NCBI GenBank assembly: GCA_028819345.1
Contig: JAPPLW010000007.1
Coordinates: 16,557-80,556 of the forward strand
DNA: 64,000 bases
From: a bacterium
Lineage (GTDB): Bacteria > Actinomycetota > Acidimicrobiia > Spongiisociales > ZC4RG35
Reading direction: 5' to 3'
Positions within the stretch are counted from its first letter, which is position 1; each line of letters starts with the position of its first letter. The position numbers and the translations under genes were made by a program. The notes below the pieces were generated by a model, which made no database searches, had not been told where the DNA came from, and saw nothing but the letters and a program-made list of their open reading frames with translations. Below are positions 1-64,000 of the stretch, piece after piece.

Positions 1-8
1 GACGATCC

Positions 9-1148
9 TCAGTAGATCCAGGGGCAGATGCGGTACTTCACCTTCTCTTGGTATTCCATCCACTTCTCGGGGCCGTACTTCTCAAGGCACTGGTTCTCGT
101 CGAAGCGTTGGCGGAAGGAAAACAAGCTGATGCTGAATACAAAGTACGGCCAGGCCCACAGGTTGGTGAAGTGGCCGAAGGCCAAGGCCATAGAGAGGGA
201 GAGAAACCATTCGCCCAAATAGTTGAAATGGCGGGCGACACCCCAAAAGCCGCTGGTGAGGATCTTCCGGTCGCCCGCCTCAATGTACTCAGGCTCGATG
301 AGTCCCAGGAACTTCCGGTCGGGCCACCGCTTGAAGGTGTACTTTTGCAGGTTGGCGCCCCGGGAGATGCCCCATCCCAAAAGGAATAACGCAGGCGTGC
401 CGATCAGCCACATGTACCGTCCGGCTCCAGAGAAACCGGGATCGGGGTGAGCGGCCAACCCCCACAACGGAAGGATGAACATCCAGCCGTAGACGATCAA
501 TCCACCCCAGAACAGCTTGAACCCGAGATTCTCGTGTATTACGTCGTAGGTGTACAACTGGACGCGCTCGAAGATGAAATAGTCCAGCACGTAGAAGGTG
601 AAAAACCCCGCGTAGATGAACACGCCCGGATTGGAGTCGTCGCCGAAGCGCTCGTAGTGGTACACGGCTCCGGACAGGGCGTTGAGCGCCAGCATCGTCC
701 CGCCCACGACATAGAAGTACATCTTGATGTCGAAGCGCTCGTTGAAGAAAGCGATCTCCTGGGAGCGCCCATCCCAAAACGCCAGCCAGGGATGCTGCCC
801 CTCGTTCTTGGGCTGGGTGAGGAATGCCATCAGAGAGAAGATGGCGGTCAGGACGGTCCCGCCGGTCACCGCGTAGACCGATGACCGGTAGAACCAGTCG
901 TGGGGCATACCGGTGAGTTCGAAGGCCCACACCAGCATCGCCAATACGTATATCAGAAGACCGTTGAGCCGGTAGTTGCGTGGTTGGCCGGTCGCCGGAT
1001 TGATGACGTATCCGGGAACCCGCTGTGCGGGCAGTATGAGCTGGGCCAGGAAAAAGACGACGAAGACTATTAGGGGGGTTAGGAACCCCACAATCGCCTC
1101 GGTCCCGCTCAGCTCGAAAAGGTGGCTGACGCCGAGCCATTCAATCAT
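9..1148 (-). CDS. ERG4/ERG24 sterol-reductase-family integral membrane protein (delta14-sterol reductase / 7-dehydrocholesterol reductase-like)
   Basis: 379-aa polytopic ORF. C-terminal signatures GANLQKYTFKRWP, SGFWGVARHFNYLGEWFLSLSMAL and the ending KYGPEKWMEYQEKVKYRICPWIY are typical of this family. Confidence 0.75.
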   Translation of the reverse strand: MIEWLGVSHLFELSGTEAIVGFLTPLIVFVVFFLAQLILPAQRVPGYVINPATGQPRNYRLNGLLIYVLAMLVWAFELTGMPHDWFYRSSVYAVTGGTVLTAIFSLMAFLTQPKNEGQHPWLAFWDGRSQEIAFFNERFDIKMYFYVVGGTMLALNALSGAVYHYERFGDDSNPGVFIYAGFFTFYVLDYFIFERVQLYTYDVIHENLGFKLFWGGLIVYGWMFILPLWGLAAHPDPGFSGAGRYMWLIGTPALFLLGWGISRGANLQKYTFKRWPDRKFLGLIEPEYIEAGDRKILTSGFWGVARHFNYLGEWFLSLSMALAFGHFTNLWAWPYFVFSISLFSFRQRFDENQCLEKYGPEKWMEYQEKVKYRICPWIY

Positions 1149-1342
1149 GACCGAATGCCCCTTCCTCCGGTGACGGGTTCACCCTTGGCGACCGTCTTGA
1201 ACGGCGTTTAGGCGTGGTTTTCCGGCGACCGGGCAGTGAGTGATGATGCTTTCACCGCAAGGGTACCCCACGGCTATGGATTCTCACGGGACCACGGACC
1301 AGGGGACTCTGCCGGGCGTTGCCGGCGGGGGTCGGGGATTCC

Positions 1343-2539
1343 CTAGAGTTGCGCTCTGTCCATCCAGGGGGCGCGGGGCAGCCGTTTCTCCTTGTCGAAG
1401 AACGGCAGGGTGTCCACGGTCGCCTCGTGACTCACCCCGTCCTGATCGCTCAGGAAGACCGTCTTTCCATACCAGTCATCTCCCGGCAGGGGATGGTGGA
1501 AGCGCACATAGCCGACTCCCGCGTCGAGGGTGGGTGACCAGGTGCCGACGGTCAGGTGGCCGACCGGGTCGTCGTTGAAGTGGACCGTCATCCCGGCCTG
1601 CGGTGTGGCTGTTGGGCAAACCAGGCCGAACAGCAACTGGCTGCGATCGGCCTTCTCCAGGGCGGCGCGTCCGATGAAGTCTTGTTTCTCGAGTCTCACG
1701 AAGTGCCCGAGACCGGCGCCATAGGGCGTCAGATCCGGTTCGATGTCGGTGCCGTTGTCAAGTATCCCGGACTCGACGCGTCGGATCCCCATCGACCATC
1801 CCGAGCTGAACTCCATCCCGAAGGGCTCACCACAGGCGAACAGTCCATCCCATAGTGCGTCATGATCCGTCGGCCGGGGCCCGCTGTTGCAGTAGATCTC
1901 TATCCCCACCTCCCCGGTCCACCCGGTGCGGGAGACCCACAGCGTCTGACCGCAGACTTCGTAGAACCCGGCGTGGAAGTAGCGGAAGTCGGTCGAAAGC
2001 CCGCCGCCTATGGCTGCATCAAGTACGTCAAGCGACTTGGGCCCCTGGATCTGGAGCACCCGGGAATCGGGGTCGGAGACCTCGACGTCAAGGCCGATGG
2101 CGTTTGCCGCAAGCCAACTCTCGAACTCGCCGTTCGCCTTGACGTACCAGAACCGTCCCTCAGAGAGACGCATCACCACGCCGTCCATCAGAACCGTGCC
2201 GTCTTCCCGGCAAGCTATGCCGTAGCGACACCGGCCGACCGGCAGGGTCTCAACCCTGCAGGCGAGAACTCTTTCGAGCAGTTTGGCGGCGTCCGGGCCG
2301 TTGATCTCGAGGGGCTTTTCCGGAACGTCGTACAAGAGGACGTCCCTGCGCAACCTCCAATAAAGAGGGACGGGGTCCTCATTGTCGGTCAGTTTGAGCG
2401 GAAACAGTCGGTCGCAATAGACGCCGAACACCGTTTCATCAGTGACGTAGCGGTTCGCGAAGGGTGACTGGCCGAGTCGAAACGAAGTGACCTCGACGGC
2501 ATCGAAGGACTCGACGTAATAGTGTTTGTCCGCTTTCAT
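1343..2539 (-). CDS. aminomethyltransferase-family protein (GcvT/DmdA/LigM-like, folate-dependent)
   Basis: 398-aa ORF with GcvT-fold motifs (LYDVPEKPLEINGPDAAKLLERV, VSRTGWTGEVGIEIY, GILDNGTDI, LGHFVRLEKQDFIGRAAL). Substrate cannot be told from sequence. Confidence 0.8.
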   Translation of the reverse strand: MKADKHYYVESFDAVEVTSFRLGQSPFANRYVTDETVFGVYCDRLFPLKLTDNEDPVPLYWRLRRDVLLYDVPEKPLEINGPDAAKLLERVLACRVETLPVGRCRYGIACREDGTVLMDGVVMRLSEGRFWYVKANGEFESWLAANAIGLDVEVSDPDSRVLQIQGPKSLDVLDAAIGGGLSTDFRYFHAGFYEVCGQTLWVSRTGWTGEVGIEIYCNSGPRPTDHDALWDGLFACGEPFGMEFSSGWSMGIRRVESGILDNGTDIEPDLTPYGAGLGHFVRLEKQDFIGRAALEKADRSQLLFGLVCPTATPQAGMTVHFNDDPVGHLTVGTWSPTLDAGVGYVRFHHPLPGDDWYGKTVFLSDQDGVSHEATVDTLPFFDKEKRLPRAPWMDRAQL

Positions 2540-2664
2540 CTATGCCTCCAACGATGAACGGCGCGGCGGCCTATGGTACCCAACGGTCTCCCGGAACCAC
2601 ACGGAGAGCCGGGGTCAGTGCCTCCCCGGACGTGCCCTCGAAGGGGTGGGTGAGGCCCGATAGG

Positions 2665-2670
2665 GTACAA
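2665..2670 (+). promoter_or_regulatory. candidate -10 hexamer (TACAAT) for a leaderless or near-leaderless apt mRNA
   Basis: TACAAT lies 9 nt upstream of GTG 2680, the start that gives a normal-length Apt. Confidence 0.35.
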
Positions 2671-2679
2671 TCGCCTGCG

Positions 2680-3192
2680 GTGGACCTGAGGAGAAGCATC
2701 CGCGCCGTTCCTGACTTTCCTGAAGAGGGCATCCTGTTCAGGGACATCACTCCGCTGTTGGGCAATCCGGCGGCGTTCAGGTACACCGTGGGAGAATTGT
2801 GCGCCCATGCCGAGGCGATGGAGGCTGCGGCGATAGTGGGAATCGAGTCCAGGGGGTTCGTGTTCGGGACGGCGATGGCCGACCGCATGGGACTTCCCTT
2901 CGTCCCGCTTCGAAAGCCAGGGAAGCTGCCGGCGGCACGTTTCTCGGTTTCCTACTCCCTGGAGTACGGAGAGAGCCAACTCGACATGCACCGTGACGCC
3001 CTGTCAGCGGGAACCAAGGCCTACATCGTCGATGACTTGCTGGCGACGGGAGGGACTGCGGAGGCGGCCGCCAAGCTGGTGGAGATGGCGCTGGGCGAGG
3101 TGGTGGCGCTGGGGTTCGTGATCGAGTTGGTGGAACTGCGCGGACGGGCCAGGATCGAGGGCTACGAAATCATGAGCCTGGTCTGCTACTAG
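2680..3192 (+). CDS. apt: adenine phosphoribosyltransferase
   Basis: VDLRRSIRAVPDFPEEGILFRDITPLL, GIESRGFVFG and the PRPP loop YIVDDLLATGGTA. The first 46 codons of track ORF 2542..3192 look non-coding, so GTG 2680 is preferred. Confidence 0.85.
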   Translation: MDLRRSIRAVPDFPEEGILFRDITPLLGNPAAFRYTVGELCAHAEAMEAAAIVGIESRGFVFGTAMADRMGLPFVPLRKPGKLPAARFSVSYSLEYGESQLDMHRDALSAGTKAYIVDDLLATGGTAEAAAKLVEMALGEVVALGFVIELVELRGRARIEGYEIMSLVCY

Positions 3193-3476
3193 CCGGGCCA
3201 GGAGGGGCGTAGCCGCCCGGGTCGACGGGTTGAGATCCAGGTTGTGAAATAAACCGGCTCCTCGGGGATGAATGTTTCCCATCGGGGATGCGCATTGCAG
3301 GAGCCAAACACCTGGACGGCCCGGCTCAGGCGCCGCGGGACCGTGCCGAGGGATCAGAGTTTGAGGCCCGTCTCAGGCGTGGGATGGCCATGTTCGGCCT
3401 TGGAAATGTGGCGGTGGGGGAGGGGGAGGGAACCCGAAGGGGAGCCTGGTTTTCGCGACCATTCGGTCTGGACCGC

Positions 3477-5159
3477 TTAGTCTGTCTGCGCCTGGCGGCG
3501 GAGTTCGGAGAGGGTGGCGTGGGGCAGGATGGCCTCGGGGTCGACGAGGATGTCCAGCACTGCGGGCACTCGGGCATCCAGGGCCTGTTCGAATGCCGGA
3601 GGGAAGTCCTCGGTGCGCTCGATGGTGGCCCCGAAGGCTCCAAAGGCTCGAGCGTAGGCCGCGAAGTCGGGGTTGTTGAGGTCGGTACCGCTGGGTCGGC
3701 CCGGGAAGGTGAACTCCTGGTGCATCCTGATGGTGGCCAGCATTCCGTTGTTGACCACCAGGACGATGATCGGGGCGTCGTACTGCACGGCGGTGGCCAA
3801 CTCCTGACCGGTCATTAGGAAATCCCCGTCGCCGGAGATGGCAACCACCGGTACATCGGGATGGCGCAGCTTGGCGGCTACCGCGGCCGGTACCGCATAC
3901 CCCATCGCACCGCTCTGAGGTCCGAGTTGGGTCCCGTACTGCTTGAACCGGTAGTACCGCTGAGGCCAGAGGGTGTAATTGCCGGCGCCGCTGGTGAGGA
4001 TCGCATCCGGGGGTAGGCGGGAGTCGAGGTAGGTCACCACCTGCCCGAAATCCACCGCACCCGGGGCCGGCGGAGGCGAGAGCGTCGCTTCGTAGTCGGC
4101 GCGCGCCCCGACGGCCCAGTCCCGCCATGGCTGGCTGGAAAGAGGCGATGCGGCTGCAAGGGCGGCCACCGTCTCGGGGATTCCCGCGCAGATGCTGAGT
4201 GTGGGCTGGTAAACCCTGCCCAACTCGTCCGGATCGACATGAATGTGAACCAGGCTCTGGCTCGGGTTCGGGGGCTTGAGCAGTGTGTAACCTCTGGTGG
4301 CGGTGTCGCCCAGGCGCGTCCCGATGGCGATGATCAGGTCCGCCTGGAGGATCCGGTCGGCCAAGCCGGCCACGACCCCAACGCCCGAGTGGCCGACATA
4401 ACAGGGCGACCGGTTATCCAGGAAGTCTTGTCGCCGGAAGGACACCGCCACCGGGAGATTGTTCCGCTCCGCCCAGGAGGTCAGCGCCCTGGCGGCGTCC
4501 TCGTCCCACGCCCCGCCGCCGACCATCACCAGCGGCCGGTTGCTTCCCTCCAGCAGGGAACGCAGTTCCGCCAGTTCCCCCGGGCTGGGCGCGGGCCTCG
4601 ACGGGGAGGTCGCCACGGGGGCATCGGGCACCGACACGCGCTCGGCCAGCACGTCCTCGGGCAATGACACCACTACCGGTCCCGCACGGCCATCCTTAGC
4701 CACCCGCACGGCTCGGGCTGTCACCTCGCTCAGGTGCTCAGGGCGCTCCACTTCCACCGCCCATTTGGCCAGGGGGGCGAACAACCCCTCGATGTCAACC
4801 TCCTGGAAGGCCCCTCGGCCCCGCTGGGAGGTGGGAACCTGACCCACGAACAGCAATAGGGGAGCGCTGCTCTCGACGGCGTTGTGTACTCCCACCGATG
4901 CGTGTGTCGCGCCCGGGCCCCTTGCGACCAGGGCCACGCCCGGCTCGCCCCGGAGACGGGCGTGCGCCTCGGCCATGATGGTCGCTCCGGCCTCGTGGCG
5001 GCAGGACACGGTGCGAATCCGGGGTTCGTCGTACAGGGCGTCCAGCACGGGCAGAAAGGCCTCGCCCGGCACGGTGAAGATGTTGTCCACGCCGTGGCGG
5101 AGCAATTGGTCTACCAGCACTCGTCCCCCGTGTCGCACAATGGGATCGGAGCCTATCAA
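3477..5159 (-). CDS. thiamine-pyrophosphate-dependent enzyme (acetolactate-synthase-like family)
   Basis: N-terminal TPP_enzyme_N motif (LVDQLLRHGVDNIFTVPGEAFLPVLDAL). C-terminal TPP-binding motif GDGDFLMTGQELATAVQYDAPIIVLVVNNG. The first ~96 codons of the 656-aa track ORF are Pro/Arg-rich junk. TTG 5159 (or GTG 5138) is the likely start. Confidence 0.8.
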   Translation of the reverse strand: MIGSDPIVRHGGRVLVDQLLRHGVDNIFTVPGEAFLPVLDALYDEPRIRTVSCRHEAGATIMAEAHARLRGEPGVALVARGPGATHASVGVHNAVESSAPLLLFVGQVPTSQRGRGAFQEVDIEGLFAPLAKWAVEVERPEHLSEVTARAVRVAKDGRAGPVVVSLPEDVLAERVSVPDAPVATSPSRPAPSPGELAELRSLLEGSNRPLVMVGGGAWDEDAARALTSWAERNNLPVAVSFRRQDFLDNRSPCYVGHSGVGVVAGLADRILQADLIIAIGTRLGDTATRGYTLLKPPNPSQSLVHIHVDPDELGRVYQPTLSICAGIPETVAALAAASPLSSQPWRDWAVGARADYEATLSPPPAPGAVDFGQVVTYLDSRLPPDAILTSGAGNYTLWPQRYYRFKQYGTQLGPQSGAMGYAVPAAVAAKLRHPDVPVVAISGDGDFLMTGQELATAVQYDAPIIVLVVNNGMLATIRMHQEFTFPGRPSGTDLNNPDFAAYARAFGAFGATIERTEDFPPAFEQALDARVPAVLDILVDPEAILPHATLSELRRQAQTD

Positions 5160-5251
5160 GGGATCCTCTCCTCGAGGAACACCCTCGCCCGCTGGCGGGG
5201 GAAAGGGTCTGTTGGAACCGGGTCCAGACAACGGATGGTCGCTCGGCCGAC

Positions 5252-5530
5252 TCAAGCCGTGGGAAGGAGCATCACCCGGACAACGCCGTGGCTTGGGTCG
5301 ATGACGACGGGGCGGACACAGGCTCCGGCCCTCTCTCGAACCTGGTCTCCCGGCAGGTAAGTTGCGGTTACACCGGCTGTGGTCACGGTCAACTCCCCGA
5401 AGAGCAGTCTGCAATCCCTGGAAGGGGTGAACGTGCCGGTAAGGCACGGAACCTGCCCGGGTCTAACGCGGGGGCCTGGGCGGGTGTTTTCTACCCAGTC
5501 GCGGAGTCGGTCGATGGTCGGCTCCAGCAC
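5252..5530 (-). CDS. hypothetical small protein (possibly cupin-like beta protein)
   Basis: 92-aa ORF filling the gap between the CDF and TPP genes on the same strand. Only a weak cupin-like pattern (LLFGELTVTTAGVTATYLPGDQV). No firm family assignment. Confidence 0.3.
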   Translation of the reverse strand: MLEPTIDRLRDWVENTRPGPRVRPGQVPCLTGTFTPSRDCRLLFGELTVTTAGVTATYLPGDQVRERAGACVRPVVIDPSHGVVRVMLLPTA

Positions 5531-5595
5531 CTCAAGAGCGGGGGAGTCCTCATCAGTATCTTCGGGTCTTCAGAGCTTGACAAGTTGGGTCGAGA

Positions 5596-6888
5596 TCATG
5601 CGCCGGACTCTCTTTGCTCGAGGACCTGGTGGGTGGGGTGCGCCAGGGAGACGGCATTGGCGATGGAGTCGTCGATCTTCTCATCAAATCGATCGGATTC
5701 CCTGAACTGGACCAGGTCTATGGCCTCGACGTGCACGAACGCCTCGTCCAAGTGTTTCACTCGCCGTTGGAGATTCTCCTGTACGCCCTCCCCGACGGTG
5801 TGGCCCTGTCCCACCGAAAGCCTGGAGTCGACCCCGATCGAGATGTCGGCGCGGAGACGATGGCCCATCCACCGCACCTGGCAACTGTTCACGCTCAGGA
5901 CTCCCTCGATCGAGTTCGTCACGCTCTCGACCTCCTTCACCAACTCCGGGTCCACGGCGTCCATGAGGCGCCAGTAAATGTCGCGGGCCGCCGACCAGAG
6001 GATGCGAAGGATGATGATGCCGACGATGATGCCGGCGATCGGGTCGGCGCGCTCGAATCCCAGCCAGACGCCCACGGCACTGGCCGCTACCGCCAGCGAC
6101 GTGAACCCGTCGGCGCGGGCGTGGCGTCCATCGGCGACCAGGGCCGCCGATCCGATCTGGCGGCCAACCCGGATACGGTATATGGCCACCAGTTCGTTGC
6201 CGAGGAAACCGATTACCCCCGCCGCAAAGAGAACGCCCAGGTAATCGAGTTCGCGTGGATTGAAGAGCCGTTCGACCGACTCCCAGATGGCGATGATCGC
6301 CGACAGGAGAATCATCAGCACGATGAACAGGCCGGCGACGTCCTCGGCCCGGCGGTACCCGTAGGTGTAGCGGCGCGTAGCCGCCCTTCTACCCAGCTTG
6401 AAGGCGATGAATAGGGGCACGGCGGTGAGTGCGTCGGAGAAGTTGTGAATGGTGTCAGCGATCAGCGCCACCGAGCCGGTGAAAAAGACGATCCCTGCCT
6501 GGAGTACTGCGGTCACCATCAACCCGGTGAATGAGATGACCAGGGCCCTGATACCGCGTTCGCTGCTTTCGAGAGCGCTGTCGATCGACTCGGCATGATC
6601 GTGGGAGTGGGTCCCGAACAACTCGCTCACCCCGTGCTTGAAACCCGACCAGAGCGACCCGGAACCATGATCGTGGCCGTGTCCGTGCCCGTCGGAGTGT
6701 TTATGCCCGTGGGGGTGGTCGTGGCCGTGTCCGTGCCCGTCGGAGTGTTTGTGCCCGTGGGGGTGGTCGTGTCCGTGCCCGTGCCCGTCGGAGTGAGCAT
6801 GCCCGTGCCCCACCTCCGCCCGGTGGCCCGCAGCGGAAGGAGTACCGGTTGAGGGTGGGGCGAATTCGTGGGGTTCGGTTGATGACAT
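5596..6888 (-). CDS. cation diffusion facilitator (CDF) divalent-metal efflux transporter with His-rich N-terminal repeat
   Basis: TM2 ADTIHNFSD and TM5 ADGRHARAD (HxxxD/HxxxD metal site), followed by a C-terminal CDF cytoplasmic domain. N-terminus carries HGHGHDHPHGHKHSDG repeats. ATG 6888 (MSSTEPHEF) is preferred over the track start 6963. Confidence 0.85.
   Translation of the reverse strand: MSSTEPHEFAPPSTGTPSAAGHRAEVGHGHAHSDGHGHGHDHPHGHKHSDGHGHGHDHPHGHKHSDGHGHGHDHGSGSLWSGFKHGVSELFGTHSHDHAESIDSALESSERGIRALVISFTGLMVTAVLQAGIVFFTGSVALIADTIHNFSDALTAVPLFIAFKLGRRAATRRYTYGYRRAEDVAGLFIVLMILLSAIIAIWESVERLFNPRELDYLGVLFAAGVIGFLGNELVAIYRIRVGRQIGSAALVADGRHARADGFTSLAVAASAVGVWLGFERADPIAGIIVGIIILRILWSAARDIYWRLMDAVDPELVKEVESVTNSIEGVLSVNSCQVRWMGHRLRADISIGVDSRLSVGQGHTVGEGVQENLQRRVKHLDEAFVHVEAIDLVQFRESDRFDEKIDDSIANAVSLAHPTHQVLEQRESGA
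6673..6811. repeat. 48-bp in-frame tandem repeat (2 full units plus a partial unit) encoding the His-rich segment of the CDF
   Basis: Units 6673-6720 and 6721-6768 differ at a single base (a/g). A third, diverged partial unit follows. Confidence 0.85.
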
Positions 6889-6915
6889 CTTTATCACTAA
6901 CGCTCCGTATTGCCT

Positions 6916-6973
6916 ATGACAGTTATTGCACATGACTATATACTTGCGAACCGACAGTTGCAACTAATGTCAT
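6916..6973. promoter_or_regulatory. cluster of ATGACA / TTGCA(A) motifs upstream of the CDF gene (candidate metalloregulator operator)
   Basis: ATGACAGTTATTGCA (6916-6930), GACAGTTGCAA (6953-6963) and ATGTCAT (6967-6973, reverse orientation). A minus-strand TATAGT (complement of 6935-6940) is a possible -10. Confidence 0.3.
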
Positions 6974-7252
6974 GTGATACTTTTCCCACACATTTCAGTC
7001 CTGTGGCTTCGTGATCAAACCCCTGCCCTTCGATCGTTCAAGCTCCAGCGGATATGTAGCCGGTTTCACCGTCCGGACCGGGATCCCCTCTCGGGTCCCC
7101 GGGTTTACTTCAACGCCGCAGCCGGGTCGGTTCGTCTGAGACAGCCGATGAGAACTCTGGAGGAGATGGGCCGATGGCCGGACGCGATAGGACGGCCCGG
7201 CCGGGTCGAGGTAGGTGCACTTGACCACCTCGGCAGATGGGTGTCTACTCTG

Positions 7253-7296
7253 ATGACATCGCTTTGCAATAGTTATCCCAGTGCTATTGCTATATT
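7253..7296 (+). promoter_or_regulatory. candidate operator/promoter of the Fur-family gene
   Basis: ATGACATCGCTTTGCAA (7253-7269) repeats the composite motif seen at 6916. There is an inverted repeat GCAATAG-N11-CTATTGC (7266-7290), then TATATT (7291-7296) 11 nt before ATG 7308. Confidence 0.35.
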
Positions 7297-7307
7297 GGGT
7301 ATAGCCC

Positions 7308-7784
7308 ATGCCTGATGGCTTAGTTGTCACCGAAGATTTGATGATCGAGAGAATCCGGGCGGCCGGATTGCGCTTGACACTTCCCCGGGCAGCAGTGGTC
7401 CGCGCATTGGCCGAGATCGATGAACCATTCCTGAGCGCCCGGATGATCATCGACCACGTTCTGGAGCACGCCGGGCGGATAGAGGCTTCGACCGTCTACC
7501 GCATACTCGATGACTTGGCGCGTATCGGCCTGGTGCACCACATCCCGCTGCGGAACGGTCAATCGGGAAGGTGGCATGTCACCCTTAACCACGACCACGA
7601 ACACCTGGTGTGTGAACGATGCGGCAACACCACGGAGATACCTCACACCGAGTTCACACCCCTCTTCGAGATTCTCCGGGAGAAATACGGCTTTGAGATC
7701 TATCCCCACCACTTCGCGTTCCTCGGGTTTTGTGGTAGCTGTGGTCCCCAGGACGACCACCCTCATCCACGCGGCGGCGCCTAA
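7308..7784 (+). CDS. Fur-family metalloregulator (Zur/Nur-like)
   Basis: Winged-helix N-terminus (RLTLPRAAVVRALAE, TVYRILDDLARIGLV). C-terminal HEHLVCERCG and FCGSCG supply CxxC...CxxC structural Zn ligands. Confidence 0.85.
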   Translation: MPDGLVVTEDLMIERIRAAGLRLTLPRAAVVRALAEIDEPFLSARMIIDHVLEHAGRIEASTVYRILDDLARIGLVHHIPLRNGQSGRWHVTLNHDHEHLVCERCGNTTEIPHTEFTPLFEILREKYGFEIYPHHFAFLGFCGSCGPQDDHPHPRGGA

Positions 7785-7935
7785 GGGTCGCCGATCCCCA
7801 CCCTGGGGTCTGTGGGAGCGGGCAGTCCTGAAGTAACTCGAGCGTCGGCCATCCCGCGGTTCCCGATAGGGCGGTGCATCGGACCTGAGGGTGACGGCCG
7901 CGGTCAGGGGACCGGTTGAATCGGAGGGAGTGCTG

Positions 7936-8238
7936 TCAGCCGAGGGGACGCGCGTCGGTGACTGTGTAGCACATGATCTCGCGACTCATGACCGGCAACG
8001 AGGCTGCCCGCTCCTTCCAAGCGGCCATATGCTCCGACGCGAAGTGCTGGTCGAGGGCCTCCTGGTGGTCCCAAAGCTCGTAGAGCCGGATTAGATCGGG
8101 GTCAACCGGATCGGGTGTGAACGCGTAGACGCGGCAGCCGGGTTCCTCGAGGGATGTAGCCACCATCGGCGCCACCTCCTCGAAGAAACGGGCTCGGGTT
8201 CCGGGCTGCACCCGGAATGTCCCGGCGACAATTTTCAT
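7936..8238 (-). CDS. antibiotic-biosynthesis-monooxygenase (ABM) domain protein
   Basis: MKIVAGTFRVQPGTRARFFEEV, CRVYAFTPDPVDPDLIRLYELWDHQEALDQHFASEHM. Start taken at ATG 8238. Confidence 0.7.
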   Translation of the reverse strand: MKIVAGTFRVQPGTRARFFEEVAPMVATSLEEPGCRVYAFTPDPVDPDLIRLYELWDHQEALDQHFASEHMAAWKERAASLPVMSREIMCYTVTDARPLG

Positions 8239-8289
8239 CGGTTTCACAATGCCGGCCAAGAGTACCGTGGTCTCAAGGGTGACCAATGG

Positions 8290-9561
8290 TTACCGGCGTC
8301 CCAGCATCCTGAAGCGGGTGGGGCGGAACGGCTCGAGGTCGACGGTGGTGTCCTCTGAATCGACGAGTTGGCCGATCAGTTCCCCGGTGATGGCGGCCAT
8401 GGTGAAGCCGAGGTGACCGTGACCGTAGGCGAGGTACACGTTCTTCTGGCGAGGCGATCGGCCGATCACCGGGAGCGAGTCAGGATGGGAAGGCCGGAAG
8501 CTCATCCACTTTTCCGCCCCTTCGGTGTTCATGCCGGGAAAGAGTTCCTGAGCGGCCCGGATCAGCGCATCCGCCCGGCCGTAGTCGGGGGGAGCGCGCA
8601 AGCTCGCCAACTCGTCGGTGCCCGCCAGGAGAAGCCAGCCCGGCACCGGAGTGATCCCCACATGGCGGTCCATGTAGATCAAGGGCCCGCCAAGGGCGAT
8701 GCCAGGGTCGGGAATCCTCACTCCGTAACCGCGTTCCGTGTCGAGAGGTGTGTCGAAGCCCAGGGCGCGTACGAGAGAACGCGACCAGGCGCCCGCGGCG
8801 ATCACCACCCGGGAAGCCCCCAGTCGGCCGCCATCGGTCTCCACCGCCGAAACCCTGTCTCCCTCAATACGGAAACCCCGCACCGTGTGCTCCAGCCATC
8901 GACCTCCGGCCTCTCTGAACCGGGCGGCGACCGCGGCGGTGAAGGCCCGGGGATCGGCGTAGTAGGAGTCACGCACCAGCACGCCCCGGCTGATGCGGCC
9001 CGAAAGGGCGGGGTACAGGGCTGCTACAGCGCGCCGGTCGAGAACCTCAACGTGGATCCCCCTCGCACGGCGCACTTCCAGGCCGTATTGCGCCTTCCTG
9101 AAGGCAGCCTCCGAACCGTAGGCGAGTAGATGACCGCCCGCGAAGAGCCCGGCATCCGGATCCGGCATCGCCAGGAGGTCGGAGTACGCCCGCACCGCCT
9201 GTTTCTGCAAACTGGCAATGGCTACAGACAGCTTTTCCACCCGGCTCGGACGGCTTGCGAGGAGGAACCGAGCCAGCCAGGGAGTCAGTCTCGGTAGGTT
9301 TCGCCATCGGATCGCCAGGGGCGACAGCGGGTCCAGGAGCATCTTCGGCACCGAGCGGACCACCCCCGGCGTGGCGGTGGGAAGGCAATTGCCGATCGAG
9401 AACAACCCGGCGTTGTGCCCGGATGCTCCGTTGCCCGGGGGGCCGCGATCGACAATGGCGACACCGTATCCGTGTCGCTGCAGATGCAGAGCGGAGCAGA
9501 GCCCGATGATTCCTCCACCGACCACTACCACGTCGGCGCCCGAAGAGCGCTTTTTGCTCAC
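8290..9561 (-). CDS. FAD-dependent oxidoreductase (DAO / D-amino-acid dehydrogenase-like)
   Basis: N-terminal dinucleotide fold DVVVVGGGIIGLCSALHLQRHGYGVAIVDRG and DAO-family length. Confidence 0.8.
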   Translation of the reverse strand: MSKKRSSGADVVVVGGGIIGLCSALHLQRHGYGVAIVDRGPPGNGASGHNAGLFSIGNCLPTATPGVVRSVPKMLLDPLSPLAIRWRNLPRLTPWLARFLLASRPSRVEKLSVAIASLQKQAVRAYSDLLAMPDPDAGLFAGGHLLAYGSEAAFRKAQYGLEVRRARGIHVEVLDRRAVAALYPALSGRISRGVLVRDSYYADPRAFTAAVAARFREAGGRWLEHTVRGFRIEGDRVSAVETDGGRLGASRVVIAAGAWSRSLVRALGFDTPLDTERGYGVRIPDPGIALGGPLIYMDRHVGITPVPGWLLLAGTDELASLRAPPDYGRADALIRAAQELFPGMNTEGAEKWMSFRPSHPDSLPVIGRSPRQKNVYLAYGHGHLGFTMAAITGELIGQLVDSEDTTVDLEPFRPTRFRMLGRR

Positions 9562-9768
9562 AAACCCCCTGACGGGATCGGATACCGGGAGACAGACACG
9601 GTCGATACTAACGAGCGGTCCCGGCGTCCCGACGGGGTGCGGAGACTCCTCCCGGTGCGGGGTTCTTGGCTTGGGGGAGGATGCGAGCCAGGCTCCGGCG
9701 GGGTGGAAAAGGTATACTCAGCGATCCCCCGAAGGTCCTCTAACAACACCCCTGGACGCGGAGGAGCG

Positions 9769-10521
9769 ATGCCCGGCCGTCTGGAAGACAAAGTAGCCAT
9801 AATCACCGGTGGCGCCACCGGCATGGGTCGAGCCGCCGCAATCCTCTTCGCCGGGGAGGGCGCCAAGGTGACGGTGGCGGATCGCAACGTACCCGAGGGG
9901 CGGAGCACGGTGGCCATGGTTGGGGAGGCCGGTGGCGAAACCCTATTCGTCGAGACGGACGTCTCCAAGGCCGAACAGGTGAGCAACATGGTGGACCAGA
10001 CGCTGGAGCGTTTCGGGAAGCTGGACGTATTGGTGAACAACGCGGGGATTCTCATCCGAACGCCGCCACTGGCGGAAGTGTCCGAGTTGGTCTGGAACCT
10101 GACCCTCGACACCAATATTCGCGGAGTGTTTCTCTGCACCAAGTACGCCATCCCCCACATGGTGGGCCGAGGGGGGTCGATCGTCAATGTGTCTTCGGGC
10201 GCCGGCATTCACCCCACCACCCACGCCGTGCCGTACGGTGTCAGCAAGGCCGGGGTCATCCAACTCACATTGACCACCAGCTCCCAGTACGCCCCGGATG
10301 GGGTGCGGTGCAACGTCATCGTGCCCGGGCCCATCGACACCCCACAGGCCCGGGGGAGCACCGGGAGCGCCGAGGAGTTCGCTCTGATCCCCTCGCGGGT
10401 GGCGCTGGGGCGGGCGGGTACTCCCCGGGACATCGCCAACCTCATGCTGTTCCTGGCCTCCGACGAGTCGTCCTTCATCAGCGGCGCCGCCATCCAGATC
10501 CACGGCGGCGGCCAGGTGTAG
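9769..10521 (+). CDS. SDR-family oxidoreductase
   Basis: GGAGGAG SD, then ATG 9769. Cofactor motif ITGGATGMGRA. NNAG, the catalytic S...YxxxK (YGVSKAG) and PGPIDTP are present. Confidence 0.85.
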   Translation: MPGRLEDKVAIITGGATGMGRAAAILFAGEGAKVTVADRNVPEGRSTVAMVGEAGGETLFVETDVSKAEQVSNMVDQTLERFGKLDVLVNNAGILIRTPPLAEVSELVWNLTLDTNIRGVFLCTKYAIPHMVGRGGSIVNVSSGAGIHPTTHAVPYGVSKAGVIQLTLTTSSQYAPDGVRCNVIVPGPIDTPQARGSTGSAEEFALIPSRVALGRAGTPRDIANLMLFLASDESSFISGAAIQIHGGGQV

Positions 10522-10542
10522 GACCGAGAAGGGAGAGAGAAG

Positions 10543-10773
10543 ATGTCCCAGCAGGCCCTCCGGGAGATCATCGACCGGGCAGTCGCCGACTACGGGTTCC
10601 GGCTGGCCGTCATGTGGGGAACAGACGACGTGATAGCGGGGTCGGGCCTCACCTCCGGGGAGGGTGACTTCCTTCGGGACCTGGTCGTTCCGGAACTGAA
10701 GAATCTCCCCAACCCGGTCGAGCCCGCCGACCATGCCGCGGTGCAGGAGCGCCTGGCCAACCTGGCGTCCTGA
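10543..10773 (+). CDS. small hypothetical protein (LigA-subunit / NHLP-like helical pattern, tentative)
   Basis: 76-aa ORF preceded by GAAGGGAGAGAGAAG and located 21 nt after the SDR stop. Family assignment is only pattern-level. Confidence 0.5.
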   Translation: MSQQALREIIDRAVADYGFRLAVMWGTDDVIAGSGLTSGEGDFLRDLVVPELKNLPNPVEPADHAAVQERLANLAS

Positions 10774-10907
10774 GCGTTTGCCGTTTCAACCCCTGAACGC
10801 TCCTTGCCTGTCGGCGTTGGCGCCTCGAGAGTGAGGACCGGTAGCGGGCACGCTGCTCCGAATATTCCGGTGGCTCAACTGCGTCCCCTCGCCTAAGTTG
10901 GGAGGAG

Positions 10908-12065
10908 ATGAAAGCGAAGACTTCGCTGTGGTTGGCGGGGACAATGGTCGGGTTGATGGCTGCCGCCGGTTGCCAGGGAGAAGACGGGCCATCCGGCGGG
11001 GCCCTCGAAATACCTTCGGGCCGGGAACCCGATGCGTCGGTGGCCGGCACGGTCACCTACGGGGAGCGTCTGGAGCTCACCCCTGAGGCAACGTTGGTGG
11101 TGGAGTTGCGGGACGTCTCCTATGCCGACGGACCCGCACCTCTCATCGCCCGCCAGACCATTGTCGGACCGGGCCAGGTTCCCATCAGGTTCGAGGTCCA
11201 CTACAGCCGGGAAGACATCATCTCTCGGAACCGGTACTCGATCAGCGCTGACATAGTCGAGTCCGACGGACGGCTGGCCTTTACCAACGACACGGTTCAT
11301 GGGGTGATCACCCACGGCAATCCCGACCGGGTCGACGTGCTCCTGGTCCTGGTGGAGCCCCCGCCGGACCTCGTGGCGGACCTCGAGGGCGGATCCGACT
11401 GGCGGACCTGGGTGGAGACCCCCGTCGAGGTGATCTGGGCGAACCTCATACCGAACGAACCGGAACACTATTTGAGGATTGCCTATTACCAGTCCACCAT
11501 GGAGGGATGCGCCCGCCCCGGCAACCAGGGGCTGGAGGTGGATGGCAATGACATCATCGCCAGCGTCACGTTGTACCAGCCCCCACCCACCCCCTGGGGA
11601 ATACCCTGCCAAGAGGAAGTCGTGGAACTCGACGCCGTGGAGCCGATCACGGCGGCTCTGCAGCCCGCCCACATCTACCGGGTGGTGGTCAATGGCCGGT
11701 TGACCACCACATTCACATTGCCGGACCCGGAGCTTGGATACACATTCGTGGCCCAGTCGCCCATCGAAGGAGTTGAGGTGTCGGTTTCGGAGAGCGAGCC
11801 GCCCCGGTACGAACTTCGGGTCGTCTCCGGCATGCCGAGAGGCAGTGGCTGCTCGCAGTTCAACGGCTATGAGATCCAACGGCGAGGGACCAACCGGATG
11901 GAGGTGTCAATCACTCACCACGAGGTGTCCGACCCGGATGTTGTCTGCACGGCGGACTATCCCGTTGTGGAAACGATCGTTCCCCTGGGCTCCGACTTCG
12001 AGATGGGTGCCGAATACATCGTTGCCGTGAACTCGGAAATGGTTGCTTCCTTCGTAACCCGATAG
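10908..12065 (+). CDS. lipoprotein with N-terminal YbaY/YscW-like domain and duplicated Cys-pair C-terminal modules
   Basis: Signal peptide with lipobox (LMAAAGC). GTVTYGERLELTPEATLVVELRDVSYADGPAPLIARQTI...IPIRFEV...YSISADI..DGRLAFTND matches the YbaY pattern. Confidence 0.75.
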   Translation: MKAKTSLWLAGTMVGLMAAAGCQGEDGPSGGALEIPSGREPDASVAGTVTYGERLELTPEATLVVELRDVSYADGPAPLIARQTIVGPGQVPIRFEVHYSREDIISRNRYSISADIVESDGRLAFTNDTVHGVITHGNPDRVDVLLVLVEPPPDLVADLEGGSDWRTWVETPVEVIWANLIPNEPEHYLRIAYYQSTMEGCARPGNQGLEVDGNDIIASVTLYQPPPTPWGIPCQEEVVELDAVEPITAALQPAHIYRVVVNGRLTTTFTLPDPELGYTFVAQSPIEGVEVSVSESEPPRYELRVVSGMPRGSGCSQFNGYEIQRRGTNRMEVSITHHEVSDPDVVCTADYPVVETIVPLGSDFEMGAEYIVAVNSEMVASFVTR

Positions 12066-12100
12066 CAGCGGTTGGCATCCGAGTCGCCAATTGCAGATAC

Positions 12101-12135
12101 GGATGGTTTGCATCGTAAATAGGGATGGTTTGCAT
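12101..12135 (+). promoter_or_regulatory. perfect 13-bp direct repeat GGATGGTTTGCAT x2 (22-bp period) upstream of the His/Cys-rich gene; TACAAT at 12151-12156
   Basis: Copies at 12101-12113 and 12123-12135. A -10-like TACAAT lies 15 nt downstream of the second copy. Confidence 0.35.
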
Positions 12136-12246
12136 TAGAGACTGATAAGGTACAATGAGAGGAGTTCGGAACGTGCCACTATCGATTCATCGGAGCGGCG
12201 ATGGGCCGAGCCTTACAAGAGAGCCCCAAGTGGGAAGGAGTACTGG

Positions 12247-12465
12247 ATGAGCGTCCACGATCCACACGAGTGTGACGGTCACGAGCACCATGGAGAAGAA
12301 CCTGGGCACGTGCACGACTCGCACGAGTGCGACGATCACGAGCACCATGCAGAGGATCATGAGCACGATGCTCACGAGTGTGACACTCACGAGCATCATG
12401 GGGATGAGCCTGGGCACGTGCACGACTCGCACGAGTGCGACGGTCACGAGCACCACGGACACTAA
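12247..12465 (+). CDS. 72-aa His/Cys/Asp/Glu-rich putative metal-binding mini-protein
   Basis: GGAAGGAG SD. Four HECD-x-HEHH units (HECDGHEHHG, HECDDHEHH, HECDTHEHHG, HECDGHEHHG), with a ~50-bp internal DNA duplication. No signal peptide. A strong terminator follows. Confidence 0.65.
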   Translation: MSVHDPHECDGHEHHGEEPGHVHDSHECDDHEHHAEDHEHDAHECDTHEHHGDEPGHVHDSHECDGHEHHGH

Positions 12466-12485
12466 CTCCCTCTAAAACGCATAGA

Positions 12486-12525
12486 GGCTCCGCTGCTACG
12501 TCAAGCAGCGGAGCCTTTGTGTTTT
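12486..12525. terminator. Rho-independent (bidirectional) terminator between convergent genes
   Basis: 12-bp perfect stem GGCTCCGCTGCT / AGCAGCGGAGCC, 6-nt loop, then TTTGTGTTTT. Confidence 0.75.
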
Positions 12526-12537
12526 AGTCTTACGTTC

Positions 12538-13599
12538 CTATCCGAGAGGCCGCGAGCGGGCGAGGAGGTGGCCGACATGATGGTCTTCGGTACAGCCTTC
12601 CACGGTTTCCTCAACCTGGATCGTGACATGGTCGATCCCGAAGTCTTCATGGGCGATTCTTCGGAGCTCCCGTAACAGCGCCTCGGTGTCGCCCTCGAAG
12701 GAAGGGTCGATCAGCACATGGCCGGTGAGCGCCTCGAGACCCGAGGAGATGGTCCAGACGTGCACGTCGTGTATCAGGGTGACACCTTCGACGTCCTCCA
12801 TTTCACTGCACAGCCGGTATACATCGATGTGATCAGGCACTCCCTCCAGCAGCACCTTGAACACCTTGACGGTGAGACTCCAGGAACTATGGGCGACCAG
12901 CGCCGCGATCAGGACGCTCAGGATCGGATCGATGATCGTCCAGTTCAGCGTGACTATCAGGATGCCGGAAATGACCACCCCTACCGATCCCATCAGGTCC
13001 GCCATCACATGCCGCAAAGCCCCCTCGACGTTCATGCTGTGCTTCGACGATCGGTGCAGCACCCAGGCGGCGGCCACATTGACCAGGAGGCCGAGTATGC
13101 CCACCACCAACATCAGCCCACCTTCGATCTCGGGGACGTCCTGCAACCGGTGATAAGCCTCGAACAACACCCATGCCGCGATCAGCCACAGGCTGAGAGC
13201 ATTGAGCATCGCGGCCAGCACCTCGGCTCGACGATACCCAAAGGTTCTCTCCGCCGAGGGAGGACGTTCCGCCACCTTCATTGCGAATAGGGCCAGTGCG
13301 ATCGAGGCGGCATCGGTGATCATGTGCCCAGCATCCGACAGGAGGGCCAGGCTTCCGGAGAGAATGCCCCCGATCACCTCTGCGAACATGAAGCTGGCGA
13401 TCAGGACAAGGGCGATGACCAGGCTTCGCTTGCTCGCTCCCCGGAGATCGTGTGAGTGGTCGTGACCTCCGTGGCCCGAGTGGTCGTGGCCGGAGTGGTC
13501 GTCATGGCCGTGGCCGGAGTGGTCGTCATGGCCGTGGCCCGAGTGGTCGTGGTGGTCGTGATGCTCACCAACGTGTCTGTCCGAGTGCGAATCGGTCAT
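12538..13599 (-). CDS. czcD: CDF-family Zn/Co/Cd-type efflux transporter (CzcD/ZitB-like) with His-rich N-terminus
   Basis: LALLSDAGHMITDAAS (TM2 HxxxD), RHVMADLMGS (TM5 HxxxD), FGYRRAEVLAA and the C-terminal domain VHDVHVW. N-terminus HHDHHDHSGHGHDDHSGHGHDDHSGHDHSGHGGHDHSH. Confidence 0.9.
   Translation of the reverse strand: MTDSHSDRHVGEHHDHHDHSGHGHDDHSGHGHDDHSGHDHSGHGGHDHSHDLRGASKRSLVIALVLIASFMFAEVIGGILSGSLALLSDAGHMITDAASIALALFAMKVAERPPSAERTFGYRRAEVLAAMLNALSLWLIAAWVLFEAYHRLQDVPEIEGGLMLVVGILGLLVNVAAAWVLHRSSKHSMNVEGALRHVMADLMGSVGVVISGILIVTLNWTIIDPILSVLIAALVAHSSWSLTVKVFKVLLEGVPDHIDVYRLCSEMEDVEGVTLIHDVHVWTISSGLEALTGHVLIDPSFEGDTEALLRELRRIAHEDFGIDHVTIQVEETVEGCTEDHHVGHLLARSRPLG
13464..13556. repeat. 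24-bp-period in-frame tandem repeat encoding the (H/D)HSGHGHD tract of czcD
   Basis: Identical units 13488-13511 and 13512-13535, flanked by diverged copies. Confidence 0.8.
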
Positions 13600-14050
13600 G
13601 GCCTACCGTCCTTTACTGCGCCTCCAGCGTCTCCTAGAAGGCCATCCATGAATGGGCCTTCTTGGCTCTCTGGGGAGACTGGGCTATCAGAATTCTTGAG
13701 ATACTATAACGCGTTGAGATTCCGCCCCCGGTTTTGGCGCCTGCCATTTGATCGGACCGGTCTGCGTTGGAACGGTGGTCGACACGTCGGGGCGCGGCAA
13801 GTCGTCCGTCCCTCCGGTCTCACCAGGCCCTTCTTAACCTTGCAGCCTCCACGGGCGCCAGCACTTCCGGGGTGGATTCGGTCCTGCAGATACTTGGATT
13901 TGAACACAGTCAGGTACCATGGGAGAAAGCGCGATCTACAATCACAACCAACTACGCTACCCCTCCAGCGTGTTGGGCGTTATTATCGTGGGTGGCCAAT
14001 GCGTTCCGCTTCGCGGGGAGAGCAAGCCTCACCCATAGAAAGGAAGTCTC

Positions 14051-14389
14051 ATGGATGTTACCAGTCAGCGCACCGGCGGGGCACTGATTGTCTCGGTCGA
14101 GGGCCGGGTCGACGGCGCCAATGCCCGCAAGTTTCAAAAGGCCGTCGAGAGTGTCATTGACGACGACGACGGTGCCGTGATCCTTGACATGGAAAATTTG
14201 AGTTATATCAGCAGCGCTGGTCTCCGGTCCATCCTTCTCATTGCCAAGGGACTCCAAAAACGCAATTCCCAGTTTGCCGTCTGCTCTCTCCAGGACGCCA
14301 TCGGTGAAGTCTTCAGGATCGTCGGCTTCGACAAAATCGTGACGATCCACTCCTCGCAGGGAGAAGCTGTCTCCGCAATGGGTAGCTGA
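14051..14389 (+). CDS. STAS-domain anti-sigma-factor antagonist (SpoIIAA/RsbV-like)
   Basis: 112 aa. The motif DMENLSYISSAGLRSIL contains the conserved phosphorylatable Ser. AAGGAAG SD. Confidence 0.85.
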   Translation: MDVTSQRTGGALIVSVEGRVDGANARKFQKAVESVIDDDDGAVILDMENLSYISSAGLRSILLIAKGLQKRNSQFAVCSLQDAIGEVFRIVGFDKIVTIHSSQGEAVSAMGS

Positions 14390-14414
14390 GGGCTAAAGAG
14401 GTCAGCACCAATCC

Positions 14415-15575
14415 ATGAACCGACCCTACAAGATCCTGGTGGTGGACGACGAGCCGGATCTTGAGCCGCTCATGCTGCAGCGCATGCGACGCCACATTCG
14501 GGCGGGTCGCTACAGTTTCGTCTTCGCTCGCAACGGCTTGGAGGCGCTTGACCGGTTGAACGAGGACGGGGACATCGACATGGTGCTCTCCGACATCAAC
14601 ATGCCGCAGATGGACGGTCTGACGTTGCTGGAGCAGATCCCCAAGGTAGATCCAAACATCCGCTCCGTCATTATCTCCGCGTACGGAGACATGAAGAACA
14701 TCCGTACCGCCATGAACCGCGGGGCATTCGACTTCGTCACCAAGCCGGTTGACTTCAAGGACCTCCAGATCACCATCGAGCGAACGCTGGCCCACATGAT
14801 GGAGTGGAGAGAGGCGCTCTCCTACCGTGACAAGCTGGTCTCCATTCAGAACGAGTTGGAGGTCGCCAGCAGGATCCAGCAGTCGATCCTGCCGTCGGAG
14901 TTCCCCGACGACCTCCGCTACCAGGTGTACGGCAACATGGAACCTGCCAGGGACGTGGGCGGTGACTTTTTCGACATCATGCTTCTCGATGAGGGCCAGA
15001 TCGGGTTGGCGATCGCCGACGTCTCGGATAAGGGAGTGCCCGCCGCGCTCTTCATGATGTCGTGCCGCACCTTGCTCAAGGGAGTGGCAATAGGTCTTAC
15101 CGAACCCGGCGCGGTGCTGGGTGAAGTCAACGACCTCTTGCACGAGGACAACGAGACCATGCTGTTTGTCACCGTCCTCTATGCCGTCTACAACCCCGCG
15201 ACGGGGGAACTCACCTACGCCAGCGGCGGACACGACCCGCCCCTTCTGATTCGCTCCGATGGGAGTGTCTCTCTCTTACCCCTGACCGACGGCATTGCCC
15301 TGGGAGTGGTACCGGAACTGGAGTACAAGCAGCACAGTATCACTCTTGGCCCAGGGGACACTGTGGTCCTCTACACCGACGGGGTCACGGAAGCGCAGAA
15401 CACCGACGGGTCGGCATTCGAGGTTGATGGGCTTCACCAGATATTCGCCGGCTCCTCGGCCTATCTGAAGGCCCGTGAGGGTACGGACCTGGTTTTCGAG
15501 AAGGTACGGGAATTCATGGGGGAGGCTTCGCAGTTCGACGACATAACCTGCCTGACGCTGCATCGAGACAACTAA
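14415..15575 (+). CDS. response-regulator receiver fused to PP2C (SpoIIE/RsbU-type) Ser phosphatase
   Basis: REC: ILVVDDEPD...MVLSDINMPQMDG...AYGD...KP. PP2C: SRIQQSILP...ARDVGGDFFD...DVSDKGVPAALFM...LYTDGVTE. Confidence 0.9.
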   Translation: MNRPYKILVVDDEPDLEPLMLQRMRRHIRAGRYSFVFARNGLEALDRLNEDGDIDMVLSDINMPQMDGLTLLEQIPKVDPNIRSVIISAYGDMKNIRTAMNRGAFDFVTKPVDFKDLQITIERTLAHMMEWREALSYRDKLVSIQNELEVASRIQQSILPSEFPDDLRYQVYGNMEPARDVGGDFFDIMLLDEGQIGLAIADVSDKGVPAALFMMSCRTLLKGVAIGLTEPGAVLGEVNDLLHEDNETMLFVTVLYAVYNPATGELTYASGGHDPPLLIRSDGSVSLLPLTDGIALGVVPELEYKQHSITLGPGDTVVLYTDGVTEAQNTDGSAFEVDGLHQIFAGSSAYLKAREGTDLVFEKVREFMGEASQFDDITCLTLHRDN

Positions 15576-15585
15576 GGGTGAGCTC

Positions 15586-16005
15586 ATGAACGTATCAACC
15601 TCGATCACGATGCAACCGGACGCCGAGGATCTGGAAAACGTCTTTGCGGCGGTGGAGGAGTTCGCCGAGCGGGCGGAGTGGCCGATGAATCTCGTGTTCC
15701 AGGTGAAGTTGATCCTGGAGGAGATGTCGCTCAACGTCATCAACTACGGCGGTGTGGAGGGTGACGACCCGATAGACATCAAACTGAAGACGGAGGGCGA
15801 CACGGTCACCATCGAGATCAAGGACGTCGGCCAACCCTTCGATCCGATAAAAGACGCACCAGATCCCGACCTCGGCCTGCCACTGGAGCAGCGACCGATC
15901 GGCGGTTTGGGCCTGTACCTGGTGCGCACCATGGTCGACGAGATGCACTACAAGTGGCATGACGGGCGCAACCACCTCACACTGATAACCCGCAGACTTG
16001 CATGA
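15586..16005 (+). CDS. anti-sigma regulatory factor / Ser-Thr protein kinase (RsbW/SpoIIAB-like HATPase)
   Basis: 139 aa. N-box-like EEMSLNVINYG, plus DVGQPFDP and GGLGLYLVRTMVDEM. Confidence 0.8.
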   Translation: MNVSTSITMQPDAEDLENVFAAVEEFAERAEWPMNLVFQVKLILEEMSLNVINYGGVEGDDPIDIKLKTEGDTVTIEIKDVGQPFDPIKDAPDPDLGLPLEQRPIGGLGLYLVRTMVDEMHYKWHDGRNHLTLITRRLA

Positions 16006-17366
16006 GGCAGAGACCCCATCTGCCTATAAAACGAGGTTCAGTTCTTGGGGGGGCTCTAGTCATAGTGGTGAGCCTGGTGCTCGGCGCCTGTGGCCAGTCA
16101 TCGGATAAAGGGGATCCTCCCGCCACGTCCGATTCGGGGGCCGTCGAACTTCCATCGGACGTTGAGGACCAGGTCGAGGTCCTGCTCGGCACCTCGACTA
16201 CGATCGAGACCGCCACTCCCGATGCCAGTCCCGACCCCGGGGGGACCCCGCAGGATCAGGGGGTTCCGGGCGTCACCGACGATCGCATCCTCTTCGGCCA
16301 GTCCGCCGCCTTCAGCGGCCCGGCCCAGGAACTGGGCACCAACATGCGATACGGCATAAGGGCCGCTTTCGCCGAGGTGAACGAGAAGGGAGGAGTACAC
16401 GGGAGGCTGTTGGAACTGGTGACCCTGGATGACGCCTATGAGCCGGAGGCAGCCATCACCAACTCCCAGGCCCTGATATATGACAACGGCGTGTTCGCAT
16501 TGATCGGGGCGGTCGGGACGCCCACCTCCCGGTCTGCTACCCCGGTGGCAAAGGAGGCCGGGGTGCCCTACATCGCCCCCTTCACGGGCGCGGGATTCCT
16601 GCGGGATGCCGTGGAGTTGGGCAACGTGGTGAACCTGCGGGCCTCCTACAACCAGGAGACCGAGGAGATGGTCAAGCGCTTGATCGAGGACCTGGGCATC
16701 ACGCGGATTTCAGTGCTCTTCCAGGACGACTCCTTCGGCCGGGCCGGGTACAACGGGGTCCTGGCGGCCTTGGACCGGCGCGATATGGAACTAACCGCGG
16801 TGGGGTCCTACACCCGCAACACCACGGCTATCAAGACGGCCATGCTGGACATCAAATTGAACAACCCGGATGCGGTGATCATCGTCGGGGCCTACGAGCC
16901 GGCCGCCGCCATGATCTCCTGGTCGAAGTTCATCAACTTCAATCCGGTCTTCATCAACATTTCCTTCGTCGGCAGCAACGCCCTGGCCCAGAAGCTGGGC
17001 GCCTACGGGGTGGGCGTCTTCGTGACCCAGGTTGTCCCGTTCCCCACAGACGACAGCGTTCCCGTGGTTGCCGAGTACCTGGCTGCATTGGAGACCTATG
17101 CGCCGAGGGCCGTGCCCGGTTTCGTCTCCCTGGAGGGCTACCTGGCCGGACGTCTGGCCATAGCCGTCCTTGAGCGGTGCGGACCGGATGTCAGCCGCGA
17201 CTGTTTCACCGGGGCGCTGCAGAGCCGGGAAACAGAGATAGATCTGAACGGGTTCGCGCTACGTTACGGGGAGAACGACAACCAGGGGTCGGACTCTGTG
17301 TTCTGGACGGTGCTGCGCGCCGACGGGCGCTACCACCCGATCGATAACTTGGCGGAAGCGCGATGA
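16002..17366 (+). CDS. lipoprotein, LivJ-type (Peripla_BP_6) periplasmic ligand-binding protein
   Basis: Lipobox VLGAC. ILFGQSAAFSGPAQELGTNMRYGIRAAFAEVNEKGGVHGRLLELVTLDDAYEPE. The ATGA overlap with the upstream gene indicates translational coupling. Confidence 0.8.
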   Translation: MRQRPHLPIKRGSVLGGALVIVVSLVLGACGQSSDKGDPPATSDSGAVELPSDVEDQVEVLLGTSTTIETATPDASPDPGGTPQDQGVPGVTDDRILFGQSAAFSGPAQELGTNMRYGIRAAFAEVNEKGGVHGRLLELVTLDDAYEPEAAITNSQALIYDNGVFALIGAVGTPTSRSATPVAKEAGVPYIAPFTGAGFLRDAVELGNVVNLRASYNQETEEMVKRLIEDLGITRISVLFQDDSFGRAGYNGVLAALDRRDMELTAVGSYTRNTTAIKTAMLDIKLNNPDAVIIVGAYEPAAAMISWSKFINFNPVFINISFVGSNALAQKLGAYGVGVFVTQVVPFPTDDSVPVVAEYLAALETYAPRAVPGFVSLEGYLAGRLAIAVLERCGPDVSRDCFTGALQSRETEIDLNGFALRYGENDNQGSDSVFWTVLRADGRYHPIDNLAEAR

Positions 17367-19546
17367 GAACGTTCATCAGGCGGTTGTTGGAGAGCCGTTT
17401 TCGGATCTCCACCCAACTCTATTCGGGGATCTGGGGCGCGGTCGCCCTCACCGTGGCGGCGGGTCTCGTCGGTTGGTTCTCCTTCAACCAGGTGGGAGAG
17501 GCCCAGAGCGTGGTCAACGAGGACACCGTACCGGAGTTGGCTTCTGCATTCGGGGTGGCCCAGCACAGCAGCGCCCTGGTGGACGCCGCTCCCCGTATCA
17601 CGACCGCCATCTCCCAGGAAGAACTCGACGGCATATCCAGCAGCGTCGCCGAGACGAACGCCGCCTTCCTGGATGAGCTCGCCACCCTGGAGACATCCGG
17701 GACGGACACGGCGGCCGTCCAGCAGCTTCGCTCCTATGCGGAGTCCCTGATCACCAACATAGATTCCATTTACATCGACAAGGTCGAACTCTCCCAAGTG
17801 GTCATTGAGAAGGAGAACCTTCAGGCGGTTCTGGCGAATCTCCGCGCCCAGTTGGATGGCATCGTGGTGCCTGCCTTGGACGACCAGTTCTTCTTCGGCA
17901 TGACGGGGTACCGGATCCTGGGCTTCTTTCCGGCGCCCAGAGAAGAACACCTGTCGGAAGACCAGTTGATGATCTATCGGCACTTGTCGGAGATACAAGC
18001 CAACACCAACATCTCCACCCAGTTGCTGGCCACCACCTTCAGTCTCTCGGACGCCTCTCAGGTCGAACCGCTCCGGGAACGTTTCGAAGCCGCCGCGGGA
18101 CAGATCGAAGAGAGCCTCCTGGTGTTGAGTGGGACCCCATTCCATACGGAACTCAGCCAGTTGTTCTCTCAACTCTTCACTTTGGGCCTCGGGCAGGACG
18201 GCGGGTTCAACCTGGCGGATAGGGAACTGCGCCTGATTGCGCGCCAGACTGAACTGCTGCTCAACAATCGGGTACTGGCTATCCAGTTGCTCGCCGAAGT
18301 GGACGGGTTGGTGAACGCCGCCCGAGCCCGGGCCGACGAGGCAACGCTTGCCTCGGAAAACGCCATCCTCACCGGTCGGACCTTGCTGCTGGCAATCAGT
18401 ATCCTGAGCGTCACCGGGGCAATTCTGATGGCCTGGCTGTTCGTTGGCCGGGTCCTCCTGCGGCGCATCAACCAGCTTTCCGACTGGATGCTGCGTATGG
18501 CCGAGGGGGACATCGAGACCCAGGTCGAGATCAAGGGTCGGGACGAGGTGGCGGACATGGCGGCCGCCCTGGAGGTGTTCCGTCGCCACGCCCTGGAAGT
18601 GCAACGCCTCAACCTGGTGGAGAAACTCGCCGCGGAACTGGGCGAGAAGAACACCGAACTGGAAGCGGTCCTGGACGACCTGCAGCGGGCCCAGGAGCAA
18701 ATCGTCATACAGGAGAAGCTGGCGGCTTTGGGGGAGTTGACCGCGGGAGTGGCGCACGAGATCCGCAATCCGCTGAATTTCGTGAAGAACTTCTCGGAGG
18801 CCTCCGAGGAGTTGTTGGAGGAGTTCCGGGAGATCATGGACGAGAGCACCAACGGGGAGGTCAGCGAGGACGACATGTCCTACATAATGGAGATCGTCGG
18901 CGACCTCGAGGACAACCTAGAGCGAATCCGCTCCCACGGGGACCGGGCAAACCGAATCGTCCAGGACATGCTGATGATGGGCCGGGACTCGGGAGAGAAG
19001 CGCTTGGCGCAGGTGAACGACATAATGCACGAGCACATGCTGCTGGCCTACCACAGCGCCCGAGCCCACGATCCTGACTTCAACCTGGCCATCGAGGAGG
19101 AATACGACCAGAACATCGCGGAGTTGGAGGTGATTCCCCAGGATCTGGGGCGGGTGTTCCTGAACCTGGTCAGCAACGCCTGCTACGCCACCGACCAACG
19201 ACGCCGGGCAAAGGAGGAGGCGGGCGAGACTTTCTTTCCGGAGATGCGCCTGAGCACCCACCTGAGAGAAGACCGGGTCGAGGCGAGGGTGTGGGACAAC
19301 GGAGGCGGGATTCCCCAGGAGAACATCGAGAAGATCTTCAACCCCTTCTTCACCACCAAGCCGACCGACCAGGGCACGGGACTGGGCCTGGCGCTCTCTA
19401 GCGACATTGCCCGCCAGCACGGCGGCCTCATCCGGGTCGAGACCGAGCCGGGGGAGTCCACCACGATGATCGTGGAACTGCCTCTGGACGACACCCCCCT
19501 GGCCATCACGGTGGCAGACACCGAAACCGCCGACCAGCCCGCGTAA
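17363..19546 (+). CDS. sensor histidine kinase (two TM helices, ~300-aa periplasmic region, HAMP, DHp H-box, HATPase)
   Basis: HAMP (RRINQLSDWMLRMAEGDIETQVEIKGRDEVADMAAALEVF), H-box GVAHEIRNPLNF, N/G boxes NLVSNACYA, DNGGGIP and GTGLGLAL. ATGA overlap with the SBP gene. Confidence 0.9.
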   Translation: MRTFIRRLLESRFRISTQLYSGIWGAVALTVAAGLVGWFSFNQVGEAQSVVNEDTVPELASAFGVAQHSSALVDAAPRITTAISQEELDGISSSVAETNAAFLDELATLETSGTDTAAVQQLRSYAESLITNIDSIYIDKVELSQVVIEKENLQAVLANLRAQLDGIVVPALDDQFFFGMTGYRILGFFPAPREEHLSEDQLMIYRHLSEIQANTNISTQLLATTFSLSDASQVEPLRERFEAAAGQIEESLLVLSGTPFHTELSQLFSQLFTLGLGQDGGFNLADRELRLIARQTELLLNNRVLAIQLLAEVDGLVNAARARADEATLASENAILTGRTLLLAISILSVTGAILMAWLFVGRVLLRRINQLSDWMLRMAEGDIETQVEIKGRDEVADMAAALEVFRRHALEVQRLNLVEKLAAELGEKNTELEAVLDDLQRAQEQIVIQEKLAALGELTAGVAHEIRNPLNFVKNFSEASEELLEEFREIMDESTNGEVSEDDMSYIMEIVGDLEDNLERIRSHGDRANRIVQDMLMMGRDSGEKRLAQVNDIMHEHMLLAYHSARAHDPDFNLAIEEEYDQNIAELEVIPQDLGRVFLNLVSNACYATDQRRRAKEEAGETFFPEMRLSTHLREDRVEARVWDNGGGIPQENIEKIFNPFFTTKPTDQGTGLGLALSSDIARQHGGLIRVETEPGESTTMIVELPLDDTPLAITVADTETADQPA

Positions 19547-19593
19547 CCGAGCCCGGCCAGGTTCCGGGTGGCGCCGGCTGTGGGGGAGTCCTG

Positions 19594-20589
19594 TTATCCG
19601 AGGCCGAGGAGTTTCTCGGGGTTGGTCTTGACCAACTTGCGGACGTCCTCGGTCGTTATGCCCAGGTCCAGGAGCGAGGCGATGAACCCTCGCATACCCT
19701 CTACCGGATCGGGGAGGGTGTAGCCGCCGAAGTCCGTCGCCAGGATGCAACGCTCTGCTCCAATCTCCCGGATTTGTTCGGCAGCCCCCCTGACGCTGCC
19801 CTTCGTCCCGCCCGCCATGTCCTCGTCGGCCGCATATTCCAACTCGACGTAATAATGAGTCTTCGGGATCGACGTGGTGTGGGTGTAGACGCCCAGGGTG
19901 TACTCGATGAACGCACCCTTGCCGGCCATGTACCGGAGTTGGTCGGTGGAGGCAATCGAAGTCACGGCCGTGGCGACCAACACGTTACCGATCCCGTAGT
20001 CACACGCAAGGTCGACCAGGCGAACGGCTTCATCGGGCGAGACGTGTCCGGTGTTCAGGAAGATGTGAGGATTGTCCGATATGATCTCCAGGATCTCCTC
20101 CAGGTCACCCCCTAAGGGACCTTCAACAGGTATGCGGATCGCCCGATCCACCTCCTCCTTCTTGAAGTCCGGATACAGGTCCTTCAGCGGTGTGAACCGT
20201 CCATCGACTATTCGACCCTCACTGGAGGCCTGAAAGTGGGTGGAGTGGGCTCCGAAGCTGATGAATTTGGCGCCATCGCCGTATCCGATGGCGGTCTTGA
20301 CGGCACGAGGATTCAGACCTCCATATGCGGTATTGAGGATGAGCCCGCCGTAAACCTTGAAGTCAGGAACGGCCCGGTTCACGATCCAGGCGACCCCGTT
20401 GCTCATCTGGAACACATCCATGAGCACTATTGCCTGCATGCCGGCGTCGCGCGCCTGTATGGCAGCCTCGATAGGATCAAGTCTTCTCGGACTGCTTGGC
20501 AGGTGCGGCGTGGCGTGCACGTGGATGTCGATGGCGCCCTGGAGGAGTTCCAGGGATAGTTCGAAAGAACGGCCTTCCGGCAGCATCAT
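19594..20589 (-). CDS. metal-dependent hydrolase, amidohydrolase/TIM-barrel superfamily (function unknown)
   Basis: GAIDIHVHATPH metal motif near the N-terminus, then HVSPDEA and ILATDFGG. ATG 20589 preceded by AAGGA is preferred over the track start. Confidence 0.6.
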   Translation of the reverse strand: MMLPEGRSFELSLELLQGAIDIHVHATPHLPSSPRRLDPIEAAIQARDAGMQAIVLMDVFQMSNGVAWIVNRAVPDFKVYGGLILNTAYGGLNPRAVKTAIGYGDGAKFISFGAHSTHFQASSEGRIVDGRFTPLKDLYPDFKKEEVDRAIRIPVEGPLGGDLEEILEIISDNPHIFLNTGHVSPDEAVRLVDLACDYGIGNVLVATAVTSIASTDQLRYMAGKGAFIEYTLGVYTHTTSIPKTHYYVELEYAADEDMAGGTKGSVRGAAEQIREIGAERCILATDFGGYTLPDPVEGMRGFIASLLDLGITTEDVRKLVKTNPEKLLGLG

Positions 20590-20693
20590 GCGGTCCTTAC
20601 CCACTGTAGGTCGGGGAAACGTTCTCACGAGCCTCCGCCTTGGCTGCATTGGCTCATGGAGCCTCATAGTACCCGTGGGTCCTGTCCGCGGTA

Positions 20694-21674
20694 ATGTGTC
20701 CGAATGTGATAGAGGACGCGCATCGAGCCCGATCAGTAGTGGTGGACGGGTGCGCTCCCTTGCTGTCGAAGCCGGGCGCGTGGGAGGGATGGATGGTGGG
20801 TGGGGTGGATCTGGCGGTCCCGACCGTCGCCACTCACGAGAATCCCGGGGAGGGCCTCAAGCGGGTGGGAGAGTGGAGGCGTTGGCTGGCAGAAGAAGAG
20901 GGGGTCTTCCACGTTGCCTCGCCCACTGACCTCGACCGACTGGGGGAGGGGCGGCTGGGCGTGGCGTTTCACTTCCAGAACACCACTCCTGTCGGCGATG
21001 ACCTGGACCTTGTGGAGGCCTACCGGGACCTCGGAGTGCGAATGATCCAGCTCACCTACAACGATCGCAACGCGGTGGGAGGCGGATGCATGGACCCCCA
21101 CGACGGTGGCCTCTCCGCATTCGGCAGGGAGTTGATCGGGGAGATGAACCAACTGGGCATCGTGGTGGACCTCTCTCACACCGGGGATCGCACCACCCTG
21201 GAAGCGATCGAGGCCTCATCGGTGCCCACGGTGTTCTCCCACTCCAACGTCAGGCGGCTGTTCGATCATCCCCGCAACATCACCGACCAGCAGATCCGGG
21301 CAGTTGCCGAGCGAGGGGGACTGGTAGGGGTGAATGCCGTCGCGTCCTTCCTCCGCGCCGATGGCAAGGGCGCCAATCTCTCGGACCTCCTGGACCACAT
21401 CGACTACCTGGTGGAGATGATCGGCCCCGATCAGGTGTGTCTAGGGCTCGACTTCTGGTCGGGGCCCGAGGTGGACTTCGAGGAGTGGAACCGGGCCGGG
21501 CGCTGGAGCGCCGACGACCTCTCGGAGTATGTCGACTGGCCCCGCCACATCGCCGGACCGGGCCACTTCCCCCGCCTCCGCCAGGGTCTGACGGCACGGG
21601 GACACTCAACCGGGGACATAGCCGCGATCATGGGTGACAACTGGGCGCGGATCTTCCGCCAACTCTGGACCTGA
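20694..21674 (+). CDS. membrane dipeptidase (peptidase family M19)
   Basis: VVDGCAPLL, MIQLTYNDRNAVGGGC, GIVVDLSHTGDRT, VFSHSNVRRLFDHPRNITDQQIRAVAERGGLVGVN. Confidence 0.85.
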   Translation: MCPNVIEDAHRARSVVVDGCAPLLSKPGAWEGWMVGGVDLAVPTVATHENPGEGLKRVGEWRRWLAEEEGVFHVASPTDLDRLGEGRLGVAFHFQNTTPVGDDLDLVEAYRDLGVRMIQLTYNDRNAVGGGCMDPHDGGLSAFGRELIGEMNQLGIVVDLSHTGDRTTLEAIEASSVPTVFSHSNVRRLFDHPRNITDQQIRAVAERGGLVGVNAVASFLRADGKGANLSDLLDHIDYLVEMIGPDQVCLGLDFWSGPEVDFEEWNRAGRWSADDLSEYVDWPRHIAGPGHFPRLRQGLTARGHSTGDIAAIMGDNWARIFRQLWT

Positions 21675-21680
21675 GATCCC

Positions 21681-22676
21681 CTAAAGGGTTTGGCGAGCCG
21701 CCTCCACCCTCTCGATCAGGTAACCGCCCATCCTCTCCAGGACTCTGGTGGTCTCGCCGACTGCCAACCCGGCCAGAGCCTGGCCCGCCACCGCGGCATG
21801 CTCGAGGGCCACGGACAGAGCCCGGTCGACATAGCCGCCTTCGTTCACCAAACCTATGACTTCCTCCACCGCCTCCTCGGGGTAGGGGGGCGGCTGCCCC
21901 AGCAACTCGGTGATGCGGGGGCCCTCCTTCCCGCGGGCGGCCAGGAGCACCGGCAGGGTGAAGGTCCCCTCACGGATGTCGGCGCCCGCCGGCTTCCCCA
22001 ACAGGTCGGTAGTCGCCACCAGATCCAGGGCGTCGTCGGCGATCTGGAAGACCCGTCCCAGTTCGAAGGCCCACAGGGTAAGGGTCTCGACAACGTTCTC
22101 CGAGGCGTCGCCGGCCCTTGCTCCCACATAGGCCGAGGTGCGGATGAGGCTGGCGGTCTTCTGGTCGATCAGCTTCCGGTATACGGTGAGGTCATGATCG
22201 AGACGGCCGATCAACCGGAACTCCAGTGTCTGTCCCTCCACCAACTCGGTGTAGGTGATGGCCAGCATTCGCACCGACTCGAGGTCGAGATAGGTGGCGG
22301 CCACCTCAGAACCCCGGGAAATCAGAAAGTCCCCGGCCAGCACCGCCAGGGTGTTGTTCCAGTTGGCGTTCACCGACGGCGCCCCCCTCCGGGTGTCGGA
22401 CTCGTCGATCACGTCGTCGTGATAGAGGCTTCCCACATGGATCAACTCGACGGCCGCGGCAGCCTCCACCGCCCGCCGGTCGTCCGCGGGCCCCAGGGTG
22501 GCGGCCAGAAGCGCCAGAAGGGGGCGAAGGCGCTTTCCCCCGGCCCGGAGCAGGTGCTGGGAGATTTCCGTGGTGTACTGGCTCTCGGAGGAACTGAGCT
22601 CGAGCAGGCGGCCTTCCACCTGCTCGAGGCGGGTCCAGATGTGGGGAATATCGATCAGATGTCGCAGGTCGTCCAT
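21681..22676 (-). CDS. polyprenyl diphosphate synthase (trans-isoprenyl diphosphate synthase family)
   Basis: First Asp-rich motif LIHVGSLYHDDVIDESDTRRG and second motif FQIADDALD. Confidence 0.9.
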   Translation of the reverse strand: MDDLRHLIDIPHIWTRLEQVEGRLLELSSSESQYTTEISQHLLRAGGKRLRPLLALLAATLGPADDRRAVEAAAAVELIHVGSLYHDDVIDESDTRRGAPSVNANWNNTLAVLAGDFLISRGSEVAATYLDLESVRMLAITYTELVEGQTLEFRLIGRLDHDLTVYRKLIDQKTASLIRTSAYVGARAGDASENVVETLTLWAFELGRVFQIADDALDLVATTDLLGKPAGADIREGTFTLPVLLAARGKEGPRITELLGQPPPYPEEAVEEVIGLVNEGGYVDRALSVALEHAAVAGQALAGLAVGETTRVLERMGGYLIERVEAARQTL

Positions 22677-22807
22677 GGGAAGAAAGGAAATAAAAAGGGG
22701 TCGTACCCGTCTTATACTCCGAAGGAAGACAACAATGGTTTTCTGTAGTTGCTATAGACTAGGAACCCCGGAGGCACCCGGGATTCAGGCGTAGTCAGGA
22801 GAGTATT

Positions 22808-25312
<2,505 letters not shown>

Positions 25313-25328
25313 GCCCCGCCCGTCCCGA

Positions 25329-26344
25329 CTAGTAATCCAGAGTGACCGTCCGGTGATGTTCGCCCATCCGGGAGGCATCCGCACCCAAGACGGCTTCCGA
25401 CCAGAGGAAATAGTCGAGGCGCGGTCCGGTAACCGAGACGCCCTCAGCCCTGAGGGCTTGCACGAGCAGGTGGCCGGCGTAGACCGTCGCCCACCGAATC
25501 GCCGCTTCCTCGGGCGAGTGACGGGAATCTCGGTGCGGGAATCCACTGCCCGGGACAACTGCAACGAGTAGCGAAGCACCCCGAGGTGTCGAAGCAGGCG
25601 AGGGAGCATGTAGTCGGGAAAGACGGGGAAGGAATCCAGCCCTGTCCAGGGTCTGGTTGACCGGGAGGCCATGAGCGAAGACGCCAGATAGGCCAGTTTC
25701 CTGAAACGGAGACGGTGACCGCCCACGGCTGCCTCGTCCTCGTAACCGGGGATGGTCGTGGCTAACAGTTCGACCACCGCCGGCCCGTCCCACCCTGCCT
25801 CTTCCACCAGGTGCTGGGTGGCGCCGGCCCACCGCTCTGTGACCGCCTCCGCTACCCGGGCGATCCGGACGCCCCGTTCGGGCACCATCTGCAGAACGCC
25901 CTGTCCCGCGAAGAGGAGGCCGGCTTGTGAGCGGCCCAACTCCGAGAAGGAGCGGACGTCCGGGCAGGTATCGGGTCCCATCCACCGGGTAACGGCCCCG
26001 AACAGCGCCGGGGCATCGGTGAGGCGGCGTCCCGCATAACTGATCGACCACATCCGGCAATCCGGAGGCGGCCACAGGCAGGCCAGGACCGAGACTGACA
26101 GAACCGCGTAGTCGAACCACGGACCGTCACGGAGGCCGGGTGGCGGTCCGGGATAGTCGAAGCGGGGCGCGGGAAAAGAGCGGCCGCGCCACAGTCTGAT
26201 CAAGGCTGCCACGGCTTCGGGGGAGATCTCTACTCCCCACCCGGCCGGAGGCGGCCCCGAACGGAGGTCGGTGAAGGGCTGGTTTTCCTCGGCCGGGTTT
26301 GGGCAGTCGCTCGGGCCGGTATTCTCAAAGGGGAGGGGAGGCAT
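25329..26344 (-). pseudogene. queuosine-salvage family protein (DUF2419 / QNG1-like) interrupted by a 1-nt frameshift near 25522-25525
   Basis: N-terminal ~273 codons are in the frame of track ORF 24869..26344 (…FPDYMLPRLLRHLGVLRYSLQLSRAVDSRTEIPV). The C-terminal 62 codons are in the frame of ORF 25329..26120 (HSPEEAAIRWATVY…LDYFLWSEA…HHRTVTLDY). Total length is 1016 nt, not a multiple of 3. Confidence 0.65.
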
Positions 26345-26384
26345 GTTCTGAGTAGTAAGTCAACAATCTGAGAAGGAGCCTTTT

Positions 26385-27407
26385 ATGAGAAAGAGAATAT
26401 TCGGGTTGTCCGTCGTAGCGGCGTTGTCGCTCCTGGTGGCCGGGTGCGGAGGTGGTGACGACACCTCGGTGTACCTGGTGTTTGACATAGGAGGACGGGG
26501 AGACCAATCGTTCAACGACTCTGCCGCCGCCGGTTTGGATCGGGCCACCGAGGAGTTGGGGATAGCCGCCAGCGAACTCGAGCCCACCGCCGGTGGGGAG
26601 AACCGGGACGAATTGCTCAACCTGGCCGCTGAGGACGGCGCCCAACTGGTCTTCGGCGTGGGCTTTCTGTTCGCCGACGCCATCGCAGCCGCGGCCGCGA
26701 CACACACCGATACCAACTTCGGTCTGATCGACGGTTTCGTCCCCGACCTGACCGCTGACAGCAACCTGGTGTCACTGGGCTTTGCCGAGCACGAAGGCTC
26801 CTTCCTGGTGGGAGCAGCCGCCGCTCTGAAGAGCCGGACCGGCAAGGTGGGCTTCATCGGTGGCGTGGAGATCGACCTCATCAAGAGGTTCGAGGCGGGG
26901 TTCGCGGCCGGCGTAAAGCACATTGATCCCGGAATCGAGATTGATGTCAAGTACATCACCCAGCCCCCTGACTTTGCAGGGTTCACCGATCCGGCCAAGG
27001 GCAAGGAGATCGGCGCCGCCATGTATCAGGCGGGCGCCGACGTCGTGTACCACGCGGCGGGAAGTTCGGGAGGCGGACTCTTCCAGGCCGCCAAGGAGCA
27101 GAGCGAGAGCACCGGTAGCCATGTGTGGGCGATCGGAGTGGACTCCGACCAGTACCTGACCGCCGGCGCCGAATTCCAGCCCTACATCCTCACGTCCATG
27201 TTGAAGAGAGTGGATGTTGCAGTGTTTGAGACCATCTCCACTCTGGTCGACGACAGCTTCGAGGGCGGCTATCGCACATTCGACCTGTCTGTCGACGGGG
27301 TTGGATACGCCACCAGCGGAGGACACGTGGCTGACATAGCCGACCAACTCGACGACCTGAAGGCCCAGGTCATCTCTGGCGCCATCACCGTTCCCCAAGC
27401 ACCGTAA
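26385..27407 (+). CDS. BMP-family (BmpA/PnrA/NupN-like) ABC-transporter substrate-binding lipoprotein, nucleoside-type
   Basis: Lipobox LLVAGC. YLVFDIGGRGDQSFNDSAAAGLDRA, GFIGGVEIDLIKRFEAGFAAG, WAIGVDSDQY. Confidence 0.9.
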   Translation: MRKRIFGLSVVAALSLLVAGCGGGDDTSVYLVFDIGGRGDQSFNDSAAAGLDRATEELGIAASELEPTAGGENRDELLNLAAEDGAQLVFGVGFLFADAIAAAAATHTDTNFGLIDGFVPDLTADSNLVSLGFAEHEGSFLVGAAAALKSRTGKVGFIGGVEIDLIKRFEAGFAAGVKHIDPGIEIDVKYITQPPDFAGFTDPAKGKEIGAAMYQAGADVVYHAAGSSGGGLFQAAKEQSESTGSHVWAIGVDSDQYLTAGAEFQPYILTSMLKRVDVAVFETISTLVDDSFEGGYRTFDLSVDGVGYATSGGHVADIADQLDDLKAQVISGAITVPQAP

Positions 27408-27432
27408 AGAGAAACACCTTCAATGGAGACAG

Positions 27433-27470
27433 GACGGGGCGTCCGAAGGGATCGCCCCGTCTTTCTCTGT
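27433..27470 (+). terminator. intercistronic hairpin/partial terminator between the SBP gene and the ABC ATPase gene
   Basis: 9-bp stem GACGGGGCG / CGCCCCGTC (27433-27441 / 27453-27461) followed by TTTCTCTGT. Confidence 0.5.
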
Positions 27471-27579
27471 CCCTCGCAAATGAGCACAGAGCGCCGCATT
27501 CGATCTCCCCGAAGGGCATGGATGGAAAACCCCCCGCCTGAGGTCTGAGGCGCCCGGATCCGCTGGTAGTGTCAGGCCG

Positions 27580-29085
27580 GTGAGCCTTGCGATAGAGTTG
27601 GTGGGAATCACCAAGCGGTACCCGGGGGTTATAGCAAACGACCGGATCAACCTGGCTGTGCGAGAGGGCGAGATTCACGCGGTGGTGGGGGAGAACGGCG
27701 CAGGCAAGTCCACTTTGATGAAGATTCTCTACGGGATGATTCCCCCCGACGAGGGAGAGATCCGAATCCGGGGGGAGGCAACCGGCATGTCCTCGGCCCG
27801 GGACGCTATCGAGGCGGGAATCGGGATGGTACACCAGCATTTCATGCTCGCCGAGCAGATGACCGTGCTGGAAAACGTGATCCTGGGCGCCGAGCCCCGC
27901 CAGGGCCTGAAGATCGACTTTGAACAAGCCAGACGGCGCATCGTGGAAATCAGCGGTGAGGGTGCGCTCGATGCCGATCAGATGGTGGAGGAACTGTCTG
28001 TAGGGGAAAAGCAGCGGGTGGAGATCGCCAAGGTCCTTTTCAGGGGAGCCCAGATTCTCATTCTGGACGAGCCGACCGCAGTGTTGGTCCCCCAGGAGGT
28101 AGAGGAGTTGTTCGTGTCACTGCGAGAACTGAGGGAGAGGGGAGTGACCATCATATTCATCTCCCACAAACTCGACGAGGTCCTGGAGATAGCCGACTCG
28201 ATAACCGTTATCCGGGCAGGTCGGACGGTTGCCACCGCCGATCCACGTCGGATCTCCACCCGGGATTTGGCCGAACTCATGGTCGGAGCCGAACTGCCCA
28301 CCGCCGAGACGCGCCTATCCACCGTCACCGATCAGGTCCTTCTGCAGGCCGAAGGCGTCGGCACGCTGTCTGAAGATGAGGACCGGTGGGTGATCGAGGA
28401 CATCAGCTTGCGGATTCACCGTGGAGAGGTGTTGGGGATAGCCGGGGTGGAGGGCAACGGGCAACGGGAATTGGTTGACATCCTCATGGGTCTGCGGCCC
28501 GCCGACTCCGGGAGGGTGCTTCTCGGCGGGGAGGACATCACCGGCATGTCAACCCTGCGCCGCCGGGAAGCGGGCATCGGGCTGATTCCGGCGGATCGGC
28601 ACGGCAGGGGCTTGTTACTGGTTTCACCTCTGTGGGAGAACGCCATGCTGGGCTATCAGAGTCAACCGCCGTTCACGCGGGGGTGGCTGGTGGACGGCGT
28701 TGGGGCCCGCCGGAGGACCGAAGACGTGGTGGACCAGTTCGATGTCCGCACCCCGGGAGTGGAAGTCAAGATTCACGCCCTTTCGGGTGGCAACCAGCAA
28801 AAGCTCCTGGTCGGGAAGGAAATGCTGGCCACTCCCCAGGTTCTTCTGGCCTCCCACCCCACTCGCGGGATCGATGTCGGCGCCCAGGCCGCGGTGTGGG
28901 AGAGCATTCGGGCGGCCCGTGCCGAAGGGCTGGGGGTGCTCCTGATCTCCGCCGACCTCGATGAGTTGATCGGTCTGTCCGATACCCTGATGGTGATCCT
29001 GCGGGGGAGGCTGGTCGCGACCCTCGATCCCGGCCAGGTCACGCCGGCCGAGCTGGGGTCCTACATGACCGGAGCATCGCAATGA
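27580..29085 (+). CDS. ABC transporter ATP-binding protein, duplicated ATPase (sugar/nucleoside importer type)
   Basis: Walker A GENGAGKST, signature LSVGEKQRVEI and Walker B ILILDEPT. The second domain has LSGGNQQKLLVG. Confidence 0.9.
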   Translation: MSLAIELVGITKRYPGVIANDRINLAVREGEIHAVVGENGAGKSTLMKILYGMIPPDEGEIRIRGEATGMSSARDAIEAGIGMVHQHFMLAEQMTVLENVILGAEPRQGLKIDFEQARRRIVEISGEGALDADQMVEELSVGEKQRVEIAKVLFRGAQILILDEPTAVLVPQEVEELFVSLRELRERGVTIIFISHKLDEVLEIADSITVIRAGRTVATADPRRISTRDLAELMVGAELPTAETRLSTVTDQVLLQAEGVGTLSEDEDRWVIEDISLRIHRGEVLGIAGVEGNGQRELVDILMGLRPADSGRVLLGGEDITGMSTLRRREAGIGLIPADRHGRGLLLVSPLWENAMLGYQSQPPFTRGWLVDGVGARRRTEDVVDQFDVRTPGVEVKIHALSGGNQQKLLVGKEMLATPQVLLASHPTRGIDVGAQAAVWESIRAARAEGLGVLLISADLDELIGLSDTLMVILRGRLVATLDPGQVTPAELGSYMTGASQ

Positions 29086-30197
29086 GAGCCAACCGGCGTT
29101 TGGTCTATGCGGTGGTCTCCTCCGGTCTCGCCATCGTTTTCGCCTTGCTCGTCTCCGCCGTGATCCTGGCTGTCTCGGGGAACAACCCCTTTGAAGCCTA
29201 CGGACAGATGTTCGAGTACGGAGTGCGGGTCGACTCGCTCGCCTCGGCGGTGAACCGGGCGGTGCCCCTCTATTTCTCGGCCATGGCGGTGGCACTGGGA
29301 TTCAAGATGGGACTGTTCAACATCGGGGTGGAGGGACAGTACCGCATTGCGGTGCTGATCGCTGCCGCGGTGGGCGCAGCCATCGCTCTTCCCGGTCCGC
29401 TGCACGTGCTGGCGATCATTCTCACGGCCATGGCGGTGGGCGCGGCGTGGTCGGGTTTCGCCGGATACCTGAAAGTGAAGCGGGGGGTCCACGAAGTTAT
29501 CTCAACCATCATGCTGAACTATGTCGCCACCGGGATGGGCGCCTTCTTGCTGGCCAACTGGCTTCGCCAGGAGAATCCCCCCGGCGATCTGGTGATCAAG
29601 ACTCCCGAGATCCCCGAATCGGGCAGGCTCCCGTCCCTGAACCAGGTGCTCGAGTGGGTCGGTCTGGACCCGGGCCGCGTGAATCTGTACGGGATGGCGG
29701 TTTTGGCGGTGGTGGCCGGATTCGGATTTCATGTGCTGATCAATCACACTCGTTTCGGGTTCGAGTTGCGCGCATCCGGAGCCAGTGCAGGTGCGGCTCG
29801 GACCGCCGGCATAGATCCCGGGCGGATGGTCGTGCTGACCATGGTGATCAGCGGAGCAATAGCCGGCCTGGTGGGAATGGCGCATCTGCTGGGGTTCTTT
29901 CACCGCTACACCATCGATTTCCCCACCATGCTGGGCTTCACGGGCATAGCGGTGGCGCTGCTGGGCCGCAACCACCCGGTGGGAATGGCGGCGGGGGCGC
30001 TGCTGTTCGGCTGGTTCGATCGGGCTACCCAGATACTCGACCTCCGCGGAATTCCGAAAGAGATCGTCTTCATTCTCCAAGGCGTGATCCTCCTGTCGGT
30101 GGTGGTGGCCTACGCGGTGGTGGAGGTGCGGATCAGGGCGGCTGAGAGCCGGGCGGTTACCGGCGCACTCCGACCAGGCGCCGAGGAGGAATCATGA
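29082..30197 (+). CDS. ABC transporter permease (BPD_transp_2 family)
   Basis: 371-aa polytopic protein with a 4-nt overlap to the ATPase gene. FNIGVEGQ motif. Confidence 0.9.
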   Translation: MRANRRLVYAVVSSGLAIVFALLVSAVILAVSGNNPFEAYGQMFEYGVRVDSLASAVNRAVPLYFSAMAVALGFKMGLFNIGVEGQYRIAVLIAAAVGAAIALPGPLHVLAIILTAMAVGAAWSGFAGYLKVKRGVHEVISTIMLNYVATGMGAFLLANWLRQENPPGDLVIKTPEIPESGRLPSLNQVLEWVGLDPGRVNLYGMAVLAVVAGFGFHVLINHTRFGFELRASGASAGAARTAGIDPGRMVVLTMVISGAIAGLVGMAHLLGFFHRYTIDFPTMLGFTGIAVALLGRNHPVGMAAGALLFGWFDRATQILDLRGIPKEIVFILQGVILLSVVVAYAVVEVRIRAAESRAVTGALRPGAEEES

Positions 30198-31459
30198 CCA
30201 GCCTCCTGTCTCCCCGACAGCGTATGATCCGGGCCAACCGCTGGCTGTGGCTGGCCCTGGCTGTGGTGGCCGCCCTGGCGATCACCCGAACGCTGGCCGA
30301 CACGCCCGATCTGACTTCCAGCGGCACTTTCGGCGCCGCGCTTCGACTGGGTACTCCCATCTTTCTGGCCGGCTTGGGTGGGGTATACGCCGAACGGGTG
30401 GGAGTGGTCAACATCGGCCTGGAGGGAATGATGATTCTCGGCACGTGGTTCGGCGCCTGGGCGGGATGGTTGTGGGGACCGTGGATCGGGTTGGCGGTCG
30501 GGGTGCTGGCCGGTGCGCTGGGCGGGTTGCTGCACGCTCTCGCCACTGTCACCTTCAACGTTGACCACATCGTTTCCGGGGTGGCGATCAACATCCTGGC
30601 GTTCGGGGGAATGAGATTCCTGTCTGTGGTCACCTATGGCGCCGAAACCGGCGGAGGAGCAACCCAGTCGCCGTCCATCTCGGACGTGATCGGCAAGGCT
30701 TCGGTGCCGGTGTTGTCGGGAGGGGAGATCCTTGGATGGGAGAGTCCCGACCTATTGGGGACGCTGGAGTCCCAGCGGTGGTTCTTCATCTCCGATCTAG
30801 CCGGCCTGGCAAAAGGGATGACCGTTGATGTCTCCTGGGCCGTGATAGTGGCGGTTGCTCTGGTTCCGGCAACTTGGTGGTTCCTGTGGAAGACCCCGCT
30901 GGGGCTGCGGATGCGATCGGTGGGCGAGCACCCGGTGGCGGCCGAGTCCCTGGGAGTGAACGTCTACCGGATGAAGTATCTGGGCGTGATGATGTCAGGC
31001 GGCATGGCCGGACTGGGCGGCGCCATCCTGGTGACCGAGTTCGCCCGGATCTACCGGGAGGGCCAGACCGGGGGGAGAGGATTCATCGGGCTGGCCTCGA
31101 TGATCATGGGCAACTGGCGCCCCGGAGGCGCTGCCGCGGCCGGCGGCCTGTTCGGGTTCACTTTCGCCCTGGAGTTGCGGGACGAACCGGCCGTCCATGC
31201 GTTGCTGCTGATGATCGCCCTGGCGGGGGTCGCCTCGGGAGTTTGGATGGGATACCGGCGCCGCTGGGCGCCAGCCGTGTGGCTGGTGGGCACCGGGATA
31301 GCGGCACTGGCGGTGTTCATGTCCACCGACTCCATTCCCCGGGAATTTGTGTTCATCGCACCCTACGTCACCACGCTGGTTGTGATGTCGCTGGCGTCCC
31401 AGCACCTGCGGATGCCAGCCGCCGATGGACGCCCCTACCGGCGGGGCCAGCAACTTTGA
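30194..31459 (+). CDS. ABC transporter permease (second subunit)
   Basis: 421-aa polytopic protein. VNIGLEGMM motif. 4-nt overlap with the previous permease. Confidence 0.9.
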   Translation: MTSLLSPRQRMIRANRWLWLALAVVAALAITRTLADTPDLTSSGTFGAALRLGTPIFLAGLGGVYAERVGVVNIGLEGMMILGTWFGAWAGWLWGPWIGLAVGVLAGALGGLLHALATVTFNVDHIVSGVAINILAFGGMRFLSVVTYGAETGGGATQSPSISDVIGKASVPVLSGGEILGWESPDLLGTLESQRWFFISDLAGLAKGMTVDVSWAVIVAVALVPATWWFLWKTPLGLRMRSVGEHPVAAESLGVNVYRMKYLGVMMSGGMAGLGGAILVTEFARIYREGQTGGRGFIGLASMIMGNWRPGGAAAAGGLFGFTFALELRDEPAVHALLLMIALAGVASGVWMGYRRRWAPAVWLVGTGIAALAVFMSTDSIPREFVFIAPYVTTLVVMSLASQHLRMPAADGRPYRRGQQL

Positions 31460-32688
31460 CAGCTGGGTTCGATCCCTACCACCCCGACTTCATCTCCAAC
31501 CCCTATCCTGTCTATGCCCGACTGAGGCAACGCTATCCGGTCTTCCACGACGAGAACTGGAACCTCACTTTTTTCAGCCGACACGCCGACGTCTACCAGA
31601 TCCTCCGGGATCGCCGCTTCGGGCGGGACATCCGCCACGCGCCGGGAGCCGCCGCTCGGGTCGATCCCCAGGTTTATCAGCGGATCTATCCTCCCCAGTA
31701 TCCGGTATGGACCCGGATGATCCGAGACTCCTTCATCGACCTGGAGCCACCAAGACATACCCGTATCCGCCGGCTGGTGCAGTGGGCTTTCAGTCGTCGG
31801 GCCTCACAGAGTTATCGGAAGAGGATGGAGGTCGAGGCGCACCGGCGGTTGGACGCGGTGGCCGGGGAGGGACGCATGGAGGCCATCTCCGGGTATGCCA
31901 CCCCCATACCACTGGTGATGATCGGAGAACTGATGGGAGTGCCACCGGTCGATCAGCCCCGCCTGGTGGAGTGGTCGCATTTGATCGTGAGACTCTTCGA
32001 CCAGGGCTGCACACCTGCCGAGGGGGAGGAGGCCGAGCAGGCCGTCATCAGCTTCTGCACTTACATGAAGGAGTTGATCGCCGAGCATCGGGGTCGGGAT
32101 GCGGACAACCTTCTCTCACATCTGATCCGCTCCGAGCACGAGGGGGACGTCCTCAGTGAGGAGGAATTGATCTCCACCGCAATCCTGGTCCTGAACGCCG
32201 GACACGAGGCGACCGTTCAGGCGATCGGCAACGGGCTCATGGCGCTGGCGGCCCACCCCGACCAGTGGCGGCGATGGCGTTCCGATCCCAGGATGAGCGG
32301 GACCGCGGTAGAGGAGTTGCTCCGGTACGACACGCCACTCCAGATGTTCGAACGTTGGGTGACCGAGGACCTCGAATGGAGCGGTATGCCGTTGGAAGGG
32401 GGGTCGAAGGTGGGTCTGCTGCTCGGCTCGGCCAATCACGACGAGGCTGTGTTCTCCCGACCGGACCGCCTCGACCTGGGGCGCACCCCCAACCCTCATG
32501 TCTCGTTCGGCGGCGGGGTGCACTACTGCGTGGGAGTGGCCCTCGCCCGGGAGGAGTTGAAAGTCGCCTTCGAAGTGCTGTTGGACAGGGTGCGCTCGTT
32601 CGAAGTAGAGAATGGCGCCGGACAGCGCGTCCCCAGCTTGGTGTTCCGAGGGGTGCCGAAGCTTCCTCTCAGCCTGGAGTTCGTCTAG
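31456..32688 (+). CDS. cytochrome P450
   Basis: I-helix LNAGHEAT, K-helix EELLRYD and heme loop FGGGVHYCVGVALAR. TTG 31456 overlaps the permease stop (TTGA). The first 194 codons of track ORF 30874..32688 are out-of-frame overlap with the permease. Confidence 0.85.
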   Translation: MTAGFDPYHPDFISNPYPVYARLRQRYPVFHDENWNLTFFSRHADVYQILRDRRFGRDIRHAPGAAARVDPQVYQRIYPPQYPVWTRMIRDSFIDLEPPRHTRIRRLVQWAFSRRASQSYRKRMEVEAHRRLDAVAGEGRMEAISGYATPIPLVMIGELMGVPPVDQPRLVEWSHLIVRLFDQGCTPAEGEEAEQAVISFCTYMKELIAEHRGRDADNLLSHLIRSEHEGDVLSEEELISTAILVLNAGHEATVQAIGNGLMALAAHPDQWRRWRSDPRMSGTAVEELLRYDTPLQMFERWVTEDLEWSGMPLEGGSKVGLLLGSANHDEAVFSRPDRLDLGRTPNPHVSFGGGVHYCVGVALAREELKVAFEVLLDRVRSFEVENGAGQRVPSLVFRGVPKLPLSLEFV

Positions 32689-33608
32689 GAGACGGCCGTG
32701 GTGGTCGTTTCCGAACTGAGGGGCGCCGCCGGATAGCCGATCACGTTGATGCCTTCCACCGCCAACTCCTTGTAGACCGTGCCGTTGCGGACTTCCGCGT
32801 CATACACCGTGGTTATGGTCAGGGTGAGTTGATTGGTCCGCATCACCGCCAGGTCGATGATCTGGGACCCGAGGCGGTCCACCAGGTTCAAGGGAATGGC
32901 CACGCCGCTGTCGCTTCCCGCCTCCATGGTCCTCACCCTGAAGTTTTGGTAGAAGCGGTCCTCGTCACTGACGTTGACCCACTCCAGGCGGCGGATGGTG
33001 ATGGGCTGCTCGAAGACCAGGCTGATGGTGACCTGCGTGCCCGGGGTGATGTCTGTCCACCTTATCTGCCACTCGCCGGTCTTTCCGTTAATCAGGTTGT
33101 CACAGGAGTAGATGGCCCCCAGTCCCTCCGGGGAACACTCCACGCTCAACACGCCCTGGGTGGTGGGGATCGGTGGGGGAGCGGTGGTGGTGGTGGTTTC
33201 CTGGACAGCCGCGGTCTCTTCGGGAGCCTCACCGTCCTCTTCGGATCCGCCGGTGAAGAGGTTGAAGAGCAAGGCGAACACCGCAACCGCGAATATGGTT
33301 GTCCCGGTGGCGATGACCGCTCTCACCCGAGCATTCGTCCCGATGGTGGGACGGGGAGCGAGGGGCATGTCCGCTTGGTTTAGTCTTATGTGGCACTGCT
33401 CGCAACTCTGCCGGGAAGGAGGGTTCAGGTGGCCGCACAGGGAGCAGGACACCATGTTGTGGGTGGTTGGGTAAGCGACCGGGGAGTCGTCCGGGGAGGG
33501 GCCTTCGGTCGTCGTTGAGGGGATCGGCCTTTCAAGGAGAGCGCCGCACGAGGAGCAAAAGTCGGCATCTCCGACATCAGCGCCGCATCGACCACAGATC
33601 TGTCTCAT
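32685..33608 (-). CDS. double zinc-ribbon / single-TM protein with Thr-rich linker and extracellular discoidin-like (NADase-type glycan-binding-like) domain
   Basis: MRQICGRCGADVGDADFCSSCG and CSLCGHLNPPSRQSCEQC. TM helix AVIATGTTIFAVAVFALLFNLF. C-terminal WQIRWTDITPGTQVTISLVFEQPITIRRLEWVNV...NFRVRT. ATG 33608 is preferred over the track start. Confidence 0.7.
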   Translation of the reverse strand: MRQICGRCGADVGDADFCSSCGALLERPIPSTTTEGPSPDDSPVAYPTTHNMVSCSLCGHLNPPSRQSCEQCHIRLNQADMPLAPRPTIGTNARVRAVIATGTTIFAVAVFALLFNLFTGGSEEDGEAPEETAAVQETTTTTAPPPIPTTQGVLSVECSPEGLGAIYSCDNLINGKTGEWQIRWTDITPGTQVTISLVFEQPITIRRLEWVNVSDEDRFYQNFRVRTMEAGSDSGVAIPLNLVDRLGSQIIDLAVMRTNQLTLTITTVYDAEVRNGTVYKELAVEGINVIGYPAAPLSSETTTTAVS

Positions 33609-33645
33609 AGCCAGCCTATTTTGGCACAGTCCCCGAGGTGGGCGG

Positions 33646-34839
33646 TTGATTTCATTTGTGGAGCCAGGGTACCCCGGCCGGTCTCTTCGGCATATGCATT
33701 CAGCAGTGATGATACTGGCAAAGCGCGGCAGCCTCTTTGCTAGCCTCAAAGCTGTGGCGGGAGACCGAACAACCCAACAGGTCGTGGAGAGACTCTTCTC
33801 GCATCGTCCTATCCGCGACGGGTTGGAAAGGATACTCCAGGCCAGGGAGGGAGCCTTGATCGTGCTCGGCTCGAACCTCGACCTGCAAGACATCAGCGTC
33901 GACGGACTGCAAATAGCGTCTGACGGTTTTGACGCCGCCCGTCTGTCGGAAGTGGCGAAGATGGACGGGGCGATAATCCTCGACAACTCGTGGAAGAGCA
34001 TCCTGACCGCTAATGCCCATCTCTCCCCCCCTGTGGATCTCCCCACCACCGAATCCGGTTCCCGGCATCGCACCGCCCAGCGGACCGCTTACATAACCGG
34101 CTTGCCGGTGGTCACCGTGAGCAAGGACCGAGCGGTGGTGACCCTGTATTTCAATTCCGAGCAGGCGGATCTCACCCCCCGCTGGACAATCCGCAGGAGG
34201 ATTCTCCACCATCTTCAGATCCTCGTGATGATGCGGAAGCGGTTCGATGAAGCCGAGGAGCACCTGCTGCGGATGGAGTTGCTGGGGCTGGTGACCCGCA
34301 GGGATGTGGCGCACATGCTCAGACTGGGGGAGTTGGTGGTCAGGGCTGCATCCGGCATCGAGGCCATGGTGGTCGACTCCGCCCAGGACCCGGACACCAC
34401 CGCGGCTGTCGTGGCGGACCGGGTCTTCGAAGTGGAGAGACTGCTGCAATTGACCTTGAGGGATTACCTGGATGGCGAAGGGGATGAAGCTCGCGGGGCG
34501 CTGGCCGGCGTGCTGGGCCACAAGCTCGCCCACACCTGGCTTGTGGAGACAGAGATCGGACTGTCCGACCTGGATGGAGAGCTTGTCCCGCGGGGGCACC
34601 GACTTCTGTACAGAACGGGCGTTGTCACCAAACGGATCAGGGGAATCCTCCTGGAGGAGTTTCCCGACGCCCAAGCCCTGCTGCATGCACCCCTGGAACG
34701 CCTGATGGATGTGAAGGGAGTGGGCCACAAGACGGCCACCAAGTTGAGGCACTACTTCGATCGGCTACTGGCCGCGGTTCACCCCATAGGACAACGCGTT
34801 CTCACAGACCGGCGCAAATCGTATAATCGTCTTCCATGA
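33646..34839 (+). CDS. disA: DNA integrity scanning protein DisA (diadenylate cyclase)
   Basis: DAC domain: RDGLERILQAREGALIVLG, KMDGAIILD, TESGSRHRTAQRTA. C-terminal HhH: LMDVKGVGHKTATKL. The true start may be ATG 33694 or 33709. Confidence 0.85.
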   Translation: MISFVEPGYPGRSLRHMHSAVMILAKRGSLFASLKAVAGDRTTQQVVERLFSHRPIRDGLERILQAREGALIVLGSNLDLQDISVDGLQIASDGFDAARLSEVAKMDGAIILDNSWKSILTANAHLSPPVDLPTTESGSRHRTAQRTAYITGLPVVTVSKDRAVVTLYFNSEQADLTPRWTIRRRILHHLQILVMMRKRFDEAEEHLLRMELLGLVTRRDVAHMLRLGELVVRAASGIEAMVVDSAQDPDTTAAVVADRVFEVERLLQLTLRDYLDGEGDEARGALAGVLGHKLAHTWLVETEIGLSDLDGELVPRGHRLLYRTGVVTKRIRGILLEEFPDAQALLHAPLERLMDVKGVGHKTATKLRHYFDRLLAAVHPIGQRVLTDRRKSYNRLP

Positions 34840-35534
34840 CCTCGGGAGTTCCGACATCTGCGAAAAAGCCCGCCGAGAGCGGTAAGCAGGGAACCAGGAC
34901 AAAGAGCGAAACGGCGGGAATCGCAGCCGCTCCTCCGGTTCCCGCACCGGCGCGCAGGAGGAAGGTCAAATCTCCGCCGAGACATGCCCGGAGTGCCGCG
35001 GCGGCCGCTTCGTCCACAACCGAGCAGGCTCCGAAGTACAAGAAGGGCGACTACGTGGTCCATATCCAGCACGGTGTGGCGCACATCTCCGACATCCAGA
35101 CCAAGAGCGACTTCGGGGAGACACAGGAGTATTTCATTCTGAACTTCCCCACCGAGGAGATGGTGATAAGTGTCCCGACCAACAAGACTCTCTACACGAT
35201 CCGGCCCCTGATCAACAAGACGGAGGCCGCCCGGGTGGTACAGAAGCTCAAGGAGGATCCCCAGGAGTCGGGGGCCAACTGGAGCCGGTGGTACAAAGTG
35301 CTTCAGGAGAAGATGTACTCGGGAGACATCTTTCAAGTGGCGGAGGTTGTCAGGGACCTCAACTACTCCAACCAGACCAAGGGCATCTCTCCTGCCCTCA
35401 AGAAGATGCTCAATCGGGCGCGGGACGCATTGATCACCGAGGTCCGTTTCTCTCTGGGCCTGGACGCTACGGCGGCCGAGAACAAAATCAACCGTGCGTT
35501 GCCTACTTTCGAGCCCATCGCTCGTAAGAAGTGA
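34836..35534 (+). CDS. carD: CarD/CdnL-family RNA-polymerase-binding regulator with ~65-aa basic N-terminal extension
   Basis: YKKGDYVVHIQHGVAHISDI...QEYFILNF...ISVPTNK...IRPL; WSRWYKVLQEKMYSGDIFQVAEVVRDL. ATGA overlap with the disA stop. Confidence 0.85.
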   Translation: MTSGVPTSAKKPAESGKQGTRTKSETAGIAAAPPVPAPARRRKVKSPPRHARSAAAAASSTTEQAPKYKKGDYVVHIQHGVAHISDIQTKSDFGETQEYFILNFPTEEMVISVPTNKTLYTIRPLINKTEAARVVQKLKEDPQESGANWSRWYKVLQEKMYSGDIFQVAEVVRDLNYSNQTKGISPALKKMLNRARDALITEVRFSLGLDATAAENKINRALPTFEPIARKK

Positions 35535-36022
35535 CCGGATCGCGCCAGGATTGGCGAGTGGGATGGGGATTGGATGTTCACCGGCTGGGAGGAGACCCCC
35601 CCATTCTGCTGGCCGGTGTGGAGGTTGACCAGGAGAGAGGAGTGATAGCAACCTCGGACGGAGATGTGGTGGCCCATGCCGTGGCCGACGCCCTGCTGGG
35701 CGCCGCCGCCCTGGGAGACCTGGGCACCTTCTTCCCGTCCTCGGACCCACAGTGGACAAACGCTGACAGCATGGGGTTGCTGCGCCGGGTGGTGGAGTTG
35801 GCCGACAGCATGAAATGGCGACCGTCGTTCTGCGACGTGACCGCGGTCTCCGAATCAGTGCGGGTCGCTCCTTTTCGGGAGGAGGTCCGGGCAGCCTTAG
35901 CAGGCGCCTTGGGATTGAGCGTCGGGCAGGTCTCGGTGAAGGCCACCACCACCGATGGATTGGGATGGGTGGGTCGCGACCAGGGAATTGCGGCGGTTGC
36001 CGCGGTGACGGTGGTCAGGTAA
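35531..36022 (+). CDS. ispF: 2-C-methyl-D-erythritol 2,4-cyclodiphosphate synthase
   Basis: RVGWGLDVHRL, SDGDVVAHAVADALLGAAALGDLGTFFP, VKATTTDGLGWVGR. Confidence 0.9.
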   Translation: MTGSRQDWRVGWGLDVHRLGGDPPILLAGVEVDQERGVIATSDGDVVAHAVADALLGAAALGDLGTFFPSSDPQWTNADSMGLLRRVVELADSMKWRPSFCDVTAVSESVRVAPFREEVRAALAGALGLSVGQVSVKATTTDGLGWVGRDQGIAAVAAVTVVR

Positions 36023-36085
36023 GGACCGCGGCAACCTTCAAGCCCCATGTCGGAGGTACTTTCCTCTAAAATCGGTGGTGGTTTG

Positions 36086-37510
36086 ATGATCTTCAACACC
36101 CTGGACAGGGTGACAACGCCTCTGGAGCCGGTCGACCCCCCGAGAGTCGGGATGTACGTCTGCGGGCCTACGGTCCAATCTCCCCCCCATGTGGGACACG
36201 GGCGTTCCGCGGTGGTCTTCGACGTGATCCGTCGCTATTTGGCATGGAAGGGTTGGGATGTTCGGTTCGTGCGGAACATCACCGACGTGGACGACAAGAT
36301 AATCGCCATCGCCCAGCAGGAGGGAGTCCCGCCCGGAGAACATGCGGTCCGGATCACCGGGGAGTTCGATCGCGGGTACCGGGACCTGGGAGTGGAGGCC
36401 CCTGACATAGAGCCAAAGGCAACCGAACACATCCCCGACATGATCGCCCTAATCAACCGGCTCATCCGCAAGGGTCTCGCCTACGCCCGCGGGGGAGACG
36501 TCTACTTCGTGGTGCGGTCCCTCCCCGGGTATGGGAAACTCTCAGGTCAGGGACTGGATGACCTCATGGCGGGCGCCCGGGTGGAGGTATCCGAGCAGAA
36601 GGACGACCCCCTGGACTTCGCTCTCTGGAAGGAGGCCAAACCGGGTGAACCATGGTGGGATTCGCCCTGGGGCCCGGGTCGACCCGGATGGCACATCGAG
36701 TGCTCCGCCATGGCTGCCCGCTACCTGGGTGAGACCTTTGACATCCACGGCGGTGGGAACGACTTGATCTTCCCGCACCACGAAAACGAGATAGCCCAGT
36801 CTGAAGGGGCAAGCGGAGCACCGTTCGCCCGGATCTGGATGCACAACGGCATGCTCAACCTGAGCGGGGAGAAGATGTCAAAGTCCACCGGTCATCTGAT
36901 CGACTTGAACGAGGCAAACCAGCGATTCGGGGGATTGGCGGTCCGACTGTTCTACCTCCAGGCTCATTACCGCTCTCCACAGGAGTTTTCCAACGAGCTT
37001 CTGGAGGACGCGCAGACCGCCCTAGCCCGTCTTCACCGCCTCCTGGAGAAGACCACCGACGTTGAGAAGCCACCCCACCCGGAGGCCATCGCCGGCTTCG
37101 AGGACGCCATGGACGATGACTTCGCCACTCCCCGGGCGCTCGGCTGGCTGTTCGGTTCGGTACGGGAGGCCAACCGCGAACTGGAGCGCACCGGTTCCGC
37201 CGGAGCCCATGCCGCGGCTGCTTGGGAGATGGCCAGGGTCTTGGGATTGGATGACATCTCAGGCGCCTCCATCCACTCCCATACTGAAATACTCGACCAA
37301 CTCCGGGCTTCGGTGGGACAGATTGCCTCCCGGGAGGGCGCCGACGCGGCGGGAGACACCGCCGACATTGTGGATGGCCTGCTGGCAAAACGCTCCGCAG
37401 CCCGTTCGGAGGGCGACTACGCGACAGCCGATCGAATCAGGGACGACCTGGCCGCCCTGGGGATCGTGGTGGAGGATTCCCGAGATGGCACTCGCTGGCT
37501 ACGGCGCTAG
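36086..37510 (+). CDS. cysS: cysteine--tRNA ligase
   Basis: MIFNTLDR..., [19 protein letters not shown] (HIGH), KMSKSTGH (KMSKS). Start taken at ATG 36086. Confidence 0.9.
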
Positions 37511-38231
37511 GGTCGAGGGAGTCCCGGCGGTCGAGGCTGCCCTCGAAGCGGGCCGGGTGCAGAGGCTCCGAGTCGAAAACCGCTCCGCCTCCAGACCCCG
37601 GATGGCGGAGCTGCTGAATTCTGCCCGGGGCGGGGGAGTGGACATAGAGATAGTGAGCAGCCTGGCGGGAATGGCGGTCACCTCTTCCCCGCAGGGAGTG
37701 CTGGCCGAATGCCGGCAGCTTCGGTCAGTGACCCTCACCCAACTGGCCGACGAGGTGGCGCCCGCCGCCCTGCTGGTGGTCGATCGCATCTCCGATCCCC
37801 GCAACCTGGGGGCGATCGCCCGTAGCGCGGTGGCGGCGGGAACGCCCAGGCTGGTAATTCCCCGGCGGAGGGGATCTCCCCTCACTCCCACAGCCTTCAA
37901 GGCGGCTGCGGGAGCCTTGGAGCGGACACGCGTGTGCGTGGTCTCCTCCATAGCGGAGACGCTCAGCCAACTTTCCCGCATGGGTATCTGGACGATCGGC
38001 CTGGCGGCCGACGCTCCCACGTCTCTTCTGGGGTTGGAGTTGCTGCGGGAGCCCGCCGCCCTGGTGGTTGGCGCCGAGCACCATGGACTGTCGAGGCTGG
38101 TGGCGGAACGGGTGGATCAACTGGCTTCCATCCCCATGGTCGGAGACACCGATAGCCTGAACGCGTCGGTCGCGGCCGGGCTGGCGCTCTTCGAACTGGC
38201 CCGGGTCCGCGGCTACCTGCGCAAACCATGA
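37485..38231 (+). CDS. rlmB: TrmH/SpoU-family 23S rRNA (guanosine-2'-O)-methyltransferase (RlmB-like)
   Basis: VVDRISDPRNLGAIARSA, VVGAEHHGLSRL, IPMVGDTDSLNASVAAGLALFE. ATG 37485 overlaps the cysS 3' end. Confidence 0.85.
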   Translation: MALAGYGARVEGVPAVEAALEAGRVQRLRVENRSASRPRMAELLNSARGGGVDIEIVSSLAGMAVTSSPQGVLAECRQLRSVTLTQLADEVAPAALLVVDRISDPRNLGAIARSAVAAGTPRLVIPRRRGSPLTPTAFKAAAGALERTRVCVVSSIAETLSQLSRMGIWTIGLAADAPTSLLGLELLREPAALVVGAEHHGLSRLVAERVDQLASIPMVGDTDSLNASVAAGLALFELARVRGYLRKP

Positions 38232-38273
38232 GCCGGATTTGCCCTCGAAGTGGTACGATCCCGATCTCAACCA

Positions 38274-38347
38274 GCTGGCGTAGCTCAGACGGCCAGAGCA
38301 GCTGATTTGTAATCAGCAGGTCGTGGGTTCGAGTCCCACCGCCAGCT
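38274..38347 (+). tRNA. tRNA-Thr (anticodon UGU)
   Basis: Cloverleaf read by eye: acceptor GCTGGCG/CGCCAGC, D arm GCTC/GAGC, anticodon arm GCTGA-TTTGTAA-TCAGC, T arm GTGGG-TTCGAGT-CCCAC. CCA is not encoded. Confidence 0.9.
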
Positions 38348-38492
38348 CCTCCAGGGTCCCTTCCTAAATGTGCCAACTTAGCCACAAACTGCGATAACCT
38401 ACTGTTGGGATGTCGAATCTTGTGTCCCCGTTCACCAATCTCGGGGAGGTACTTGAACTGTTGATCGTGGGACCTGTATTGGCAGGTCGCCG

Positions 38493-39107
38493 ATGAGGGG
38501 CCGCCACGCTGCGGGAGGCTGGTCACCCTTCTGGCGCGACATCATTCTGAGGACCGTCCTTGCCCTGTTGCTGGTTGCGATGGTCATTTTCATATGGTGG
38601 CTTTTCTCCGAGGACGACCTGTTCACGGAAGCTGTGGCGACAACCTCGGTCCCCGAGACCACCGCCACCTCTGAGGTCATGACCACAGGGACCGAGCCCG
38701 AGGAGGTCACCACCACCACCACCCGTCCTGCTACGACCGCGGCCACGGAAGCCGACACCACCACTTCCACCACTGCGGCGGTCACCACCACCTCCAGCAC
38801 AACAACCACCGTCCCTCCGCCTCTCGACCCGGCCCAGTTGGTGGTACGGGTTCTCAACGCCAACGGCGTCCAGGGCGTGGCCGGGAGAATGTCCGGCCTC
38901 CTGGAGGAAGCCGGTTATGGGGTAACGGCACCTGACAATCATGCTCAACGCCTGGATGTCTCACGGGTCTGGTACCGGGACGGCCTCTCCAGGGAGGCTG
39001 CCCTCTTGAGGGAGGAACTGGTTCCCGACGCGCTTATAGAAGCGATCCCGCTGGAGCAGGAAGGGATCGACATCGTGGTGGTCCTGGGACGCTCTTTCGA
39101 GGAGTGA
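38493..39107 (+). CDS. LytR_C-domain membrane-anchored protein with Thr-rich linker
   Basis: N-terminal TM helix, a T/A/E-rich spacer, then VVRVLNANGVQGVAGRMSGLLEEAGYGV...VWYRDG...IDIVVVLG. Confidence 0.75.
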   Translation: MRGRHAAGGWSPFWRDIILRTVLALLLVAMVIFIWWLFSEDDLFTEAVATTSVPETTATSEVMTTGTEPEEVTTTTTRPATTAATEADTTTSTTAAVTTTSSTTTTVPPPLDPAQLVVRVLNANGVQGVAGRMSGLLEEAGYGVTAPDNHAQRLDVSRVWYRDGLSREAALLREELVPDALIEAIPLEQEGIDIVVVLGRSFEE

Positions 39108-40012
39108 ACCAAACGGAGCACCTCCTGGTACAAAAGAGAGGAGCTTGGGGGCTCATCGGTGCGATCCTGGCCATCCTCGCGGTGGGGGTGGGGGTCCGGC
39201 TCCTGTCGCCGGCGATCCTCCTGGACGTCGGCGCCCTGTGGCCTATCGGCGCAGCTCTTCTGGCCCTGGGATGGGTGACGCGGAGGATCTGGCCGACCAC
39301 CCGACTTGCTCTTGCCCCGGTTACGCCGCTCGTGGTCTTTACCTGGCTGGTGTTCTCTGTCGCTCTCCATTTCACCGACATCGGGGCTCTCCCTTCCCGC
39401 AGCGCCGATCTGAGGGGTCCGCCGGTGGACCAGGCGGGTTTCTCGACACTTGCAGTTCAGATGAGAGAAGGACGGCTGACGGTTCTGACCGCGAGCGGTC
39501 CCTCTGCTTACCAGGTGGAGATGACCCGACGGGGAGGGGGCGCCGGAATCCCTTTGGCGGTTGAGAGTGCAGGAGACCAAGGGGGAGACATAACCATCAT
39601 TGATGTCAGAGACCCCCTTCCCTTCGACATCGACCTTCCAGTGCAGGACAACGCTTGGTTACGTTCCTCCGGATGGAGTGTGGGCCTGCATCCCGATCTG
39701 ACCTGGAACCTGACGCTGGCAGCCCCCGAGGTATCCCTGGATCTTCGTAGTATTCGGCTGGCGGGCCTGGCGGTGGCGGGAGAGGGCGCCATCAAGGTGG
39801 GAGAGGCATCGACACCCACAAGAATGGTCCTCAGCGGCTCCTTCACCATCGAGGTGCCCGCAGGGGTTCCGGTCGAGGTGCTGGGAGGGGCAGTCGTGCC
39901 TGAGGAGTGGACGGTCGATGGGGACACGGCTTGGTTCGGGGAGCGGGGCACCGGGTGGGACATCACCGTCATGAAGGACGGATCGGCCCAGATAATCACC
40001 GCCGCAGGCTAG
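39104..40012 (+). CDS. hypothetical membrane protein (4 TM helices plus beta-rich C-terminal domain, LiaF/DUF2154-like, tentative)
   Basis: GTGA overlap with the upstream gene. Hydrophobic N-terminal third. The C-terminal repetitive beta pattern (SLDLRSIRLAGLAVAGEGAIKVG...FTIEVPAGVPVEVLGG) supports only a tentative family call. Confidence 0.6.
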   Translation: MNQTEHLLVQKRGAWGLIGAILAILAVGVGVRLLSPAILLDVGALWPIGAALLALGWVTRRIWPTTRLALAPVTPLVVFTWLVFSVALHFTDIGALPSRSADLRGPPVDQAGFSTLAVQMREGRLTVLTASGPSAYQVEMTRRGGGAGIPLAVESAGDQGGDITIIDVRDPLPFDIDLPVQDNAWLRSSGWSVGLHPDLTWNLTLAAPEVSLDLRSIRLAGLAVAGEGAIKVGEASTPTRMVLSGSFTIEVPAGVPVEVLGGAVVPEEWTVDGDTAWFGERGTGWDITVMKDGSAQIITAAG

Positions 40013-40035
40013 GGGTTCACAACCCGCCCCTGCGG

Positions 40036-40041
40036 TATAGT
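40036..40041 (+). promoter_or_regulatory. candidate -10 hexamer (TATAGT) for a leaderless transcript starting at ATG 40049
   Basis: The hexamer ends 7 nt before the ATG. There is no SD in between. Confidence 0.35.
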
Positions 40042-40048
40042 GCCTCCG

Positions 40049-40720
40049 ATGGCGCTACCCGACTTCACCCTCGAGGACCAGGCCTGCCAACCGTGGACAC
40101 TCGGCAGCCACCTGGACGCAGGGGTGCTCCTGGTGTTCCTCCGCGGGGACTGGTGACCCTACTGCAATGGCCAGTTGGCCAGCCTGGCGCACCGCCATCA
40201 GGAGATCCTGGCGGCCGGATTCCGTACCGCGGCTATCGATGTCGACTCCCCATCCCGGCATGCAGCGATGGTGGAGAAGCTGAAACTGCCCTTCCCGATG
40301 CTCTCGGATCCCGACCGCTCACGCGCCATCGTCCCCTACGGGCTGGCCGACCACCGGGATCCCCGCCGGGTGGCCCTACCCGCGCTGGTCGCGGCGTTGC
40401 CCGGAGGAGAAGAGGCGTACCGGTTCGTGGCGCGGGACTTCGCCGATCGCCTGCCCGAGGCCGTTCTGTTGGAATCGCTCTCCTCCCACGAGCTTCCGCC
40501 CACGACTCAGCCGCCGCCCACGCCCGGCCGACCCGAACCCGGGCCGCGGGCTGTTCCTCTCCGGGCCCTGGTCCCCTACTTCCGGGGAGGCCACTACGCG
40601 GCGCTCTCCCTGGGCATGCGCCACCGCGGCCTGGGAGAGGAATTCAAAGACGACGCCAAGGCCTTCGTTGCGGAGATGGAGCGCTTTGTGGATGCCGTCA
40701 GAGCCCTGCGAGACCGTTAG
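40049..40720 (+). CDS. peroxiredoxin-like (AhpC/TSA, PRX_like2-type) thioredoxin-fold protein with in-frame TGA at codon 36 (candidate selenocysteine; alternatively a nonsense pseudogene)
   Basis: MALPDFTLEDQACQPWTLGSHLDAGVLLVFLRGDW-TGA(40154-40156)-PYCNGQLASLAHRHQEIL, in the same frame as track ORF 40175..40720. The TGA replaces the first Cys of the W-C-P-x-C motif. Confidence 0.55.
40168..40181 (+). promoter_or_regulatory. SECIS-like hairpin 12 nt downstream of the in-frame TGA
   Basis: UGGCC-AGUU-GGCCA: 5-bp GC-rich stem with a GU-containing tetraloop. An alternative pairing is GCCAG-N9-CUGGC (40170-40188). Confidence 0.35.
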
Positions 40721-40786
40721 CAGCATCTGGCCCGCTTCCCGTCTGTCGGGCTTCGGGAACCGCTGCAACTAATCTGGAGACCACTC

Positions 40787-42022
40787 ATGCCGACCACCGA
40801 CGGAACCCGCTTAAGCCGGATCGTGCTGACGATCTGGGGAACGATCGGCGCTTTGACCCTAGCCGGTTTCATGTGGTGGATCGCCGAGAAGATAAGGATC
40901 ATCTGGTTGCCGGTGGTCTTTGCCATCGGCATCGTGGTGATCCTGAACCCACTGGTGACCTTCTTCCAGCGCCTCCGGTTGCCCCGCGTCCTGGGAGCCA
41001 CGGTGGCCTATCTGCTTTCGGTGGTGGTGCTGATCGCCCTGGGGTCGGCTCTGAGCGTTCCGGTGGTCCAGCAGGCCGAGGAGTTCGCCGACCGCCTCCC
41101 GGAGATCTACGAGGCAGTGTACGAACAGGTGGACTCGATCGCCGACAACCTGGGACTGGCGCTAAGTCTGCCCGAGAGCACCGAACAGATCAGCGAATGG
41201 CTCTCGGATCGGGAGAATCTGGGCGCCCTAGGTGGCCTGGCCGATGCGCTGGGCGACGACCTGGGAGACACACTGTGGAGCCTGGCGGGCGGGGTGGCGG
41301 AAGCCCTGGTGGTGGTCCTCCTGGCTCCGGTGCTGGCCTTCTACCTGCTGACCGACCTGCCGCGGCTCCGCGCTCTCCTCCTGAGCCTCACCCCTCACCG
41401 CCACCAGGAGGAGGTCGTCTACCTGCTCGGGGCAGTCACCTCCACAATCAGCCGCTTCGCGCGCGGACAATTCCTGGTGGCCTCCATAGTGGCGGTGCTG
41501 GGGAGTTTCGTGATGTGGGTTCTCAATCTTCCCTTCTGGTTGATCGTGGGAGTTCTCTCCGGGGTATTGAACCTCATCCCCTTCGCCGGTCCGGTGGCGG
41601 GCGCCACCCTGGCTTTTCTAGTCTCCCTCCTGGTGGGAAAGCCACTCACCGGCCTGATCGCGATCCTGCTGTTCACCGCCATCCAGCAATTCGACAACCA
41701 TGTGGTCACACCGCTGGTCCAAAGGACCCGAGTGAAGCTGTCGGCATTCACCATCGTGGTGGCCTTGGTGGTGGGCGCCTCGGTGGGAGGCTTTCTGGGG
41801 GTCCTGATCGCAGTGCCGGTGGTGGGGCTCTTCCGGCTCCTCGCCGGCCACATGTGGCGTACCCGCGTCCTTGGCGAGGATTGGCACCAGGCCCGGGAGT
41901 CGATCATCACCGAGATACGACCTCCCGTGCTCTTCTTCTGGCCCAGACCTCAGGGGACCCCCCCTCCGTCAGAGACCGAGCCCGAGGGCGAGGACGAATC
42001 CGCGGTCAGATCCGATCCATAG
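40787..42022 (+). CDS. AI-2E family transporter (PerM/YhhT, UPF0118)
   Basis: 411-aa polytopic protein. VLNLIPFAGPVAGATLAFLV and FDNHVVTPLVQ motifs. Confidence 0.85.
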   Translation: MPTTDGTRLSRIVLTIWGTIGALTLAGFMWWIAEKIRIIWLPVVFAIGIVVILNPLVTFFQRLRLPRVLGATVAYLLSVVVLIALGSALSVPVVQQAEEFADRLPEIYEAVYEQVDSIADNLGLALSLPESTEQISEWLSDRENLGALGGLADALGDDLGDTLWSLAGGVAEALVVVLLAPVLAFYLLTDLPRLRALLLSLTPHRHQEEVVYLLGAVTSTISRFARGQFLVASIVAVLGSFVMWVLNLPFWLIVGVLSGVLNLIPFAGPVAGATLAFLVSLLVGKPLTGLIAILLFTAIQQFDNHVVTPLVQRTRVKLSAFTIVVALVVGASVGGFLGVLIAVPVVGLFRLLAGHMWRTRVLGEDWHQARESIITEIRPPVLFFWPRPQGTPPPSETEPEGEDESAVRSDP

Positions 42023-43181
42023 TCCTCTTCACGAAACGGCGGTCCAAGGAGAAGGGAGACTCATCGATCCGGGACGTGATGAGATCGGCCAGGATGCGTC
42101 CGGCCGCGGGGGAGCACATGATCCCGTGACCCGAATAACCCGTGTTGACCCAGAATCCATTCACCGGGGTCTCTCCGATCAGTGGCCGGTGATCGGGCGT
42201 CAACATGTACTGCCCGGAGTGCACCATCCACCGCAATTCCCCCCGGCGCCAGGCTTCTCCCCAGAAGGGGCTGATCCGGGCCGCCGACTCGGGTTGGGAT
42301 GGATCGAGCACGCCGAACACCATGTCAGAGTCGGGACGGACGTCCTCGGTCGGCTCCCTCCCCGGACCGACCGGCGAAGCATCCAGAAGAAAGGCGCCCG
42401 AGTATGCCGGACGCCAGTGGACGCCGGTGTCGTCGTCTATGGTCATGGGAGCGTCCGGGGGTACCCGCGCCAGGTCAGGGATCACAATCTTGTGGCGGGG
42501 CTTGACCACCAACGGTAGATCCACGCCCACCATCTCGGCCAGCTTCCCCGAGAAGGGTCCGGCGGCGTTCACCACCTGGTCGGCATGTATTGGTCCCTGG
42601 TTGGTCTCCAGTCGAAAGCCCCCGGCGGCCAGGGCCTCCACCGAAGAGACGCGGCATGAAGTGTGTAGCGGGGCCCTCGAGGCGGCGAGCAGTCCCAACG
42701 TCAGCGCACGGGGATCGATGAATCCGTCGTCGGCTCTGTAGCGGGCCTGCACCACTTCACCGCTCAGATATGGAAACCTGCGCCGGGACTCGGCGCCGTC
42801 GAGAAGCTCTATGTCGGTCTGACCCCAGGAGTGCTGGAGAGACACCAGCCGCCGCTGGGACTCGGCGCAGTCATCGGAGGTGGTTGCCCACAGGTAGCCG
42901 GGCTGGCGTATGGCCAACGGGGCGGAGTCCTCTCCGGTGACCTCGGTGAAATTGAGGATCAGGTCCACCGACTCGCGTACCAACTCCAGCTCCTCCCGAT
43001 TGTCGAATTGCAGGCGGAATGCTCCCGTCGACGCAGGGGTGGTGAGCGAGGCTGCGGCCGGCCTGGCCTCGAGAATCACCGGGCGTAGGCCGGCTTGGGA
43101 GGCCCAGAACGCGGTGGAAGCACCCACGACGCCTGCGCCGACGATCACCAACTCCGCTCCGGAGGGAAGGGCCTTGACCAT
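42006..43181 (-). CDS. FAD-dependent oxidoreductase (DAO family, sarcosine-oxidase-beta-like)
   Basis: ELVIVGAGVVGASTAFWASQAGLRPVILE dinucleotide fold and C-terminal GYSGHGIMCSPAAG. 17-nt convergent overlap with the AI-2E gene. Confidence 0.8.
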   Translation of the reverse strand: MVKALPSGAELVIVGAGVVGASTAFWASQAGLRPVILEARPAAASLTTPASTGAFRLQFDNREELELVRESVDLILNFTEVTGEDSAPLAIRQPGYLWATTSDDCAESQRRLVSLQHSWGQTDIELLDGAESRRRFPYLSGEVVQARYRADDGFIDPRALTLGLLAASRAPLHTSCRVSSVEALAAGGFRLETNQGPIHADQVVNAAGPFSGKLAEMVGVDLPLVVKPRHKIVIPDLARVPPDAPMTIDDDTGVHWRPAYSGAFLLDASPVGPGREPTEDVRPDSDMVFGVLDPSQPESAARISPFWGEAWRRGELRWMVHSGQYMLTPDHRPLIGETPVNGFWVNTGYSGHGIMCSPAAGRILADLITSRIDESPFSLDRRFVKRTMDRI

Positions 43182-43214
43182 GAGCCGAAGGGTACAGGGC
43201 TAGCCTTTGGCACC

Positions 43215-43934
43215 ATGAGCACAAGCACCGATGAACTGGCGGCTCACGACTCCTATCTGACCGGCGCCGAGGGAACCGTGATCGAGGTGGTGGAGGAAGG
43301 GTTGATACTCGATCGGACCCCCTTCTACGTCCGCGGGGGAGGCCAGCCCGGCGACACGGGAGTGATTCGCTGGGACGGAGGCGAAGTAGCGGTCACCGAC
43401 ACCTACCGCCGACGCGGCAAGGTGATCCATGTGGTCTCCGAACCCCGGATGATCGATCCCCGCACTCCCATCGAGACCGCCATCGACTGGGACCGGCGCT
43501 ACACCATTATGCGCACCCATACCGCCCTTCACGCCCTGTCGGGAGTGGTGTGGCGGGACTACGGCGCCAAGGTGACCGGCGGAGACATGAAGGAGGGGAC
43601 CGCCCGGATGGACTTCGAGTTGGAAGGTATCTCGCGGGAGTTCGGACGGGAGGTGGAGGGGCGCCTCAACCAGGAACTGGTCAAGGGATATCCCGCCGAG
43701 GTGCTTTGGATGGCCCGGGCCGAGGCGCTGGCCGACCCCGACCTGATCCGCACCAAGGTCAACCTCATACCCGCGTGGATCGAAGAGATCAGGGTGATCG
43801 ACATCGTAGGACTGGACCGCCAGGCCGATGGAGGGACCCATGTCCGCTCCACCCTGGAGGTCGGCCTGGTGAGAGTGACGAAGACCGAGAGCAAAGGCCG
43901 CGCCAACAAGCGCATGCGAATCGCCCTTGTTTAG
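43215..43934 (+). CDS. AlaX-type alanyl-tRNA-synthetase-related editing/hydrolase domain protein (tRNA_SAD)
   Basis: FYVRGGGQPGDTG, HTALHAL (HxxxH), DGGTHV. ATG 43215 is preferred over the track start. Confidence 0.8.
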   Translation: MSTSTDELAAHDSYLTGAEGTVIEVVEEGLILDRTPFYVRGGGQPGDTGVIRWDGGEVAVTDTYRRRGKVIHVVSEPRMIDPRTPIETAIDWDRRYTIMRTHTALHALSGVVWRDYGAKVTGGDMKEGTARMDFELEGISREFGREVEGRLNQELVKGYPAEVLWMARAEALADPDLIRTKVNLIPAWIEEIRVIDIVGLDRQADGGTHVRSTLEVGLVRVTKTESKGRANKRMRIALV

Positions 43935-43942
43935 CCAGACCG

Positions 43943-44515
43943 ATGTTTGACCTGGCCATCCTGGCGGCCGCCGCGCTCCTGGCTTTCCGCGGCTGGCGCA
44001 AGGGCCTGCTTCGGCAGGTGGCCAGCTTTGTCGCCCTGATTCTCAGCCTGCTTTTGGTTGTGCGCCTAGCCCCCAGTTGGGCGACGTTGGTGGAGGAGTG
44101 GCTGGGCATTCCTTACGGGGGTGCGCTGGCCCTGGTGGGACTGGCCCTGTTCGTCGGTGTGGGAATCGTGGTGTGGGCGGCGTTGCAAGCCCTTACCCGG
44201 GCGATGAGGTTCCCCGGGCTCAGCACCCTGGACCGGGCAGCGGGCGCCGCCCTGGGCCTGGTGTGGTTGGTGGGGTGGGTGATGGCCCTTGTCTGGTTCG
44301 CCTCCTTCCTTCCACTTCCCGACACCCTTACCGACATGCTCTCGGAATCTCGCGCAGTGGGGCGGATAACCGAACCCGATAACCTGCCTCGCCGGCTCCT
44401 CGACTCGGTCACCCAGGACCGTTGGGATGAGATGCTGATCAGAATCGGGGAGATCACCGGCAAGGTGGACAACCTGCTCAGGGACCTTCTGGGAGAGAGC
44501 GGCCCACCGCCTTGA
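43943..44515 (+). CDS. CvpA-family membrane protein
   Basis: MFDLAILAAAALLAFRGWRKGLLRQVASFVALILSLLL, with 4 TM helices. Start at ATG 43943. Confidence 0.75.
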   Translation: MFDLAILAAAALLAFRGWRKGLLRQVASFVALILSLLLVVRLAPSWATLVEEWLGIPYGGALALVGLALFVGVGIVVWAALQALTRAMRFPGLSTLDRAAGAALGLVWLVGWVMALVWFASFLPLPDTLTDMLSESRAVGRITEPDNLPRRLLDSVTQDRWDEMLIRIGEITGKVDNLLRDLLGESGPPP

Positions 44516-45195
44516 CCGGCGCCCGCATGGAGGAGGCGATAGTGGAGGCGTTCTCCTCCCACCGCGACCCCGCCCGCGCGGAGGGCATGAGCGCCTACAT
44601 GAGACACCGCTTCCCCTTCGTGGGAATCTCCTCTCCCGAACGCCGCCGGTTGGCGCGGGTTGCCTTGGCGGGACTTCCCCGGCCGACGGAGGACGACCTC
44701 CTGGAATTCGCCCGGGCATGCTGGGAACGCCCCGAAAGGGAGTACCAGTACGCCGCCATCGACCAGTTGCGAAAGGCGACCAAACGCCTCCCGGAGGAGT
44801 TCCTGACCGAATTGCGTTGGATGATCGTCACCAAGCCCTGGTGGGACTCATGCGATCCCCTGTCCGGAACCGTGGTGGGAGGGATCGTCAAGCGGTATCC
44901 CGGGTCAGCCTCGGTGATGGAGGAGTGGATCGCCGACGATGACCTGTGGCTCCGCCGCGCCGCCTTGTTGCACCAACTCAAGTGGAAAGAGGACTGCGAC
45001 CAGGAGCGACTCTTCCGGTTCTGCCGAGAGACCATGGAGGAGAAGGACTTCTTTATCCGGAAGGCGATCGGGTGGGCGCTTCGCCAGCACGCCCGAGTGG
45101 CGCCGGCCGAGGTGAGCCGCTTCCTGACTGCCAACCGGGGTCGGCTCTCGGGGCTCTCATTCCGGGAGGCCGCCAAGCATCTCCGGTTGACCTGA
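44512..45195 (+). CDS. DNA alkylation repair protein (AlkD/AlkC-like HEAT-repeat family)
   Basis: MSAYMRHRFPFVGISSPERRRL, PWWDSCD, LWLRRAALLHQL, FFIRKAIGWALR. TTG 44512 overlaps the cvpA stop. ATG 44527 is an alternative start. Confidence 0.8.
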   Translation: MTGARMEEAIVEAFSSHRDPARAEGMSAYMRHRFPFVGISSPERRRLARVALAGLPRPTEDDLLEFARACWERPEREYQYAAIDQLRKATKRLPEEFLTELRWMIVTKPWWDSCDPLSGTVVGGIVKRYPGSASVMEEWIADDDLWLRRAALLHQLKWKEDCDQERLFRFCRETMEEKDFFIRKAIGWALRQHARVAPAEVSRFLTANRGRLSGLSFREAAKHLRLT

Positions 45196-45199
45196 GCCT

Positions 45200-45805
45200 A
45201 TGGGCACTGAGGGACCGGGCGGCGCCGACTGGGACGATGTCTATGCCGGCGACGGCACCGACACCGAATCCTTCGATCACCAACTACTCGCAGAGGCGCT
45301 GGGCCTTCCGCCTGGAAGGGTCCTCGACCTGGGATGCGGCGCCGGAGGCAATGTCATCGGGTTGGCGGAGTTGGGCTGGACGGCAACCGGTGTGGACTCG
45401 TCCTCCAAGGCTATCCGATCGGCTCGGATCAGCGCCGGCAACGCTCAGGTCACGGCCAGGTTCCTTCAGGTTGACATGTTGACCTGGAGGCCCGAAGGCC
45501 CGGTTGACTTGGTGGTCATTTCCTACTCGCTTCCTCCCCGGGGGCCCGCCCGGGACGCCCTCCTGGCCATCGCCGGCCGATCCCTGGCGCCGGGGGGCAT
45601 GCTGATAGTGGGGGAGTGGGACGCGGAGGGAGCCGTCGGCGGCGATCCCGACCACTTCGCCACCCTGGCCGAGTTGACCGCCGCGCTGTCCGACCTTGAG
45701 ATCGTGCGAGCCGAATCCGTCGACGCCGATCCCCGCATCTTGGCCCAGGAGGATGTGAGAGCCGGAGCCTGGCGGGCGGTGAAGGTGGTGGCTCGCCGCC
45801 TTTAG
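45200..45805 (+). CDS. class I SAM-dependent methyltransferase
   Basis: Motif I VLDLGCGAGGNVIGLAELG. Post-I and motif II-like segments are present. Confidence 0.8.
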   Translation: MGTEGPGGADWDDVYAGDGTDTESFDHQLLAEALGLPPGRVLDLGCGAGGNVIGLAELGWTATGVDSSSKAIRSARISAGNAQVTARFLQVDMLTWRPEGPVDLVVISYSLPPRGPARDALLAIAGRSLAPGGMLIVGEWDAEGAVGGDPDHFATLAELTAALSDLEIVRAESVDADPRILAQEDVRAGAWRAVKVVARRL

Positions 45806-46404
45806 GGACGGGGAATGCCCCGTGGGGCCCGGCTCGCCCACCAGGCCGCAATCAGGGCCCCGACCATGTTGGCGATCAGGTCCTGCATGTTGTTGGCGTA
45901 GTCGCCCACCTTTACCCCTTCGATGATCAGATAGGAGAGGTATTCACCTATCTCGATCACGGTCCCGACAGCGTGGGCTCCCAGGAAGGTCAATAGGGCC
46001 GCCGGCCAGCCGCCGAAGGCCTTGAACATCCGGGATGTCGCCTCCCAGACAGCCAGACCGGCGGTTCCCAGTCCCAGGACGTGCAGGAAGTGGTCGTAAC
46101 CCAGGAACCCGAACCAGGTGGACTCATACAAGAGAGACTCGTTGATGACAACGTTCCCGCCCGCCATGTGGGCGAAGCCGGAGATGGACAGCAGCACCAG
46201 CACCTCGGTGGAGAAGCGAACCCGGCCATCAAACGCCAGCACCAAACCGACTGCGAACAGCATCCACAACAGGTAGGGGATCACCAGCCGGGCGCCCGTG
46301 CTGAAGCCATAGATGGTCCACGCCGCCACGTAGACCCCAGTCACCCCCGCAATCCACGGATGTCGGGTGATCGTGTGGGTGACCCGCGATCCGCTCGGAT
46401 TCAT
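45802..46404 (-). CDS. hypothetical polytopic membrane protein
   Basis: 200-aa ORF with ~6 hydrophobic helices and a 4-nt convergent overlap with the methyltransferase gene. No confident family. Confidence 0.6.
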   Translation of the reverse strand: MNPSGSRVTHTITRHPWIAGVTGVYVAAWTIYGFSTGARLVIPYLLWMLFAVGLVLAFDGRVRFSTEVLVLLSISGFAHMAGGNVVINESLLYESTWFGFLGYDHFLHVLGLGTAGLAVWEATSRMFKAFGGWPAALLTFLGAHAVGTVIEIGEYLSYLIIEGVKVGDYANNMQDLIANMVGALIAAWWASRAPRGIPRP

Positions 46405-46406
46405 AG

Positions 46407-46479
<73 letters not shown>

Positions 46480-46621
46480 GGGGTGGCGAAACTCGCCGGG
46501 CCTTGGATTTTATGGTAGTTGGGTAGTGGGTGCTGGGTCGTTTTGGGAGGGAAACAAGCTTTTGCCCGCCTGCGAGGGTTTCTGCGGGTCCTCTAAGGCC
46601 GGAGTTAGGCTTTTGGAACCT

Positions 46622-47257
46622 TCAGGAGGAGAAGCGCTCCTCCAGTACGGCAATCATCTCCGACGGCGATACTTCCCGATCGGCGGCCAGGACCAGGAGG
46701 TGGTAGAGAAGATCGGCCATCTCCTCGGCTACCCGCCGTTTGTCCGCCTCCCCGCGTGCGTGGTCCCGGGCAGCCATCAGCACCTCGGTTGCCTCCTCCA
46801 TCAGCTTCCGGCCAGCCAGGTCCACCCCACCTTCCAAGAGCCGGGTGGTGTAGGAGCCGGCCGGTCGCTCCGCAGCCCGGGAAGCGATAACACCCCAAAG
46901 CTGCTCCAGCCAAAAGAATCCCTCGGGCGGTGCGTCGTCGAAGCAGGTGGTGGTTTGGCGGTGACAGGCTGGACCGGCCGGGCGGACGGTGATCAAGAGC
47001 GTGTCGGTGTCGCAGTCGGCAGCGACAGTCACCACCTCCAGGGTGGCGCCGCTGGTGGCGCCCTTGAACCAGAGTTCCTGGCGGGACCGGGACCAGAAGT
47101 GGGCGTAGCCGCTATCCAGCGTTGCGGCGTACGACTCCCGGTTCAGGTAGGCCACCATCAGCACCTGGCCCGTCCGGGCGTCCTGCACCACCCCCGGTAT
47201 CAGCCCATCGGCGCTCCACTTGAGATCACCGGCCCGGGGTGGGGACAAGCCGCTCAC
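46622..47257 (-). CDS. hisIE: bifunctional phosphoribosyl-AMP cyclohydrolase / phosphoribosyl-ATP pyrophosphatase
   Basis: HisI part: [25 protein letters not shown]...[13 protein letters not shown]...CDTDTLL. HisE part: [10 protein letters not shown]...[12 protein letters not shown] overlap with the hisF stop. Confidence 0.85.
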
Positions 47258-48015
47258 ACCAGGCGCACCGGCACGCCCGCCCGGGCCATGGCGCGCTTGA
47301 CCTCGGAAATCTCGATCTCCTTGCGGTGGAAAATGGAGGCGGCCAGCACCGCCTCGGCGCCGGCCTCCAAGCATGCATCCACACAGTGCTGAGTGGTGCC
47401 GGCTCCTCCCGAGGCTATCACCGGCACCTCCACGGCGGCGGTGACGGCTGCGGTCAACTCCAGGTCGTAGCCGTCCTTCGTCCCGTCCCGGTCCATGGAG
47501 GTGAGGAGAATCTCACCGGCGCCCAGTTCGACTCCCCGCCGGGCCCACTCAACCGCATCCCAGCCGATGGGCTCCCTGCCGCCCACGACCACCACTTCGA
47601 ATCCTCCCTCGGGACGGCGCCGGGCATCGATGGCCAGCACCACGCACTGACGCCCGAAGCGGCGGCGGCACTCCCGGAGGAGTTCCGGGCGACGGACCGC
47701 AGCGGTGTTGATGCTTACCTTGTCGGCCCCGGCCCGGAGGGCCGACTTCATGTCCTCGGGGGAGCGGATCCCGCCACCCACCGTGAGCGGGATGAACACC
47801 TCCGAGGCGGTGCGTCTCACCACATCCCACATGGTGTCGCGGTTCTCCGGAGCGGCGGCGATATCCAGGTAGCAGATCTCGTCCGCGCCCTCGGACGCAT
47901 ACCGGCTCGCCAACTCGATCGGGTCCCCCTCATCGGTGAGGTTGACGAAGTTGACTCCCTTCACCACCCGGCCGTCCGCCACGTCCAGGCAGGGAATGAT
48001 CCTCTTGCGCAGCAT
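47254..48015 (-). CDS. hisF: imidazole glycerol phosphate synthase cyclase subunit
   Basis: [44 protein letters not shown]. Confidence 0.9.
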
Positions 48016-48632
48016 CAGCGGGACTCCGATCCGGTCCGGCATTCGGCCAGGAAGTTGGAGAGCACCCGAAGGCCGTTGGCGCCGGACCGCTCGGGATGGA
48101 ACTGGACCCCCACCCGACGCCCGTCCCTTACCGCCACGCAGAACCGGGCGCCATAACTGGCCTCGCCGATGACCAACCCCGAATCGATGGGCGCCGGCGC
48201 GTAGGAGTGGACGAAGTAAAAGGTGGGATGGTCCGGAAGGCCCTCCCACAGAGGGTCCTCGGCGCTCATCAGCAGATCGTTCCACCCGATGTGGGGAAGG
48301 CGAGGAGTCTCCCGCAACCGCTCCACCCGGCCGGGCATCAGCCCCAGACAGGCGCTGTCATCCTCCGAACTGGTATCGAAGAACAACTGCAGACCCACAC
48401 AGATCCCCAGTAGCGGGCCCGTCCAGTCAACCAGGGAGTCTACGAAGCCTGCTTGTTCCAGCCGTTCCATCGCGGCGCCGGGGGTTCCCACGCCGGGAAG
48501 CACCACCCCGTCAGCGCCGTCGAGTTGATGCGGCCCGGCGGCCAGCACCGTCTCCGCACCCACCCTCTCCAGTCCCTGGGTGATGGAGACCAGGTTTCCG
48601 GCGCCATGGTCAACCACGGCGACTCTCGTCAA
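48015..48632 (-). CDS. hisH: imidazole glycerol phosphate synthase glutamine amidotransferase subunit
   Basis: [38 protein letters not shown]. Confidence 0.9.
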
Positions 48633-49213
48633 GTGGCGCCCTTGGTGGAGGCCACACCCACCCGCCTGGGATCGCGCTCCACCGCTTGGCGCAGGGCGCG
48701 GGCAAGAGCCTTGATGGCAGCCTCCGCCTGGTGGTGGTCGTTCCGGCCTATCGAGCTCAAGTGGAGGGTGATACCTGCGGTCCGCGCCAGGGACTCGATC
48801 GCATGGGGGAGGTTCTGGGTGGTGAGGTTCCCGATGGCCGGGTTGCGAAGAGGGAGATCCACCACCGCGTAGGGACGGCCGCCCACATCCACCGCCGCGC
48901 TGCCCAGGGCTTCGTCCATAGGAACCGCCGCGTCTCCAAAACGGTTGATACCCGCCCGATCCCCCAATGCCTCGGCAATGGCCGATCCGAGCACCAGGGC
49001 GGTGTCCTCCACGGTGTGATGATCGTCAACTTCCAGGTCACCCCGGGTATTGATCGTCAGGTCGAACAGCGCGTGGTGGGCCAGAGAGGTGAGGAGGTGA
49101 TCGAAGAAACCCACTCCGGTGGAGACCTGAGCTTGGCCTGATCCGTCCAGATCGAGGCGGACTTCCACCGAGGTCTCCTTGGTCTCCCTGCTCAGGTGTG
49201 CGGTTCTCTTCAT
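48629..49213 (-). CDS. hisB: imidazoleglycerol-phosphate dehydratase
   Basis: RETKETSVEVRLDLDG, GVGFFDHLL, DDHHTVEDTALVLG, GRNDHHQAEA. Only the last 194 codons of the 608-aa track ORF are real. Confidence 0.9.
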   Translation of the reverse strand: MKRTAHLSRETKETSVEVRLDLDGSGQAQVSTGVGFFDHLLTSLAHHALFDLTINTRGDLEVDDHHTVEDTALVLGSAIAEALGDRAGINRFGDAAVPMDEALGSAAVDVGGRPYAVVDLPLRNPAIGNLTTQNLPHAIESLARTAGITLHLSSIGRNDHHQAEAAIKALARALRQAVERDPRRVGVASTKGAT

Positions 49214-50517
49214 GCTGCTCCTTCCGTGCTGAACCGTAGCTCTGCGGCGCGGCGGTGGGCCGTGAAGCCTTCCACATCGGCCAGTCGGGTGATGATGGGG
49301 AGAATATCGGCCAGACCCTCCCGGGTCAGCCGTTGCTCCTGGCGCCACGAACCGAAGTCCTCCACCGACAGGGGACCGTAACAGGCGGCCAGGCCTCCAG
49401 TGGGAAGCACGTGATTGGCGCCGGTTGCATAATCGCCTGCCGACTCCGCCGACCAGCGCCCGACGTAAACGGAGCCGGCGGCAGTGACCGCCTTGGCGTG
49501 CGTCTCGGTATCGGCGGTGAGGAGGGAGACGTGCTCTGCGGCGTATTGATTGGTGAAGGAGATAGCTTGGGTCATGTCGGGAGCGATCACCGTCATGCCG
49601 TGGTTGGAAAGAGCTTCGGCCAGAATGTCCCGACGCCCGAGGGAGGCCAGCTGCTCCTCGAGTGCCTCCTCCACCCGGGAGGGGAGGGTCGGGTCGGTGG
49701 TGACCAGGACCGCGGGGGAGTCCGGTCCGTGCTCGGCCTGGCAGAGTAGGTCGGCGGCGACCAGCGCCGGATCGGCCGAGTCGTCGGCTAGCACCAGTAC
49801 TTCCGAGGGACCGGCCGGGAGGTCTATGCCGCAATCCCCGAACACCGCCAACTTGGCCGCCGTCACCCATTGGCTGCCCGGTCCGACGATCTTCTCCACC
49901 CGCTTGACGAGTCCGGTCCCGTAGGCGAGGGTTGCGACGGCGCCCGCGCCTCCCATGGCCCACACCTCGTCGGCGCCCGCCACCCAGCAGGCCGCCAGGG
50001 TCGCCCCGTTGACGCTCCCATCGACGCCGGCCGGGGTGGCGACCACCACCTCCGTCACTCCGGCCACCTTGGCCGGGACCACCGTCATCAGGACGGTGGA
50101 GGGGTAGGCGGCCTTTCCGCCGGGAACGTAGGCGCCCACCCGGCTGAGGGGGGACCACCGCCGAGTGATGGCGATGCCCGGTACATCCTCGTGGTGGACG
50201 TCCGATGGGATCTGGGGACGGTGGAACGCCGCGATACGCTCCTTGGCTTCCTCGAGGGCGGCGGTTACCTCCGGGATCTCCCCGGCAGCTTGCTCCAGCA
50301 TTTCCCGCGCCACCGGGAAGTACCCCCCTCCATGGCGGGCGGCCACACGTTCCATGGCCCGATCTCCCTCGTTCCGGACCTCCTCGCAGATGGCCCCGGC
50401 GATCCTCCGCACCTCGGGGTCGGGCACCGCGCTGCGAAGACACAACCCGGTCCACTCGGCTTCGGTCAGTTCTTTCAGCGACACCTGGCGCAAACGAGGT
50501 TGAGGGACAGCAATCAC
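49210..50517 (-). CDS. hisD: histidinol dehydrogenase
   Basis: 435 aa. YVPGGKAAYPSTVLM, QAEHGPDS, GDYATGANHVLPT. Confidence 0.9.
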   Translation of the reverse strand: MIAVPQPRLRQVSLKELTEAEWTGLCLRSAVPDPEVRRIAGAICEEVRNEGDRAMERVAARHGGGYFPVAREMLEQAAGEIPEVTAALEEAKERIAAFHRPQIPSDVHHEDVPGIAITRRWSPLSRVGAYVPGGKAAYPSTVLMTVVPAKVAGVTEVVVATPAGVDGSVNGATLAACWVAGADEVWAMGGAGAVATLAYGTGLVKRVEKIVGPGSQWVTAAKLAVFGDCGIDLPAGPSEVLVLADDSADPALVAADLLCQAEHGPDSPAVLVTTDPTLPSRVEEALEEQLASLGRRDILAEALSNHGMTVIAPDMTQAISFTNQYAAEHVSLLTADTETHAKAVTAAGSVYVGRWSAESAGDYATGANHVLPTGGLAACYGPLSVEDFGSWRQEQRLTREGLADILPIITRLADVEGFTAHRRAAELRFSTEGAA

Positions 50518-51377
50518 GGGATGAGTTGTCCTATGTCAAGCACCAGGATTCCCTTCCCGCCCGCATCTTCGAGCCGGGGGAGGAGGTCCCAGAGGTCAGA
50601 AGCGTCCACCACCGAGTGCATCGCCACCATTTCCGAGTCGTCCAACGGAACGATGGTGGGAGCAGAGAGGCCGGGCATCAGCCGGCTGATCTCGGCAGTG
50701 TTTTCGACGGAGGTGTTGAGAAGCAGATAGCGCTTGCGGCGCCCGGCGGTGACCGCCCGCACCGCGGTCACCAGTTGGCGGACCATCCGGCGGTCCCTCA
50801 CCTCGGGGAGGCCGGCCAGGACTGCCTGGGACTCGAGGAGCACGCCGATATCCCGCAGTCCGTTGAGCCGGAGGGTGGACCCTGTCGAGACCAGGTCGAC
50901 CACCGCGTCGGCCAGGGCGATCTTGGTGGCCGCCTCGACCGATCCCTTGAGGGCCACGACAGAGGCAGGGATGCCACGACCCGAGAGGAATCGGGCGGTG
51001 GTCCGGGGATGAGAGGTGGCGACCCGGAGTCCCCTCAGATCCTCCAGGGAGCCGATGGTAGAGGCGTTGGGCACCGCGGCCGCCAGGCGACAGAACCCGA
51101 AGTCCAGTTTGACAAGCGGTACCAGGGAGCCATCCGGATCGGACTCCTCCATGAGGTCCAGGCCCGTGATCCCAACATCGGCCACACCCTCGATCAGCAT
51201 TCCCGGTATGTCCTCTGTACGGACCAGCACCAGATCCACCTCCACGTTCCGAACCCGCAGGGACAGGGCCCGGTCGGTTACCTCGAAGGACATCCCGGCG
51301 TTCTTGAGAAGGCGGAGGGAAGGTTCCCGGAGGCGACCCTTGTTGGGTACCGCCAGGGTGAGTGCGCTCTTGTTCAT
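50514..51377 (-). CDS. hisG: ATP phosphoribosyltransferase, long form
   Basis: LTLAVPNKGRL, VRTEDIPGMLIEGVADVGITGLD, DLVSTGSTLRLNGL, plus the C-terminal regulatory domain. ATG 51377. Confidence 0.9.
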   Translation of the reverse strand: MNKSALTLAVPNKGRLREPSLRLLKNAGMSFEVTDRALSLRVRNVEVDLVLVRTEDIPGMLIEGVADVGITGLDLMEESDPDGSLVPLVKLDFGFCRLAAAVPNASTIGSLEDLRGLRVATSHPRTTARFLSGRGIPASVVALKGSVEAATKIALADAVVDLVSTGSTLRLNGLRDIGVLLESQAVLAGLPEVRDRRMVRQLVTAVRAVTAGRRKRYLLLNTSVENTAEISRLMPGLSAPTIVPLDDSEMVAMHSVVDASDLWDLLPRLEDAGGKGILVLDIGQLIP

Positions 51378-51382
51378 CGGGT

Positions 51383-51691
51383 CTATTCCGTTTCTGGCGC
51401 CGACTCGATCCGGGAGAGCGCCAAGCGATAACCCCCGGTGCCGTGACGCAACCATTGGTTGATACGGGTGATGGTGGCGGTGGCGGCGCCGGTGATCTCC
51501 GAGATCTGCCGGTAGGAGAGCCCCCGGTCGAGTTGGCGGACGACCGCCCATCGCTGGCTCAGGTCCGATATCTCCTTGCGGGTGCAGAGATCCCGGAAGA
51601 AGATGGCGGCTTCGTCCACCGTCTCCAGGGTCAGCACCGCGGAGAAGAGCGCCCGGGTGTCCTGGTTGCGCCATGATCTGTCGACCGTCAT
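51383..51691 (-). CDS. TrpR-like YerC/YecD-family DNA-binding protein (candidate his-operon regulator)
   Basis: LFSAVLTLETVDEAAIFFRDLCTRKEISDLSQRWAVVRQLDRGLSYRQISEITGAATATITRINQWL closely follows the YerC/YecD pattern. The stop lies 5 nt before hisG. Confidence 0.8.
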   Translation of the reverse strand: MTVDRSWRNQDTRALFSAVLTLETVDEAAIFFRDLCTRKEISDLSQRWAVVRQLDRGLSYRQISEITGAATATITRINQWLRHGTGGYRLALSRIESAPETE

Positions 51692-51710
51692 ATAATGTCC
51701 ATGGTTGACG

Positions 51711-51749
51711 TTAGTGTGCTAACATTATAGCATATTAGCACATTAGCGC
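51711..51749. promoter_or_regulatory. array of TTAGC/GCTAA half-sites overlapping divergent promoters (candidate operator)
   Basis: TTAGTG (51711), GTGCTAA (51716-51722) -N12- TTAGCAC (51735-51741), TTAGCGC (51743-51749). A minus-strand TATAAT (complement of 51724-51729) sits in the spacer, and TTGCGC lies 16 nt upstream of it. Confidence 0.4.
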
Positions 51750-51786
51750 AACCTCGGTTTCCCGAATCCCAGGAGAGCGCTCTGAG

Positions 51787-52497
51787 ATGCAGATAATCCC
51801 GGCCGTGGACATACTGGAGGGGAGGGTGGTCAGATTGCTGCACGGCGACTATGGCAAGGTGACTCGCTACTCGGACGATCCGGTTGAAATGGCAGCCGGA
51901 TGGGTGGAACAGGGCGCTGCGTTGGTCCATGTAGTGGACCTCTCCGGCGCCAAGACGGGTGATCCCGACCGGCGGATCTGGAGGGAGATGGGCGAGGCGG
52001 GAATTCCGTTCCAGGTGGGCGGGGGGATCCGCACTGCCGACGCAGCCCGGTCGGCGCTGGCCGCGGGGGCCCGGCGGGTGGTCATGGGAACCGCGGCGGT
52101 GTGGAATCCGGCCGCCCTGGGAGAGGTGGGGGAGGTGGAGCGAGTGGTGGCGGCTCTCGACGTGCGAGCAGGCCGGGCTCGAGGGGCTGGGTGGCTGGAC
52201 GAAGGGCGCTCGGTCCCCCAAGCACTGAGAGGACTGCGGGAAGCGGGTGTGGTGAGGTTGTTGGTGACCGGCATCGAGCGGGACGGAGCCATGAAGGGGC
52301 CGGACCTAGACCTGCTGGCACAGGTGGGAGGGCTCTCGGATATGGCGGTAATCGCCTCCGGTGGAGTGGGTGATCTCCCCGATCTCAGGGCGGTGGCGGC
52401 CTTGGGATGCGAGGCCGTGATTGTGGGAAGGGCGTTGTATGAGGGACGGTTCACCCTGAGCGAAGCCATCTCAGCCGCCGCTCCAGCCGATCGATAG
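51787..52497 (+). CDS. hisA: ProFAR isomerase HisA (possibly PriA-type)
   Basis: MQIIPAVDILEGRVVRL, HVVDLSGA, QVGGGIR, VMGTAAV, IASGGV. Confidence 0.9.
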   Translation: MQIIPAVDILEGRVVRLLHGDYGKVTRYSDDPVEMAAGWVEQGAALVHVVDLSGAKTGDPDRRIWREMGEAGIPFQVGGGIRTADAARSALAAGARRVVMGTAAVWNPAALGEVGEVERVVAALDVRAGRARGAGWLDEGRSVPQALRGLREAGVVRLLVTGIERDGAMKGPDLDLLAQVGGLSDMAVIASGGVGDLPDLRAVAALGCEAVIVGRALYEGRFTLSEAISAAAPADR

Positions 52498-52505
52498 GAC
52501 AGAGA

Positions 52506-53327
52506 TTAACCGTCCGAACGTTGACGGCGGGCCTCGAACAGCAGCACGGCCGCCGCCGATCCGGCGTTGAGGGAGTCGACGGTCCCCGACATGGGGATGG
52601 ACACCTTGCGGTCGGCGCCCTCCAGCCAGAGGTCCGACAGGCCGTACTGTTCGGTGCCGATCACCACGGCCACCCTGTCCGAGAGATCGGTTTGCCAGCA
52701 TGGCTCCGGGGCAACCGGACTGGTGGCTATCACCCGGAGGTCTGCCCGGCGGAGCCAATCCAGCGCCTCCCTTCCCTCGGCCACCGCCAGCGGAACGGTA
52801 AACAGGGACCCCAACGATGCGCGAACCACGTTGGGGTTGAAGACGTCGGTGGCCGGATCGGCCACCACCACGGCATCCGCTCCCGCCGCCTCGGCCGTCC
52901 GGAGCATCGCGCCCAGGTTCCCGGGCTTCTCCACCGACTCCACGACCAGGACGAGGGGCGCTGGTCCCAGCCGGAGCCCAGAGAGCGGAAGGGTTGGTTG
53001 GCGGAGCACCGCCAGGAGGCCCTCGGGACGGTCGCGGTAGGCAACCTTCCGGAACGCAGCTTCGGACATCTCCACCACTTCGGCAGCCTGCGCCGCCTCC
53101 GAGAGGAGCTTCTCCTCGTTATCACCCAGATAGAGCGGCGGGCAGCAGTACACCGCCTCCAACTGCCCCTTCCAGGCCAATGCCCTTCGCAATTCCCGGT
53201 ATCCCTCAACCAGGAATGTCGCCTTCCTCTCCCGCTCTCGGCGGGTGCGAAGACGGACCAAGGCCTTGACCCGGGGATTCTGCGGAGAGGAAATGAAGGT
53301 GCGCAGCAGAGAGGTCTGGGACATCAC
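52506..53327 (-). CDS. TrmH/SpoU-family RNA 2'-O-methyltransferase
   Basis: VESVEKPGNLGAMLRTAEAAGADAVVV, IGTEQYGLS, IPMSGTVDSLNAGSAAAVLLFE. Confidence 0.85.
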   Translation of the reverse strand: MMSQTSLLRTFISSPQNPRVKALVRLRTRRERERKATFLVEGYRELRRALAWKGQLEAVYCCPPLYLGDNEEKLLSEAAQAAEVVEMSEAAFRKVAYRDRPEGLLAVLRQPTLPLSGLRLGPAPLVLVVESVEKPGNLGAMLRTAEAAGADAVVVADPATDVFNPNVVRASLGSLFTVPLAVAEGREALDWLRRADLRVIATSPVAPEPCWQTDLSDRVAVVIGTEQYGLSDLWLEGADRKVSIPMSGTVDSLNAGSAAAVLLFEARRQRSDG

Positions 53328-53394
53328 ACAGTCCTACCACGGGCCCTGGGCCTGCTCCGGTGGCACATCGTCCAGACAGCCGTGAAGGCCGGCA

Positions 53395-54513
53395 TCACAG
53401 GAACCGCTCCGGAGCGACCACCGCCGCGTCGAACCCATGATCCACCAGCCGGGTGGGGACCTCGGAGTCCAACACCAGGGAAGCGGTCAACTCGCCGGCG
53501 CCGGGGGATGTCTGGATCCCGGTCCCTCCCTGGCCCACCAGCCAGAAGAATCCTTCTGCCCGCGGATCGAATCCGATCACCATCTCACGGTCCGGAGCAA
53601 ATGTCCTCAGCCCCGTCCAAGAGGAGCGAACCGATCGAATCCCCAACGTGGTCGCCTGGTTGATGCGCTCGATCGCCAGGGCGATGTCGATCGGCTCGGG
53701 ACGGGCGTCGCAGGGAGGGGAGGGGTTCTCCTCCGACAGGGAGCAGAGCAGTTGGACGCCGTCCGGCTTGAAATACCATCCCATCTCGACGCTGGCCACC
53801 AGTGGCCATGACTCGTACTCGTCAGACCCGGGAACCATGAACACGGTCCGGCGCATGGGAGTAATGCCCATCGGGCCGAGGCCCGCCATCCGGGCGACCT
53901 CATCCCCCCACGCCCCGGCCGCATTCACCACCACCTGGGCCGTCAAGGTCTCGTCCCCGGCCCTAACTCTCCATCCGCCGGCGGTCTTCTCCATTGCCCT
54001 GACCGGTGAGGAGACCCGGATCTCGGCGCCCCATCGCCGGGCGCCCCGCACGAAGGCCTGGTGGACCGCCGCCACATCGATGTCGGCCGCTCCGGGTTCC
54101 CAAACCGCGCCGGCCAGCCCCTCCGGACGGAGCGCCGGGCAAATACGACGCGCCTTGTCGGCATCCAACAACTCCACCCAGGCCCCCTGCCTTCCCGCAT
54201 CGGCAACCCACTGTTCGAGCGCCCTCATCTGGCGCTCCCCGCCAACCAGCATCCCGCCCCGCGGGGACAGGAACGGAAAGTCGGCCAACCCCGGGGGAGG
54301 TTCATCGAGGAAGGCGCGGCTGGCCGAAGTCAGGGGACGGATCCCCTGCGATCCGTAGGACTCGAACAGGAGGGCGGCTGAGCGCCCGGTGGTGTGATAG
54401 GCAAGGGTGGGCTCGGTTTCGAGCAACACCACCTCGGCTCGCTCAGCAAGATAGAAAGCGGCGGCGGCGCCGGCGATGCCGCCCCCTATCACCGCAACCC
54501 GAAGAGGAGTCAC
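53395..54513 (-). CDS. FAD-dependent oxidoreductase (DAO family)
   Basis: VAVIGGGIAGAAAAFYLAERAEVVLLE dinucleotide fold and GQGGTGIQTSPGAG near the C-terminus. Confidence 0.8.
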   Translation of the reverse strand: MTPLRVAVIGGGIAGAAAAFYLAERAEVVLLETEPTLAYHTTGRSAALLFESYGSQGIRPLTSASRAFLDEPPPGLADFPFLSPRGGMLVGGERQMRALEQWVADAGRQGAWVELLDADKARRICPALRPEGLAGAVWEPGAADIDVAAVHQAFVRGARRWGAEIRVSSPVRAMEKTAGGWRVRAGDETLTAQVVVNAAGAWGDEVARMAGLGPMGITPMRRTVFMVPGSDEYESWPLVASVEMGWYFKPDGVQLLCSLSEENPSPPCDARPEPIDIALAIERINQATTLGIRSVRSSWTGLRTFAPDREMVIGFDPRAEGFFWLVGQGGTGIQTSPGAGELTASLVLDSEVPTRLVDHGFDAAVVAPERFL

Positions 54514-54523
54514 GGTGTGTCCC

Positions 54524-55006
54524 TCAGAGATAGAGCCCGGTCGGCGGCCGGTCTTCGGGTTCGGGGCAGCCCGCCATCAGCTTGGCCCGCTGCGCGGCCC
54601 GAGCCTGGGCCATCATCTGTCTGGTCACCAGGCTGGCCTGGATGCCCTGGAACAGCCCCTCCAACCACCCGATCAACTGGGCCTGGGCGATGCGCACCTC
54701 CGACGACGTGGGTGGGTCATCTCCAAGCAGCGGCTCGAACATGCGGTCGAACTCGGTCAGCAACTGCTCACTGAGCACATCCCGGAGTTCATCGAGGGAG
54801 CGATCATGGATTTTGGAGATGAGTTCCCTCCCCGCCTCGTCGGGGGTGGCGGCCCGCACCTCCTCGAGAATCGAGCGGGTCATCGTGGCGATCCTGATCA
54901 ACTTGCCGGGCTCGGTGACCTCCTGATCAGAGTCCGGCTCTTCGGCATCCCCGCCGACCTGCCCGCCTTCTACCAGATCGGGACGGAGAGTTTGATCAGA
55001 CCGCAT
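54524..55006 (-). CDS. bpa: bacterial proteasome activator Bpa/PafE-like (DUF2587)
   Basis: KLIRIATMTRSILEEVRAA, EVRIAQAQLIGWLEGLFQGIQASL, C-terminus ...PPTGLYL. Confidence 0.75.
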   Translation of the reverse strand: MRSDQTLRPDLVEGGQVGGDAEEPDSDQEVTEPGKLIRIATMTRSILEEVRAATPDEAGRELISKIHDRSLDELRDVLSEQLLTEFDRMFEPLLGDDPPTSSEVRIAQAQLIGWLEGLFQGIQASLVTRQMMAQARAAQRAKLMAGCPEPEDRPPTGLYL

Positions 55007-55024
55007 ATTGGGAGAGGATAATGG

Positions 55025-55759
55025 CTAGACAGGTACCTCGGCGCCGTTCAACACCCACGCCTCCCTGCTCAACAGGAACTCCGCCACCCGGGCTACCTCA
55101 TCGGGAGTCGGCCAGAGGCTGTGATCGGCGTCGGGCATGGCCTCCCGGGACACCGGGGTGTCGATTACCGATGGCATCAGCACCGAAACGGAGACCTCGG
55201 TCTTCACCAACTCGGCGGCCAGGCTCCGGCCCAGCGCAACCACCCCCGCCTTGGCGATGTTGAACGCAGCCTGGTCGCGTGGTGCGTCGAAGGCGGCCCT
55301 GCTGGCGGTCAGCACCACCCGGGCCCAGTCGGCGCTGCGAAGGTAGGGGAGGGCGGCCCGAACCATCGTGAAGGTCGAGCGGAGGTTGGCGTCAAGCATC
55401 CTCTCGAGTCGCAGATCAGAAGTCTGCTCGACCGTCGTTCCCCCCGCCCAGCTTCCGGCCACGCAGGCCAGTCCGGAGATCGTGCCCCATGTCTCTTCCA
55501 CCTCCGCCAAGAACCTCTCCACGGCCGGAGAATCGGTCACATCGACCCGACGCAGGATGATCCGGGGGTGATAGGTCCCGAAGCGGTCCTCGAACCGCTC
55601 GGCCTCAACCGGTCTGAGGTAGGTCAGTGCCAGGCGGAGCTGCTCGTCGCTCAACAGCCTGTTGGTGAGAGCCTGCCCCAGCCAACTGGTCCCGCCGGTA
55701 ATCGCCACCGTTCTCATTGGCTTCGATTCTGGCAGGTCGGCGCGGGTATGCGAGGTCAT
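55025..55759 (-). CDS. SDR-family oxidoreductase (atypical)
   Basis: VAITGGTSWLGQAL, FNIAKAG, SVLMPSVIDTP. Start is either ATG 55759 or 55717. Confidence 0.75.
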   Translation of the reverse strand: MTSHTRADLPESKPMRTVAITGGTSWLGQALTNRLLSDEQLRLALTYLRPVEAERFEDRFGTYHPRIILRRVDVTDSPAVERFLAEVEETWGTISGLACVAGSWAGGTTVEQTSDLRLERMLDANLRSTFTMVRAALPYLRSADWARVVLTASRAAFDAPRDQAAFNIAKAGVVALGRSLAAELVKTEVSVSVLMPSVIDTPVSREAMPDADHSLWPTPDEVARVAEFLLSREAWVLNGAEVPV

Positions 55760-55821
55760 TCGCCCGATCTTTGCCCGAAAGGCGGCATGGGGGAAAGGGT
55801 CTGCTCTACTCTCGTTATCCG

Positions 55822-56889
55822 ATGGCAACCCTGGGAATCACGGGTCTGGCGAACACCGGAAAGACCTCGCTCTTCGCGGCTCTCACCGCCCGCCCGGAGG
55901 GGATCGCCTCGTTTCCCTTCTCAACCACCGAGACCCGGCTCGGCATCACCCCCATCGTCGACCCGGTCCTCCAGGAACTGGGCCGCCTCGAGGATTCGGC
56001 TCGCATTACCCCCGCAGCCCTGGAGGTGACCGACGGTCCTCCTCTCGAGGAACCGGGAGGAGACCTGGACACCCGTACTGTGGGAAAACTCCGCCAGGCC
56101 GACTGCATGGTGGTCGTGCTCCGCGCTTTCACCGACCCCTCCGTGCCCCACGGGGCGTCCGGAACCGATCCCCGCTCCCAGGCCGAGGACGTGTTGCTCG
56201 CCATGGCCATAAGCGACGCCCAGATGTTCGAGGGATCGATTCTTCGCCTTCGCAACCAAGCCACCTCCCGACCCGAGCGGCGGGCGGCCTATGAGACGGT
56301 GGAGCGGGCGTCGAGTGTCTCCGGTGACGGAGGCCTCCTGAGACAGAGGCGTTGGTCAGACCTCGAACTGAAGGCTCTGGCGGACTTCGCCCCCCTCACC
56401 CTCAAACCGGTCATCTGGGTGGTCAACGTCGATGAGGAGCAGGCGGAGGGAATGCCAAACCCGGTGAAGGGGGTGGTCCCCGGCGGTGACCCGGTGGTGT
56501 CGATGACGCTCCGACTTGAAGCGGAGGCCGCCATGCTGGACGCCCGGGACCGGGCCGACATGCTGCAGGCTTTCGGGCTGGGAAGGGGCGCGGCCGCCAC
56601 CCTTTCGGGCGCCGCGCTGGACACCCTGGACATGTGCACCTTCTACACCTCCAACGCCCGGGAGACCAGGGCCTGGCTCACGCCGGTGGGGTCGAATGCC
56701 CGCCGGGCGGCCGGCAAGGTCCACTCAGACATGGAGCGGGGATTCATCCGGGCGGAGGTGGGTACCGCCCAGGCGGTGATCGACGCGGGAGGCTGGGATG
56801 CGGCCCGCGCCGAGGGCGTGGTCCGGGTGGAAGGGCGGGACTATCCCGTGAAGTCGCGTGACGTCCTGCAAGTCAGGTTCTCGGTGTGA
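55822..56889 (+). CDS. ychF: YchF/Obg-like ribosome-binding ATPase
   Basis: GITGLANTGKTSLFAALT P-loop. C-terminal DMERGFIRAEV...VEGRDYPVKSRDVLQVRF. ATG 55822. Confidence 0.85.
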   Translation: MATLGITGLANTGKTSLFAALTARPEGIASFPFSTTETRLGITPIVDPVLQELGRLEDSARITPAALEVTDGPPLEEPGGDLDTRTVGKLRQADCMVVVLRAFTDPSVPHGASGTDPRSQAEDVLLAMAISDAQMFEGSILRLRNQATSRPERRAAYETVERASSVSGDGGLLRQRRWSDLELKALADFAPLTLKPVIWVVNVDEEQAEGMPNPVKGVVPGGDPVVSMTLRLEAEAAMLDARDRADMLQAFGLGRGAAATLSGAALDTLDMCTFYTSNARETRAWLTPVGSNARRAAGKVHSDMERGFIRAEVGTAQAVIDAGGWDAARAEGVVRVEGRDYPVKSRDVLQVRFSV

Positions 56890-56911
56890 AATCTGTATTG
56901 TTACCAATGGA

Positions 56912-59122
56912 ATGACACTCGTACTTGCGGCTGATCAACCAGGGTCGTCGAGCCTGCTGGATGAGCACCAGATCTTTCTGTTCCTGGTGCAACTGGCCTT
57001 GCTGGTGGGAGCGGCCCGTTTTCTGGGGGGAGTCGCCAACAAGCTCGGCCAACCCCCCGTGGTCGGCCAACTCCTGGCCGGGGTGGTGGTCGGTCCCAGC
57101 GTGCTGGGCCAGTTCTATCCTGACACCTTCGATTGGATCTTCTCGGACTCCACCGTGGAGTCGGTCCTGTACGGGGTGGCATGGCTGGCGGTGATCATGG
57201 TGCTGGTGGTGATCGGCTACGAGACCGACCTGGGAATCATTTCCCGCCTCCGCCGGGCCGCGGTGAACGTCTCCGCAGGAGCGTTGTTCGTTCCCCTGGT
57301 GGTGGTGGGGCTGGTGGCCTTGCTGACGCCTTCATCCTTCGTGGGAACCTCCGGACGCGGCCTGTACGCGGCCTTCATGGCGCTGGCGTTGTCGGTCGCC
57401 GCCCTCCCCGTGGTGGCGAAGATCCTCCTGGACTTGGGCCTTCTTCGACGCAACTTCGGCCAGGTGACGCTGGCGGTCAGCATGACAATGGACTCGGTGG
57501 GATGGCTGATCCTGGCCGGATTGGCCGGAGTCGCACAGGAGGGCTTCGAGCCCGCCCAACTGCTCACCGCACTGGGCGGCCTGGTGGTGTTCGTGGCCCT
57601 GGCGGCGACCGTGGGAAGGTGGCTGCTCAATCAGGCGATGCGTCTTGCCCTGCGGGGGGGAGCGAACCTGGAGGCGGCCCTGACGGTGGGTCTGGTGGCG
57701 GCCATCGCCGGGGGGGCGGTCACCCATGCCCTGGGTCTCGAGGCCATCCTGGGGGCATTCATCGTCGGCATCATCCTCGCCACACTCCGATACCAGATGG
57801 TCGAGGTCCGCCATGTCCTGGAGACGATCACCGACTCGTTCTTCGCTCCGGTGTTCTTTGCCTTCAGCGGGCTGCGGGTGGACATCTCCCTCCTGGCCTC
57901 GCCCAGCGCCATCATCTGGACGGTGACGCTCATCGTCCTGGCGGTGGCGGCAAAGATGTTCGGCACCCTGGTGGGCGCCCGCCGGGCCGGTCTGACCGTG
58001 AAGGAGTCCCTGGCGCTCGGTTCGGGCCTTTCGGCCCTGGGAGCCATGGGGATCGTGGTGGCCCTGGTGGGCCTCAGCCTGGGGGTCCTGTCGGACACCG
58101 GGTACACGGTGGTCGTCCTCGCTGCCATAGTCACCTCGCTCCTGGCGCCCGTGCTGCTGAAGGTGTCGGTTCGGGGAATGGAAGCCGAAGGAGAGGAAAA
58201 GGCCCGGCTGGAGTCGGAGGCCATCCGGTCGCAGGCTCACATCCTCGGGTCGCAACGCATTCTCCTCCCCACCCGGGGCGGCCTGAACACCGTCTTCGCC
58301 GCCGCCCAGATCGGACGGCTGTTCAAGGGCGCCGAGGTTACGGTTCTGGAGGTCAGCGGATCCTCGGGAGGATGGTGGAAGCGCCTGGTCGGCAAGGAGG
58401 TCGCAGAGGAGACCGGCCCCGCAGCGGCGATCAGGGCGTTGGAAGGCGAGGAGCACCGCCTGATCAGAAGACGGGAGCGTGATGCGGCAGACGCAATCCT
58501 CAAGGAGGCGGCCCTCGGATATGACCTGGTCGTGCTGGGGGCCCCGGAGCACACCGGGGAGGCGGAGGTGTTCTCGACCGTGATCGACCGCGTACTGGCC
58601 CGCCTGGAGCTCCCCACCCTGATTTTCCGATACCCCGAGCCTCCCGACGGACTCTCCGGCCCCATCGCCCAGGTGCAAAGGGTGCTGCTGTCGGTGGAGG
58701 CGAATCCAGCCTCACGCGCGGCCGCGGAGGTGGCATACTCCCTGGCCGCCCACAACGAGGGAATGGTGTTCGCGCTGCACCTGATCAACGAGACCGCCGA
58801 CGGTCCCTACTACTTCGACATGAAGGCCAGCGCCCAGAACTTCATGGCCGGCCGCGACCTGGTGGAGGAGTCGGTGGAATACGGACAGCGCCTGGGCGCC
58901 AGGGTCCATGCCGATGTCCGGCCGGTGGCCCAACCCGAGGGAGAGCTCACAAACACCGCCAACTCCGAGAACTGGGATCTGCTGGTGGTGGGCGCCGCCA
59001 ACCGGCCCCTCACCAACCGGCCGTTCTTCGGCTACGGGATGTCCTTCGTCCTCAAGAATGTCACCATCCCGCTGGTGATAGTGGCCGTCCCGTCCTCCTC
59101 TCACCGCACCGCGCCCCGCTAA
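56912..59122 (+). CDS. CPA2-family cation:proton antiporter fused to tandem universal-stress-protein-like domains
   Basis: N-terminal ~400-aa Na_H_Exchanger core (GQPPVVGQLLAGVVVGPSVLG, FFAPVFFAFSGLRVD). The C-terminus has two USP-like halves (ILLPTRGG...VVLGA; VLLSVEAN...LVVGAA). Confidence 0.85.
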   Translation: MTLVLAADQPGSSSLLDEHQIFLFLVQLALLVGAARFLGGVANKLGQPPVVGQLLAGVVVGPSVLGQFYPDTFDWIFSDSTVESVLYGVAWLAVIMVLVVIGYETDLGIISRLRRAAVNVSAGALFVPLVVVGLVALLTPSSFVGTSGRGLYAAFMALALSVAALPVVAKILLDLGLLRRNFGQVTLAVSMTMDSVGWLILAGLAGVAQEGFEPAQLLTALGGLVVFVALAATVGRWLLNQAMRLALRGGANLEAALTVGLVAAIAGGAVTHALGLEAILGAFIVGIILATLRYQMVEVRHVLETITDSFFAPVFFAFSGLRVDISLLASPSAIIWTVTLIVLAVAAKMFGTLVGARRAGLTVKESLALGSGLSALGAMGIVVALVGLSLGVLSDTGYTVVVLAAIVTSLLAPVLLKVSVRGMEAEGEEKARLESEAIRSQAHILGSQRILLPTRGGLNTVFAAAQIGRLFKGAEVTVLEVSGSSGGWWKRLVGKEVAEETGPAAAIRALEGEEHRLIRRRERDAADAILKEAALGYDLVVLGAPEHTGEAEVFSTVIDRVLARLELPTLIFRYPEPPDGLSGPIAQVQRVLLSVEANPASRAAAEVAYSLAAHNEGMVFALHLINETADGPYYFDMKASAQNFMAGRDLVEESVEYGQRLGARVHADVRPVAQPEGELTNTANSENWDLLVVGAANRPLTNRPFFGYGMSFVLKNVTIPLVIVAVPSSSHRTAPR

Positions 59123-59128
59123 CCGCCC

Positions 59129-59632
59129 GTGCGGGAATTCCTGGTCGAACTGCTCGATGGATGGGGGGTGGCCGACCCGGTGGCGGTGGCATTGATCTCG
59201 GCGCTTCCCGTACTCGAACTGAGGGGAGGCATTCCCTTTGGGAGGCTTGTGCTGGAGATGGGGTCTCTTCCCACCTGGATCTGGGCGGTGGTCGGCAACC
59301 TTGCGCCGCTGCCTCTGGTGTTCTGGCTGCTGGGGGTGGTCGACGGATACTGCACGCCCTACCGCCTCGCCTGGCTCCGCCGGTTGCTGGACCGACTCTA
59401 CGCCCACACCCGTCGCCGGCACAACTCCCGGTTCCTCCGGCTCCGGGACCTGGCTCTGCTGGTGGTGGTCTCCATCCCTCTGCCGCTCACCGGAGGGTGG
59501 AGCGGAGTGCTGGCCGCCTACGTTTTCGGGGTCCCCTTCCGCCGAGCCTCCTGGCTGATCGCCACCGGGGTGGTGGTGGCCGGCACCGCGGTGCTGGCCC
59601 TGGTGGATGCAGGCCTGGTGATCTGGCAGTGA
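59129..59632 (+). CDS. small multidrug-export-family membrane protein (Sm_multidrug_ex, COG2426)
   Basis: LPVLELRGGIPFG signature and 4 TM helices. GTG start 6 nt after the antiporter stop. Confidence 0.7.
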   Translation: MREFLVELLDGWGVADPVAVALISALPVLELRGGIPFGRLVLEMGSLPTWIWAVVGNLAPLPLVFWLLGVVDGYCTPYRLAWLRRLLDRLYAHTRRRHNSRFLRLRDLALLVVVSIPLPLTGGWSGVLAAYVFGVPFRRASWLIATGVVVAGTAVLALVDAGLVIWQ

Positions 59633-59756
59633 GACCGCCGAACGAGGGTCCGCTTCCCGTGCCGTGGCCCCAAAGTTCGAGCCGCTTGGAAGCAACCCGG
59701 CGGACAGACCGGCTACAGTTAGGATCGAATCCCACCGACCCGCGGAGAGCAGCAAC

Positions 59757-60959
59757 GTGTCCTCGATCACCTTTGAAAACGTCGGAAAGGTCTATCCGGG
59801 AGGGACCCGGGCGATAACCGACGTCAGCCTTGATGTTTCGGACGGGGAATTCGTGGTTCTGGTCGGACCGTCCGGGTGCGGCAAGTCAACCCTCCTGCGC
59901 ATGGTGGCCGGTTTGGAGGAGGTCACCGAGGGGGTCCTGCGGATCGGCGAGAATGTGGTTAACGATGTGTCGCCCAAGGACCGCGACATCGCCATGGTGT
60001 TCCAGAATTACGCCCTCTATCCCCACATGAGCGTGTTCGACAACATGGCGTTCGGCTTGAAGATGCGCCGCATGCCCCGCGACGAGATCCGCCGTAGGGT
60101 GGACGAGGCCGCGGCCATCCTGGAGATCTCGGAACTGATGGACAGAAAGCCCAAGTCACTGTCGGGAGGGCAGAGACAGCGGGTGGCGATGGGCAGAGCG
60201 ATCGTTCGGGAGCCGGTCGCCTTCCTCATGGATGAGCCCCTCTCCAACCTCGACGCCAAGCTCCGGGTCCAGATGCGTTCGGAACTGGGGCTTCTCCACA
60301 ACCGACTGAAGACCACGACACTCTACGTAACCCACGATCAGGTTGAGGCGATGACCATGGGGGACAGGGTGGCGGTGCTTCGCAAGGCCGGCGAGCAGCA
60401 GACCAACCTGCAGCAGATCGACACTCCCCGAGTTCTCTACGACCATCCCGCCAACCTGTTCGTGGCGGGATTCATCGGGTCACCCTCCATGAACTTCGTC
60501 TACGGGACCATCACCACCAACGGCGCCGGGGGTTCCCTCTCCTTCGCCGACGAGGAGGTACCCCTGAACAGGACGGTGCTCTCCAACCACCCCCGTCTGG
60601 CTTCCCATGCGGGGACGCAGTTGGTGGTGGGTATCAGGCCCGAGGCGTTCGAGATCTCATCGGCGGTCACCGGCGCCGACGGCATGGCCACTATCAACGT
60701 GGGCGCCGACCTGGTTGAGCAGTTGGGATCCGAGGCCTATGTCCACTTCACGAAGCCCGCGCCCCCGGTCATCACCCCCGACATCCGCGAACTCCTCGAG
60801 GACGAGGGAAGCGACGTCTCCTCACTGGGGGACAGCACCAAATTCGTCGCCAGGGTCAATCCCGACTTCGCGCCCCGCGGCGGAGAGCGCATCCGGTTGG
60901 TCGTGGACGTCTCCAAGCTGCACTTCTTCGACAGCGACACAGGGATGGCCCTCAACTGA
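59757..60959 (+). CDS. ABC transporter ATP-binding protein, MalK/UgpC/MsiK-type sugar-import ATPase
   Basis: GPSGCGKSTLLRMVAGLE, LSGGQRQRVAMGRA, FLMDEPLSNLD, YVTHDQVEAM, plus the C-terminal TOBE-like domain. GTG 59757. Confidence 0.9.
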   Translation: MSSITFENVGKVYPGGTRAITDVSLDVSDGEFVVLVGPSGCGKSTLLRMVAGLEEVTEGVLRIGENVVNDVSPKDRDIAMVFQNYALYPHMSVFDNMAFGLKMRRMPRDEIRRRVDEAAAILEISELMDRKPKSLSGGQRQRVAMGRAIVREPVAFLMDEPLSNLDAKLRVQMRSELGLLHNRLKTTTLYVTHDQVEAMTMGDRVAVLRKAGEQQTNLQQIDTPRVLYDHPANLFVAGFIGSPSMNFVYGTITTNGAGGSLSFADEEVPLNRTVLSNHPRLASHAGTQLVVGIRPEAFEISSAVTGADGMATINVGADLVEQLGSEAYVHFTKPAPPVITPDIRELLEDEGSDVSSLGDSTKFVARVNPDFAPRGGERIRLVVDVSKLHFFDSDTGMALN

Positions 60960-60982
60960 CGCGATGCGGCGCGGGGGAGGGG

Positions 60983-62299
60983 CTAGCCGTCCAGGACGCT
61001 CCACTCCGAACGCCCTTCCCGGGCCTTCTGGATGTCGACCAAGCTCAGCAGGATGAATCCCACCGCGAAGAACGAGACCAGCGAAAGCACCGCCGGCCGG
61101 CTGGAACCGGTCACCTCCCGGAAGGTGGCGAAGATGATCGGCCCCCAGATGGCGGAGAACTTGGTGAACACCGAGAAGAACCCGAAGAACTCGGCGGAGG
61201 CCTGCTGGGGGATGATCGAACCGTAGAGGCTCCGGCTGAGTGCCTGGGTGCCCCCCATCACCATCCCGATCAGCACACCCACCGCCAGGAGCGGGTAGTT
61301 CTGGCCCACCGGCAGGTAGTAGGCGATTACCAGCACCCCGGTCCAAACCACCAAGGCGATGGAGATGGAGCGCTTCGGACCGATCCGATCGGAGAGCCGC
61401 CCGAAGAGGAGGGCTCCGAAAAAGGCCATGAACTGCACCACCAGCAGGACGAGCGCAATGAATGCGGTGCTGATTTCCAGGGTCTCGGAGGCATAGATGG
61501 CGGAGATGTTGATGACGGTCTGGACCCCGTCGATGTAGAACATGTATGCGATCACGAACAGCAGTAGGTGTTTGTGGCCCGAAAGGCTGACACACGTCCT
61601 CCACGTCCGTCTGAAGCCCAGGCGAAGGTAGGCCAGGAAGCGACTCTCACCCTGGCCGGCCAAAGGCGTCCCCTGCGCCGTGCCCACCTCCCTCAAACGC
61701 CGGAATGCATACCACGAGAAGCCCGACCACCACACTCCCGTCCCGCCGATGGCGAGGCGGGCGGCCAAGGCCTCCTCGACGCCGAGCGTGTCCGAGTAGA
61801 AGATGAACACCATGGCGAACAAGAGGTAGATGCCGCCCCCGATATACCCCAGGGCGTATCCCTTGGAACTGACCCGATCGATGGTGTCGTCGGTGGTGAT
61901 GAGCGGAAGGATCCCGTCGTAGAAGACATTGGATGCGGCCAGTCCGAAGTGGGAGGCCAGGAACATGACAATGGCCAGCAGGACGTTGCCGGTGGAGACG
62001 AAAGCGAAACAGGTTGCGAACAGGGCTCCTCCGTAGGCGAATGCCCGGAGGAAGGAAAGCCTCCGCGCGCTGTAGTCGGCGATGGCCCCCAGCACCGGTG
62101 TGATCAGGAACAGCGCAAGGGAGATCAACCCGACCATGTACCCCCACAGGGATTCGGCGCTCAAACCCATCCATCCTTCCTCGGGGACGATGTACGATCC
62201 GAAATAGGCGGGCAGGATCCCGACCACCACCACCACATAGGCCGAGTTGGCCCAGTCGTACATCGCCCAACCGAAAATGGTGCGCCGATCGTTTCTCAT
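60983..62299 (-). CDS. MFS transporter, UMF1 (ATG22-like) family
   Basis: FGWAMYDWANSAY signature and 12 predicted TM helices. ATG 62299. Confidence 0.8.
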   Translation of the reverse strand: MRNDRRTIFGWAMYDWANSAYVVVVVGILPAYFGSYIVPEEGWMGLSAESLWGYMVGLISLALFLITPVLGAIADYSARRLSFLRAFAYGGALFATCFAFVSTGNVLLAIVMFLASHFGLAASNVFYDGILPLITTDDTIDRVSSKGYALGYIGGGIYLLFAMVFIFYSDTLGVEEALAARLAIGGTGVWWSGFSWYAFRRLREVGTAQGTPLAGQGESRFLAYLRLGFRRTWRTCVSLSGHKHLLLFVIAYMFYIDGVQTVINISAIYASETLEISTAFIALVLLVVQFMAFFGALLFGRLSDRIGPKRSISIALVVWTGVLVIAYYLPVGQNYPLLAVGVLIGMVMGGTQALSRSLYGSIIPQQASAEFFGFFSVFTKFSAIWGPIIFATFREVTGSSRPAVLSLVSFFAVGFILLSLVDIQKAREGRSEWSVLDG

Positions 62300-62486
62300 C
62301 TGTCTAAAAACACTAACGCCCGCCCACTGCCGGCCCGGTCGGCGGAGGCGCATCCCGGCGACCGCCAAGTCGCCGGCCTCTTGGGAGGAATGCTTCCTGG
62401 TGTGCTAATCTCCGCTCGGCCCTGTCCCGGTGGCCGGGCATTACCTGTATGTGTCTTTACTACCCGTCTCGGCTCTCCGGAGCACC

Positions 62487-63332
62487 ATGGCCTTTCTGCT
62501 GGCGGGACTGAGTTCCCTCATATACGGGGTGTGCGACTTTTCCGGAGGGCTGGCCACCCGCCGGGCACATGTGCTGGCGGTGACCCTCTGGGCCAACGTC
62601 GTGGGACTGGCCATAGCCATCGGAGTGGCAATGATCGGCCACCAGGTGGAAGCGGCGTCGGTCACTTTGTCAGATCTGGCCTGGGGATTGGGGAGCGGGG
62701 TGGCCGGAGTAACCGGATTGGCCCTCTATTTCCAGGGAATGGCCAGGGGTCAGATGGCGGTGGTGGCACCGGTCTCGGCGGTCACCCTGGCTCTGGTCCC
62801 GTTCCTGTTCGGAGTGGCGACGGGAGAGCGCTACCCCCCGTTGGCCTGGCTCGGCGTCCTGGTCGCTATGCCAGCCCTGTGGCTCACCGTCCAGACGGGG
62901 TCCTCGCAGAACCGTCCCGGGAAAGCCCTCTACGGCGTAGCCGCCGGGGTGACCTTTTCGCTGTTCCTGGTCGCCATCGCCCAGACCTCTCCCGAGTCGG
63001 GGCTGTGGCCTCTGGTGGCCATGCGTGTAGGAGGACTGACCCTATTGACGGCCCTGGTGTTCAGCCGGGCCCTGTTCACCGACCAAGCCCGTCCCGGCCT
63101 GCCGCCGGGAGCGCGCCTTCCGACGCTCATCGCGGGCGGCGACATCCTCGCCAACCTCGCTTACCTGCTGGCGGTGAGAATCGGGCCGTTCGGCCTGGTC
63201 ACGGTGGTCTCCACCTTCTATCCGGTGGTGATAGCCCTGCTGGCCCGGGTGGTGGAGAAGGAACGGATCTCCCCGCATCGGCTGCTGGGGCTGGCGCTCA
63301 CGGTGCTCTCGTTAGTGCTGATAACCCGGTAA
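62487..63332 (+). CDS. EamA/DMT-family transporter
   Basis: MAFLLAGLSSLIYGVCDFSGGLATRR..., 10-TM pattern. ATG 62487 is preferred over the track start. Confidence 0.8.
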   Translation: MAFLLAGLSSLIYGVCDFSGGLATRRAHVLAVTLWANVVGLAIAIGVAMIGHQVEAASVTLSDLAWGLGSGVAGVTGLALYFQGMARGQMAVVAPVSAVTLALVPFLFGVATGERYPPLAWLGVLVAMPALWLTVQTGSSQNRPGKALYGVAAGVTFSLFLVAIAQTSPESGLWPLVAMRVGGLTLLTALVFSRALFTDQARPGLPPGARLPTLIAGGDILANLAYLLAVRIGPFGLVTVVSTFYPVVIALLARVVEKERISPHRLLGLALTVLSLVLITR

Positions 63333-63355
63333 CCATGACCCGACCCGGTGCGTAG

Positions 63356-64000
63356 ATGGCTTTCTTCCTGGCGGTTCTGACCTCCGTCTTCTACGGCGTG
63401 TTCGACTTCGCGGGGGGCATGGCCACCCGCCGGGGCCCGGTGTTGGCGGTTGCGGCATGGGCGAACGCGGCCGGCCTGGGGCTGGCCCTCTGCATCGCGG
63501 CAATCCACCATCTGGCGGTGGGCGCCACAGTGACCCTCGCCGACTTCTTCTGGGGATTGGTCAGCGGGGTGGCGGGGGTGGCCGGCGTGGTCTTCTATTT
63601 CCTGGGACTGGCGAGAGGCAGGATGGCGGTGGTGGCGCCCGTGTCGGCAGTCACCCTGGCCCTGGTCCCCTTTCTCTTCGGGGTGGTGCTGGGGGAGCGT
63701 CATTCCCTGGTGTCCTGGCTGGGCGTCCTGGTCGCCATGCCCGCCCTGTGGCTAACCGTCCAGGAAAGGAGCCGAGTGGGCCGCCCGGCGATGGCGCTCT
63801 TCGGGTTCGCCGCCGGATTGACCTTCTCGGTGTTCTTCATCGGGGTGGCCCAGATCTCGTCGGAAGCCGGACTGTGGCCCCTGGTCAGCATCAAGCTGGG
63901 AGGACTCGGGTCGGTGGCGGTGCTCATCGCCCTCAGGCGCGTCCCCCTTTCGCTTTCACCCCAGGCCCGGGCGCTGGCGCTGGTTGCAGGAGGCGCCGTC
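63356..64000 (+). CDS. EamA/DMT-family transporter, tandem paralogue (3' end outside window)
   Basis: Not in the ORF track because it runs off the window. My translation from ATG 63356 is MAFFLAVLTSVFYGVFDFAGGMATRR...RMAVVAPVSAVTLALVPFLFGV...LGVLVAMPALWLTVQ, which is collinear with the preceding gene. Confidence 0.75.
   Translation, partial: MAFFLAVLTSVFYGVFDFAGGMATRRGPVLAVAAWANAAGLGLALCIAAIHHLAVGATVTLADFFWGLVSGVAGVAGVVFYFLGLARGRMAVVAPVSAVTLALVPFLFGVVLGERHSLVSWLGVLVAMPALWLTVQERSRVGRPAMALFGFAAGLTFSVFFIGVAQISSEAGLWPLVSIKLGGLGSVAVLIALRRVPLSLSPQARALALVAGGAV

Follow-up and report, generated by a model that had tools for sequence, protein, structure and literature searches.

A predicted U-x-x-C selenoprotein of peroxiredoxin fold in Acidimicrobiia, with a candidate SECIS hairpin following its UGA codon

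The gene considered here lies on the forward strand of a window of 64 kb, by which is meant the whole stretch of DNA that was analysed. When translation is started at the ATG at 40049-40051, the frame opens with MALPDF, proceeds to LRGDW, meets a TGA at 40154-40156, continues as PYCNGQLASLAH and closes at a TAG at 40718-40720 (Table 1). The TGA is the sole interruption of this 223-codon frame, and when it is read as selenocysteine (Sec, U) the peptide across it is predicted to be GDW-U-PYCNGQLASLAHR. An ORF that is called mechanically at the locus, 40175..40720, has a TTG start and is in the same frame as the ATG, so that the layout of the original prediction, with a frame from ATG 40049 through the TGA into this ORF, is indeed present. 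The Pfam domain AhpC-TSA (PF00578) spans residues 3-92 and extends across the TGA, with 74.1 bits at a cut-off of 26 (E = 1.2e-20). In the 64-kb window this is the only case where a TGA bridges two ORF parts that both have coding-type composition. The TGA is also genuine, in the sense that three independent assemblies of the source organism, a marine actinobacterium associated with sponges or corals, all have it, with one SNP between them elsewhere.

Table 1. Positions of the features at the locus, in coordinates of the window.
Feature	Position	Strand	Remarks
TATAGT, -10-like box, candidate promoter	40036..40041	+	7 nt before ATG 40049
Prx-like selenoprotein CDS (predicted)	40049..40720	+	223 codons including the Sec codon, then TAG stop
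N-terminal 35 codons	40049..40153	+	opening strands of the fold; F-L-R-G-D-W of the redox motif
Predicted Sec codon UGA	40154..40156	+	residue 36, the U of W-U-P-Y-C
Cys39 TGC	40163..40165	+	resolving partner in the U-x-x-C motif
Predicted SECIS, register 1	40168..40181	+	5-bp stem UGGCC/GGCCA, tetraloop AGUU (40173-40176)
Alternative hairpin, register 2	40170..40188	+	4 bp, one-base bulge, 3 bp; loop GGCC (40177-40180)
Second small hairpin UGGCG-CAC-CGCCA	40185..40197	+	directly 3' of the candidate SECIS
C-terminal extension, about 55 residues	40550..40717	+	after a proline-rich linker; conserved Y-F-R-G motif

The TGA is retained at the aligned codon in all 29 Sec-form loci, which represent 27 distinct sequences with about 37-91% identity. 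In 67 more distant homologues the same codon of the motif (F/Y)RGDW-C-P-Y-C is TGC or TGT, and the stop thus occupies exactly the first Cys of the redox motif, as had been claimed. Acidimicrobiia genomes yielded six orthologues (70-91% identity), all of which keep the TGA, and TGA orthologues are present on the closed chromosomes OZ242375.1 and OZ242000.1; the sources of the TGA forms are metagenomes of sponge, coral, sediment and soil, among others. The orthologues are of full length and in the same frame, the relatives carry no extra disabling mutations, and the Cys homologues have continuous ORFs across the motif. Comparison of the gene with 14 relatives gives dN/dS values of 0.08-0.43 for the part before the TGA and of 0.02-0.31 for the part after it; judged by these ratios, the 35 upstream codons are under purifying selection in the same way as the downstream part. 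Their conservation in 27 relatives that have TGA, together with the TGC, TGT or TGA at the critical codon among the homologues at large, is what an alignment of homologues had been expected to give. At positions -6 to -2, all 29 sequences have the same F, R, G and D, although these are encoded by two to six synonymous codons, and the codon for Cys39 is TGC in 28 of the 29 Sec forms. Among the relatives near the window nearly all are Sec forms. A second TGA clade (L038, L046, L047) adjoins the Cys forms in the tree, and therefore more than one transition between Cys and Sec must have occurred.

The fold of the protein was approached through an AlphaFold2 model made on the full-length homologue P0021, which is 57% identical (pLDDT 93.8). 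In this model the U position comes just before helix alpha1 (36-47). The nearest solved structures found by Foldseek are of the BCP/PrxQ/AhpE type (PDB 3hjp, 5epf, 2cx3 and 1xxu; TM-score 0.85), and the matches cover only the N-terminal residues, about 147 in number. What follows is a C-terminal extension that is absent from solved peroxiredoxins, and which in the P0021 model consists of two long antiparallel helices, 170-190 and 196-223; Y177, G180 and R191 are invariant in this region. When the active site is aligned to PDB entries, in particular to 2cx3 (S-P-V-C) and to ResA (W-C-P-H-C), Cys39 falls on the peroxidatic Cys of BCP/PrxQ. The Pro and Thr/Ser that canonically precede the peroxidatic Cys of peroxiredoxins are missing in the alignment to BCP 2cx3: Sec36 takes the Ser/Thr position, and four residues earlier there is an Arg, not a Pro. 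Since the active-site Pro and Thr/Ser are replaced by Arg and Sec, the chemistry is probably that of a CxxC-like selenenylsulfide and not that of a sulfenic-acid peroxiredoxin. Sec36, at the N-terminus of helix alpha1, would correspond to the nucleophilic Cys of thioredoxin-like CxxC proteins, and the pair Sec36/Cys39 would cycle between the selenol/thiol and the selenenylsulfide states, with reduction of a peroxide or disulfide substrate.

Downstream of the TGA the original prediction had placed a hairpin, UGGCC-AGUU-GGCCA at 40168-40181, as a SECIS-like element. This hairpin, here called register 1, is present; it is both the minimum-free-energy and the RNAalifold structure (-8.3 kcal/mol), and a gap of 11 nt separates its stem from the UGA. 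According to published criteria for bacterial SECIS (bSECIS) elements, the apical loop has 3-9 nt, the upper stem 4-16 bp and the minimum free energy is at most -7.5 kcal/mol, while a G is found in the first two loop positions and the distance from UGA to loop is 16-37 nt (PMC13188914). Register 1 agrees with this description, with a 4-nt loop, a 5-bp stem and a G-U at loop positions 2-3, and its UGA-to-loop spacing of 16 nt is the shortest that the published range allows. With the U of UGA as nt 1, the loop occupies nt 20-23 and its G and U nt 21-22. The hairpin is short, at 4-5 bp, and its stability is no better than that of dinucleotide shuffles (z between -0.1 and -0.6), and was therefore set aside as evidence. 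A check with Rfam covariance models downstream of the TGA turned out negative, as no SECIS model matched in the whole window at gathering thresholds or in 40100-40300 under permissive conditions (E up to 10); such a miss is expected, because bacterial SECIS elements are poorly represented in Rfam. What Rfam did match was two tRNAs in the whole window and, in 40100-40300, unrelated families at chance level.

The other pairing that had been suggested, GCCAG with CUGGC, also exists, between 40171-40175 and 40184-40188, and the hairpin of register 2 (Table 1) is mutually exclusive with that of register 1. For the sequence of the window the energy of register 2 is -6.5 kcal/mol, as compared with -8.3 to -8.9 kcal/mol for register 1; for the relative L092 the corresponding energies are -8.9 and -4.7 kcal/mol. 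Register 2 is dominant in 18 Val-type relatives, where GGUC at nt 24-27 forms the loop, the stem has 3+4 bp with a bulge, the spacing is 20 nt and the energy -8.9 kcal/mol, again in agreement with the bSECIS description. RNAalifold predicts register 2 for 15 Val-type sequences, and the pair 18-34 is CG in ten of them, AU in two and UG in two, i.e., there is one compensatory pair, C-G to A-U. In register 1 base-pair covariation is lacking, since the stem is invariant within the clade of the window. The sequence GGCCAGUUGGCC is invariant in nine distinct sequences from two separate clades, and in these nine Leu is always encoded by UUG, which accounts for 14.7% of the Leu codons of the window, together with Ala GCC. 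Among the Sec forms this coupling is strict, in that Leu-UUG goes with Ala-GCC and Leu-CUG with Val-GUC. The second small hairpin of Table 1 is part of the minimum-free-energy fold of the window; the RNAalifold consensus for the Ala-type sequences also contains it, with most of its pairs retained.

When either register is accepted, a hairpin with a GU-containing tetraloop is found in 27 of 27 TGA forms and in three of 26 Cys forms, where the Cys forms are those that encode the same C-N-G-Q-L peptide and the two-register criteria were defined after the TGA forms had been seen. This comparison speaks for the hairpin as a SECIS element, and so does the use of synonymous codons. In the TGA forms the synonymous-codon entropy is 0.69 at codons +1 to +11 and 1.28 and 1.34 in the flanks, while in the Cys forms it is 0.91 at +1 to +11 and 0.69 and 0.87 in the flanks. 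The trough in synonymous variation over +1 to +11, and with it the constraint at the RNA level, is confined to the TGA forms. The same GGCCAGTTGGCC is also found in three closely related Cys forms, from which it follows that the hairpin results in part from the G-Q-L-A codons themselves.

Taken as a whole, the two registers suggest, as a tentative reading about which we remain slightly more doubtful than convinced, that the SECIS of one family has switched at least two times between mutually exclusive registers 4 nt apart. Each switch would then have required two coupled changes, a synonymous one in Leu (CUG/UUG) and a non-synonymous one between Val GUC and Ala GCC, and after each of them exactly one hairpin would show the G-U in its tetraloop. 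The SECIS would apparently have been recruited from the palindrome GGCCAGYUGGYC, which would already tend to form from the G-Q-L-A/V codons in Cys ancestors. If this is true, the family is a natural series on the tolerance of SelB for loop position, an example of how a SECIS comes into being within coding DNA, and a case where RNA structure dictates the choice of amino acid next to an active site.

At the 5' end of the gene, a TATAGT box ahead of the ATG had been taken as a sign of a leaderless mRNA. The box and its spacing are confirmed: the spacer between box and ATG is GCCTCCG, in which there is no Shine-Dalgarno sequence, and GGTATAGTGCCT is conserved in five related loci (L001-L005), upstream of which the sequences diverge. 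Within the main clade, 14 Sec-form loci have a TANNNT 6-8 nt before the ATG and no Shine-Dalgarno sequence, and the Cys forms have GGAGG in place of the TANNNT box. A scan for the sigma-70 consensus gave no promoter. A leaderless mRNA that starts at ATG 40049 and is transcribed from TATAGT is therefore plausible from the sequence, the conserved TANNNT spacing being the one argument in its favour.

From all this, the gene very probably encodes a W-U-P-Y-C thiol oxidoreductase with peroxiredoxin fold and 223 residues, where UGA is read as Sec with the help of SelB and the downstream hairpin. In such decoding, which is the standard one in bacteria, Sec-tRNA(Sec) would be brought to the ribosome by SelB, and SelB in its turn would be recruited by the hairpin at 40168-40181, the AGUU tetraloop of which would present its G and U at nt 21-22 from the UGA. 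Recoding of the UGA could also occur with no selenium involved, either when a tRNA-Sec-like tRNA, delivered in a SelB-like way, inserts Cys or when the hairpin stimulates near-cognate readthrough by Trp or Cys; in both cases the protein would still be of full length. Cys-inserting tRNA-Sec-like tRNAs have been proposed to act at UGA in some bacteria, and the comparative evidence identifies a readthrough aided by RNA, not the residue that goes in. Such recoding is nonetheless improbable. The site aligns with the redox Cys, and alternation between U and C is the classical signature of a selenoprotein; the GU or GGUC features of the loops are those of SECIS elements that bind SelB. If Cys were inserted, a TGC would suffice without special machinery, yet the TGA persists across deep divergence, and insertion of Trp would destroy the redox motif.

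Concerning the machinery for Sec, no tblastn match to E. coli SelA, SelB or SelD (E <= 1e-3) was obtained in the window and the related loci, and no tRNA-Sec was found by ARAGORN in about 377 kb of related sequence or by Rfam in the 64-kb window. In the class Acidimicrobiia, selA, selB, selC and selD are present in all 84 complete Actinomarina genomes (bioRxiv 10.64898/2026.04.03.716425), and a sponge Acidimicrobiia bin, bin76, has SelA, SelB and SelD (PMC5649159 Table S4). By analogy with these two, Sec machinery finds its support at the level of the lineage. Another sponge bin, bin134, has SelD in the absence of SelA and SelB (PMC5649159), which lends some weight to recoding without Sec.

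The locus could, furthermore, be a split gene, with a 35-residue peptide that ends at the UGA and a separate product of 150-181 residues that is initiated at an internal TTG, ATG or GTG. Gene callers do give pairs of ORFs with 34-35 and 150-183 aa, and there is an in-frame TTG at 40175. The called downstream starts, however, vary among the relatives (MASL.., MVEKL.., MAAIDV.., MSVDS..), so that neither a downstream start codon nor a ribosome-binding site is conserved. The break would lie inside W-U-P-Y-C, and strand 1 with the N-terminal half of the fold would be lost from what is modelled as one compact domain, which the Cys homologues encode continuously. In addition, a split gene would leave unexplained both the strict in-frame layout and the constraint on synonymous sites that follows the TGA, and is accordingly very improbable, even more so than recoding without selenium.

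A dying gene in which TGC or TGT has become TGA, or an error in sequencing or assembly, would demand a single mutational step at the Cys codon, and in the NCBI MAG the locus is without a gene call; but a plain nonsense pseudogene is excluded for practical purposes by the fact that 27 distinct relatives, which are too divergent to be one contaminating sequence, conserve both the TGA and the 35 codons before it, and both possibilities are made exceedingly improbable by the agreement of the three assemblies, the dN/dS below 1 both before and after the TGA and the lack of added disabling mutations. Equally remote is a genome-wide reassignment of TGA to sense, as in codes 4 or 25, in spite of JGI calls where the TGA of P0021 and P0027 is read as W (GDWWPYC): TGA is the commonest stop in the window and terminates 26 of its 53 crude gene calls, including typical 4-bp overlaps between neighbours, a scan of the window and the larger related loci gave no further convincing gene with an internal in-frame TGA, and the length of P0027, 320 aa, suggests that the code-4 translation has overrun the normal stop.

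As a predicted selenoprotein, the gene product is of an already known kind and is an additional member of it. A family of Prx-like UxxC selenoproteins is already established (PMC2398784; PMC13188914), and 'Prx-like 1' (PF00578, UxxC) has been described from Geobacter and other Deltaproteobacteria as well as from Sargasso Sea and GOS metagenomes (same references). The assignment made here is by the PF00578 domain, which scores above the gathering threshold, and by the U-x-x-C motif, which lies at the N-terminus of helix alpha1, while type members (e.g., WP_010940744.1) were compared by description. Shared with the family are the AhpC-TSA domain, the replacement of the first Cys by Sec in UxxC, a SECIS inside the CDS directly after the UGA, a large excess of Cys homologues over Sec forms in the wider family, and the fact that all members are known from prediction alone. 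Different from the members described are the motif (F/Y/L)RGDW-U-P-Y-C-N-G-Q-L, the two-helix C-terminal extension after a proline-rich linker, and the host, which belongs to Acidimicrobiia.

With PRX_like2 (cd02970) and SelL-related proteins the gene product has in common a peroxiredoxin scaffold with a thioredoxin-type W-C-P-x-C in place of P-x-x-x-T-x-x-C. A cd02970 'UxxS' selenoprotein was recently listed (PMC13188914); the present motif is UxxC, and not UxxS or UxxU, and the C-terminal helical hairpin is additional. No curated NCBIfam model covers the subfamily, and the best one, NF040769 (SelL-related redox protein), gives 40.6 bits, far below its cut-off of 120 (E = 2e-10); the protein is related to it in fold and motif, and is not a member. 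In the same way the N-terminal fold of about 147 residues and the position of Cys39 are those of BCP/PrxQ and AhpE, in contrast to the Arg at the Pro position, the Sec at the Thr/Ser position and the added C-terminal domain.

For the RNA, the closest comparison is with the SECIS of E. coli fdhF, the bacterial SECIS that has been defined by experiment, which is also a coding-region hairpin directly 3' of the UGA with G-U in a tetraloop. The GGUC loop of fdhF is at nt 22-25 and that of the Val-type relatives at nt 24-27, and both stems have a single-base bulge, which is on the 5' side in fdhF and on the 3' side in the relatives. Unlike fdhF, the window has the loop AGUU at nt 20-23 and a GC stem of 5 bp without a bulge. 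The stems are all shorter than the fdhF element of about 40 nt, and SelB binding to them is a prediction.

The general understanding of selenoproteins is unchanged by this gene, by which a known class is extended. It is further evidence for selenocysteine use in marine and host-associated Acidimicrobiia, and the product is, from its sequence, likely to be an antioxidant or thiol-redox enzyme that depends on selenium in symbionts of sponges and corals. Sec and Cys forms that encode the same peptide, together with the two registers, make up a compact natural data set on what SelB needs from a minimal SECIS.

There is also a consequence for the public databases, where this redox subfamily of Acidimicrobiia is wrong: its members are cut to 150-183 residues, split, given a Trp at the active site or left uncalled, and at least 120 protein-collection clusters are affected. 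Because the genes are mis-called, annotation and functional inference alike lack the catalytic residue as well as the first third of the fold. That gene callers miss such genes had been anticipated, and every database copy examined is either split or dropped. The best 120 of 215 database homologues are truncated just after the TGA site or have a W from code-4 translation, and in L091, L093, L097, L100 and L104 the upstream part is called as a separate ORF of 34-35 aa.

The frame that begins at the ATG reads MALPDFTLEDQACQPWTLGSHLDAGVLLVFLRGDW, then the in-frame TGA, then PYCNGQLASLAHRH and onward to a TAG at 40718-40720, and the mechanically listed ORF is this same frame begun at a TTG, both as the original prediction had it. 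With Cys written in place of the stop, the Pfam query returns an AhpC-TSA domain (PF00578) at residues 3-92, spanning the TGA and scoring 74 bits (cut-off 26; E = 1.2e-20). The UGA is very probably decoded as selenocysteine (Sec): conservation of the TGA, the correspondence between Cys and Sec forms and the hairpins of the TGA forms support the original reading of the gene as a selenoprotein, Sec insertion itself being predicted. The remaining doubt concerns mainly recoding to another residue and the decoding machinery, for which support is at lineage level.

Features of the window at and around the candidate selenoprotein gene
Feature	Position	Strand	Basis or remark
Prx-like frame	40049-40720		translation from ATG 40049
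In-frame TGA	40154-40156		predicted Sec
Mechanically listed ORF	40175..40720		TTG start
Spurious 68-aa antisense ORF	40055-40261	minus	ENA gene call
TATAGT box	40036-40041		7 nt upstream of ATG
Hairpin UGGCC-AGUU-GGCCA	40168-40181	+	sequence
Hairpin UGGCG-CAC-CGCCA	40185-40197		directly 3' of predicted SECIS
tRNA-Thr(UGU)	38274-38349		~1.8 kb upstream of the gene
tRNA-Arg	46406-46479		inside ORF-poor stretch 46404-47254
Stretches without confident ORF	9561-10543, 25312-26385, 32688-33646, 46404-47254		~0.85-1.1 kb each; crude composition-based gene calls

A plain nonsense pseudogene had been named as the alternative. Six orthologous Acidimicrobiia loci (70-91% identity), several from sponge and coral MAGs and two on the closed chromosomes OZ242375.1 and OZ242000.1, all have TGA at the aligned codon and conserve the N-terminal 35 residues. 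Compared with 14 relatives, the window gives Nei-Gojobori dN/dS ratios of 0.08-0.43 over the 35 upstream codons, whose conservation had been anticipated, and of 0.02-0.31 over codons +12 to +85 downstream of the TGA. From this it follows that both parts are translated in the target frame, and with the TGA kept in orthologues a pseudogene is ruled out. A change of the genetic code is ruled out by the window itself, where TGA serves as an ordinary stop more often than any other codon (in 26 of 53 crude gene calls, frequently in 4-bp overlaps of adjacent genes) and the target alone among TGA-bridged ORFs has coding-type composition to either side. The best 120 of 215 homologues in a large protein collection fall into two classes only: most begin downstream of the TGA (149-188 residues, 65-81% coverage), and two JGI proteins read GDW-W-PYC, which is TGA under code 4. 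Sequencing or assembly error is ruled out by three independent assemblies (two metagenome assemblies in ENA, each of a separate sample, and the NCBI MAG GCA_028820275.1), which all have the TGA and are identical over the gene bar one SNP at 40681.

Public gene calls for the target conflict when compared over the window gene and loci L102-L104, L091, L093, L097 and L100. ENA assemblies have an ORF of 34-35 aa plus one of 150-181 aa, or the antisense ORF; GCA_028820275.1 has no gene called at the locus; and in two JGI homologues the TGA is rendered Trp, one of them, at 320 aa, apparently overrunning its true stop. That gene callers miss such genes is thus borne out here, and the systematic mis-annotation of the subfamily is modestly new.

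A metagenome scan with contig look-ups turned up 29 loci of the TGA form, representing 27 distinct sequences, as well as 67 Cys-form sequences whose motif (F/Y)RGDW-C-P-Y-C is encoded with TGC or TGT; this places the TGA at the active-site Cys, as proposed. In a neighbour-joining tree one large clade holds most TGA forms, while a second TGA clade (L038, L046 and L047, with L039 and L041 also listed), with the motif W-U-A-Y-C, stands beside Cys forms, implying more than one Sec/Cys exchange. This indicates an independent Cys/Sec transition in the second clade, which has its own version of a GGUC-loop hairpin with the lower stem displaced by one base.

[quoted passage not shown] The hairpin is present at the claimed position; no Rfam SECIS model matched it, and its stability alone is uninformative (z-scores -0.1 to -0.6 against shuffles). 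Minimum-free-energy folding of the window and an RNAalifold consensus for Ala-type relatives both predict the second small hairpin, which may be a by-chance product of the L-A-H-R-H codons or a piece of an extended SECIS.

Among TGA forms the hairpin occurs in two registers, each recovered independently by RNAalifold within its own group. Register 1 (9 distinct sequences: the window clade and the separate clade L094/L097-099) has codons GGC CAG UUG GCC, forming GGCC-AGUU-GGCC with the stem at nt 16-27 from the U of UGA and tetraloop AGUU. Register 2 (18 distinct sequences) has codons GGN CAG CUG GUC AGY, with 4 bp, a 1-2 nt bulge and 3 bp at nt 17-35 and tetraloop GGUC at nt 24-27; the E. coli fdhF SECIS (NC_000913.3) carries its GGUC loop at nt 22-25. 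Pair 18-34 of register 2 is C-G in ten sequences, with A-U and U-G occurring in two each; in register 1, the window's own, no covariation was seen. Hairpin energies track codon choice: the lower energy belongs in the window to register 1 (-8.3 to -8.9 kcal/mol; register 2, -6.5) and in the Val-type locus L092 to register 2 (-8.9; register 1, -4.7). The coupling is perfect, Leu UUG occurring with a following Ala GCC (11 loci) and Leu CUG with a following Val GUC (18 loci), so that G-U stands in the loop of exactly one of the two hairpins; UUG makes up just 14.7% of Leu codons in the window. This apparent toggling of the SECIS between registers is modestly new.

Cys forms that share the C-N-G-Q-L peptide with the TGA forms served as control. 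Either hairpin definition applies to 27/27 TGA forms against 3/26 distinct Cys forms, those three closely related, with register definitions set after viewing the TGA forms and counts uncorrected for phylogeny. Averaged across codons +1 to +11, the synonymous-codon entropy of TGA forms comes to 0.69 (flanks 1.28 and 1.34) and that of Cys forms to 0.91 (flanks 0.69 and 0.87). Gln is CAG in 29/29 TGA forms and CAA in 6/27 Cys forms; in TGA forms Val is GUC in 18/18 and Ser AGC in 25/26. In the nearest Cys/Sec pair, L018 and L038, with identical peptide N-G-Q-L-V-S-F-A-R, three of four synonymous differences in nine codons create or abolish the hairpin. Three closely related metagenome Cys forms (L019, L022, L027) carry exactly the window's post-TGA hairpin sequence, GGCCAGTTGGCC; a SECIS-like palindrome can thus pre-exist in Cys ancestors.

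No selA, selB, selD or tRNA-Sec was found in the window or other related sequence examined. Support for a presumed Sec decoding machinery is at lineage level: Actinomarina (class Acidimicrobiia) has selA, selB, selC and selD in 84/84 complete genomes (bioRxiv 10.64898/2026.04.03.716425), and bins of sponge symbionts widely have SelA together with SelB, Acidimicrobiia bin76 having SelA, SelB and SelD and bin134 SelD only (PMC5649159 Table S4). Prx-like proteins with PF00578 and UxxC are a long-established predicted selenoprotein family, with 225 Sec and 2,740 Cys forms in GOS (PMC2398784), graded 'predicted with high confidence' (PMC13188914); a cd02970 UxxS form is a recent listing. The target has the defining features examined of the UxxC family, from which it differs in exact motif, C-terminal helical extension and lineage.

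The nearest solved sequences are BCP/PrxQ (2cx3, E = 2e-7), ResA and M. tuberculosis AhpE; the top NCBIfam match, 'SelL-related redox protein', lies far under its cut-off. In ResA (W-C-P-H-C) the counterpart of the U is the nucleophilic, N-terminal Cys, and in BCP (S-P-V-C) it is the Prx-motif Ser/Thr; the peroxidatic Cys of BCP aligns with Cys39, and the Prx-motif Pro is Arg in the target. The AlphaFold2 model of P0021, a full-length homologue 57% identical, is confident (pLDDT 93.8, pTM 0.89), places the U position directly before helix alpha1 and adds two long C-terminal helices beyond a proline-rich linker; Foldseek matches it to BCP/PrxQ/AhpE over ~147 residues (TM-score 0.85), the C-terminal helices being without match. 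Given these alignments and the fold, the most likely chemistry is that of a selenenylsulfide couple of the thioredoxin type (U-x-x-C) set in a peroxiredoxin scaffold.

No Shine-Dalgarno but a TANNNT box, 6-8 nt 5' of the ATG, is found in 14 loci of the main TGA clade, and GGAGG takes its place in Cys forms and some TGA forms. The box would fit the leaderless mRNA originally suggested; a sigma-70 consensus scan for a promoter was empty. Neighbours in the window are housekeeping genes, with no sign of a mobile element or redox operon: upstream CarD, IspF, CysS, tRNA-Thr, a LytR_C protein and an uncharacterized protein of 302 residues, downstream an AI-2E-family transporter, a convergent FAD oxidoreductase, an AlaX-like protein and a DNA-alkylation-repair protein. 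In L094 (GCA_012961555.1, 1709-3698), a distant TGA form, CCG-domain and LUD/4Fe-4S (LutB-like) genes follow instead of the transporter, so that genomic context is not conserved family-wide. Gene order matches a 2.56-Mb contig of a relative. L091 likewise keeps the synteny from CarD, IspF and CysS through the DNA-alkylation-repair gene; there tRNA-Thr(UGU) lies farther upstream than the ~1.8 kb common to the window and loci L001-L005.
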